Below are positions 1 through 41,117 of a DNA stretch of 41,117 bases, one piece after another. The notes beneath the pieces were generated by a model, which saw nothing but the letters and a program-made list of their open reading frames with translations, did not search any database and was not told the DNA's origin. The DNA lies in IMG/VR virus record IMGVR_UViG_3300043602_000024, positions 1 through 41,117 of that record. One strand, given 5' to 3'. Numbering within the stretch: the first letter of the stretch is position 1; the number at the start of each line of letters is the position of its first letter. Made by a program: the position numbers and the translations under genes. Source of the DNA: a virus. Taxonomy: Duplodnaviria > Caudoviricetes.

Positions 1-127
1 AGTGCTAGGGTAGGCGTAAAATGTCCGCGATGCTGACGACGCGAGTCCTGCCGTCTGAAGAGTGGCCGCGGCTTGTGGGCACGTCCCTCGAGACGGTGGC
101 TCCGGCGCTGCCGTTCGACTCGACGCA
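1..127 (+). repeat. Terminal direct repeat, copy 1 (likely assembly overlap)
   Basis: Identical to 40991-41117. Confidence 0.97.
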
Positions 128-398
128 GATCATCGTGGTCGAGGACGATGGCGAAGTGGTCGGGTGTTGGGCCCTGATGACCGTGCCGTATGCCGAAGGG
201 TTGTGGATTGCGCCGAAGTATCGCAAGCAGGGTCCGGTCGGGTTGAGACTTTGGCGCAAGATGGTGGAATTGGTGAAGGGATTGCCGGCGTCCGCGATGA
301 TGACCTCAGCGGATACCGACATGATGCGGGACCTGATTGCACGGCGAGGCGGCGTGATGCTGCCGGCGACGGTGCATCTCGTCCCGGTGAGGAAATGA
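21..398 (+). CDS. GNAT-fold protein in the virion module (P22 gp14-like position)
   Basis: VVEDDGEVVG and LWIAPKYRKQG GNAT motif A. Lies between the needle and ejection genes. Confidence 0.8.
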   Translation: MSAMLTTRVLPSEEWPRLVGTSLETVAPALPFDSTQIIVVEDDGEVVGCWALMTVPYAEGLWIAPKYRKQGPVGLRLWRKMVELVKGLPASAMMTSADTDMMRDLIARRGGVMLPATVHLVPVRK

Positions 399-399
399 G

Positions 400-888
400 A
401 TGCCGTTAGCCGCTGCTGCCGCCATTAGTGCCATCGGGGCGATTTCTGCCGCCAAGATGCAGAGTAATTCCAACCGTGACGCGACTCGGATGCAGTCTGA
501 CGCCATGAACAACGCGGGGCGGATTCAAGATGACGCCGCCCGCCGAGCGGAGCAGACCCAACGGGAGCAGCAGGACTACGAGCGGTTTCAGTATGCCTCG
601 CAGCAGCGAGCGCGACAGCCGTATGTGGACTTGAGCAACCGGTCCATGGGCAAGCTCGCCGATATGCTTGGCGTGCCAGGTGGAGGGCCTCAGATGCCCC
701 CACAGATGACGAACAGGGCTCCAGCGAGTGTCAACCCCATGAACTTGTCTGCGTTCTCTGGTGGGGCTCAGACGACTCCAGAGGCGGATACGGTGACGCT
801 ACAAGCGCCAACAGGGGAGATGCGGAAGGTGCCTCGCGGGATGGTGCAGCAGTATGTGAGCCGGGGAGCGAGAGTGATCAATGGCTAG
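400..888 (+). CDS. Internal virion/DNA ejection protein 1
   Basis: Ala/Gly hydrophobic N-terminus, Q-rich coiled coil and QPY motif typical of P22 gp7-like proteins. Synteny supports the call. Confidence 0.75.
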   Translation: MPLAAAAAISAIGAISAAKMQSNSNRDATRMQSDAMNNAGRIQDDAARRAEQTQREQQDYERFQYASQQRARQPYVDLSNRSMGKLADMLGVPGGGPQMPPQMTNRAPASVNPMNLSAFSGGAQTTPEADTVTLQAPTGEMRKVPRGMVQQYVSRGARVING

Positions 889-2002
889 CTGGTTTGATGA
901 TGTCGCCTCGCCGGCCAATAACTTCTATGGCGAGTGGGTGAATCCCCTGCAAGGGATTGATTTCTCCCAAGACCTCGCCGGGAGAGACTTTCACGACCCG
1001 TCGTCACCGGGGTATCAAGCGGCCATCAAGAAGGAGCCGAACTACTACGCTGACCCGACGGCTGTTGAGGCGGTCAAGACCAAGGTCGAAACCTCAACTG
1101 GCGACGAGGTGATGGATTTCGCCCTCGAGCTCAAGCGGAAGTATCCGAACATCACGAATACCGCGGAATACATCGCGAACGCCATTCGGGAGAACGGCGG
1201 ATTTGCGGCGCGGAGTAAGGACTATTGGGAAAACCGGCTGAAACAAGGGGAGAGTTATCAGGGCGGCGGTGGGGGACAGGGCACGCTGCCCGGCATCAAT
1301 ACGCCGCCGATTTCACTGGCGTCCTATACCGCCCCGGCGCCATATAGTTTTCAGCCCTATCAAGCCCCTGCGCCGTTCTCCTATCAAGATTTCCAAGCGC
1401 CGACGCCGTTTAAGGCTCCGACGATGGAAGAGGCCCTGAATGACCCTGGGTATCAATTCGCCTTGAAAGAGGGCGAGGATGCGCTGCAACGGTCAGCGTC
1501 GGCGAAAGGCACGCTCCTGACTGGCGGCACTGGTAAAGACCTCCTGTCCTACGGGCAACGGATGGGCACGCAGCAATACGACAAGGTGTATGGCCGTGAC
1601 CTCGGGGAGTATCAGCAGCACTACCAAGAACTCGCCGATACCTACGACCGGAACCGTGGGAACGCCTTCCAGAACTACACGACGAATGCGAACCTCGGGG
1701 CGCAAGCCTACGGGCTGAACGCGAGCAACTCCCTCGCGGCCTATCAGACGAACTTAGGAGCCGCGCAGAACGCCTACCAGTTCAACAACCAGAACGCCTT
1801 GAATACCTGGGACCGCAACCGGCTGGCGGGGTTGGATGCCTACGGGGCAGGTCAGGATACGTTCAATAACACCTATAAGCTGGCGACGTTAGGGCAGAAC
1901 TCGACCGGGACACCTGACCCGTATACGACGACGATGCCCGACGGTAGTCAGTCGGGGGTCGATCCGCGCACGGGCTTGCCTTACACCTATCGGCCTTACT
2001 AA
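881..2002 (+). CDS. Internal virion/DNA ejection protein 2 (gp7-like motif)
   Basis: PGYQFALKEGEDALQRSASAKGTLLTGG motif, N/Q/Y-rich C-terminus, start overlaps the previous gene. Confidence 0.8.
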   Translation: MASWFDDVASPANNFYGEWVNPLQGIDFSQDLAGRDFHDPSSPGYQAAIKKEPNYYADPTAVEAVKTKVETSTGDEVMDFALELKRKYPNITNTAEYIANAIRENGGFAARSKDYWENRLKQGESYQGGGGGQGTLPGINTPPISLASYTAPAPYSFQPYQAPAPFSYQDFQAPTPFKAPTMEEALNDPGYQFALKEGEDALQRSASAKGTLLTGGTGKDLLSYGQRMGTQQYDKVYGRDLGEYQQHYQELADTYDRNRGNAFQNYTTNANLGAQAYGLNASNSLAAYQTNLGAAQNAYQFNNQNALNTWDRNRLAGLDAYGAGQDTFNNTYKLATLGQNSTGTPDPYTTTMPDGSQSGVDPRTGLPYTYRPY

Positions 2003-3525
2003 TGCCTATTGATATTGCCGGAACCATTCTCGAAGGCGGGCGTCAACGGGCGGGGACGCTCCTCAAGCTCGCCGATATTGCGGCGACCAACCGGGCGCAG
2101 TCTGGGCAGATTTGGGCCGGGGCGCTGAATAACATCGGGTCGACGGTCGCGCAGATGTTTGACCCGGCGAGACGGCAGGCCGCAGAAGTCGGCCGAATGA
2201 AGGTCGAAGAGGCGAAGAGCCAGGCCGAGGACAAGACAGCACTAGCGAACGCCTTTAAGGTTGGGCATAGCAAGGACGAGGTGCTTGAGCTCCTCCGCAA
2301 CTCGCCACACTCCGCAGACCTGATCCCGAAGGTGCAGGAGATGTATGACCAAGCCGACCAACGAGCCGCGACACTCTGGGAATTGAAGCGCAAGACCGCG
2401 TTAGCTGAGGCGAACCATTTAGGGTCGCTCGCGGCAAGCGTGGATGTGTGGAAAAACGACCCGCAGTCCCAGATGTTTGTCTTTGATGCCGGCCTGCAGT
2501 CGGCGCTCGACAGCGGGCTGTATGCCCCGAAGCATATCCAGCAGATTCAAGAGCAAGTCCACGCGAACCCGCAACTGCTGTCGGGGATGATTGCCAAGTT
2601 AATCAGCCAGTCGCCGGAGCAGACGGAACTTGCGGCGAAGAAGGTGGTCGATGCGCGAGCCGCGGCGAAAGATGCCCGCGATGCGGCGTTGTTTGAACCG
2701 CAACTGAATCAAGCGCAAGCCAATGCGTCAGTCGCGCAGCAGGTTGCCGCTGGCACGAAGAACGGCATTTCACCTCAACAGCAGATTCAGAACGCCGCCG
2801 CGGCGGCTCGAGATGCCGCTACGGCAGCCCATCAGAAAGTCATGGAAGGTCGCCCGACCGGGGCCACGGCTCCTGTGGCCGTGATGGGTCCAGACGGGAA
2901 GCCGGTATTCGTGCGGCCTGAGCAAGCCTTCGGCAAGCAGCCAGCGAGCACGCGAGAGCAAGGCCGAGCGGTCACATCTGGTGATGCCGGTCGGATTGCT
3001 GACTATGACACGTCGCTCAAGGACCTCGTGACGTTGCGGTCTGTCGTGGCTCCTCGAAATGCGAAGGGCGAACTCATCGAGCCCGGCGCAACAGGGACGC
3101 TGGCGAAGATTGGCACGGTGCTGCCAAATGCCGTGACAAACCTGATCGGCTGGACGACGCCGAAGTCGAAGCAGGCCACGATTGACCGCGTGAAGCAGGT
3201 TATTGGCAAGGCGCTCGAAGGCGGCGTGCTCCGTAAAGAGGACGAATATAAATACGAGAAGATTCTGCCGACGATTTACGACCCGGTAGATGTCGTCGAG
3301 ACGAAACTCAACGGGCTTGATTCGGCGATTAAGCAACGTCGTCAGACGACTCTTGATGCCCTCGAAGATGCGGGCTACGACGTGTCACGGTTCAACGCGA
3401 GAACCGCGGCGAATGTCGCGCCTCCGCAAGTGCTCTCCGTTGGGCCCGGTCGTCATACGTTTGCGAACGGTCAGACGTGGGATGTGGCTCCTGATGGGAA
3501 GTCTGCGGTGCAGGTTACGAAGTAA
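2002..3525 (+). CDS. Internal virion/DNA ejection protein 3
   Basis: 507 aa, helical and Ala/Gln-rich, TAATG coupling, synteny. Confidence 0.7.
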   Translation: MPIDIAGTILEGGRQRAGTLLKLADIAATNRAQSGQIWAGALNNIGSTVAQMFDPARRQAAEVGRMKVEEAKSQAEDKTALANAFKVGHSKDEVLELLRNSPHSADLIPKVQEMYDQADQRAATLWELKRKTALAEANHLGSLAASVDVWKNDPQSQMFVFDAGLQSALDSGLYAPKHIQQIQEQVHANPQLLSGMIAKLISQSPEQTELAAKKVVDARAAAKDARDAALFEPQLNQAQANASVAQQVAAGTKNGISPQQQIQNAAAAARDAATAAHQKVMEGRPTGATAPVAVMGPDGKPVFVRPEQAFGKQPASTREQGRAVTSGDAGRIADYDTSLKDLVTLRSVVAPRNAKGELIEPGATGTLAKIGTVLPNAVTNLIGWTTPKSKQATIDRVKQVIGKALEGGVLRKEDEYKYEKILPTIYDPVDVVETKLNGLDSAIKQRRQTTLDALEDAGYDVSRFNARTAANVAPPQVLSVGPGRHTFANGQTWDVAPDGKSAVQVTK

Positions 3526-5447
3526 TGCCGCAGAACCCGTGGGCGGTCGTCAAGACAGAACCTCTCCCTGCCGATAGTCCGTGGACGGTCGTCAAGACTG
3601 AGCCCTCTGGGGCGCAGGAAGTCTCGCTGGATATGGGCAAGGTCTCGCCGATACCTGGTCTGATGGGCGAGATAGGCGATGCCCTTGCGGGGTTCTGGCA
3701 TAAGCAGCCGATCCACCCGCTTGATATGGCGATGGCAGTGACGGAACCAGCTCGCCGAGCGATCACCGAGAAGAACCCTCTGTCAGCCGCGAAGCCTGTC
3801 ATTGAGATGGGCGCGTCGATGCTCGAGGAGCAGGGCAAGCCCTTATCCCGAGCGAAAGCCTCGTTTCAGCAAGGCGACGTGATTGGCTCTGCGGGGCATT
3901 TCGTCAACTATCTGCTGCCGATTATCGGGCCGCAGATTGACGACGCGCAGGAACGGTTCAAGGCTGGCAAGCTCTCGATGGGCGGGTTCATCGGGGAGAT
4001 TCTCGGGGTTGGGTCGCAGATTGCGATTCCCGAGGCCATCAAGAACAAGCCGCCGGTCAAGATTGGGGCTGGGCTCAAGAATCCTAATCCCGCCGAAGTT
4101 TCTGCAGTCGAGTTTGGACAGCGGTCAGGTATTCCCGTGGATGCGGCCACGGCGACCGGCAGCAAGTTTGTCGGTGGGGTGCAGGCCGGGGCACAGCGCA
4201 CGAGCCTTCTCGGTTCAACCCTCGGAACGAAGGCCCAAACGGCGCAACAGAACGCCTTATCTCGCGTTGGTGGCGAACTCGCCGACCGAGCGCATCCAAT
4301 CGCGCAAACAGCCGAAGGGGCCGGCGCGGCGATTCAGTCGGGTGTCGGGAAAACCGTTGCGGCCTTCGAGACCGCGGCGGATACCGCCTATACAGCCCTC
4401 CGGCAGATCGAAGCCGACCCGAAGCATACGCAGCGAGTCCAGACCGGGACGAAGACCGTGACGACCGGCACGAATCACGTGACTGGTGCCCCGATTACTA
4501 AGACAGTGCCGGTGATGGAGGACGTGCCACTAGCGGTGGACTTGAGAGCGGTGAAAGCCTCGCTCAAGCCAATCTATGACCGGCTGAGCCGTCAGTATTC
4601 GGTGACGCAACGGCAAGCCTCGCCAGGACTTCAAGCGATTCAGAACATCCTCGATGGGCCTGACTATGCGCCGTTGTCGGTGGCCGATGCGGACCTGAGT
4701 GCGATCAAGGCGCTTTCGAGGACCGACAGCGCCGTGCGGAACGTGGCGCAGGGGACCGCAGGGGCCGCGGTGAAGGCTCTCGATGCCCAAGTCGTAGCTA
4801 GAGCCTCCAAAGCCGGTCCTGACGCCCTCAAGGCCCTCAAGGCGGGCCGAGCGGCCACCATCCAGAAGTATGTCGCGTCAGACCTCCTCGATACGATTCG
4901 AGCGGAGCCGGTCGGGGCGTTTCGTGATGTGACGGCGGCGAACGATGCCCACATCGTGAAGCTACGGCAGATTGACAAGGCGGCTCCTGGGACCGCGGCA
5001 CAGGTCGGTCGGGCGTATCTCGATAGCCTGCTGAACATGGCGCAGGCCGAGGGGGGATTTCAGCGAGCCGCGAAACTCCAAGCGGAGTGGCGCAAGTTGG
5101 GGCCTGAGACGAAGCGGCTGCTATTCAAAGACCCGGCCTATATCCAAGACCTCGATGATTTCTTTCTCCTCGCCAAGCGCATCGGCGACAATCCCAACCC
5201 CAGTGGGTCTGGGTATATGGGTGGACTGATCGGTCGTGCCTATTTGGGGTTCGACCCCATTTCGCAGGTCGGCTATGAACTGACCGGAGCCGCGTTGACG
5301 ACAGCCTTGCACTCTCCCGCGGTGGTGAAGTTACTCACGAAGGGGATGAAACTCCCGGTAAAGTCGGCGATGGGGCCGGCGTGGTTTGGGTCTCTCGTGG
5401 CGGCGACACAAGCTGAGGGGATTCCCCTCGAAGAGGCGAAGCAGTGA
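3525..5447 (+). CDS. Large internal virion/DNA ejection protein 4 (gp16/gp20-like position)
   Basis: 640 aa helical protein with C-terminal NPNPSGSG followed by a Gly-rich hydrophobic segment. Last gene before the tailspike. Confidence 0.72.
   Translation: MPQNPWAVVKTEPLPADSPWTVVKTEPSGAQEVSLDMGKVSPIPGLMGEIGDALAGFWHKQPIHPLDMAMAVTEPARRAITEKNPLSAAKPVIEMGASMLEEQGKPLSRAKASFQQGDVIGSAGHFVNYLLPIIGPQIDDAQERFKAGKLSMGGFIGEILGVGSQIAIPEAIKNKPPVKIGAGLKNPNPAEVSAVEFGQRSGIPVDAATATGSKFVGGVQAGAQRTSLLGSTLGTKAQTAQQNALSRVGGELADRAHPIAQTAEGAGAAIQSGVGKTVAAFETAADTAYTALRQIEADPKHTQRVQTGTKTVTTGTNHVTGAPITKTVPVMEDVPLAVDLRAVKASLKPIYDRLSRQYSVTQRQASPGLQAIQNILDGPDYAPLSVADADLSAIKALSRTDSAVRNVAQGTAGAAVKALDAQVVARASKAGPDALKALKAGRAATIQKYVASDLLDTIRAEPVGAFRDVTAANDAHIVKLRQIDKAAPGTAAQVGRAYLDSLLNMAQAEGGFQRAAKLQAEWRKLGPETKRLLFKDPAYIQDLDDFFLLAKRIGDNPNPSGSGYMGGLIGRAYLGFDPISQVGYELTGAALTTALHSPAVVKLLTKGMKLPVKSAMGPAWFGSLVAATQAEGIPLEEAKQ
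3537..3604 (+). repeat. Tandem peptide repeat PW(A/T)VVKTEP x2
   Basis: ccgtgggcggtcgtcaagacagaacc (3537-3562) and ccgtggacggtcgtcaagactgagcc (3579-3604). Confidence 0.85.
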
Positions 5448-6115
5448 ATCTTACGACCGGCGTCTCAGCCGAACTGGTTCACGCGGTTTGTGGGGTCCAT
5501 CGCACGCTCCAGCGGCCAACCTCGCAGGATACGCCATCGCAGTTTACCGGCATGGATACCGAGGCGACGTGCGGCTTGAGAGAAGGTCTCGCCGTCAGGC
5601 AGGCGTCGATTACGGCAGGTGTTATTGGTCTGCTGGTGTATCGTCGCCCATCTCACATTGCCAGGCGCATAGTGACCATCGTTATCGATGCGGTCAAGGC
5701 TGTGACGAGCGGACGGTCTTGGGCCGACATAGGCCAAGAACGCAGGGAAGTCATTCAGCCATTCAGCAGCCATCGTGATGCCGCGTTGGCCGTATCGGTA
5801 GTAATGCGCGTTCTTAAGGTTGTAACAGCGTCCTTTTGCGGCCTTCCACGCCCAATGTTCAGCGCTTCCAGAACGGCCGTGGGTTCTCGCGTTGTTGCCT
5901 CGTGTTTCGTCTCGAAGGCAGCCGCAACTCTTCAGTTTGCCAGCCCTCACCGCCCATGCCTGACTGATCGCGTCTTGCCCGCAGTCGCACTGACAGACCC
6001 ATTTGAGCGGGTGCGTCTGAGGCACGTATCCGACGACCGTCAAGCGATTGAATCGTTGCCCGAGATAATCAGTCTTAAGATTGGATCGCATAACTCGATT
6101 GGTATTCTAGTATGA
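5444..6115 (+). CDS. Antisense 'bridge' ORF over the HNH gene; product may be non-functional
   Basis: GTGA overlap with the upstream stop and ATGA overlap with the tailspike start. Begins MNLTTGV, matching tailspike MNLQTGV. Confidence 0.45.
   Translation: MNLTTGVSAELVHAVCGVHRTLQRPTSQDTPSQFTGMDTEATCGLREGLAVRQASITAGVIGLLVYRRPSHIARRIVTIVIDAVKAVTSGRSWADIGQERREVIQPFSSHRDAALAVSVVMRVLKVVTASFCGLPRPMFSASRTAVGSRVVASCFVSKAAATLQFASPHRPCLTDRVLPAVALTDPFERVRLRHVSDDRQAIESLPEIISLKIGSHNSIGILV
5465..6091 (-). CDS. HNH-type homing endonuclease
   Basis: GQRFNRLTV, WVCQCDCG, KSCGC, YGQRGI and SLDRIDNDGHYAPGNVRWAT motifs, with a C-terminal HTH. Confidence 0.92.
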   Translation of the reverse strand: MRSNLKTDYLGQRFNRLTVVGYVPQTHPLKWVCQCDCGQDAISQAWAVRAGKLKSCGCLRDETRGNNARTHGRSGSAEHWAWKAAKGRCYNLKNAHYYRYGQRGITMAAEWLNDFPAFLAYVGPRPSARHSLDRIDNDGHYAPGNVRWATIHQQTNNTCRNRRLPDGETFSQAARRLGIHAGKLRWRILRGWPLERAMDPTNRVNQFG

Positions 6116-7629
6116 ATCTTCAAACGGGCGTTGGGTTCATCGACCCCTATGTGCAGTTTCTCGCGGCCGATGGGTCGCCAGTATCTCTCGGCACGCTTGA
6201 GATTTTCCTGGCGAACACGACGACGCACCTGACGACCTACTCTGATCAGGGGCTCTCGTCGGCGAACCAGAACCCGTTAACGCTCGATGCCGGGGGCGGT
6301 TGCACGCTCTATTTCGCGCCAACGAACGTCACGACGACCGAGGGCATCTCAGCTAAATACACCCTGCGTGATTCTGTCGGGGCCACGATTCGCACGGTCG
6401 ATTTCGTGACCTTGCCAGTCGCCACGGCGGCGGGCAACTTGACGACCGCGGTGATTGGCTACGGCGCGATTACCACGGTGACGATTGCTGGCGGGTCGAT
6501 TACCCCGGTGTTCAATCGGCATCTGGTCGCTCCGGAAGGTGGCTCAGCGGACAACCTGGACACGATTGCGATCTCGGGACTCCCTGACGGGGCTCCGCTG
6601 GTGATCAGCAACTCGAGCGGGTCGGCGGCGATTACCGTCCGGTCAGGGATTGGCAATATCAGCCTCGTTGGGGCGGCGTCCTGCATCCTGGCGTCGACGA
6701 CAGATCATCTCGTCGTGATGCGCCGGTCGAGCCAGTGGGAGGAAGTGAGTCGGCAGTTAGCGGCGTCGATTGGGACGACGGTGGACAATACCCAAGCCTC
6801 GGGGCGGTTGACGTTGACCTCGGGGTCTCCGATTACCACGACGGATGTGACGGCGGCGACGACGGTCTACTACTCGCCGTTTATCGGCAATACGATTGCC
6901 CTGTATGACGGGGTGAGCGTCTGGAACGTCCTGTCCTTCTCTGAACTCTCGATTGCGGTGCCGGCGACGACCGCAACGCCCTACGACGTGTTTGCTTACA
7001 ACAACAGCGGCGTGGCCGCGCTCGAGCTCACGGCGTGGACGAACACGACGACGAGGGCGACCGGGCTGACCCGTCAAAACGGCGTGGCGGTGAAGTCTGG
7101 AGCAACCACGAGACGGTATCTCGGCTCGTTCTGCACCACGGGCGTCTCTGGGCAGACGGAAGACTCGCTCGTGAAGCGGTATGTCTGGAACGTCGTCAAC
7201 AAGGCCGCGAGACCGCTCTTCAGGAACGATTCAACGGACACCTGGGCGTATAGCACGGCGACCTACCGGCAGGCCAACGGCGCGGCGGCGAACCAGGTCG
7301 AGACGATGATCGGGATTGCTCAAGATGCCGTGTCGCTCGACCTCTATGCGCTCGTTTCCAGCTCGTCGGCGACACAGTTGGTCTATGTGGCGATTGGGCA
7401 GAACTCGACGACGACGCCGGCCACGGGCGGGATTGGCTATGCCAGCGGGACCTCTGGGGCGGCGGATTTCGTGATGCCGCACGCGCATCTGCGGACCATT
7501 CCTGCGGTCGGGATTACGGCGTGGGTCTGGTTGGAACGTGGGTCAGGAACGGGGACAGAAACATGGCAAGGGGATGGGGGAGCGGCGACGTTGATTCAGT
7601 CGGGGCTCACCGGGATTGTGATGGGGTGA
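6112..7629 (+). CDS. Tailspike/tail fibre with N-terminal particle-binding domain
   Basis: QFLAADGSPV...TTYSDQGLSSANQNPLTLDAGG N-terminus typical of P22-like podovirus spikes; T/S/G-rich beta domains. Confidence 0.85.
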   Translation: MNLQTGVGFIDPYVQFLAADGSPVSLGTLEIFLANTTTHLTTYSDQGLSSANQNPLTLDAGGGCTLYFAPTNVTTTEGISAKYTLRDSVGATIRTVDFVTLPVATAAGNLTTAVIGYGAITTVTIAGGSITPVFNRHLVAPEGGSADNLDTIAISGLPDGAPLVISNSSGSAAITVRSGIGNISLVGAASCILASTTDHLVVMRRSSQWEEVSRQLAASIGTTVDNTQASGRLTLTSGSPITTTDVTAATTVYYSPFIGNTIALYDGVSVWNVLSFSELSIAVPATTATPYDVFAYNNSGVAALELTAWTNTTTRATGLTRQNGVAVKSGATTRRYLGSFCTTGVSGQTEDSLVKRYVWNVVNKAARPLFRNDSTDTWAYSTATYRQANGAAANQVETMIGIAQDAVSLDLYALVSSSSATQLVYVAIGQNSTTTPATGGIGYASGTSGAADFVMPHAHLRTIPAVGITAWVWLERGSGTGTETWQGDGGAATLIQSGLTGIVMG

Positions 7630-7829
7630 TGGAGTTACTCGAGATGGACATTCAGACACGGATCACATTGGCGGCAATGACGGTCGGGGCGATTGTCTGG
7701 CTCGTCCGTCTCGAGGGTCGGGTCAACGGGCACGATGACCTGATTCGGATCATTCGCAGTGACCTGGATTACATTCGGGGCCGGATTGACATGGCGATTC
7801 GTCGACGCGATAACGAGGATCGTGAATGA
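7629..7829 (+). CDS. Single-TM plus coiled-coil lysis-cassette protein
   Basis: ITLAAMTVGAIVWLVRLEGRV TM segment then heptads. TGATG coupling; alternative start at 7644. Confidence 0.65.
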   Translation: MELLEMDIQTRITLAAMTVGAIVWLVRLEGRVNGHDDLIRIIRSDLDYIRGRIDMAIRRRDNEDRE

Positions 7830-8023
7830 AGTCGCTGTTTATCACGAAAACCTTCTGGTATAACGTCCTGTCCGCATTGGGGTTGATTTTGGCGTTGCCG
7901 GAACTGACATCGCTCGTCGGGGTGAACGGGCTCCGATACGTCGTGCTCCTCGGGGCGATCATCAACGTCCTGTTGCGGTGGATGACGACCGAGCCGGTGC
8001 GGATTATGGGGGAGATGAAGTGA
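7826..8023 (+). CDS. Putative holin (2 TM)
   Basis: KTFWYNVL...INVLLRWMTTEPV two-TM pattern, 65 aa, located after the tailspike. Confidence 0.7.
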   Translation: MKSLFITKTFWYNVLSALGLILALPELTSLVGVNGLRYVVLLGAIINVLLRWMTTEPVRIMGEMK

Positions 8024-8316
8024 ACTTGACGCGAGTCCTCTCAGGCGCCCAGTTGACCGACAAGGGCCACGGCAAATACAGCGTCACGATTGCGAACCCG
8101 CTGGATGTGTCCTACGAAGGCCTGCCGCCTGCAGGAACGACGCTGCCGGGGGCCCAAGGTCCCGGGGTGTTCCTGTCGATTCAACCCGATGGCGGGGTCC
8201 AGGCGCGGAAAGAAGCCGGTGCCTGGGAGTCCTGCACCATCTCGGGGAACCTGCTCATCTTCAGCCCTGTGCTTGAGGGTGTGTTTGTCCTGCCGTTTGC
8301 CACGTTCAAGGCATGA
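8020..8316 (+). CDS. Hypothetical beta-rich protein (fascin-like SIQPDG...AGAWE motif)
   Basis: GTGA overlap with the holin, GGAG SD, coupled to the next gene. Confidence 0.6.
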   Translation: MNLTRVLSGAQLTDKGHGKYSVTIANPLDVSYEGLPPAGTTLPGAQGPGVFLSIQPDGGVQARKEAGAWESCTISGNLLIFSPVLEGVFVLPFATFKA

Positions 8317-9377
8317 CCGCACTGCTGGACTGGATCCTCCTCCAAGGCGGGACGAAGCCGCCGCCGAGCGGGGAGCCGTGGAAGACCGTCACCGAGGCCC
8401 AACTCCGACACTGGACAGGGAACTTCTGCGGGCCGGCGCTCTCGATGATTGCACCCGCGTGCCCGCAAGACCCGGTGACGCAGATACGGTGTGCGACGAC
8501 GAGCGGCAAGCAAGCGTATGGGCTGCAGCAAGGGGTGTGCTTTTCGACCCATCTGCTGAACTACACCGAGGCGCAGCAGGACGAGATTCTCGCCAACTAT
8601 CACGGCAGTCATTTTCCGTTCAACTGCACCGATGACCCGACGGGGTGGGGCTATTCCGGTATCTTCCCGCCGTGTCCGTCGGGAGACCCGGTGCTCCTCA
8701 ATGCCGCGCTGAAGAAGATCTGGAGAGCGGGCAAGATTCCGGTCTGCGTGATTCTTGGCTACCACGACAAGAACACGGATGAGGCGTGGGCGCAGTTCGT
8801 CAAGTTACTTGACGATCCATTACTGGTCAGGATTGTCCTGCCGGGGATGGAGATGAACGAAGCGATCCCCGACCGGGCCGAGATTGCTAAGACGATTCTC
8901 CGTGCGGCTCGCTATCTGCCGTGGGCGCTGATCTACGTCGAGTGGGGACCTGGGCACGGAGCCGGGGATAGTCCCGAGCCTGACTGGTATGGGAACGGCT
9001 GGCGAGCGGACGAGGTGTTCTACGACTCCGCGGGCGAACCCTATACGCACGGCTACGACTGGCCTGGGTATCAGAACATCGTGCAGGCCGCGGGATTGCT
9101 CATCAATGACGCGAACTTTAATAACGCCGAGAAGCTCTACGAAGAGACGGGGAACTGGCTGATCCGGCTCCAGCAGCACGGCTATTGGGGCTTACGACGC
9201 ACGATAGATAGCATCCTCTTCGAGACGGTGGCGATTCCCAGGTTCTGGGACAACCGAGACCTCGCGTCCTGTGACGCCCATAACCAGCTCACGCTCGACG
9301 AGTGCTACTACCACGACTACACCGATAGGGGCATTACGGCGCGACTGGCCGGCTACTGCAACTATTCGGGCCGCTAG
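8313..9377 (+). CDS. Hypothetical 354-aa protein; possible TIM-barrel glycoside hydrolase/endolysin
   Basis: Last gene of the lysis-like operon; GMEMNE and ILFET acidic motifs; aromatic-rich. Function is inferred. Confidence 0.5.
   Translation: MTALLDWILLQGGTKPPPSGEPWKTVTEAQLRHWTGNFCGPALSMIAPACPQDPVTQIRCATTSGKQAYGLQQGVCFSTHLLNYTEAQQDEILANYHGSHFPFNCTDDPTGWGYSGIFPPCPSGDPVLLNAALKKIWRAGKIPVCVILGYHDKNTDEAWAQFVKLLDDPLLVRIVLPGMEMNEAIPDRAEIAKTILRAARYLPWALIYVEWGPGHGAGDSPEPDWYGNGWRADEVFYDSAGEPYTHGYDWPGYQNIVQAAGLLINDANFNNAEKLYEETGNWLIRLQQHGYWGLRRTIDSILFETVAIPRFWDNRDLASCDAHNQLTLDECYYHDYTDRGITARLAGYCNYSGR
8798..8814. promoter_or_regulatory. Intragenic palindrome CGTCAAG-TTA-CTTGACG, copy 1
   Basis: Identical to 13246-13262; one mismatch to 14341-14357. 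Confidence 0.6.
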
Positions 9378-9721
9378 AACTGTAGATACGCCAGTCCAGT
9401 CGTCGGCTGCATCAAGGTAATTCCACCGCTATACGTCCCCTCTGGTCCGTCCACAATCGTGGGGTGCGGGAAGTTCAACGGGAACTCCTGCACGAGGCCG
9501 AGGTGGGTGACCTTCGTAAAGTCCACCGTGATCGTGCCGCGGTGAATCTCAAGCGGTCCCTGCTGCATGGTCATCGTGATATGCGGGTTGTCTCGATAGG
9601 CAGTTAGCGTCTCTCGTTTCCGGTCGAAACGGTAGAACGCCCGCAGATATTTCCATCCCACGAGGCGGTCGTGCTGGTCGAACAGTCGGATGGTGACGGG
9701 CACGGTCTTGGGGATTCGCAT
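9374..9721 (-). CDS. Hypothetical protein (115 aa), probably leaderless
   Basis: Fills the gap and shares a convergent CTAG stop overlap. TGnTAGAGT lies 7 nt before the ATG. Confidence 0.7.
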   Translation of the reverse strand: MRIPKTVPVTIRLFDQHDRLVGWKYLRAFYRFDRKRETLTAYRDNPHITMTMQQGPLEIHRGTITVDFTKVTHLGLVQEFPLNFPHPTIVDGPEGTYSGGITLMQPTTGLAYLQF

Positions 9722-9728
9722 ACGCGAG

Positions 9729-9774
9729 ACTCTAACATAAGTTGTTGACTACAAGATAACCCTTCGTCTAGACT
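9729..9774. promoter_or_regulatory. Divergent sigma70-like promoters with TTGTTGACTACAAG motif
   Basis: + strand: TTGACT(9745)-18-TAGACT(9769). - strand: extended -10 TGtTAGAGT (9737-9729). Confidence 0.7.
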
Positions 9775-9792
9775 CCCGTTCTGGGAGGCGAG

Positions 9793-10218
9793 ATGACCGA
9801 AGTCGAAAAGCATGTGCTGTGGTTATTCCTGGAAGTCGCCGGGCTGCTCGTGGTCTTGGCGTCGATGGACGGGCTGATTACGTTGCTGCGCTGGATTGTC
9901 GGTCGGAGTCAGCGACGGGTCGACCATCGTCGGTTTGTGGAGCAGTTCCGGTCGGTCGAGACGCACGAGCCGTCAGCGTATCAGCCTCGGATGTCGATTC
10001 GGAAAGAGGCGGACCCGTTTGGGTATGACGAGATGCCGCCGATGACCACCCTCACGGCCAATCATCCGACGACGCGGTATGCCGATGCGCTCGATACCGA
10101 TAAGTGGGGCTATACCGAGAGTCAGGAACTCGGTATTCGTGTGCCATATCTCAAGCGGTGGGATGGCCCAAAAGAGGCCGATCAGATCGTGATTGAGGCG
10201 AGGAAAGGACCGCGATGA
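9793..10218 (+). CDS. Hypothetical membrane-anchored protein
   Basis: GGAGG SD and N-terminal hydrophobic segment. Confidence 0.7.
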   Translation: MTEVEKHVLWLFLEVAGLLVVLASMDGLITLLRWIVGRSQRRVDHRRFVEQFRSVETHEPSAYQPRMSIRKEADPFGYDEMPPMTTLTANHPTTRYADALDTDKWGYTESQELGIRVPYLKRWDGPKEADQIVIEARKGPR

Positions 10219-10463
10219 GCACGAAGATGGGACGCCCTGCGATCTTCCCGGGCAAAGACCTGAAGAAGATCATCAAGGGGCATACGACAAAGACTGGGAA
10301 GAAGGCGTTTGAGGAGGCGCGATCACGGCTGGCAAAGATTGCCGGTTGGAAGGTGAGATCGGTGTCCGATGGGGACGTGATCGAGTATCTGAGCCGGGGG
10401 CATCTAGCGACGGTGGATTACCTCTACAGCCAGGGTGTGACCTTGGCTGGCACTGGGCAGTGA
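10215..10463 (+). CDS. Small basic DNA-binding protein (ribbon-helix-helix-like)
   Basis: MGRP N-terminus, basic composition, VSDGDVIEYL terminal helix, AAGGA SD. Confidence 0.55.
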   Translation: MSTKMGRPAIFPGKDLKKIIKGHTTKTGKKAFEEARSRLAKIAGWKVRSVSDGDVIEYLSRGHLATVDYLYSQGVTLAGTGQ

Positions 10464-10464
10464 G

Positions 10465-10507
10465 ATAAAAGAAAACGGCCCGACCGTGGGCTGAGCACGA
10501 CCGGGCC
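10465..10507 (-). terminator. Intrinsic terminator on the minus strand
   Basis: ggcccggtcgtg-ctcagcc-cacggtcgggcc followed by gttttctttt. Confidence 0.7.
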
Positions 10508-10536
10508 TGCGAGAGCGAGGGTCTGAGTGACTGCGG
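10465..10536 (-). ncRNA. Candidate ~70-nt antisense small RNA
   Basis: Minus-strand TTGTCA(10570-10565)-17-TAAACT(10547-10542) with TGn extension; ends in a hairpin plus U-tract. Confidence 0.55.
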
Positions 10537-10563
10537 GGCTGAGTTTACCAAAAGAGGGGACCT

Positions 10564-11376
10564 ATGACAAAGAGTGACGCGATTAACGAGTTAGCGGCGG
10601 CGATGGCGAAGGCGCAAGCGGTGATGACCGGGGCGAAGAAGGACGCGGCCAATCCGTTCTTCAAGTCGCACTATGCCGATTTGGCGAGTGTGCGGGAAGC
10701 CTGTATGCCGGCGCTGACGGCGCACGGGCTGAGCGTGATTCAGTTCCCGCGGCTGGTCTCGGCAGATCAGGGGGGCATGGTGGTCGAGGTCGAGACCATC
10801 CTGGCGCATTCGTCGGGGCAGTTCATCGCCGATACGCTCTCGGTGCCGGTGACGAAAGCGGACGCCCAAGGGGTCGGGTCGGCCATCACCTACGCTCGTC
10901 GCTACGCTCTGGGCGCGGTGGCCGGCGTGGCGGCAGAGGATGACGACGGGGAGGGCGCGGTGGGCCGGTCCACAAAGGCGCACGTCTCGACGTGGGCTGA
11001 GAGTGGGTATCAGCCGAAGCCGCAGACGCTCTCGCCGGTCGAGGCTCCTGTGACGCCGCCGAAGCCGTCGCAGGGTTATGTGCCTGTTGGTCAGTTCCCG
11101 CCGACGCCGGTCAAGTCAGGCCGCGTCATCACCGAGAAGCAGGCGAAGCGGCTGTTTGCCATCATCAAGAGCTCTGGCCGTGACGTGGAAGTGGTCAAGG
11201 CGTGGATCTTTGCCCACTACGGCGTCCAGCACTCGAAGGACATCCCACTCGCGGACTACGAGGCCATCACCAAGGCCGTCGAGGCTCCAGGGGCGCTGCC
11301 GGGGGCCGAGCGGGAGCCGGGGGATGAGGACATGGACTACGGCCCAGACGAGGGCGATGGACCGGACCGAGGCTAA
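10564..11376 (+). CDS. erf: ERF-family single-strand annealing protein
   Basis: NPFFKSHYADL, TILAHSSGQF and QGVGSAITYARRYAL...EDDDG signatures. Confidence 0.95.
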   Translation: MTKSDAINELAAAMAKAQAVMTGAKKDAANPFFKSHYADLASVREACMPALTAHGLSVIQFPRLVSADQGGMVVEVETILAHSSGQFIADTLSVPVTKADAQGVGSAITYARRYALGAVAGVAAEDDDGEGAVGRSTKAHVSTWAESGYQPKPQTLSPVEAPVTPPKPSQGYVPVGQFPPTPVKSGRVITEKQAKRLFAIIKSSGRDVEVVKAWIFAHYGVQHSKDIPLADYEAITKAVEAPGALPGAEREPGDEDMDYGPDEGDGPDRG

Positions 11377-11942
11377 TGGCTCTGGCGTTCTCGGAGCCAA
11401 GTCATTCCTACTTCCTCGATGGGGTCCGCGTTCCGTCGGTGACGCAGTTGCTCCAACTTGGGGGATATGTGACCCCGGGAGCGTGGTTCAGTGAGAAGGC
11501 CGCGCAACGAGGGACCGAGGTGCATCGGTTAACAGCCGATTTTGACCTCGGTGCCCTCACGCTGGAGGACCACGACAGCCTCTATGCGGGTTATCTCGAG
11601 GCCCACGTTAAAGCCATGAAGGTCATCAATCCGGTCTGGGAGCATATAGAGCAAGCCTTTGTTCATCCCGGCCACAAGGTAGCCGGCAGGCCAGATCGTG
11701 TCGGTCGCATTTATGGAGCAATGAGCGTCTGTGACCTGAAAACTGGCGGGCCGGCTGACTGGCATCCGTTGCAGTTGGCGCTCCAGTGCGTGATTGTGGC
11801 CGATACGGTCAACCTCCCGGCTGAGGAGATTCACCGATACGCAATTTACCTTTCACGAACTGGCTCTTACCGGGTCCAGCGGCACGAGGACCGAAGAGAC
11901 TTCGACCGGGCCTATGAGCTCCTGCGGAGGTTTGCGGGATGA
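11376..11942 (+). CDS. PD-(D/E)XK exonuclease (recombination partner of Erf)
   Basis: HSYFLDG.RVPSVTQ, RGTEVH, AGRPDR, DLKTG and QLALQ motifs. Confidence 0.88.
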   Translation: MALAFSEPSHSYFLDGVRVPSVTQLLQLGGYVTPGAWFSEKAAQRGTEVHRLTADFDLGALTLEDHDSLYAGYLEAHVKAMKVINPVWEHIEQAFVHPGHKVAGRPDRVGRIYGAMSVCDLKTGGPADWHPLQLALQCVIVADTVNLPAEEIHRYAIYLSRTGSYRVQRHEDRRDFDRAYELLRRFAG

Positions 11943-12310
11943 TCCCGAAGCCTGAACCCCTCAAGACCGTCAGAGCCCGCAAGAAGCGGCTCGAGGCCAA
12001 GGCGCTGCAGAAGGCCCGAGCCGAGTGTGTGAGCCGAGATTTTTACTGTCGCGTATCCGCTGCAACCTTCCTGGGGCCCTGTAGCGGGCCGTCAGAGTTC
12101 GCCCATCTCCCAAGCCATCGGCGCTCGAAAACACGCGGACAGGCCCCAGAGGACCGGCACGATAGCCGCTACGCGATGATGGCGTGCAAGCTGCACCACG
12201 TCTTGCTCGATACGCACCGATATTCGCTCGAGGCCGTGCATCCCACGGTTGGCGCCTGGGGGCCGTTGCGGGTAACGTCGGCGGCTCTGGGACTGTCGAC
12301 GGACATCTAA
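11939..12310 (+). CDS. Zn-binding HNH-like protein
   Basis: RD..C...C.GPSEFAH...CKLHH pattern with a basic N-terminus. Confidence 0.6.
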   Translation: MIPKPEPLKTVRARKKRLEAKALQKARAECVSRDFYCRVSAATFLGPCSGPSEFAHLPSHRRSKTRGQAPEDRHDSRYAMMACKLHHVLLDTHRYSLEAVHPTVGAWGPLRVTSAALGLSTDI

Positions 12311-12337
12311 AAATAAATCTCACGAGACACGAAATAC

Positions 12338-12369
12338 TTGTTGACTAGAAGTAGGAGTGTCTGTAGTAT
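12338..12369 (+). promoter_or_regulatory. Sigma70-like promoter with TTGTTGACTAGAAG motif
   Basis: TTGACT(12341)-17-TAGTAT(12364) with AT-rich upstream sequence. ATG lies 7 nt downstream (leaderless). Confidence 0.75.
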
Positions 12370-12376
12370 CTCGTTT

Positions 12377-12535
12377 ATGGCTGATGCACATACGGCAAAT
12401 CTGGTGACGTTCTTGAACTACAACGGGCAGCGCGGGACCGAGAAGCAGGTCGAGCGGCTGCGTCGGCAGTTTCCCGAGTCGCAGGCGCATGTCCTGCGCC
12501 GGATGTTGGCTGAGCGCGGTTTGGAGGTGCGGTAA
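12377..12535 (+). CDS. Hypothetical protein (52 aa)
   Basis: ATG at the predicted transcription start; carries the GGAGGT SD for the next gene. Confidence 0.65.
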   Translation: MADAHTANLVTFLNYNGQRGTEKQVERLRRQFPESQAHVLRRMLAERGLEVR

Positions 12536-12747
12536 TGGCTGCGAATTACAGGGTGCGAGATGACGCCGGCTACTGCGAGTGCGGGAACTACCTGATGTCA
12601 CCGAAAGAGCAGAACGACGGCAAGTGTTGGGGCTGCCACCAGGACGACGTGGAGCGTCGGCAGCACTTGGACGAAGCCGGGGCGGATTCTGACGACGAGG
12701 CGGGACGGCGGGAACTGGTGCGGTCACTGCGGACGGTGTGGGAGTAG
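12535..12747 (+). CDS. Small CxC...CxxC zinc-binding protein
   Basis: CECG and CWGC motifs; strong SD. Confidence 0.7.
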   Translation: MAANYRVRDDAGYCECGNYLMSPKEQNDGKCWGCHQDDVERRQHLDEAGADSDDEAGRRELVRSLRTVWE

Positions 12748-12749
12748 TC

Positions 12750-12932
12750 ATGGCGAACAAGGCTGAGATGCTGGTGGTGCATTGGAGTCGAATCAATTTC
12801 GATTCCCCGTGCTTAGGTCGCCGCCGTATGTTCTCAGTGAGGTCTGGTGGACCGCGAGTGCATCGTGATTTAGAGAAGGTGACCTGTTCAGCGTGCCTAG
12901 CGGTGGCATACAAGAAAAAGGGTAGGGCGTGA
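12750..12932 (+). CDS. Small Cys/His protein
   Basis: GGAG SD, VTCSACL motif, GTGA coupling to the next gene. Confidence 0.65.
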   Translation: MANKAEMLVVHWSRINFDSPCLGRRRMFSVRSGGPRVHRDLEKVTCSACLAVAYKKKGRA

Positions 12933-13891
12933 TGGCAAACAAGGCCGAGCTAGATCTGGTGGCTGACGAGCAGACGTTTATCGAGCAGGCCGGGGCGGCG
13001 TTCTCTACGCTGGTGCAGAACGTCCGCGGGTTTCTCGTGCTGGCGAAGGAACTTGAGGAGGATGCGGCAGGGATGCTGTCGGAGATGCAGTCCGTTCGAC
13101 CGCCGCAGACCCCGGCAGAAGATGAGCGAGTGCAAGTCCTCATTAAGCAGGCGAACGGCTGCAAGAAGACCATCGGGGACCATTGGGGTATCTGTTCGAC
13201 CGTGCATCAACTACACCGTCGCCTCACGGCCCGTCGTGACCGAGGCGTCAAGTTACTTGACGAAGCGGCGTCTATCGGGAACGCCCTGCACAACGCCTAT
13301 ATAGCCGCCGAGCGTCTCAAGGCCCAGAAAGAGCAGGACCGGCTGCGAGCGATTGCCGAAGAGGACGCCCGACGGGTGCGTCAGGCCGAGCTCGAGCGGC
13401 TCGAGGCCCTTGCGCTGGCGTCGGAGTCTGGCTCCGATGCCCTCTCGGCCCGCGAGCAGGCGTTCTGCGAGGCGATGATGGTCGAGGGCACGTCCTACGA
13501 CTATGCCGCGGCGAAGGCGGGCTACAAAGACCCTCAGGGCCAGGGCAAGCGGCTCATGAAGACCGAGAAGATCGCCGTCGCGCTCAAGGCCATGCACGAA
13601 GCTCTCGAGATTCGCCGGCAGGCGGCGGCGGTCAAGGCCGAGCCTTTGGCGGTCTCCATGGTCGAGGTCAAGGCCAACGTGACGAAGGCGGCAGGGACGC
13701 AGGAGCGGACGACGCGCAGCCTGGAGGTCTTCGACGTCGAGGCGTGGCGGGTCGGGGTGCTGACGGGGGCGATTCCCTCAGACACGATGCAGCCATCTCC
13801 CGCCGTCCTGAACGCCTATGCGCGGTCGCTCGGGGCGATGGTCAACCGTTGGCCCGGCTGCAAGTTGGTCGAGAAAACTCAGGTGGTGTAA
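12929..13891 (+). CDS. Coiled-coil (Gam/gp157-like) protein with an inserted TerS-type HTH
   Basis: Long coiled coil; C-terminal EVFD...LNAYARS...PGCKLVE domain; internal LSAREQAFCE...AAAKAGY...GKRLMK. Confidence 0.65.
   Translation: MMANKAELDLVADEQTFIEQAGAAFSTLVQNVRGFLVLAKELEEDAAGMLSEMQSVRPPQTPAEDERVQVLIKQANGCKKTIGDHWGICSTVHQLHRRLTARRDRGVKLLDEAASIGNALHNAYIAAERLKAQKEQDRLRAIAEEDARRVRQAELERLEALALASESGSDALSAREQAFCEAMMVEGTSYDYAAAKAGYKDPQGQGKRLMKTEKIAVALKAMHEALEIRRQAAAVKAEPLAVSMVEVKANVTKAAGTQERTTRSLEVFDVEAWRVGVLTGAIPSDTMQPSPAVLNAYARSLGAMVNRWPGCKLVEKTQVV
13246..13262. promoter_or_regulatory. Intragenic palindrome, copy 2
   Basis: cgtcaagttacttgacg. Confidence 0.6.
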
Positions 13892-13892
13892 A

Positions 13893-13927
13893 TAGTTGTT
13901 GACTACAAGTGTAGACGTGTGTAGAGT
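13893..13927 (+). promoter_or_regulatory. Sigma70-like promoter with TTGTTGACTACAAG motif
   Basis: TTGACT(13899)-17-TAGAGT(13922). Confidence 0.75.
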
Positions 13928-13949
13928 CTTGGTCGAGGAGATCATCACA

Positions 13950-14105
13950 ATGATTTACATGGCCCCAATCACGCTTCCCACTCTCCCGGCGGAAATTTCT
14001 CTGCTCGCCAAAATCCTCCGCGCTGAGTCGTTCGGCGCTCTCACGCATCGGCAGGCCATCGAGCAAGCGAGGAGCCTCCTCCTCGCTCGAAAGGTGGGGG
14101 CCTAA
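13950..14105 (+). CDS. Hypothetical protein (51 aa)
   Basis: GAGGAG SD and TAATG coupling. Confidence 0.6.
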   Translation: MIYMAPITLPTLPAEISLLAKILRAESFGALTHRQAIEQARSLLLARKVGA

Positions 14106-14428
14106 TGGCGAGAACCCATACGCACGACTGCGCGACCTGCGGGAAGGACTACTCCTGCCCTGGCACGTATACGCGGAACTACGACGGGTTTCCTGAAGCT
14201 GTCTGTTCGGCATGGCACGAGGCCCACGAGCGGGAGTGTGGAGACTGCCGCGAGCTCCACGCCTGCGACGAGTGCGGGGCGAAGCTCAACGGCGTCACGG
14301 CTTACGGTCTCGGGCACTACTGCGCGGAGTGCATCGATGCCGTCAAGTTACTTGATGACGCCGAGATTGTGGACGCACTGGACCAGGTGCGGGCGTCGAT
14401 GAACGGGCATCTACTGCCGAAGTCTTGA
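14105..14428 (+). CDS. Cys-rich multi-zinc-finger protein
   Basis: CATC, CGDC, CDEC and CAEC motifs. Confidence 0.7.
   Translation: MARTHTHDCATCGKDYSCPGTYTRNYDGFPEAVCSAWHEAHERECGDCRELHACDECGAKLNGVTAYGLGHYCAECIDAVKLLDDAEIVDALDQVRASMNGHLLPKS
14341..14357. promoter_or_regulatory. Intragenic palindrome, copy 3 (one mismatch)
   Basis: cgtcaagttacttgatg. Confidence 0.55.
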
Positions 14429-14469
14429 CGACCACGTAACGCGAGCGTATAGTCGCCGCTTGGTATAAT
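14425..14469 (+). promoter_or_regulatory. Tandem promoters of the replication operon
   Basis: TTGACG(14425)-17-TATAGT(14448), plus extended -10 TGgTATAAT (14461-14469). Confidence 0.8.
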
Positions 14470-14476
14470 CCCCTAT

Positions 14477-14567
14477 CGCACCGGGCCTCATGAACTCGGT
14501 GTAAGACGCACCGGGGGCCGTCACTCCACTCCAGGGTAGTGGCGGCTCCCTTCACCCTGGAGGGTGG
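14477..14567 (+). promoter_or_regulatory. Structured 5' leader able to sequester the RBS
   Basis: 13-bp stem 14513-14525/14538-14550; loop ctccagggt is complementary to accctggag (14554-14562). Confidence 0.6.
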
Positions 14568-14569
14568 CT

Positions 14570-14818
14570 ATGGACATCTCCCCGTCCGCTGACGAGATAT
14601 TCGACCGGCCCGACCAACTCACCACTGAAGAACTGAAGATCGTCTACCGAGACTTTGAGGCTGAGATGAGCCTCACGCCGGGACGACGCCCGTTGACGCC
14701 CGAGCAGTTTACCGACCTTGACCGGCGCATCCAGATACGGGTGCTCCAGCGACGGACGAGAACCCTGCAGGCCATGCTGACCTCGGCGCTGACGCTGGCT
14801 TATGGGGTGAGCCGTTGA
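14570..14818 (+). CDS. Hypothetical protein coupled to the helicase gene
   Basis: GGAGG SD 6 nt upstream; TTGA overlap with the next gene. Confidence 0.65.
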   Translation: MDISPSADEIFDRPDQLTTEELKIVYRDFEAEMSLTPGRRPLTPEQFTDLDRRIQIRVLQRRTRTLQAMLTSALTLAYGVSR

Positions 14819-16104
14819 GCCGCCGACCTCCAGTATTAGACGAACAGGTGCCGAAACCTGGTCCTGACGATTGGGGGCCACGGACCTTCGATATCGTCTC
14901 AGAGGGGAACCACTATCGGTTGACGCTGCCGAGTCTTGGCATCACGTTTGATATTGACCAACTCCGCAGGGAACGTGGGGAACTCCACGGGCATCTGACG
15001 GTGCGAAGCGAGATGGCGGCGTCGAGGCGTATCCACGGCAACATCCTGTTGTCTGGCACGACCAATCTCGGCTCGATGCAGACTCGTAAGCGTCTGGGCG
15101 ATATGCTCGCCGCTCGAGCTCTGGCGACGGATATCGATTTCCACGGACTCCTCGAAGAGTTATCGATTGACGTTGAGAACGCCGAAAAGACTGGTTCTCC
15201 AGCCCTTTGCCTTGCCGATACCGAGCCGGTAGATGCCGAGGCCGGATGCTTTGATGTCTACGGTCTGAGGCTCCCGAATCGGCATCCAGGGATGCTCTAC
15301 GGGATGGGCGACACCCTCAAGAGTCAGATTGAACTCTTGATTCTTGGCGAACTGCAGCGGGCCGGCGTCAATACGATGCTGGTCGACTGGGAGATGAGTG
15401 CTGGCGACCATGCGGCACGGTTGAGGGCCCTCTACGGGAACGCGATCCCGAAGGTGATGTATGTGCGGGCTGAGCGGGCCCTCGTCCACGAAGTCGACCG
15501 GTTACAGACCATCATCCATGACAACAAGATCGAGTATGCCGCGTTCGATAGCGTCGGGTTTGGCTGTTCAGGACCGCCAGAAGAGGCCGAGTCGGCGCTA
15601 GGGTTCATGCGGGCGATCCGGCGTCTTGGGATTGGGTCATTGCTTATTGCCCACCAAGCGAAGGGTGAGCACGGCGACCGGAGTCCGTTCGGGTCGGCGT
15701 TCTGGTTCAACTCCTGCCGGGTTATTTACCACGTGCAGCGAGCCGAGGCCATGCTTGATGAGTCCGTGGTGTCGGTGGCGTGCTTCCCGAAGAAGTCGAA
15801 TCTGTATCGCCGCGGCAGGCCGGCCGGTCTGGATTTCAATTTCAGCAATAACCAGACGCGAGTCTCGACGCGGGACGTTTCAACGATGGATGCCTCGATT
15901 GCCGCGAAGGTCAGCACGGCAGACCGTATCAAGTCAGCTTTAAAGTCTGGCCCGAAGTCCTACGCCCAACTGGAAGAGGAAACCGGGGCGTCTGAGGCCG
16001 CGGTGAGGCAGGCGTTTAAGCGCGGCAGTGACCAGGGTCATTTCGAGAAGGACGCGACAGGGCGTATCTGCCTTGTCTCCAAAAGAGAGCAGTTAGGCAC
16101 GTGA
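14815..16104 (+). CDS. AAA/RecA-fold replication helicase (RepA/AAA_25-like) with C-terminal HTH
   Basis: Variant Walker A YGMGDTLKS, LVDWEM, Walker B AAFDS, LLIAH and PFGS motifs; SYAQLEEETG...VRQAFKR HTH; origin-like repeats follow. Confidence 0.8.
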   Translation: MSRRPPVLDEQVPKPGPDDWGPRTFDIVSEGNHYRLTLPSLGITFDIDQLRRERGELHGHLTVRSEMAASRRIHGNILLSGTTNLGSMQTRKRLGDMLAARALATDIDFHGLLEELSIDVENAEKTGSPALCLADTEPVDAEAGCFDVYGLRLPNRHPGMLYGMGDTLKSQIELLILGELQRAGVNTMLVDWEMSAGDHAARLRALYGNAIPKVMYVRAERALVHEVDRLQTIIHDNKIEYAAFDSVGFGCSGPPEEAESALGFMRAIRRLGIGSLLIAHQAKGEHGDRSPFGSAFWFNSCRVIYHVQRAEAMLDESVVSVACFPKKSNLYRRGRPAGLDFNFSNNQTRVSTRDVSTMDASIAAKVSTADRIKSALKSGPKSYAQLEEETGASEAAVRQAFKRGSDQGHFEKDATGRICLVSKREQLGT

Positions 16105-16196
16105 CACGTGTCACGTGACAGCCGTGACTGTCACAAAAGCCCGTGACGTGACACACACACCCTATAGGGGTGTGTCACGCGGGTTGTCACGCGGGT
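16098..16196. repeat. Putative replication origin (GTGAC/GTCAC iterons and palindromes)
   Basis: Perfect 20-bp palindrome 16098-16117, about nine GTGAC/GTCAC units, gtgacacac...ccctataggg...gtgtgtcac inverted repeat, then an AT-rich tract. Confidence 0.75.
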
Positions 16197-16243
16197 GTTC
16201 AAGAGAAGAAATTACAGATACGTAAGCCAAAAGATTGACACTT

Positions 16244-16453
16244 ATGAGTCGTAGAGTCACCAACGGTCGGCCTCCTCTCAGCCGTCGGCTCTGTGCCGTC
16301 CCGACCTGCGAGCGTGTGGCGTGTTGTTCCTCTTGGCGCGGCCGGTGGGTGGTGTTCTGCACCTGGTGCTGGATAGCCGAGTATCGGCGGCGTCATGCTG
16401 CCTTGACGCCGGAAGCCTTGTCGGCAACAATGAGCCGCCCTTATGAGCAGTAA
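16244..16453 (+). CDS. Small Cys-rich hypothetical protein
   Basis: CAVPTC and CTWC motifs; overlaps the next start. Confidence 0.5.
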   Translation: MSRRVTNGRPPLSRRLCAVPTCERVACCSSWRGRWVVFCTWCWIAEYRRRHAALTPEALSATMSRPYEQ

Positions 16454-16799
16454 CGCCCAACGCGGAGCCCGAGCGAAGAGCCGGACGAAGAAGTATCTCG
16501 AAGGTCTCGGCTATCAGGTGGGCGGTCTCGAGATGGTGCGCTGGATTGTGCGGCCAGGCAGGACGCCGGTCCCGATCAAGCATGACCAGTTTGCGTCTGA
16601 CCTCCTTGCGGTCAATCGTGACGGCGTGTTGTTCGTCCAAGTGAAGTCTGGAGCCGCGGCCATCGGCGGGACGTTCCCCGATGCCCGTCGTAAGTTCTCG
16701 GCGTTCCCATGTCCATTAGGGGCACGACAGGTCGTGATTGCGTGGCCTCCTCGAGCGCGTCAACCGCGGATTGTTGATTGCGGGGTGCCGAGTGTCTAG
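16443..16799 (+). CDS. Hjc-like PD-(D/E)XK nuclease/Holliday junction resolvase
   Basis: KKYLEGLGYQV, DLLAV and LFVQVKS motifs. Confidence 0.8.
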   Translation: MSSNAQRGARAKSRTKKYLEGLGYQVGGLEMVRWIVRPGRTPVPIKHDQFASDLLAVNRDGVLFVQVKSGAAAIGGTFPDARRKFSAFPCPLGARQVVIAWPPRARQPRIVDCGVPSV

Positions 16800-17430
16800 G
16801 TCTCAAACATATCTACTGACGGTTGATGACCCCATGTCGATGTGGTTGACGTTTAAGGTGTGCAAAAAATGTCACCGTGTTTTGCAGTTATTCCATTTCC
16901 ATGTGGCTAAATTGGGCCTGTATGGTCGCGTGGCGGTGTGTCGTGAGTGCCGTAAAAACAACGAGCATGAGCGCCAGTTAGCGAATATTCGCTCTCGGAA
17001 GTGGTCCGATGCGAATCCTGACCGTGTGAGAAAAAATGCGCGAGAGTGGCGACGTTCTCGTGCGGCTGAGTTCAATGCAAAGCGGCGGGCTGTCTATGTG
17101 CCAGGTTCGATGACTCGGTGGGCACGAGAGCATCCTGAGCGTCGTAGGGAATACAGGAAAACCAACGCGATTAAACGTCGGGCCTGCAAGTTAGGTTCTG
17201 TGGTGACACACACCACGCTGGAATGGCATGACCTGCTTGAGAAATACGAACATCGGTGTTTAGCGTGCGGTGCGAGTGGCCGACTATCTAGAGATCACGT
17301 GGTTCCGCTGACTCGTGGCGGTAGTAACGGCATCGACAATATTCAGCCGCTTTGCGGCCGATGCAATTCAAAGAAGGGAGTTCAAACGATTGACTACCGA
17401 CCTACGGACGATCAAGTTAGGCGGGTTTGA
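16792..17430 (+). CDS. HNH homing endonuclease
   Basis: CKKC/CREC finger; CLACG...DHVVPLTRGGSNGIDNIQPLCGRCNSKK; lower GC than surroundings. Start uncertain (16792 GTG or 16834 ATG). Confidence 0.92.
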   Translation: MSRSQTYLLTVDDPMSMWLTFKVCKKCHRVLQLFHFHVAKLGLYGRVAVCRECRKNNEHERQLANIRSRKWSDANPDRVRKNAREWRRSRAAEFNAKRRAVYVPGSMTRWAREHPERRREYRKTNAIKRRACKLGSVVTHTTLEWHDLLEKYEHRCLACGASGRLSRDHVVPLTRGGSNGIDNIQPLCGRCNSKKGVQTIDYRPTDDQVRRV

Positions 17431-18304
17431 ACTTACCCAGACGGGTGTTCAGATTCACGGCAAGCCTGAATGGGATGATTTTTGTGGCGCGTTTGATTTT
17501 GTTACCAAATCTCATCGTGCGTCTGGTTTTTGGCTGTGTGATCTGATCACATATGCCGATTCACGGCCAGAATGGTATGAATTGGCTGATTCAGTGATCG
17601 ACCACGAATACCTCACCGAAGCATCAATCCGACAATACCGTTACTTAGGAAAAGCTATTCCGCCCAATCAGCGGGTGGTTGGGATTGGGTTCGGCCATCA
17701 CGCCGAGGTCGCCTCTTTGCCTCAAGACCAGCGTGTGCAGTGGCTCGAGAAGGCCAAGACCGAGGGCTGGACGCAGCGGGAACTGCGGCAGCAGGTCAGG
17801 GTCTCAAAACAGGCCATGCTGATGTCGATGGAGCAGGAGCCGTCTGAGCGGTTCCGTGTGGTCGTCGTCGAGCCGTCCTGGGGGTCTACGACCGTGCAGG
17901 ACATCTGCGGCTTGCCGGTAGGCCCTAAGACCCTCGATGACGCCGTGCTCTTCCTGTGGGTCCCTACGAGCCGCCTCATGGCCGTGCCAGAGATTCTCGA
18001 GGCGTGGGGGTTCACCTATCAGACCTCATTCGTCTGGCATCAAGTCACCGAGATGAAGACCTCGTATCTCGCGGTGGCTCACGAGACCCTCGTGATTGCG
18101 ACCAAGGGCGTCTGCGAGCCGGTCAACTGCAGTCTCCACTCGGTGCAGACGTTTCGCCGGCATGGGGTGACTGGTCCTAAGCCCTCTGAGTTTCTCGACC
18201 TCGTGGAGAAGATGTATCCCGTCGGGCCTTATGCCTCAATCGGTGGCCTTGAAGGTCGGCTGGACTGGGCGCTGCACTCAATGGTCTCGTTTGCGGAGGG
18301 CTGA
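17390..18304 (+). CDS. LmbU-like DNA-binding domain fused to a degenerate MT-A70 methyltransferase fold
   Basis: FWLCDLI...FGHHAEVASLP...WLEKA...GWTQRELR (LmbU-like); DDAVLFLW, EAWGFTY and HE.LVIATKG (MT-A70); EPSW replaces DPPW. TTG start after GGGAG. Confidence 0.8.
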   Translation: MTTDLRTIKLGGFELTQTGVQIHGKPEWDDFCGAFDFVTKSHRASGFWLCDLITYADSRPEWYELADSVIDHEYLTEASIRQYRYLGKAIPPNQRVVGIGFGHHAEVASLPQDQRVQWLEKAKTEGWTQRELRQQVRVSKQAMLMSMEQEPSERFRVVVVEPSWGSTTVQDICGLPVGPKTLDDAVLFLWVPTSRLMAVPEILEAWGFTYQTSFVWHQVTEMKTSYLAVAHETLVIATKGVCEPVNCSLHSVQTFRRHGVTGPKPSEFLDLVEKMYPVGPYASIGGLEGRLDWALHSMVSFAEG

Positions 18305-18609
18305 TGCCGAAGCGGTTATACCCGTCGCATATGTGCGTGAACTGCAAGACGAAGTATCGGCACGACTACGGATTGTGCCGGTCCTGCTTTATGAGCGAGG
18401 CGGGAGATGCCCGCAGAGCCTTCCTGGCTGAGCAGGAGCGACGACTGAAGCAGGAAGAGCGTGAGAGCCTCGACCTCCTCGAGCGACGCCTTCCAGCGCC
18501 TGTGGGGCCGCTGAGAACGATCGTGGTGCGCGGGCAAGAGTTCTTCGTCATGTGGGATGGATCTGGCATTCAAGAAACGTCAAGCCAGCTTGATACGGAG
18601 GGCCGATGA
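18304..18609 (+). CDS. Zinc-finger hypothetical protein
   Basis: CVNC and GLCRSCF motifs; TGATG coupling. Confidence 0.7.
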   Translation: MPKRLYPSHMCVNCKTKYRHDYGLCRSCFMSEAGDARRAFLAEQERRLKQEERESLDLLERRLPAPVGPLRTIVVRGQEFFVMWDGSGIQETSSQLDTEGR

Positions 18610-18809
18610 TTCGCGTGCTGATTGCCGTGAAGGTCTTTGATACCGGAGGGATTGAACGAGTCCAAGCCGTCGATTGGGCCGAGTTCAAGGCCGACCTGCC
18701 CTCTGAGCAAGACCTCAGAGACGGGCTGGTGAATGAACTGGCGCAGGACATCTGCGAGAACGGGATTCGGGATATGACCGCGGCGGTTAAGGCGTTGCTC
18801 CCGAAATGA
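18606..18809 (+). CDS. Hypothetical protein
   Basis: GGAGG SD; ATGA overlaps at both ends. Confidence 0.7.
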   Translation: MIRVLIAVKVFDTGGIERVQAVDWAEFKADLPSEQDLRDGLVNELAQDICENGIRDMTAAVKALLPK

Positions 18810-19012
18810 CCCGACCATTCCTCGTCCAAGCCTATACGCACCGTCAATCAGCGAACTGGGTCACAGACAGCCGCCACGAGACCGAAGCGGAAGCGACCGC
18901 GGCCGCAGAGCGGTTGAGAGTGGAGTGGGGAAGAACGGTCAGGGTCGTCAATCAAGACGAGCGGGTCTTGTGGCGAGCCGGGACGTATCGGGAAGCCGCA
19001 CGGAAACCTTAG
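18806..19012 (+). CDS. Hypothetical protein
   Basis: ATGA overlap; fills the operon. Confidence 0.65.
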   Translation: MTRPFLVQAYTHRQSANWVTDSRHETEAEATAAAERLRVEWGRTVRVVNQDERVLWRAGTYREAARKP

Positions 19013-19020
19013 GAGGAACT

Positions 19021-19161
19021 ATGTTCTGGATTCAAGTGTTGAAATACGGCGTGATTGCGGGTCTGGCGTGGACGAGCGGCTATATGTTCAGGGACGCCCA
19101 AGGCGAGCGGATTGCGCCCTCGATGTGCGGGGAAGCGCCCTGCACCGGAGGGAGCTGGTAG
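19021..19161 (+). CDS. Small membrane protein (46 aa)
   Basis: AGGAGG SD; MFWIQVLKYGVIAGLAW hydrophobic start. Confidence 0.6.
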   Translation: MFWIQVLKYGVIAGLAWTSGYMFRDAQGERIAPSMCGEAPCTGGSW

Positions 19162-20856
19162 ATGCCCTCTTACAACCGTCGTGGCGACCTCCTCGCCTCG
19201 AGCCCGTCCAGCGGGGAGATTGTCTACTGGCCGCAGGGCTTCGTGGGCAGTCCGCACGAGATGGTCAAGATTGGGCCGAATCTTGGGCCTGGGGCGTGGT
19301 TATCCGACGACGAGGTGATCTACCAGAACAACAACGCCACGCAGTCCTTCCTCGAGATTTACGACACCAGGACGGAACGTCGACATGACGCTGAGACGAC
19401 CCACAAAGGGGCGACGACCCTCGTGGCGGATAGTCACCTCTGGGCGGCGTATCTCGCCTCTGGAGCCCTCACCACCCGGTTCTCGACCGATGTGGTCTTG
19501 ACGCAGACGATGCCCTTGTCCATCTCGGCTATCGACAAGAGCGCCGTCTTACGAGACTGGGCCGGGACCTCCGTCTGGCAAGCCAGCGTCGAGACCGGGG
19601 CGGTGATGAAGATCCTGTCAGCCGGGTCAGGCCGAGCCGCCTGTCAGGACAACGGCGAGTGTTTCTGGCAACTTGAGGATCTGTCGGTCTGGTGGAACGG
19701 CCAACAGGTCATGCTCCCCATCTCAGCCTCGAAGCTCTGCGACGTGGTGCGGATAGGTGGGATTCCATGGCTCATCCTGCAGGGCCAAGAGTCCTACGCT
19801 TACGCTATTGGCCTCGATGACCCGTCGAAGGGCTTCAAGTTTGGCGAGGTGACGGCGTTTCAACCCTCGGGCTGGTTCAACCCGGCAGACGGGCAACTGA
19901 GACTAGCCAGCGCCTCAACAGCCGGCGAGTCCTGGGCGAGTGTGAGCGAGACTCGCGTATTCCCGACCGAGCGCGTGCCTCTTGGCCCTCCGGTGCCGAC
20001 GGCAAAACCGTTTCAGGCGTGGCCGATGAAAGCCTTTGTCGGGGCGTTCTTCTGCTACTCAGAGAAATACGGACCGACGCCGGAGCTCTTCGGGAACATC
20101 CAGATCATCGTGGACGACGAGACCGACCAAGACGCGATCTACAAGACCTTGGCCTATGTCGAGTCGAAAGGCATCTTCCCGCTGATCATCGGGGATACAC
20201 ACCCTGGTCATCCTCCGCTGAAACTGACCCAATGGCAGGCGAGCGTTTCTCTTGGCTGGTTTGCCTCAGGGGGCGATATGGACGCCCTCAAGGCCAGTGT
20301 GCAGCGGGTCCAGGCGAGGAACTACGGGCAAGGCCAAGGTCAATTCACGTTGGCGTATCTCGACCGCGGCGACCGCTCGTGGTGGGGCACCTCGAGACCG
20401 TCTTGGCTGACTGATGACTGTCTGCCGACGTTCCAGATGTATCCCCGTGCCGGCGAGTCACTCGCGGCGTTTGAACAGCGGATGGTCGACATGATCGAGC
20501 CGGTGTCCCATTGGGGGCTCTCGGTGGCGTGTGTGCCGCGGTTCGACTGCGTGCCCTCAGAGCAAGTCATTCTCGCCTCGATGCCCGTCTATGAGCGTCT
20601 CATCCGTCGCTATCGGCCTGGGGGGATCTACCTGTTCTCCGACGGTCGCGGGTCGGGGATGCGGCAGACACCATCACTCAAGCAACAAGGCGACCTGTTT
20701 TGGGCCGCTGTGCCTGAACGTCCAAGCCGCTATGACTACTTCATCCCTCGCGGCATGACCCCCACCGAGGTCATTAAGAAGAAGCTCGCGCAGGACATCA
20801 GCCTGTATTTCCTGACCGCTGCCGAGCGGACCAAGATAGTTATTGACCTCAAATAG
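19162..20856 (+). CDS. Two-domain hypothetical protein (beta-propeller-like N-half, alpha/beta C-half)
   Basis: 564 aa, GGAG SD, Pro-rich linker VPLGPPVPTAKP. Confidence 0.6.
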   Translation: MPSYNRRGDLLASSPSSGEIVYWPQGFVGSPHEMVKIGPNLGPGAWLSDDEVIYQNNNATQSFLEIYDTRTERRHDAETTHKGATTLVADSHLWAAYLASGALTTRFSTDVVLTQTMPLSISAIDKSAVLRDWAGTSVWQASVETGAVMKILSAGSGRAACQDNGECFWQLEDLSVWWNGQQVMLPISASKLCDVVRIGGIPWLILQGQESYAYAIGLDDPSKGFKFGEVTAFQPSGWFNPADGQLRLASASTAGESWASVSETRVFPTERVPLGPPVPTAKPFQAWPMKAFVGAFFCYSEKYGPTPELFGNIQIIVDDETDQDAIYKTLAYVESKGIFPLIIGDTHPGHPPLKLTQWQASVSLGWFASGGDMDALKASVQRVQARNYGQGQGQFTLAYLDRGDRSWWGTSRPSWLTDDCLPTFQMYPRAGESLAAFEQRMVDMIEPVSHWGLSVACVPRFDCVPSEQVILASMPVYERLIRRYRPGGIYLFSDGRGSGMRQTPSLKQQGDLFWAAVPERPSRYDYFIPRGMTPTEVIKKKLAQDISLYFLTAAERTKIVIDLK

Positions 20857-20878
20857 GCTTATGGACTACAACTAGGCC

Positions 20879-21031
20879 ATGAAAGCCTGCACACACAAGC
20901 GCGGCGAGTATTCAGACACCTACCAGCACTGTCTTGACTGCGGTCGTGAGGTGGTGCTGATCGGCGGCGTCTGGTTCGAGGTTGAGGCGTGGATTCAGGT
21001 CAGCACGGCACTGTTGCAGGGCGAGCGGTAG
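20879..21031 (+). CDS. Small Cys/His protein (50 aa; below the ORF-track cutoff)
   Basis: Manual translation gives MKACTHKRGEYSDTYQHCLDCGREVV... Confidence 0.5.
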   Translation: MKACTHKRGEYSDTYQHCLDCGREVVLIGGVWFEVEAWIQVSTALLQGER

Positions 21032-21060
21032 GGGGATGGCGTGTCGTGACGGCGCGTCAC

Positions 21061-21382
21061 CGGACGGGCAGGGCTGAGCAACGTGAAAGTGAGGATCGTA
21101 TGTGCGTCGTGTCGATGATCATGGATCACTATCAGGAGAAGTGGACGCCACTGGTGCCAGCCGTGCAACCGTGGCCGTTTGTAATCACGCCAGTCAATAC
21201 GCAGACGCCTATTACCGATGCCGAGATCGTGGAGTTCAGAAAACTGCTCGACCGCGCCCGCGAATACGACAAGCGCAACAATGAGCCCGATTGTGAACTC
21301 GACGCGAAGGTGCAAGCACTGAAGCAACTCGCCAAGGTGCTTGGCGTTGAACTTGGACTATAGCGGACGGGCAGGGCTGAGC
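21061..21382 (+). repeat. 19-bp direct repeats flanking one gene
   Basis: cggacgggcagggctgagc at 21061-21079 and 21364-21382. Confidence 0.9.
21100..21363 (+). CDS. Hypothetical phage protein (MCVVSMI...EPDCE)
   Basis: GAGG SD; lies between the direct repeats. Confidence 0.8.
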   Translation: MCVVSMIMDHYQEKWTPLVPAVQPWPFVITPVNTQTPITDAEIVEFRKLLDRAREYDKRNNEPDCELDAKVQALKQLAKVLGVELGL

Positions 21383-21393
21383 GAGGAGCGACC

Positions 21394-21888
21394 ATGAGCG
21401 ACACGACCCTACGGGAGCAGGCGAGCGAGCGGCTGACGGATGAGGTGCTTCGGCGCGTGGGCCGCGAGTGGTATGCGTCACGGCCCCTGCAATATGACTC
21501 CATGCTGACCGCCATCCTTGCCGCCCTCCAGCCGCTGTTCGATCAGGTGGAGCGAGAGAAGGCAGACGTGTTGGCGTATGGCTTGAAGGTGAACGCGGCC
21601 CTTGGCGAGACTGAACGAGAGCGCGACGACCTGCGGGCGAAGCTCACGCAGGCCGAGCAGTCGCTGTCATGGCACACACGAGCCGCAGCGGTGCGCTATC
21701 AGCACGAGGCGGACAACAGAACTAAGGCCGCATTGGTCGATGCCCTGCTGGCGGTAGAACCACTCGTCTGCGCGTTAGTGGAGCGCACCGCTAGTGACGA
21801 TGCTGACGAATTGACGGTGGCCGAGGCGGTGGGCGCGATTCACGTCGCCTTCCAGCGTGCCGCCCTGGACCGGAGCGTGACCCCATGA
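21394..21888 (+). CDS. Coiled-coil hypothetical protein
   Basis: GAGGAG SD; heptad pattern. Confidence 0.7.
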   Translation: MSDTTLREQASERLTDEVLRRVGREWYASRPLQYDSMLTAILAALQPLFDQVEREKADVLAYGLKVNAALGETERERDDLRAKLTQAEQSLSWHTRAAAVRYQHEADNRTKAALVDALLAVEPLVCALVERTASDDADELTVAEAVGAIHVAFQRAALDRSVTP

Positions 21889-22541
21889 GCGCCCCGATGA
21901 CCCTCACCGAGCGACTCACGGCGGCGCTGCCTCGTGACGTGCTGGTCAAAGCGCAATGGGCGCTGAACTACGGGTGGCAGACTGGCAACGGCGACGAGGC
22001 GTATGCCGCCATGCGTGCCGTGCTCATCGCCGCGCTCCTGCCGGTGCTGGAGGAGTCACGCAGCGATGACGAACATCGTGGCCTGGAAACCCGCCTGAGT
22101 GCTATCGATGCGCTCTCAAAGTTTCAGTGGACGCCAGCGGAGGGGCCGACGCCTGCGCCGGGTGACGCGCTAGGCACGATAGAAACGACATGGCGCAGTG
22201 CCGCGTTGCGTGTCGGAGAGATGCTGTTGAGTGTTGGTCCTGCTGGCTATTACGGGATGACGGCTGACCAATGGCTATGGTGGGCGCTTCACGCTATGAA
22301 GGCCGCACCCCCGGACGACACGCTGGCCCGCGTGGCCCGGATGACAACCGACGAATTGACCAAGATGTTCGTGGTGCTAGCCGAGCGTGGCGTGCTCGAC
22401 CTGATGGTGTCGTGCGGCGGCAAGACCTACACGCACGTCAAGGACATTCCAGAAGCCGAGTTCGACCCCAACAACTGCTTCATGTGGTTCTCACCCGCCG
22501 AGCATGAGGCCGTGCGGCCTGACGCCCCTGAGGTAAAATAG
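21885..22541 (+). CDS. Mosaic hypothetical protein
   Basis: ATGA overlap; short segments separated by Pro-rich linkers. Confidence 0.65.
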   Translation: MSAPMTLTERLTAALPRDVLVKAQWALNYGWQTGNGDEAYAAMRAVLIAALLPVLEESRSDDEHRGLETRLSAIDALSKFQWTPAEGPTPAPGDALGTIETTWRSAALRVGEMLLSVGPAGYYGMTADQWLWWALHAMKAAPPDDTLARVARMTTDELTKMFVVLAERGVLDLMVSCGGKTYTHVKDIPEAEFDPNNCFMWFSPAEHEAVRPDAPEVK

Positions 22542-22548
22542 GACGCCG

Positions 22549-24063
22549 ATGCCGCAAGGCCAGAGCTGGTTTGATCGGATCTTCAGTGCCCCACCCTCGT
22601 CGCAGGGCCTGCCGGCGTTGTCCCAGACGCCGCTCGAGCAGACCAATCCAGGCTTAGCGAAACTGCGAGACCTGATCGGCGGCTTTATAGGGTCTCAAGA
22701 CGCCTTGACGCCGACGAGCTCAGGCGCGACGTTGACCGGGGCGGCGATGGCGTCACTGATTCCCCTCGCCGGAGTGCTCAAGATGGGCCAAGGTGAACAA
22801 GCCGCGGTGAAGGGCATCAAGGCGTATCACGGCTCTCCCCATGATTTCGACAAGTTCTCCATGCAGAAGATTGGGACCGGGGAAGGGGCGCAAGCCTACG
22901 GGCATGGGCTGTATTTCGCTGAAAATCCGCAAGTGGCCGCTGACTATCGTAAAAGTCTCTCCAGTCCGTCGGCGGATAATCCGATATGGCGGTTACGTGG
23001 TGAGCCAGTTGCTCCAGGAACTGACCAGTATCAGCTTGCGGCTGCGTTAGAGTTAGCGGGTCGACAAAAGAAGGGTGAATCAATCGAAGAGTTTTTACGA
23101 CGTGGTGCTGATCGTCTTGAGGACCACGGGGCGTTTGTTGATCGGACGTATGGCGGTGACCCTGGGAATATGTATCGGGCTCACGCCGCTAGGTTGCGTG
23201 CCGTTGATCCTAAAGACTTAACGCAGCATCAACCCGGCAAGACCTACGAAGTCGCCATCAAGGCCGACCCTGACGAGTTCCTGCACTGGGATAAACCGAT
23301 TGCCGATCATCCCGTCGCGCAGAAGATCGTGGCTGAGTCGAAGCGTAGCGGCCTTGGATATACCCGGAGTCCAAGCGGTTACGGCGATGACAATGAGTTC
23401 AAGAGTCTCGTCAAGTGGGAGCCAGACGCAAAGAGCGACTGGAATACGATTCAGGATCTACGGACGAAGTGGCTGACCCTTAACAAGACCTATCAAACTT
23501 CCGGCTACAAGAAAGAGCATCAAGCGGCGTCAGAGGCTGCGTATGAGGCGTATTCTACATTTCTGGACCGTCAACAGCAGACGACCGGAAAGTGGGTATT
23601 AAGGCCAGACGCAACCGGGGCAGACTTCTATAAGACCCTTGTGGCGTCTCACGGCATGGACCCTCAGGCTGCGACCGAGATGCTTCGTAAGGCTGGCATC
23701 AAGGGCATCAAGTATCTCGACCAAGGGAGCCGGTCAGCATACGCGCCTAATATCCAAGTGCTAAAGGATCGGGTCACTGATCGTCAAGGTGCGTTGAAGG
23801 TATTCCAGGACCGTCTAGCGAAGCCGTCGTCTGAGCGTATGCGCCTCTCTTTAGAGGCCGACGCCGCGAAGGCGAAGCGCGATCTCGAGTCGGCTCAGTT
23901 GCATTTAGAAGTGGCTGAACGTCAACCGCCAGTGACCCATAACTATGTCGTCTTTGACGATCAGCTTATCGACATCATGAAGAAGTATGGCGTGGCCCTC
24001 CCGGTCGCCGCGACGATCAAGGCGTGGCGAGAGAGTCAACAACCGAAGGCGAAAGGCTCCTAG
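22549..24063 (+). CDS. ART-PolyVal-like ADP-ribosyltransferase-fold protein
   Basis: AYHGSPHDFDKF, IGTGEGAQAYGHGLYFAE, YEV, GIKGIKYLD and NYVVFDD motifs. Confidence 0.8.
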   Translation: MPQGQSWFDRIFSAPPSSQGLPALSQTPLEQTNPGLAKLRDLIGGFIGSQDALTPTSSGATLTGAAMASLIPLAGVLKMGQGEQAAVKGIKAYHGSPHDFDKFSMQKIGTGEGAQAYGHGLYFAENPQVAADYRKSLSSPSADNPIWRLRGEPVAPGTDQYQLAAALELAGRQKKGESIEEFLRRGADRLEDHGAFVDRTYGGDPGNMYRAHAARLRAVDPKDLTQHQPGKTYEVAIKADPDEFLHWDKPIADHPVAQKIVAESKRSGLGYTRSPSGYGDDNEFKSLVKWEPDAKSDWNTIQDLRTKWLTLNKTYQTSGYKKEHQAASEAAYEAYSTFLDRQQQTTGKWVLRPDATGADFYKTLVASHGMDPQAATEMLRKAGIKGIKYLDQGSRSAYAPNIQVLKDRVTDRQGALKVFQDRLAKPSSERMRLSLEADAAKAKRDLESAQLHLEVAERQPPVTHNYVVFDDQLIDIMKKYGVALPVAATIKAWRESQQPKAKGS

Positions 24064-24237
24064 ATGATTACCCTGATTCTCTACCTCGCGGTCATTGGCG
24101 TGATTGTCTACCTGCTCGAGACGTATGTCCCGATGCCGCAACCGTTCAAGATTGCCATTCGGGTGATTGTCGTGGTCTGCGTCGTGCTCTACCTCGTCCA
24201 GCTCTTCGGGTTAGACTTGCCCTTACCTCGGCGATAA
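24064..24237 (+). CDS. Small two-TM membrane protein (Thivi_2564-like; below the ORF-track cutoff)
   Basis: Manual translation gives MITLILYLAVIGVIVYLLETYVPMPQPFKIAIRVIVVVCVVLYLVQLFG... Confidence 0.8.
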   Translation: MITLILYLAVIGVIVYLLETYVPMPQPFKIAIRVIVVVCVVLYLVQLFGLDLPLPRR

Positions 24238-24243
24238 TGCGCC

Positions 24244-24591
24244 ATGTGGCCGTGGCAGAGACTTCGCCGCGTCGACCGTCATGTTGACCTGATAATGCTC
24301 AGATTGGAGATGCTCATGAAAGCCGACCAGCAAGTGCTCGAGGCCCTCGCGAAGCTGAACGAGACGACGAACCAAATGGCCGCAGCCGAAGAGGCCCAGA
24401 CCGCCGTCCTGATTGAAATCGCCGCCGACATCGACACCCTCTTGGCTGGAGGCTCTGACACCGGACTCTCCGACGATACCCAGGCGCAACTCGCCAGCTT
24501 CTCCGACCGTCTCAAGGCTGTGGCCGAGTTCGAGACCGCGCAGGTCGACACCCTCAAGAGCATCGCCGCGAAGAATGACCCTGTGGCCTAA
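24244..24591 (+). CDS. Acidic coiled-coil protein
   Basis: Heptad helices. Start uncertain: an internal GGAG precedes the downstream Met codons. Confidence 0.7.
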   Translation: MWPWQRLRRVDRHVDLIMLRLEMLMKADQQVLEALAKLNETTNQMAAAEEAQTAVLIEIAADIDTLLAGGSDTGLSDDTQAQLASFSDRLKAVAEFETAQVDTLKSIAAKNDPVA

Positions 24592-24627
24592 CGTCAAGAT
24601 AACTTGACGTAGGTTTCTTAGGTTTCA
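24587..24627. promoter_or_regulatory. Palindrome ACGTCAAG-ATAA-CTTGACGT plus TAGGTTTC x2 before terS
   Basis: Seen directly; shares half-sites with the intragenic palindromes. Confidence 0.55.
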
Positions 24628-25020
24628 ATGGCGAAGAAAGGCGGACCGCAACCAGGGTCAGGACGTCCAAAGGGGAGACTGAACGACAGCACCCTGAAGA
24701 AGATTGCCGTCAGACGCTATTGGCTGAATCGACTCGCCAAAGATCAGGTCAAGCTCTACGACGCCCAGATTGCTCAAGCCTGCGGCACCAAGTTCCTCGT
24801 GGTCCGCGATAAAGCCTCTGGTAAGTTCACTCCGGTTAGTGAAGCCCAAGCCAAAATGCTGGCCTCGAGCGACAGCGAGGATGTAGTCGAAGTTTGGGAG
24901 CGTCCGCCGTCGACCCAAGCCTTCATTGCCCTCGCTGACCGAGCTCTCGATAAGCCGACAGAGCATACTGAGATAACAGGCGCTGAGAATGGACCATTGG
25001 TGATCAAATGGCAGGAGTAA
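24628..25020 (+). CDS. terS: Terminase small subunit
   Basis: GGPQPGSGRPKG N-terminus; LADRALDKP...EITGAENGPLVIKW C-terminus; upstream of terL. Confidence 0.8.
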   Translation: MAKKGGPQPGSGRPKGRLNDSTLKKIAVRRYWLNRLAKDQVKLYDAQIAQACGTKFLVVRDKASGKFTPVSEAQAKMLASSDSEDVVEVWERPPSTQAFIALADRALDKPTEHTEITGAENGPLVIKWQE

Positions 25021-25502
25021 TGTGCGCGTGTGGATGTGGTAAGCCTGCGCCGATTGCGCTCGATAGCGATAAGACTCGTGGCTATCGTGCCGGTCAACCG
25101 AGAACCTTTCGGCATGGGCATAATCGCCGCAAGTTTCCTGAAGGCCATCACTATTCGCAAGTAAGCTCTGGCGGCAAGCGTCTCCTCCATCGTGAACGTG
25201 CTGAGCGGGCGCTAGGGCGACCATTGCCGCGGACCGCAGTTGTGCATCACTTGGATGGCTCGAGGCGTGTCGATGCGCCCTTAGTGATTCTTGAGAACCA
25301 AGCCGAGCATATGCAACTGCACGCACGGATGCGCGTCGTGCAGGCTGGTGGCGATCCGTGGCGCGAAAGGATTTGCGGTCGTTGCCGGCGTCTCTTGGCG
25401 TTTGAGTCGTTCTGCGTCAACAAGACGAAGTATCTCGGTCGTCACGACACCTGCCGTCAGTGCATGTCCGAGCGTCGATATGCTAGTGACCGTTCCGTAT
25501 AA
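25008..25502 (+). CDS. HNH homing endonuclease between terS and terL
   Basis: CACGCG, HR..AE..LGRPL...VVHHLDG, HMQLH and a C-terminal CGRC/CRQC finger. Confidence 0.88.
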   Translation: MAGVMCACGCGKPAPIALDSDKTRGYRAGQPRTFRHGHNRRKFPEGHHYSQVSSGGKRLLHRERAERALGRPLPRTAVVHHLDGSRRVDAPLVILENQAEHMQLHARMRVVQAGGDPWRERICGRCRRLLAFESFCVNKTKYLGRHDTCRQCMSERRYASDRSV

Positions 25503-26760
25503 ACCCCGACAGTTCCAGCGAGAGATTCATGTGGCTCTCGCCGCGCATCGGTTTGGGGTCGTGGTGGCTCACCGGAGAATGGGCAAGAGCGTGTGCGCGG
25601 TGAATCATCTGATTCGCGCAGCGGTCTCCTGCACAAAAGAGCGCCCGAGGTTCGCGTATATTGCCCCCACTTACGCGATGGCGAAGCAAATTGTCTGGGA
25701 CTACGCGCAACACTATTCGGCCCCGATTCCTGGGGTGATGTTTAATCAATCCGAGTTGCGCGTGGACTATCCCAACGGGGGACAAGTGCGTCTCTATGGG
25801 GCCGACTCTCCCGACAGTTTAAGAGGGCTGTATCTCGATGGGTGCTGCCTAGATGAATACGGGCTCATGAGCCCGAGAGTCTACGGGGAAGTAATCCGGC
25901 CGGCGCTGTCAGACCGCACAGGGTGGGCGTTCTTCATCGGCACGCCGAACGGGAAGAACCAGTTTTACGACATCGTGGAGCACGCGAAGCGCGAGCCTGA
26001 TTGGTTCTTCGCGGAGTTCAAGGCCAGCCAGACCCACATCCTGCCGGCGAGCGAACTTGAAGCGGCAAGGCGGGACATGACCGCTGACGAGTATCAGCAG
26101 GAGTATGAGTGCAGCTTTGAGGCGTCAGTCAAAGGGGCCATCTACGCCGCAGAACTTGCCGCCTGTCGTGCTGCCGGCCGTGTCACGAGGGTCAACGTCG
26201 AGCCCTTGCTGCCCGTGGACACGACCTGGGACTTAGGGGTGGGGGACGCCACGGCCATCTGGTTTACGCAGTCCCTACGGTCTGGTGAGGTGAGGGTCAT
26301 TGACTACTATGAAGCCTCCGGAGAAGGACTGCCGCACTACGCGAGGGTCTTGCAAGAGCGTGGCTATCTCTACGGCCAGCACTGGGCCCCGCACGATATT
26401 CAGGTGAGAGAACTAGGGTCAGGGCGTAGTCGCCTTGAGACCGCGGCCACGTTGGGCATCAAGTTCAAGGTCTGCCCGAACATCCCGATTGAGGATGGGA
26501 TTCACGCCGCGAGGATGTTGTTCCCGGTGTGCTGGTTTGACGCTGACAAGTGCAAGGCGGGCTTAGAGGCGTTACAGCACTATCGCAGGGACTACAACAC
26601 TCGACTCAATGAGTTCAAAGACACGCCTGTCCATGATTGGTCGGAGCATGGCAGTTCAGCCTTTCGGTATCTCGCCGTGAGACAGCAGGCCCCGAAAGAG
26701 GCCAGGTCTCGGCCCTCAATGCCGGCGTTCCCGCAGACCGAGCATGGGTGGCTGTCATGA
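25480..26760 (+). CDS. terL: Terminase large subunit
   Basis: PYKPRQFQ, Walker A HRRMGKS, LRGLYLDG..LDE, IGTPNGKN and nuclease WDLGVGD motifs. Confidence 0.97.
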   Translation: MLVTVPYKPRQFQREIHVALAAHRFGVVVAHRRMGKSVCAVNHLIRAAVSCTKERPRFAYIAPTYAMAKQIVWDYAQHYSAPIPGVMFNQSELRVDYPNGGQVRLYGADSPDSLRGLYLDGCCLDEYGLMSPRVYGEVIRPALSDRTGWAFFIGTPNGKNQFYDIVEHAKREPDWFFAEFKASQTHILPASELEAARRDMTADEYQQEYECSFEASVKGAIYAAELAACRAAGRVTRVNVEPLLPVDTTWDLGVGDATAIWFTQSLRSGEVRVIDYYEASGEGLPHYARVLQERGYLYGQHWAPHDIQVRELGSGRSRLETAATLGIKFKVCPNIPIEDGIHAARMLFPVCWFDADKCKAGLEALQHYRRDYNTRLNEFKDTPVHDWSEHGSSAFRYLAVRQQAPKEARSRPSMPAFPQTEHGWLS

Positions 26761-27341
26761 ATCCCCTGGTGATTGCCTGCACGCCGACCCGGGCGATGGT
26801 CTCCTCAGGCTTCTGCTCTGACCTCCTCGCCCTCTGCAGAACGTCAGACCTGCGATGGGGTTGGACGCCTGAGGCGTCGTATCTCAGTAACCAGCGGACA
26901 CTCCTCGCTCGAGGCGCCTTGGAGCTTGGGGCGACCCATATCCTCTGGCTGGATAGCGATATGCGCTTCCCGCCATCGACCGTGGAAGGGCTCTTAGCGC
27001 GAGATGTCGCGATGGTCGGGGCGAACTACCGGAACCGGCAGAAGCCGGAGTGCTTCACGGCGCAGCGAGACCGAGCCTGGGTCTCGTCGGTCGGGCGACA
27101 TGGCGTCGAGGCCGTCGAGAGCATTGGGCTAGGCGTGACGCTGATACGCACGGATGTGTTCAGACTCCTCCCTGAGCCGTGGTTTCCGATTGAGTGGTCG
27201 GTCGAGCATCAAGGCCACATTGGCGAGGATGTGGGGTTCTGCCGACGAGCCGGCGCTGCGGGGATCAGCGTCTGGGTGGACCATGACCTCAGCCAGCACG
27301 TCTCGCACTTGGGTGAAACAGCGTTGACGGTGAGCGTATAA
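26757..27341 (+). CDS. GT-A (family 2-like) glycosyltransferase
   Basis: THILWLDSDM (DxD), GLGVTLI, GEDVGFC and VWVD...SHLG motifs; ATGA overlap with terL. Confidence 0.85.
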   Translation: MNPLVIACTPTRAMVSSGFCSDLLALCRTSDLRWGWTPEASYLSNQRTLLARGALELGATHILWLDSDMRFPPSTVEGLLARDVAMVGANYRNRQKPECFTAQRDRAWVSSVGRHGVEAVESIGLGVTLIRTDVFRLLPEPWFPIEWSVEHQGHIGEDVGFCRRAGAAGISVWVDHDLSQHVSHLGETALTVSV

Positions 27342-27353
27342 TGAGCCGCGCCG

Positions 27354-29591
27354 ATGGCTAAATACGACAAGGCGGACGATGAAAGCCTCCTCGAGCAAGC
27401 CCGAGACCGATTTGCCGCGGCAGCGGAAGCTGACGCCCAACAACGCAAGCGGGAAGAAGAGGACCTCCGGTTTTACGCCGGGGAGCAATGGCCGGAAGAG
27501 ATTAAGTCTCAGCGAGCCGGTCAACCTGGTGGCGCTGGACTCCCTGTCGTCCCTCCCCGACCTTGCCTCGTTATCAACAACACCAAGCAGCCTGTCCGTC
27601 AGGTTCTTAACGCTGAGCGAGGTGCTGACCTTGGAGTCGAGCTTGTCCCTGCTGACGATTTTTCCGGGGTGGGTGGAGTAACAGTCTCCGACGACGAGAT
27701 TGAGGTCCGGGAAGGGCTGATTCGTCGTATCCAGCGCCATAGTCACGCGCAAGCCGCGCATTCGTGGGCCTTTGAACGTGGCGTGATTGCGGGACGAGGG
27801 TATTGGCGGGTCTCGACCAAGGTCGTCAACGAAGAGTCCGGGGATCAGGAAGTCCAGATCCTCCGCATCTTCAATCAAGCCAACGTGATGCTCGACCCGA
27901 GCCACGAGGAGCCAGACGGGTCAGATGCCCGATGGGCGTTTGTGTTCACCGACCTGTCGTGGGACTCGTTCTGCGCCGAGTTTGGCGAGGACAACGAGAC
28001 CTATAAGACGGGCTATGGAGCGGACGATTGGCGCACGTTGATGCAGGATGCCCCGGCGTGGTTCAAGGAGACCGACGGCAAGCGAGCGGTCAGGGTTGCG
28101 GACTACTACTACAAGACCACGGAAGGGGCGAAGCCGGCGAAGGGCAAGACGCCTGCAGACCCGGGTAAGACCGTGGTCAAGTGGGTCAAGCTGACTGGGT
28201 GCGAGGTCTTGAGCCGCACCGAGTGGGCGGGCAAATACATCCCGATTGTGAAGGTTGTCGGGGAAGAGATTCAGCCGTTTGACGGGGATCGGCGCGTGGA
28301 GGGTCTCATCAGGCCGGCGCGTGACCCGCAGATGCTGTTCAACTACATGGTCTCGGCAGAGGCTGAGACGATTGGTCTCGCTCCTCGAGCGCCGTTCATC
28401 GGGTATGCGGGGCAGTTTGAGGGCTACGAGAAGTTCTGGGAGCAGGCGAACACGCGGAACCTGCCGTATCTCGAAGCCAACGCGATGACAGAGGGGACGC
28501 CTCCCGGGACCGTCCTCCCGATCCCCCAACGGAACGCGATTGAGCCGCCGATTCAGGCCATCTCTCAGGCGATCCAGCAGGCCCGTCAAGGCATCTTGAA
28601 CACGACGGGGATACCTGAGGCCAGTCTCGGCAACGTCGACCCGTCCTTGAAGTCTGGGAGGGCCATTAGGGCACTGCAGATGCAGGCCGAGCACGGGTCC
28701 AGCAACTACCTCGACAATCTGGCGCGGTCGATTGCGTATGAGGGGCGGATCATCAACGACCTGCTGCCCAAGATTTACGACCGGCCGGGGCGGCTGCTGA
28801 AGATTGTCAACAACCAGAACACGGCGGAAGGCGTGATGCTGGCTCCTGAGGATGGGAGCCCAATGCCGCCCGGATTGGTGCCTCCTGGACAGCCTATCCC
28901 GCAAGGCGCACCGAAGCCGCCGAAGGTCATTCGACTGACGGCCGGCGAGTTTGATGTCTCTGTGAAGGTTGGGAAGTCGTTTGATAGTCGCCGGGAAGAG
29001 GCCGGGACGAGCCTTGCGGAAGTCTTGACCTCACAGCCCAATCTCTTCCCTGTCTATGCGGACCTCTGGTTTGCGACCCAGACCTGGCCGGGGGCGAGAC
29101 AAGCCGAGAAGCGGGCCAAGGAGTTACTTCCCCCGCAGATCAAGCAAGCCGAGCAGCAGGAGGGTCTCGACCCTCAAGCCCAAGTCCAGATGCTGCGTGG
29201 GGAACTGCAGAAGAACGCGCAGATGATTCAGGCCCTCTCTGGCGAGCTGAAGCAGCGTGTGTCGCAGATTGAGACCGACGAGGTGAAGCAGCGAGCGGAC
29301 ACCGAGCGGACGAAGATGGAGATTGAATCTCGTGAGCGGATTGCGGCGATGAACAACGAGGCCAGTCTGATTGAGACCGACGCGAAGCTGAAGAGTCAGG
29401 GCGCGATTGAGATTCTCCGGGCCCAGGTGGCTGAGCTCGAGCGCCGGCAGAACTACATGATTGACCAGCAGACGCTTGGGGCTCAACAGCAGCACGAGCA
29501 GTCGATGGCCGAGATGGGCCAACAGCACGACATGAACCTGCAGCAGCAGCAAGCGGACCTTGCGCCTGAGCCGACCGGCGAAGAGGTATGA
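27354..29591 (+). CDS. Portal protein (P22-like)
   Basis: EDLRFYAGEQWP, RPCLVIN, YIPIV, GLIRPARDPQ..FNY, SGRAI and LPPQI motifs; C-terminal barrel coiled coil. Confidence 0.96.
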   Translation: MAKYDKADDESLLEQARDRFAAAAEADAQQRKREEEDLRFYAGEQWPEEIKSQRAGQPGGAGLPVVPPRPCLVINNTKQPVRQVLNAERGADLGVELVPADDFSGVGGVTVSDDEIEVREGLIRRIQRHSHAQAAHSWAFERGVIAGRGYWRVSTKVVNEESGDQEVQILRIFNQANVMLDPSHEEPDGSDARWAFVFTDLSWDSFCAEFGEDNETYKTGYGADDWRTLMQDAPAWFKETDGKRAVRVADYYYKTTEGAKPAKGKTPADPGKTVVKWVKLTGCEVLSRTEWAGKYIPIVKVVGEEIQPFDGDRRVEGLIRPARDPQMLFNYMVSAEAETIGLAPRAPFIGYAGQFEGYEKFWEQANTRNLPYLEANAMTEGTPPGTVLPIPQRNAIEPPIQAISQAIQQARQGILNTTGIPEASLGNVDPSLKSGRAIRALQMQAEHGSSNYLDNLARSIAYEGRIINDLLPKIYDRPGRLLKIVNNQNTAEGVMLAPEDGSPMPPGLVPPGQPIPQGAPKPPKVIRLTAGEFDVSVKVGKSFDSRREEAGTSLAEVLTSQPNLFPVYADLWFATQTWPGARQAEKRAKELLPPQIKQAEQQEGLDPQAQVQMLRGELQKNAQMIQALSGELKQRVSQIETDEVKQRADTERTKMEIESRERIAAMNNEASLIETDAKLKSQGAIEILRAQVAELERRQNYMIDQQTLGAQQQHEQSMAEMGQQHDMNLQQQQADLAPEPTGEEV

Positions 29592-30028
29592 GATTCGATC
29601 CGACGAGTCTGATTCCGTTGGGCACGTTGGCTCGTGGGGATATTCGCTTACCGCGTGAGGACATTCGTCTACCGAAGCAGACGATCCTTTCGCCAGAGGC
29701 CGAGGCCTTGTTTCAAGCGTGGTATGCCGACGCCGCGCATAAGCTGCAGATCAACCCAAACCCAGACGACCCCGCGCACCATTACGACTATCGTCAGGCG
29801 TTTCAGAAGGGTGTGCGAGTGCCGCCAAATCCGCCGGCTGGCTGGCATTTCCCATCTGATGCGGGGAAGGCTGACGACCATCCGAATGCGGTGGTAGGCG
29901 GGTTTGATACGCGCACCGGTCAACGGGTGCCGGGCACGCCGCGAGCGAAGAGCGTGCAGGAGCTCATCGACCAAGGCTGGTCGCCTGCGTCAGCGGTGCG
30001 GCTGATGCGAACGCCGGAGCCGAAGTAA
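29588..30028 (+). CDS. Hypothetical protein (FQAW...YDYR...HFPS...K..DHP)
   Basis: GAGG SD and ATGA overlap with the portal gene. Confidence 0.75.
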   Translation: MRFDPTSLIPLGTLARGDIRLPREDIRLPKQTILSPEAEALFQAWYADAAHKLQINPNPDDPAHHYDYRQAFQKGVRVPPNPPAGWHFPSDAGKADDHPNAVVGGFDTRTGQRVPGTPRAKSVQELIDQGWSPASAVRLMRTPEPK

Positions 30029-30033
30029 TGCGG

Positions 30034-30062
30034 TTGCGTCATTCGCCCAATGTGTCTAAGAT
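30034..30062 (+). promoter_or_regulatory. Sigma70-like promoter for scaffold/coat genes
   Basis: TTGCGT-17-TAAGAT in the intergenic gap. Confidence 0.55.
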
Positions 30063-30074
30063 AGGCGTCGATTC

Positions 30075-31064
30075 ATGCGAGCGGTAGCTGAAGTCCCCGA
30101 GAATCATCCCGCGTTTGCTCAACCGAGCGAACCGACGCCGCCCGTTTCTGAGGTGCAGACCTCTGCGCCGGTTGAATCTGTTCCAGAGCCTGAGTCCGTT
30201 GCTGAGCCTGAACAGCCCAAAGAGCCTGTTGCTGCGGCTCCTGTCGAGTCTGAGGACGCGATTGAAGAGGGCGCGGTCTACTTCCGCAAGAAGGACGGGA
30301 CGTTCCGGAAGGCGACGAAGAAAGAAGCGATGGGCGAGTTATTCGCCCGAGTCAATACGCTGACCGGACGGCTACGTGGGACCGAAGAAGAACTGCGCGG
30401 GACCAAAGAAGCCTTACAGCGAGCACGTCCTGAGTCTCAACAGCCCGCTACGCAGCCTGTTGTTGATGTCGGCGACCCTGAGCCAAGTCTTGAGCAGTTC
30501 GTCAACGAAGCCGACCCCTACAAGGCGTATATTGCCGCGCAGGCCCGATGGGCGGCGCGTGACGAGCGCAGGTCGTGGGAGCGCGAGGCCTCGGCGAAGC
30601 AGGCGAGTCAACAGACGGTGCAACAGTTCCAAGCCCGAGCGGAGCAATTCCGCGGCGAGCACCCGGACTACGACGAGGTGCTACGGGCGAATAATCTCGA
30701 TGTGACGCCGTTGCTGCATCATGTCATCACGACGGATGAGCACGGGCCGGCCATCGCTTACTATCTCGGATCACACCCTGACGTCGCCTATGAGCTGGTG
30801 CTGCAGACCGCAAGTCTGCCTGCTCAAGGGCCGCACGCCGAGGTTGTGAGACGGTTACTGACTACCAGGATGTCGGCTGCTGGTTCGACTGGATCAGCCC
30901 GTCCTGCGGTTCGTTCATCTGCGCCCCCTCCGCTAAATCCAGTGCGGACGGTGTCGCCAGCTCTGGACGAGCCACCGTTGACGGGGAATGAGTCGTTTTC
31001 CGAGTTTGTGCGGAAGGGAAACGATCAGGACCGCAAGCGACGGGAGTCTCGATTCGGAGCCTAA
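30075..31064 (+). CDS. Scaffolding protein
   Basis: Acidic P/E-rich N-terminus; HPDYDEV, GPAIAYYLGSHP and SSAPPPLNPV motifs; precedes the coat gene. Confidence 0.9.
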   Translation: MRAVAEVPENHPAFAQPSEPTPPVSEVQTSAPVESVPEPESVAEPEQPKEPVAAAPVESEDAIEEGAVYFRKKDGTFRKATKKEAMGELFARVNTLTGRLRGTEEELRGTKEALQRARPESQQPATQPVVDVGDPEPSLEQFVNEADPYKAYIAAQARWAARDERRSWEREASAKQASQQTVQQFQARAEQFRGEHPDYDEVLRANNLDVTPLLHHVITTDEHGPAIAYYLGSHPDVAYELVLQTASLPAQGPHAEVVRRLLTTRMSAAGSTGSARPAVRSSAPPPLNPVRTVSPALDEPPLTGNESFSEFVRKGNDQDRKRRESRFGA

Positions 31065-31084
31065 CCCTAGTTTAGGGAGGGCTC

Positions 31085-32329
31085 GTGGCCAATAATTTCA
31101 TTACGCCGACATGGGTCGTCAAGGAAGTCGGACGACTCGCGATCAACTCACTCAAGTTCGCCGCTAATTGCACCCGGGAATACTCGTCAGACTTCAAGGC
31201 TGGCGGGGCCAAGGTGGGTGCGACCATCAACCTGCGCTTGCCGCAGCGGTTCCAGACGGTCAAGGGCCAAGCCTTTAGCGGGCAGGCTATCAACGACCAG
31301 ATTGTGCCGGTCAGCATCACCGACCAGGCGCAGATTGGCATCTCGTGGTCGACGTTTGATGCGACCCTGAGTGTCGAGAACGTGCGGGACCGGTATATCC
31401 GGCCGGCAGCGACACAACTCGCCAATACGATTGATTTCGACGGTCTGTCGCGGTGTTCGCTCGACGTGTTTCACTCGGTGGGCACCGTTGGCGTGACCCC
31501 GACCTCGGTCCAGACCTACCTCGATGCCGTGACGAAGCTCCGGAACGTCGGCGCTCCCGATGACGGCCTCGTGGCGATTCTCAATCCTCAGGCTCAGGCC
31601 ACGTTGGTGGGCAACACGACAACGGTGTTCAACCCGACCGCGGCCATCTCGAGCAACTGGCGCAAGGGTCAGTTCGGGAACATGCAACTGGGCATCGACC
31701 AGTGGTATTACGACCAGAACGTCCTGATTCGGACCACGGGTTCGTTTACCACGGCGACCCCGCTGGTCAATGGGACCACGGCGCAAGGCGCGACCAGCCT
31801 CGTGACGGACGGTTGGGCGTCGGGCGCGTCGACCTTGAACAAGGGCGACAAGTTCACGATTGCCAACGTCTACGAGATCAACCCGCAGAACTACTCGTCG
31901 ACCGGACAGCTGCAGCAGTTCGTCGTGACCCAGACGATTTCGGACACGACGGGTGCGATGACGATTCAGGTGCAGCCGGCGATGATTTCGTCGGGGAACC
32001 TGGCGACCATCTCGGCGATGCCGGCCAACGATGCGGCCATCATCCCGGTCGGGTCGACCATCACGACGAGCTCTGGCGCGATGACCGCCACGGCGACCTC
32101 GCAGAACCTCGTGTATCACCCTGACGCCTTCGTGCTGGCGTTTGTGGACGCCGATGCGGACCTGGCCGGCGCGGACGTGGCGATGGTGAGTGCGCCGGAC
32201 CTCGGCTTCTCGTTGCGGTATGTGCGTCAATACAACGCGCAGACCGACCAGAAGATTTCGAGGATCGATTGCTTCTACGGGTGGAAGAGCTTCAGGCCCG
32301 AGTGGGCCTGTGTCGTCAACGGCGCGTAG
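31085..32329 (+). CDS. Major capsid (P22 coat family)
   Basis: MANNFIT, KVGATINLRLP, YIRPAATQLAN.ID, GDKFTIA and RIDCFYGW...RPEWA motifs; GGGAGG SD. Confidence 0.95.
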   Translation: MANNFITPTWVVKEVGRLAINSLKFAANCTREYSSDFKAGGAKVGATINLRLPQRFQTVKGQAFSGQAINDQIVPVSITDQAQIGISWSTFDATLSVENVRDRYIRPAATQLANTIDFDGLSRCSLDVFHSVGTVGVTPTSVQTYLDAVTKLRNVGAPDDGLVAILNPQAQATLVGNTTTVFNPTAAISSNWRKGQFGNMQLGIDQWYYDQNVLIRTTGSFTTATPLVNGTTAQGATSLVTDGWASGASTLNKGDKFTIANVYEINPQNYSSTGQLQQFVVTQTISDTTGAMTIQVQPAMISSGNLATISAMPANDAAIIPVGSTITTSSGAMTATATSQNLVYHPDAFVLAFVDADADLAGADVAMVSAPDLGFSLRYVRQYNAQTDQKISRIDCFYGWKSFRPEWACVVNGA

Positions 32330-32359
32330 TTTCAGGACGAAGGGAGACGGAGCACACAC

Positions 32360-32956
32360 ATGGCGATTACCAACACAACTCTCTCAGCGGCCTGCGGGCT
32401 GAACGACACGACCATCGCGGTCACGGCGACGACGGGCTTTGCGGTCGGCAACATCATTCGCGTGGATAGCGAATTCATGGTGCAGACGGCGGCTGCGGTC
32501 GGTCTCGTGGTCCCGGTGCGTCGAGGCGGTCAGAACGGCACGGATCAGTTCGCGCACCCGATTCTCGCCTCTGTGGCGACCGGGTTGGCGTCTGACCAGC
32601 CGTATCCAACACCTGGGGCCTTGAACAACCCGCCCTCGTTGACACGGCAGATTGTGTCCTACGGTGCCTCTGGGGCGATTACGCCTCCGGTGGTGGACAC
32701 GATTGTGATGCTCAACAAGGCGACCGCGGGTGTAATGACCCTCGAGGCCCCGTCTGGCCTCGTGGACGGCACGATGGTCATCATCTACAGCAACACTGCG
32801 GCGGCGCACACGGTCACGTATACGGCGGGGTTCCACGGGGACACCACGTCGTCGGACGTGGCGACGTTTGCGGCGACGGCCGGCAACTCGATGACGATCA
32901 TGGCATCTCGCGGCGTCTGGGGCGTCATCTGCACCTCTGGCGTCACGATTGCGTAA
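32360..32956 (+). CDS. Head decoration/cement protein
   Basis: Follows the coat gene; TTLSAA...IRVDSEFM...RG..GT...H domain plus a second beta domain. Confidence 0.7.
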   Translation: MAITNTTLSAACGLNDTTIAVTATTGFAVGNIIRVDSEFMVQTAAAVGLVVPVRRGGQNGTDQFAHPILASVATGLASDQPYPTPGALNNPPSLTRQIVSYGASGAITPPVVDTIVMLNKATAGVMTLEAPSGLVDGTMVIIYSNTAAAHTVTYTAGFHGDTTSSDVATFAATAGNSMTIMASRGVWGVICTSGVTIA

Positions 32957-32977
32957 GTTCTCGCTCTCGGCGTTTGG

Positions 32978-33005
32978 GACGGTCTCGGCTTCGGCCGGGG
33001 CCGTC
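32978..33005 (+). terminator. cUUCGg hairpin after coat/decoration genes (terminator or mRNA stabiliser)
   Basis: 12-bp stem gacggtctcggc/gccggggccgtc; no clear U-tract. Confidence 0.55.
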
Positions 33006-33057
33006 TCACTACTCGGTCTGTGGTCCGTGTCCTACGGGCCGCTGGTGGTGATGACCT

Positions 33058-33390
33058 ATGAGTGAAGACATCTATCCGCGCATGGTGTATCAGCCGTTTG
33101 AGAACGACCGCGGTCAAGTTGCCGTGAGGTATCGCGTGGTGGACAACCGAGCGGCCTATGACGCCCTTGGTGGCGGGTGGTATCCCGGTCCTGACCTCGC
33201 CCTCAATGCCTACGACAGGCAGCAGGAGGCGATTGGAGAGGCCGCGGCACACCGGGCCTACGTGGACCGGAACATGAGTGCGACGGCGCTCCTCGAGGCG
33301 GCAGCGGTCGAGGACAGCACGCGGGTCCATGTGGCGGAGATCCCTGAGACGAAGCGCCGGCCGGGTCGGCCGCGAAAGGTGGTCGCGTAA
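33058..33390 (+). CDS. Hypothetical head-region protein with AT-hook-like tail
   Basis: YPRMVY...GW N-terminus and KRRPGRPRK C-terminus. Confidence 0.75.
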   Translation: MSEDIYPRMVYQPFENDRGQVAVRYRVVDNRAAYDALGGGWYPGPDLALNAYDRQQEAIGEAAAHRAYVDRNMSATALLEAAAVEDSTRVHVAEIPETKRRPGRPRKVVA

Positions 33391-33641
33391 TGTCGATGAA
33401 CACGACCTATAACGTCTGGAACGATGTCGTCCCGAGTGACACGGTGGACATTGCGACGACTCCGAAGCTAACCGATGCGGTCTATGTCGGTGAAGGCGGG
33501 GATCTCGTGGCCGTGGCACAGAACGGGCGGGCGACGACCTTTGTCGGGGTGCCGACAGGGATGGTGTTGCCGGTGATTATCAAGCGGGTCAACAGCACGG
33601 ATACGTCCGCGGCGTCCATTGTGGCGCTGAACGCGGTCTAG
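33390..33641 (+). CDS. Head spike base protein (RcGTA Rcc01079-like)
   Basis: VVPSDTVD...AVYVGEGGDL...TFVGVPTG.VLPV..KRV..T.TSAASIVAL pattern. Confidence 0.8.
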   Translation: MSMNTTYNVWNDVVPSDTVDIATTPKLTDAVYVGEGGDLVAVAQNGRATTFVGVPTGMVLPVIIKRVNSTDTSAASIVALNAV

Positions 33642-33650
33642 GGGGTTCCT

Positions 33651-34055
33651 GTGGCAGGCTTCGTAACGAATGTGGGCTCTTCGGGGCTCCTCTCAGGCGG
33701 CACGATTACATGGGCGTCGGACACGATCATGGCGCGTCTCACGGCGTCGTCGTTTACGCCCGATCAAGACAACACGTCGATGACCGGGTATACCGCCATC
33801 GGCACGGATGTTACGTTGGGCGCGAAGCAGAAGGCGACCAACACGACCGACAACCGTATTCAGTTCACGAATACCGCGGACCTCGTATGGACGGCGGTGG
33901 CTTCTGGGACGGTGCGGTGGGTCACGATTTACAAGTTTGTGACCAATGACGAGGGCTCGACACCGATTGCCATCATCGACATCACGTCGTGTGTGGCGAA
34001 CGGGTCGGACATCACGTTGCCGGCGCAAACGGCACTGTTCTACTCGCAGCAGTAG
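33651..34055 (+). CDS. Fibre-associated connector protein A
   Basis: DTIMARL, TLGAK, IYK and STPIAIID motifs; paralogue of 36607-37095. Confidence 0.7.
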   Translation: MAGFVTNVGSSGLLSGGTITWASDTIMARLTASSFTPDQDNTSMTGYTAIGTDVTLGAKQKATNTTDNRIQFTNTADLVWTAVASGTVRWVTIYKFVTNDEGSTPIAIIDITSCVANGSDITLPAQTALFYSQQ

Positions 34056-34061
34056 GCGAAG

Positions 34062-35255
34062 ATGGCGAGCTCACCAAAGTTCTACGACCGCGTATTGATG
34101 TCGTCCACGACGACAGGGACGGGCACGCTCACGCTCGGTTCAGCGATTACCGGCTACCAAGCATGGTCAGTGCTCGGCAACGGCAACAGCGCCTATTACT
34201 ACATCGAGGGCGTAGATGGCTCTGGCGTCCCGTCTGGTGAGTGGGAAGTCGGGATTGGCACGTATACGACCTCTGGAACTACCCTCAGTCGTGATTCGAT
34301 CCTTGCGTCCAGCAATAGCGGTTCGGTAGTCAGCCTCTCGGCAGGGACCAAGCGTGTCGCGCTGATTGGGGCTCCTGCGGCGGTCTCGACGACCGACATT
34401 AGCGATATGGGCGGTCGGTTGACGCTGACGACAGGCGTCCCGGTGACGACCTCTGACGTGGCGACGGCGACGACCCTCTACTACACCCCGTATAAGCACA
34501 ACCGGGTCGAACTGTGGAACGGCTCTGGATGGGTGCGGTATACGTTCTCTGAGATTTCGCTGGTCACGCCGAGTCTGACGAATGCCAAACCGTATGACAT
34601 CTGGCTCTACGACAATGCCGGGACGCTGACGCTGGAGGCGCTTGTCTGGACCGATGCCTCGACTCGGGCGACGGCGATTGTTCAGCAGGATGGCGTCTGG
34701 TGTAAGACCGGGGCATTAACTCGTCGGCTCGTCGGGACGATTTACCCGAGTGCGACGGACACGATGACCGATACGCTAGCTTTTCGCGGCGTGTCGAACG
34801 TCGATAACGCGGTGCCACGGCCGATCTACCTCAATCCTGGCTACGCGAACGACAACACGACGACGAGCTATACGAACAACTCGACGACGTGGGGTCTGGC
34901 GAACGGCGGAACTGGTGCGACGGCGACCTACGTCCTGACGCTCCCCTCTGGATTTGCCGTCACCTATTCGTGCATCGCGCAAGGCACCGCGACACAGCCG
35001 GTCTTTGGCATTGGGGATGGGTCGACGTCACAGGCGGTCGTCTTGGGGCTCTGTCCGCTGAACGCGGCTGGTCAAGCCTATTCGCAGGCGATTACATGGA
35101 GCGCGTCCAAAGCGGCCGGCGCCTCGACGATCGTCATGCTAATTGCGAGCATCGTCAACGCGCAGACCGCGACGTTTTATGCGGACCTGGGGCGGTTCGG
35201 TGGAGCCGCAGCGGATCAGGCGGGCACGACACTCACAGCGACGGTGCAGGGATAG
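34062..35255 (+). CDS. Fibre protein 1
   Basis: DRV..SSTTTGTGTLTL...WEVGIGTY...TLSR N-domain plus a domain shared with the tailspike. Confidence 0.8.
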   Translation: MASSPKFYDRVLMSSTTTGTGTLTLGSAITGYQAWSVLGNGNSAYYYIEGVDGSGVPSGEWEVGIGTYTTSGTTLSRDSILASSNSGSVVSLSAGTKRVALIGAPAAVSTTDISDMGGRLTLTTGVPVTTSDVATATTLYYTPYKHNRVELWNGSGWVRYTFSEISLVTPSLTNAKPYDIWLYDNAGTLTLEALVWTDASTRATAIVQQDGVWCKTGALTRRLVGTIYPSATDTMTDTLAFRGVSNVDNAVPRPIYLNPGYANDNTTTSYTNNSTTWGLANGGTGATATYVLTLPSGFAVTYSCIAQGTATQPVFGIGDGSTSQAVVLGLCPLNAAGQAYSQAITWSASKAAGASTIVMLIASIVNAQTATFYADLGRFGGAAADQAGTTLTATVQG

Positions 35256-35258
35256 CTG

Positions 35259-36602
35259 ATGCCGACTGTGGTCAGCACCCCGATTTACAATCTGGTCAAA
35301 GAGACCTCGACGACGACGGGCACCGGGACGATTACGGTCGCCGGAGCCGTCACCGGGTATGCGGCCTTCTCGGTCGTTGGGACTGGGAACCGCTGCACGA
35401 TCTGCATCCGTGCGGTCAATGGGTCAGGGGTGCCGACTGGCCAGTGGGAGATTTGCCGCAGCGTCTATACGCTGAGCGGGACGACCCTAACTCGTGGACA
35501 ACTCGTCGGGTCGAGCACGGGGAGTCGCATTAGCTTCTCAGCCGGGACCAAAGAAGTCTTTATCGTGGCTGATGCGGCGACCGTGCAGCCGCGCACATGG
35601 GATTTCGTGTTGGACTTCGACGCGGACCCGACCTACACCAACGACAACTGTGCGGCGTTGCAACTCGCCGTCAACACGATTACCGCGCAGGGTGGCGGGA
35701 CGCTCTACAGTCCTCCTGGTCACTACAAGTTCTCTGCCGCCCCTCAGAACGCTGGTACCGACAACGCGCAGGTCGTGTTGCCACAGGTTAATGCGTCTGG
35801 GAGCCAAGTCTCTATTTGCATCATTGGGGCGGTGCCTGCCCCGTCGCAGTTCTTCTTCACCGGGACGAATCCTCCGCCCTCAACGGGCTACACCGTCTGG
35901 GAAACGACCCTGACAGGTCAGAGTGGAACGGCGAGTTTCATCGGTGGCAAGGCGAACACGAACAACCCGAACAACCAGAACGGGCTCTCAATCAGGTTTG
36001 CGAACCTGATCATTGCGATGCCCGCGAACCCGACGTTTACCTGCATCGACATCAGCCATCAGTTCGGGTCGGTCGAGATGTTCCAGGACGTGTTCATCTA
36101 CGCCGGGACAGCGGACATTACGCAGGTCACTGAGCCGACGAACGCCAACAACTACGGCATCAAGATGCCGGGGAACAACGGGAGTGCTCAAGCCTGGGTT
36201 AACGGCCTGACGATCTTCGGGCAGCACGTTGGGTGCTTGTGGGGGGAGAACATCTACTCTGCGGGGCTGGAGATTTGGGCGTGTTTCGCGGCGATTGAGA
36301 CGGTGTTCACGTATCACCCGTGGTGCCACTTCCATATCGGCATTGCCTGGTGTCCCTATGGGATTACTGGCGGGTCGGGTGGGGGCGGGACGACCTACGG
36401 CAAGATTTATATGCTCGACATCGAGCACGCGAACAACCAGGGCCAGTCGTGGCAGAACTCGATTGCGGACATCTACGACCCGGCGAACTACCTGCATCTG
36501 GATATTGCGGCGTGGCTGGCGGTATCGAGCGCGGTCGGGAATGACCACACATTGAATTTGTCCTCTGGTTGCGCGCACGTGACGCACACCGAGCTGGTCT
36601 AG
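35259..36602 (+). CDS. Fibre protein 2 with pectate-lyase-like beta-helix (depolymerase or adhesin)
   Basis: Same TTTGTGT N-domain; DFDADPT..NDNCAALQ.A...GGGTLYSPPGHY beta-helix cap. Confidence 0.82.
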   Translation: MPTVVSTPIYNLVKETSTTTGTGTITVAGAVTGYAAFSVVGTGNRCTICIRAVNGSGVPTGQWEICRSVYTLSGTTLTRGQLVGSSTGSRISFSAGTKEVFIVADAATVQPRTWDFVLDFDADPTYTNDNCAALQLAVNTITAQGGGTLYSPPGHYKFSAAPQNAGTDNAQVVLPQVNASGSQVSICIIGAVPAPSQFFFTGTNPPPSTGYTVWETTLTGQSGTASFIGGKANTNNPNNQNGLSIRFANLIIAMPANPTFTCIDISHQFGSVEMFQDVFIYAGTADITQVTEPTNANNYGIKMPGNNGSAQAWVNGLTIFGQHVGCLWGENIYSAGLEIWACFAAIETVFTYHPWCHFHIGIAWCPYGITGGSGGGGTTYGKIYMLDIEHANNQGQSWQNSIADIYDPANYLHLDIAAWLAVSSAVGNDHTLNLSSGCAHVTHTELV

Positions 36603-36606
36603 TGGC

Positions 36607-37095
36607 ATGTTGGTTGCGGATGCGCCGGTCAGTGGAGCCTCAGTCAGTAGCGGCGAGAGTGAGGGCTTTGAGTCCGTGATTACGACCTTTGTCTTTAACG
36701 TCGGGATGGCCGGATTGACCTCTGGCGGGTCTGTGACGTGGGGCACTGGGTCCGGTGGCGATACCATCAAGGCGCGTCTGGTTGAAGCCGCGGTGACGCC
36801 TGGGGTCAATGCGACCTCGATGACGGGACTTACCGCGGTCGGGACGGATGCGACCCTCTCGGGCAAGTCGAAGTCGACGGATACCTCAACCAATCAAGTT
36901 GCCTATGATGCGACAGACCCGGTGTATACGAGCCTGACCGGCAACGATGTTGGGTCGCTGGTGATCTACAAGTTCGATACGGACGATGCCGGGTCGACAC
37001 CGTTGGCGTGTCTGGCGTTGCCGGTATTTACGCCTGACGGGACCACCCAAACGGTGGTCTTTGCGTCCACGGGCGCGTTCTACACCCAACAATGA
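36607..37095 (+). CDS. Fibre-associated connector protein B with N-terminal peptide
   Basis: Paralogue of 33651-34055 (both end FY(S/T)QQ) with an extra MLVADAPVSGASVS extension. Confidence 0.72.
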   Translation: MLVADAPVSGASVSSGESEGFESVITTFVFNVGMAGLTSGGSVTWGTGSGGDTIKARLVEAAVTPGVNATSMTGLTAVGTDATLSGKSKSTDTSTNQVAYDATDPVYTSLTGNDVGSLVIYKFDTDDAGSTPLACLALPVFTPDGTTQTVVFASTGAFYTQQ

Positions 37096-37709
37096 TTAGC
37101 GGGGCTCCGCTCTCATCGACGCCGCTGAGTGCGGCTCTTGCGCTGTCGAGCGGTGGCAACCAGACTCTGACGCCGACCGGGCCGGCCATCTTTACGTGGG
37201 TGGCTCCCAACGCGACGTTGGTGCTCTCGGGGAATCAGTCGCTCGTCCCGACCGGGCCGGCGATCTTCACCTGGGTGGCTCCAGATACGTCGCTGGTCAA
37301 TGGCGGCTCGATTGATGCGCCCTCGGCGGTCTCGACGTGGACGGCTCCGACGACCTCGCTCTCGCCGTCAGGGTCAGCGACGTTGGTGCCCACGGGGCCA
37401 GCGGTGTTTACGTGGGTCGTCCCGCGGCGACATCTGCGTCGGTCGGTGGAGCCCGGTGGTGGTGGGAGTAATTGGAAGGGCCTGCCGTTCAATCGGTTTG
37501 CTGATGTCGTGCTGAGTGACACTGTGAACATGGAGATGTGCCTCGCCCTCTACGTGGGGGAAGGTGGCGACGTGGCCGCGGTCGAGCAGGATGGGACGGT
37601 GAGGCTCTTCGTTGGGGTGCCGACGGGGAGTATCCTGACCGTCAAGGCTAAGCGGGTGAATAACACGGATACCTCGGCAGCGTCGATTGTGGCGTTGTAT
37701 CGAGACTAA
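37092..37709 (+). CDS. Adaptor: N-peptide + PTGPAIFTW repeats + spike-base domain
   Basis: C-terminal ~73 aa align with 33390-33641 (YVGEGGD, FVGVPTG, KRVN.TDTSAASIVAL). Confidence 0.8.
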   Translation: MISGAPLSSTPLSAALALSSGGNQTLTPTGPAIFTWVAPNATLVLSGNQSLVPTGPAIFTWVAPDTSLVNGGSIDAPSAVSTWTAPTTSLSPSGSATLVPTGPAVFTWVVPRRHLRRSVEPGGGGSNWKGLPFNRFADVVLSDTVNMEMCLALYVGEGGDVAAVEQDGTVRLFVGVPTGSILTVKAKRVNNTDTSAASIVALYRD

Positions 37710-37920
37710 ATGATCAGCGGGAGTCCGCTTAGCGGCACGCCGATTAGTGCGGCGCTAACGGCGGCGAGTGGGGGGAACCAGAGTCTTACGCCGACCGGGC
37801 CAGCGATTTTTACCTGGACGGTCCCGAATCAGACGCTGGTGCAGAGTGGGGGTCCCCAGACGTTAGTGCCGACGGGACCAGCGATTTTTACCTGGGTGGC
37901 ACCGGATCAGACGCTGGTGC
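37161..37920 (+). repeat. ~20-aa repeat (Q/A)(T/S)L(T/V)PTGPA(I/V)FTW(V/T)(A/V)P
   Basis: Three clear copies and one degenerate copy in 37092-37709; two copies in 37710-38012. Confidence 0.9.
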
Positions 37921-38012
37921 AGACGGGCACGACGATATGGAACCGTCGGATGACGGAAGCGCCTGATCGGGTTGGGTCTCGGTCGTCGGATGCACGGAAA
38001 GTAGGGCTGTAA
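37710..38012 (+). CDS. Adaptor: N-peptide + PTGPAIFTW repeats + short basic tail
   Basis: First ~70 aa are paralogous to 37092-37709; TAATG coupling to the gp4-like gene. Confidence 0.75.
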   Translation: MISGSPLSGTPISAALTAASGGNQSLTPTGPAIFTWTVPNQTLVQSGGPQTLVPTGPAIFTWVAPDQTLVQTGTTIWNRRMTEAPDRVGSRSSDARKVGL

Positions 38013-39088
38013 TGGGTCAACCAGTCGAACGTTACAACACGACACAGCCACTGCCGTTTCTCCTCATTCTCTCGTCGGATCACATCACCGGGGCGACCGG
38101 GAAAACGCCGACGGTCACGATTTGCAAGACGGGCGGTGGGTTTGCCACGCCGGCCGGGGCGGTGACGGAGATTGCCTCGGGGTGGTATCAGGTGGCCGCG
38201 AATGCCGCGGATGCTAATACCCTCGGGCCGCTATTGCTCCATGCCACGGCGAGCGGGTGTGACCCTCGAGATGCCGAGTTCTCGGTGGTCAACTACAACC
38301 CGACCTCGGTCTTGCCGGTCTCGGTGCCGACGGATGCCATCGACGGCACGGTCACGGCGTTGGACCTCATCAACGGGGCGTTTGAGATTATCGGCGTGAA
38401 GTCGTTGGGGCAAGACCTCGAAGGGGCGATTGTCAGCGACGGGTTTCGACGCCTCAACAGCATGATCAACTCGTGGGGGACGCAGCCGCTCACCATGACG
38501 GCGTTCTCCCGAGAGGTCTTTGACATCACGGCGAGTCAGTCTGACTATACGGTCGGTCCTGGCGGTGATTGGGACACGGTGCGCCCGTTGGTGGTCGTTG
38601 GCGTCTCGCTGATCATGACCAACAGTTCGCCGTCGATTGAGATTCCGCTCTCGATGCTGACGCAGAACGCCTATGCGGCCATCGCGGTCAAGGACCTGAC
38701 CTCGACGCTGCCGACGCAGGCCTTCTGGAACCCGACCTATCCGCCGTCCGGGTCGTCAGTCGGACTCGGCACGATGAAGCTCTGGCCGAAGCCGACCGAC
38801 GGGGCCAATGACATTGCGCTCTATACGCAGGTCGCGGTGACGAGTTTCACGTCGCTGACGATGCCGACCGGGATGGCTCCTGGCTATCGGGAGGCGCTGG
38901 AATACAACCTGGCCTGCCGTTTGTGTGCGCCCTATGGGCGTCCTGTGCAGCCGGATGTGTTGGCCTATGCCAAGTCCACGCTGGCGACGGTGAAGCGGCA
39001 GAACACGCGACTGATGGACCTGATGACAGACTCCGGACTGACGCCGGATTCCCGTCAAGGCACCTTTAACATCCTGGTGGGTCCGTGA
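38012..39088 (+). CDS. Head-tail adaptor (P22 gp4-like) with an extra N-terminal beta domain
   Basis: TALDLINGAFEIIGV...LNSMINSW and PGYREALEYNLACRL..YG motifs, preceded by a ~110-aa DHITGATG...GWYQV domain. Confidence 0.82.
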   Translation: MGQPVERYNTTQPLPFLLILSSDHITGATGKTPTVTICKTGGGFATPAGAVTEIASGWYQVAANAADANTLGPLLLHATASGCDPRDAEFSVVNYNPTSVLPVSVPTDAIDGTVTALDLINGAFEIIGVKSLGQDLEGAIVSDGFRRLNSMINSWGTQPLTMTAFSREVFDITASQSDYTVGPGGDWDTVRPLVVVGVSLIMTNSSPSIEIPLSMLTQNAYAAIAVKDLTSTLPTQAFWNPTYPPSGSSVGLGTMKLWPKPTDGANDIALYTQVAVTSFTSLTMPTGMAPGYREALEYNLACRLCAPYGRPVQPDVLAYAKSTLATVKRQNTRLMDLMTDSGLTPDSRQGTFNILVGP

Positions 39089-40566
39089 GTAAGATGCCGG
39101 GATTTATCGGGGGTATGGGGCGCGTGCTGAGCGTGAATGCCTCAGCAGATCGTCTCGTGAACTGGTATCCCGAAGGCCCGACGGGTGGCGGGGTGCCGTG
39201 GTTGTGTCCCACTCCCGGCACAAGAGCCGCGTTTGGCGGGTTTACGACCCCGTATCCTGTGCGTGGGTGTTTTGCTCAAGACGGTCGAGCCTGGGTGGTC
39301 AGTGACGGACTTTATGAGCCCGATCTGGCGACGGTCTACCTCCGCGGTGCGGTGGCGATGGATAGCAACCCAGTCTCGATGGTGTCGAACGGGCACGGCG
39401 GTCATCAACTGCTGATCATCTCTGCCGGCCTCGGTTACATCTTCGACCTCAATACCAACACGCTGACGCAGATCACGTCACCGGGCTTCCCGTCGAACGC
39501 CGTGATGTGCGATTTCATCGGCGGCTATTTCGTCGTCTTGCAAGGCGGCACGTCCAAGTTCTACCTCTCGAAGCTCTTCGACGGGCTGACGTGGGACGGC
39601 ACGGATGTGGGGCAACTCTCGGACACCTCAGACAACCTCGTGGCGTTGCGGGTCATCAACAACAACCTCTGGTTGATGGGGTCGTCGAGGACAGAGCCTT
39701 GGTATAACTCCGGCGCGACGTTTCCGTTCCAGCCGATTCCCAATGCCTTGATTGAGCAAGGGACAGGGGCTCCGTGGTCGGTGGCCGAGATTAACGGGGC
39801 GCTCTATATGCTCGTGAGCGATGAGCATGGAGCCGGCATGGTCGTCAAGTCCAACGGCTACGGGTTGGACCGTGTGTCCAATCATGCGGTCGAGTTTCGG
39901 CTGTCGCCGTCCAATCTCAGCCAAGGCCAGTCGAGGATGTCTCAGCCGACGGTTAATCTCGCTGAAGGCATTGGGTTCTCCTATCAGGAGATGGGGCATT
40001 GGTTTTACGTGCTGACGTTCCCGACAACAGGTCCAACGCTTGTCTACGATGCGACCTATGACACCTGGCACGAGCGGGGGATTTGGGATTCCGCCCTCGG
40101 CTATCAGCCGATCTGGGCAACGTGCCATATGTTCGCGTTTGGGAAGCACTACGTCGGGTCTCGGCTTGATGGGACGGTGTTTGAGCAGAGCCTCAGGTAT
40201 GCGGACGACTCGTTTACGCCGATTCGCCGGCAGCGGACGTGTCCCCATCTCAATGACGAGCATCAGTGGGTGTTCTACTCGCAACTTGAGGTCGAGCTCG
40301 AGGCGGGACAGGGGAACACGCTCGACCCGTCTGATATTGGGGCGGCTCCGCTCATGTCGATGCGGTTCAGCGACGATGGGGGACACAGTTACTCCGACTG
40401 GCGCACGCAGTCCGGTGGAGCCGTGGGCGACTACAAACATCGCTCCTACTGGCCGCGGTTAGGACGGTCACAGGACCGGGTGTTTGAGATTGCCGTGACC
40501 TCTGAAGTCTCGTGGCGGCTGACGGGTGCCAACCTGCGGGTTGAACCAGGCACGGGGATGCGGTAA
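39085..40566 (+). CDS. Tail hub/packaged-DNA stabilization protein (P22 gp10-like)
   Basis: VNWYPE, SYQEMGHWFYVLTFP, TLVYD...WHER, FSDDGGHSY and LGRSQDRVF motifs. Confidence 0.92.
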   Translation: MSKMPGFIGGMGRVLSVNASADRLVNWYPEGPTGGGVPWLCPTPGTRAAFGGFTTPYPVRGCFAQDGRAWVVSDGLYEPDLATVYLRGAVAMDSNPVSMVSNGHGGHQLLIISAGLGYIFDLNTNTLTQITSPGFPSNAVMCDFIGGYFVVLQGGTSKFYLSKLFDGLTWDGTDVGQLSDTSDNLVALRVINNNLWLMGSSRTEPWYNSGATFPFQPIPNALIEQGTGAPWSVAEINGALYMLVSDEHGAGMVVKSNGYGLDRVSNHAVEFRLSPSNLSQGQSRMSQPTVNLAEGIGFSYQEMGHWFYVLTFPTTGPTLVYDATYDTWHERGIWDSALGYQPIWATCHMFAFGKHYVGSRLDGTVFEQSLRYADDSFTPIRRQRTCPHLNDEHQWVFYSQLEVELEAGQGNTLDPSDIGAAPLMSMRFSDDGGHSYSDWRTQSGGAVGDYKHRSYWPRLGRSQDRVFEIAVTSEVSWRLTGANLRVEPGTGMR

Positions 40567-41003
40567 TGCCGACCCTCTATGCGCCCTATCCCGATCCGGT
40601 CGTCGATGACGAACGTCGGATGCGGAAGTCCTGGGTGGGGTTCTTTCAGGGCTGGATTGCGGGATGGGATGCGCTCCTGACGAATGTGGCGAGTCTCGAG
40701 GCCGCGGTTGAAGCTCTTGAGCCGAGCGATAAGGCGTGGGGGACTGCGGCGACATCGACCATCTATCAAGCCGCGGCGCGGGTGGATGTCTGCGTGCTCT
40801 GTAACGGTGGGGTCGGTGGGGGTGGCGAGTTTTACGTGCTGACGGACAGCAACCCGACGCCCTCCACGATTCGGGTCGAGGCGTCCATCGTCAACAGCGG
40901 GTTCTCGTCACTGACGTGCCCGGTCAAGGGTGGCGACTACTACCGGGTGATCACGAATGTGACCGGGGGCAGTCCCGCGTTTACCGTGCAAGTGCTAGGG
41001 TAG
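40566..41003 (+). CDS. Tail needle/plug (gp26-like position) with a small knob
   Basis: P.VD.....SWVGFF N-terminus, short coiled coil and C-terminal beta knob; synteny. Confidence 0.65.
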   Translation: MPTLYAPYPDPVVDDERRMRKSWVGFFQGWIAGWDALLTNVASLEAAVEALEPSDKAWGTAATSTIYQAAARVDVCVLCNGGVGGGGEFYVLTDSNPTPSTIRVEASIVNSGFSSLTCPVKGGDYYRVITNVTGGSPAFTVQVLG

Positions 41004-41117
41004 GCGTAAAATGTCCGCGATGCTGACGACGCGAGTCCTGCCGTCTGAAGAGTGGCCGCGGCTTGTGGGCACGTCCCTCGAGACGGTGGCTCCGGCGCTG
41101 CCGTTCGACTCGACGCA
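40991..41117 (+). repeat. Terminal direct repeat, copy 2
   Basis: Identical to 1-127. Confidence 0.97.

Follow-up and report, generated by a model that had tools for sequence, protein, structure and literature searches.

A variant rope-and-bead fibre cassette in a P22-like podophage, with likely trimeric adhesins on short stalks at head vertices and neck

The window analysed here, 41,117 nucleotides comprising positions 1 to 41,117 of IMG/VR record IMGVR_UViG_3300043602_000024, is the complete genome of a P22-like, short-tailed podophage, and carries at 33390..39088 a cassette of eight adjacent genes that we interpret as a variant of the known rope-and-bead fibre, likely forming short stalks with trimeric adhesins at the head vertices and the neck. 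As we reconstruct them with moderate confidence, from sequence and by analogy with solved fibres, the stalks would consist of ropes anchored through their C termini, each probably holding a trimeric fibre by its N-terminal peptide. In the solved chain-like fibres (GP4, VP1, A1002, Bas63, and Sf14), the occupant of the rope's free end is left open, and the authors propose host binding by the beads themselves; in this cassette, that end is likely occupied by a separate trimeric receptor-binding protein, attached via a 13-residue peptide. If real, this pairing would assign a role to a gene trio that is very common in aquatic and soil phages and lacks annotation, and would explain the swapping of receptor-binding tips. 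The repeat-bead design is already known; what appears to be new are the pairings of the N-peptide with the TTTGTGT domain of the fibres and of a rope tail with an extra domain of the gp4-type adaptor, both of which have strong genomic support and neither of which we found in print. A literature search conducted mostly outside subscription journals yielded no description of a fibre trimer that binds an N-peptide on a rope, of an RxGSR tail, or of a rope fused to a spike base.

The genome encodes, in order, P22-type portal, scaffold, coat, adaptor, and head-closure proteins (PF16510, PF11651; phrog_156, 8865, 283, 637, 578). An earlier note had described the eight genes as reusing a few parts, and this description holds throughout: all the open reading frames (ORFs) are present on the plus strand and tightly packed, and every duplication was recovered by BLASTP among the window proteins. 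Misassembly was considered as the origin of the duplications and is unlikely because the copies are 70-73% identical in DNA and relatives exist.

Beads and ropes

Bead protein A (ConA; 134 aa, 33651..34055, plus strand) adopts the fold shared by the GP4 fibre I subunit gp80, whisker proteins, and a Bxb1 tail-tip subunit. In VIA comparisons, with a bar of Z 8, its AlphaFold model (pLDDT 94.6) aligned with GP4 gp80 (8jou_a; Z 9.5, rmsd 2.6, 114 residues), with the 105-residue Bxb1 tail-tip chain 9d93_Ra, the closest small fold match (Z 10.7), and with the Sf14 whisker, a neck chain (9c39_K; Z 8.0). PDB entries 8JOU and 8JOV are the GP4 fibre I structures. Foldseek gave probabilities of 0.85-0.94, but with E above 0.1, and in the Atlas, ConA led to clusters of PF23140, the Gp80 family (feature score 0.85, TM 0.73-0.75), with no hit in a Pfam search. 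Profile-profile comparison of the bead with gp80 reached a probability of only 12%, the sequences of solved structures included no relative (a single chance-level match, E 0.11), and tblastn against annotated phages produced no match. The second connector of about 134 residues announced by the earlier note is there as well: bead protein B (ConB; 162 aa, 36607..37095, plus strand) is 45% identical to ConA over 136 aa (E 1e-31) and differs by a 23-codon N-terminal extension that contains a degenerate version of the peptide discussed below.

The two ropes are rope A (205 aa, 37092..37709, plus strand), the predicted head-vertex stalk, and rope B (100 aa, 37710..38012, plus strand), the predicted neck stalk, which consists of an N-peptide, two rope units, and an Arg-rich C-terminal tail, all retained in two close members of its cluster. 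The N-halves of the two proteins, previously called near-identical, are indeed related but merely similar, with 74% identity over 74 aa (BLASTP) and 73% over 212 nt of DNA. The count of five to six PTGPAIFTW repeats is borne out, with exact matches to PTGPA[IV]FTW three times in rope A and twice in rope B, and with 4 and 2 units, respectively, in the repeat profile, the extra unit being degenerate. The units are spaced 22-26 residues apart, in keeping with the tandem 20-25-residue units of a rope protein next to the bead. Repeats of this Trp type were found in only 4 of the 113 connector loci (two of these probably being one contig), which means that the majority of close beads have a different rope or none that could be detected; a repeat profile seeded from the window alone matched no other locus.

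Since the connector shares its fold with the bead of chain-like fibres already described, the proposed binding of repeat to connector amounts to the published rope-and-bead design: the models and the analogy argue for the pairing, but the step itself was already known. By comparison with solved relatives, each rope unit would complete the open beta-sandwich of one bead monomer. Because one unit would serve one monomer, rope A would carry two bead dimers and rope B one, and with just 4 and 2 repeats, the stalks would be short.

The fibre N-domain and the N-peptide

Fibre 1 (397 aa, 34062..35255, plus strand) combines the TTTGTGT N-domain (residues 1-110) with a tip that is 38% identical over 221 aa to the genome's own tail fibre at 6112-7629. 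In fibre 2 (447 aa, 35259..36602, plus strand), the tip begins with a segment resembling polysaccharide-acting beta-helix enzymes (residues 106-202: mannuronan epimerase, E 3e-5; iota-carrageenase, E 4e-4), and the protein also matches the phrog_2234 tail spike (E 3e-4). The presence of the same N-domain with different tips, as the earlier note had it, is thus evident (50% identity over 106 aa, E 2e-18). This domain has at least 4729 relatives and, in the loci examined, falls into 12 clusters at 70% identity; its Atlas clusters also carry Peptidase_S74 and YadA_head. It belongs to no Pfam family, has no relative by sequence search of solved structures, occurs in no PHROGs family in more than 7 of 115 members, and gave 3 partial tblastn matches in annotated phages; Roseobacter phage CRP-6 and Methylophilales phage Venkman carry it. 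The model of the fibre 1 N-domain (pLDDT 93.6) is matched best in fold by the N-domain of a GP4 fibre, of which 8jov contains 18 chains (Z 7.3, rmsd 3.3, 93 aligned), no chain reaching Z 8, and profile-profile comparison of the two gives a probability of 0.2%, that is, no sequence link.

The N-peptide of rope A (37092..37130, plus strand), delineated by column counts of 21 relatives and by a profile score, consists of three 5-residue units with hydrophobic residues at 2, 7, and 12, small residues at 3, 8, and 13, and Pro at 11. It scores 18.8 bits, which 2 of 23,342 background starts equal or exceed, and that of rope B scores 20.7 bits, so that two of the three occurrences claimed earlier are strong; the third, at the start of ConB, is much weaker (2.9 bits, reached by 43 of the 23,342 starts) and may be a remnant.

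Co-occurrence across phage genomes, a check proposed in the earlier note, shows that the N-peptide tracks the TTTGTGT domain, controls included. Loose matches were found in 33 of 67 de-duplicated TTTGTGT loci and in 8 of 77 loci with a bead only, against a background of 6 and 7, respectively, on the minus strand. A reverse scan by DNA pattern alone yielded 99 clusters, every one of them where an ORF begins; among the 46 of these peptide loci with 2 kb on both sides, 40 contained the TTTGTGT domain and 39 contained beads, in a sample that is not phylogenetically independent, most reverse-scan loci resembling one widespread aquatic module. The strict motif, which like the tail motif was drawn up after the loci had been seen, was present in 24 of 35 loci with both bead and domain (missing in 11), in none of 40 bead loci without the domain, and in 6 of 17 loci that have the domain but no bead that could be detected, a 51-aa ORF being among these cases. 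Gene order is not fixed (24 upstream, 26 downstream). The association is specific: the N-peptide goes with the TTTGTGT domain in 35 of 43 cases and with a KISxL-type domain in 1, whereas a different, LLLESGD-type peptide goes with the KISxL-type domain in 35 of 41 and with TTTGTGT in none, the KISxL profile having been refined iteratively on these very loci. About 1500 IMG/VR stretches are estimated to carry the peptide pattern.

Together with the weak fold match, this co-occurrence suggests that the N-peptide is a ligand of the TTTGTGT domain, which would form the fibre 1 or fibre 2 trimer, the three units of the peptide filling three equivalent pockets. Such an arrangement would be a one-to-three version of the one-to-five head-fibre peptide of RcGTA.

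Anchors at the head and neck, and competing readings

The stand-alone spike base SB1 (83 aa, 33390..33641, plus strand; phrog_12296) matches Rcc01079 (6tb9, E 0.0014) and the "Spike Base Protein" 8cjz_h (E 0.0006) in phmmer searches, which upholds the link to Rcc01079 drawn earlier; it would likely form a pentamer on the capsid vertices, here of a P22-type coat. Its duplication is equally clear, for the C-terminal domain of rope A (residues 133-205, after the N-peptide at 1-13 and rope units at about 23-115) is 59% identical to SB1 over 74 aa (E 3e-22), and might join the free spike base in pentamers at the vertices. Five other 50% clusters contain full-length relatives of rope A, in which the complete fusion of peptide, rope, and spike base, the shorter third unit included, is preserved at 38-48% identity, and one protein (P0331) carries the LLLESGD-type peptide on the same rope-spike-base chassis. 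Scanning for loci that contain relatives of rope A turned up a single weak one, then none.

At the other end of the cassette lies the head-tail adaptor in the P22 gp4 position (358 aa, 38012..39088, plus strand; phrog_12985, phrog_637), with a mobile 100-aa extra N-domain (38012-38311) ahead of the core (phrog_12985, residues 115-342). The extra domain has 224 relatives and, among the matches listed, is fused to an adaptor core in 67 of 120; SU10_adaptor is present in 19 of 105 relatives. A weak Cohesin match (E 0.0022) was seen in 1 of these 105. The gene directly upstream ends, as the earlier note observed, in the RR...RVGSRS tail of rope B (37944..37985, plus strand). Tails of this type end the gene just 5' of the extra domain in 25 of 58 loci versus 8 of 780 other ORFs, the second comparison figure being 5 of 2062, and in L328, the gene immediately before the same fused adaptor encodes 53 aa that consist of a different repeat peptide and an almost identical tail. 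The extra domain gives 0.1% against the GP4 gp77 profile and no sequence match in the PDB, and its gene lies where a neck anchor would be expected. This adjacency and co-occurrence point to the tail as a ligand of the extra domain, which it would bind as the GP4 rope interlocks with the collar. The anchoring at both capsid vertices and neck that was originally proposed is plausible, given that the peptide-rope-spike-base fusion is conserved; rope A would be anchored to the vertex and rope B to the neck adaptor, and because their peptide is shared, each of the two sites could receive fibre 1 or fibre 2.

Could the peptide and the TTTGTGT domain be co-inherited without binding, the fibre sitting on the bead, collar, or nozzle while the partner of the peptide is the capsid or something else? 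The GP4 fibre with the most similar N-domain does sit in the portal-tail complex, and with beads in most of the well-flanked peptide loci, the linkage is largely three-way. Nevertheless, we consider this unlikely, given the absence of the peptide from all bead loci that lack the domain, its presence in loci with the domain and no detected bead, the swapping of peptide type with domain type, and the fit of a threefold repeat to a trimer. It is similarly improbable that ConB displays extra peptides along the ropes, so that fibres branch off the stalks into an adhesin tree. The ConB extension retains the 5-residue spacing (Val at 3, 8, and 13) and outscores 99.8% of background starts; its ATG follows the stop codon of fibre 2 by 4 bases, a public collection lists the 162-aa form, and A1002 too has two bead paralogues, one with about 30 unresolved N-terminal residues (PMC13730344). 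Against this stand the loss of the conserved Pro, a score below those of the seven rope peptides tested (17-27 bits in six, 5.3 in the other), the lack of a comparable extension in any other of the 253 bead ORFs, and a GTG in frame at 36676, preceded by GAGG, from which a bead of normal length (139 aa) would start without the peptide. The ropes have space for three dimers in all. The suggestion that ConB adds further fibre sites is thus weak, and so is that of a cellulosome-like branched tree, with ropes this short, a branch point in a single bead ORF, and a repeat-connector step that was already known.

That the cassette was recently gained or is decaying, with the spike-base fusion of rope A and ConB as recombination products with no role at the head, seems very unlikely to us. 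In four close P22-like relatives (L326, L330, L359, and L362), the cassette is missing at this place and the fused adaptor is not directly preceded by a tail gene, a public gene call (P0328) begins rope A at residue 147, leaving a 59-aa piece, and the Bxb1 wing base gene is dispensable, as relayed in PMC12646305. However, none of the ORFs is disrupted and they are closely packed, five other clusters keep the full fusion, and in the sister genome L003 spike base, bead, and fibre 1 follow one another as they do here. A far wider reading, a phage-wide plug-and-socket code in which triple-repeat peptides pair with trimeric fibre N-domains and C-tails with anchors, recombined over thousands of genomes, is conceivable but doubtful in its full detail, which comprises at least two orthogonal peptide-fibre pairs, three freely recombined types of rope anchor, two interchangeable adhesins on vertices and neck, and side branches from ConB. 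The reading that we favour remains that of short, C-terminally anchored stalks, each probably with a fibre trimer at its N-terminal end.

Relation to known fibres and spikes

In fibre I of the Ralstonia podophage GP4, gp80 dimers sit on a separate rope that is held by the Ig-like adaptor gp77 (as described in PMC13730344 and PMC12609058). The cassette resembles it in the bead fold, in a rope encoded separately beside the bead, in a putative neck anchor gene directly after the rope, and, at a Z score under the bar, in the fibre N-domain. It differs in the lack of any sequence similarity, in having a pair of very short ropes where GP4 has a single one with five dimers, in a putative anchor domain fused to the adaptor instead of a separate 15-mer, and in a rope that ends in a spike-base domain; AXG67774, by position and repeats the presumed GP4 rope, had no match among solved-structure sequences. 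The available text of the two sources describes no fibre on the N terminus of the GP4 rope. Rope-in-groove binding is described there for Bas63, GP4, and A1002 alike, and in the collar whiskers of Bas63 and Sf14 (PMC12609058) and in A1002 (PMC13730344), bead dimers are threaded on the rope by beta-augmentation, as proposed here, with two dimers per rope in Bas63. Unlike the separate ropes of our cassette, those of Bas63, Sf14, and A1002 belong to a collar or nozzle protein, and neither a terminal peptide for a trimeric fibre nor a head-vertex version is mentioned in the same partial texts. The likeness to cellulosomes is one of analogy only, no cassette protein having a cohesin or dockerin Pfam hit.

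The tail wing of Bxb1, built of base gp30, arm gp31, and brush gp33 as relayed in PMC12646305, is likewise an accessory chain, but sits at the tail tip of a siphophage; chain Ra of that tail tip is the nearest small match to the bead. With the head spike of RcGTA, Rcc01079/Rcc01080 (PMC7296036), the cassette shares the spike-base homologue and, if our proposal is correct, the principle of a single repetitive N-terminal peptide that fills equivalent pockets of a homo-oligomer. In RcGTA, a separate fibre chain binds the pentamer through a Leu-Gly repeat, and no such LGLGL-type peptide was found here among the starts of window ORFs of at least 60 aa; instead, the stalk is fused to a second copy of the spike base, and its repeat is threefold and would point away from the capsid.

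Composition and genomic place of the cassette

The window is a complete circular phage genome, with a 127-base terminal repeat and P22-type portal, scaffold, coat, adaptor and head-closure genes, in which the fibre cassette lies between the coat and adaptor genes. On the plus strand, its parts begin at 33390 (spike base), 33651 (connector A), 34062 and 35259 (fibres 1 and 2), 36607 (connector B), 37092 and 37710 (ropes A and B) and 38012 (a gp4-like adaptor with an extra N-domain). This cassette is an accessory block. Four close relatives have the spike base and the fused adaptor at the same place without the six intervening genes; in the sister genome L003, the order of spike base, bead and fibre 1 is as in the window.

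The reuse of a few parts described in the earlier note is real, and its pairings are largely as guessed. By protein comparison within the window, the two copies are 59% identical for the spike base, 45% for the connector, 50% for the fibre N-domain and 74% for the N-halves of the ropes; the rope repeat, counted before as five to six, has five exact copies and six by profile (four in rope A, two in rope B), and the spike base matches Rcc01079 as well as the spike base of 8cjz.

Several other genes caught our attention. The 198-aa, two-domain product of 32360-32956 (+), encoded after the coat gene here and in related phages, is probably a capsid decoration protein; none of the Pfam and PHROGs families searched matched it. 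A 504-aa protein (22549-24063, +) weakly matches ART-PolyVal, the ADP-ribosyltransferase of polyvalent proteins (E 3e-6, under the curated cut-off), 17315-18304 (+) matches an MT-A70-type methyltransferase, and an ORF that is HNH-like by eye (5465-6091, -) lies on the opposite strand within the virion gene block.

The N-peptide and the fibre N-domain

Both ropes begin with an N-peptide of three 5-residue units, with hydrophobic residues at positions 2, 7 and 12, a small residue after each, and proline at 11. Against a profile built from 31 peptides of other loci, the rope A peptide scores 18.8 bits and that of rope B 20.7, values reached by 2 and 1, respectively, of 23,342 background starts. 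The proposed partner is the TTTGTGT domain at the N-terminus of both fibres; of 6505 candidates (218-695 aa), 4729 are its relatives, and it has no Pfam family and no relative by sequence among solved structures.

This pair is supported by co-occurrence across phage loci, in which the N-peptide goes with the TTTGTGT domain. In a set of 144 loci after de-duplication, a loose motif, written after the loci were seen, stands at an ORF start in 33/67 TTTGTGT loci versus 8/77 bead-only loci (minus-strand background, 6 and 7). A strict motif, counted in loci of at least 5 kb, occurs in 24 of 35 with both bead and domain, 6 of 17 with the domain but no detected bead, and 0 of 40 with the bead alone. 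A reverse scan with the DNA pattern alone recovered 120 loci (flanks for 80) in 99 clusters, with the peptide at an ORF start in all 99 and the TTTGTGT domain in 50, including 40 of the 46 flanked by 2 kb or more on each side; the loci in these counts are not independent lineages, so that significance is overstated. The fibre gene lies upstream of the peptide in 24 cases and downstream in 26. To control for specificity, an LLLESGD-type peptide, seen beside another bead, was put through a scan of the same kind: within 6 kb it is accompanied by a KISxL-type domain at 35 of 41 well-flanked loci and by TTTGTGT at none, and the window-type peptide has TTTGTGT in 35/43 and KISxL in 1/43, the KISxL profile having been iterated on the same loci. 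In P0331, a relative of rope A, the LLLESGD peptide sits on an otherwise similar rope and spike-base framework.

The LLLESGD-type triple repeat, often C-terminal and directly ahead of the KISxL gene, and the KISxL-type N-domain make up a second apparent peptide-domain pair (L010:8421-10771; loci L406-L525). A candidate third pair (L062:4883-5753, L078:279-2537) combines HxNFxYS / FxNNA-type fibre N-domains with an MLG..[FL]GR peptide of 5-residue spacing, at the start of genes that follow such fibres; the presumed rope of GP4 (L002:16645-20925) begins with similar spacing.

The TTTGTGT domain is modelled as all-beta (pLDDT 93.6), its top match being the N-domain of a GP4 tail fibre, of which 8jov holds 18 chains (Z 7.3, rmsd 3.3, 93 aligned; a value below the threshold of the tool and unsupported by sequence). 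Some relatives contain Peptidase_S74 or YadA_head parts, which belong to trimeric proteins. By analogy with RcGTA, one N-peptide would fill three pockets of a TTTGTGT trimer. The tip of fibre 1 is 38% identical over 221 aa to that of another tail fibre of this genome (505 aa; 6112-7629, +), which lies outside the cassette and whose N-terminal part differs and is presumably a P22-type head-binding domain; the same tip thus appears to be used on two docking systems, the second putative. Given this shared tip, and a fibre 2 tip whose start resembles polysaccharide-acting beta-helices, both fibres look like receptor-binding proteins.

Predicted anchors and the question of branching

The Arg-rich RVGSRS tail of rope B, suggested to bind the extra domain of the adaptor, is also supported by co-occurrence: the gene directly upstream of the extra domain ends in RR..R.G.R in 25/58 cases (R.GSR in 21), versus 8/780 other ORFs of the same loci and 5/2062 elsewhere (80 loci, 61 clusters; motif written after the loci were seen). 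The extra domain has 224 relatives; the adaptor core is fused to it in 67 of 120 relatives listed, the remainder having other tails or further copies, and in four relatives no tail gene adjoins the fused adaptor. Since the TTTGTGT domain is found in 0/61 and the bead in 8/61 extra-domain clusters, tail and extra domain do not depend as a pair on the rope module and are used mostly for other cargo. A 53-aa gene (L328:1717-1878) that joins a Trp-containing 5-residue N-terminal repeat to a tail near-identical to that of rope B directly precedes a fused adaptor with two copies of the extra domain; its product is, on sequence, a putative minimal adaptor. Profile comparison of the extra domain with GP4 gp77 found no link. 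Separately, 57 of 65 peptide-bearing ropes examined (loci L206-L285) end in a Trp-containing tail, not a spike base or Arg-rich tail, which suggests a third anchor type.

Rope A itself ends in a spike-base domain. Of 524 hits obtained from 1.84 billion representatives, the best 150 include five that are full-length (38-48% identity) and keep the peptide, four units (the third shorter) and the spike base. In other proteins, lectin-like domains (by eye) are fused to a C-terminal spike base. On the simplest reading, the spike-base domain of rope A is predicted to co-assemble with the free spike base on capsid vertices, where fibres are known in RcGTA and, as made of unidentified proteins, in phage 7-7-1 (PMC12796354).

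The earlier note also had connector B adding fibre sites through a peptide-like N-extension, and the longer bead of A1002, with ~30 N-terminal residues not resolved (PMC13730344), offers a lead for such an arrangement, but only a lead. This extension is unique among 253 distinct bead ORFs, has Val in place of Leu/Phe, is missing the Pro and scores 2.9 bits, reached by 43/23,342 background starts; moreover, an alternative GTG start at 36676, with GAGG upstream, yields a normal bead. Branching via connector B is unlikely; the extension probably derives from a rope 5' end.

Relation to known chain fibres

An Atlas search with the connector led to clusters of GP4 fibre I gp80. Among 48,161 chains compared with its AlphaFold model (pLDDT 94.6), the top alignment is with a T4-like baseplate chain, matched over a discontinuous range (Z 12.2), followed by a Bxb1 tail-tip chain (Z 10.7), GP4 gp80 (Z 9.5) and an Sf14 neck chain (Z 8.0); Foldseek lists the same group with E-values that are not significant, and the sequence profiles of connector and gp80 are barely linked (12%). 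Judging by the model, the connector is a known bead. Dimers of this fold are threaded on a rope, a strand of which completes each open sandwich, and the GP4 rope interlocks with an Ig-like collar (PMC13730344, PMC12609058), so the repeat-connector pairing proposed earlier amounts to a design already described in these sources. The four units of rope A would fit two bead dimers, and the two of rope B, one. The window-type repeat is present in only 4/113 connector loci, which counts against tight pairing with the window bead subfamily; every locus that has it also has a bead.

At its core, the cassette encodes a variant of GP4-type chain fibres that resembles a member of that class. Its additions to this design are a proposed triple-repeat plug for trimeric fibres, the RxGSR tail with its putative anchor domain, and a rope-spike-base fusion; our literature search found no description of them, part of which the primary papers or supplements on GP4, VP1 and Bxb1 may already show. 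In RcGTA, a single Leu-Gly repeat occupies five spike-base pockets (PMC7296036); no such peptide was found among the ORF starts of the window, and the likeness lies in one repeat peptide serving several pockets of an oligomer, five there and three as proposed here.
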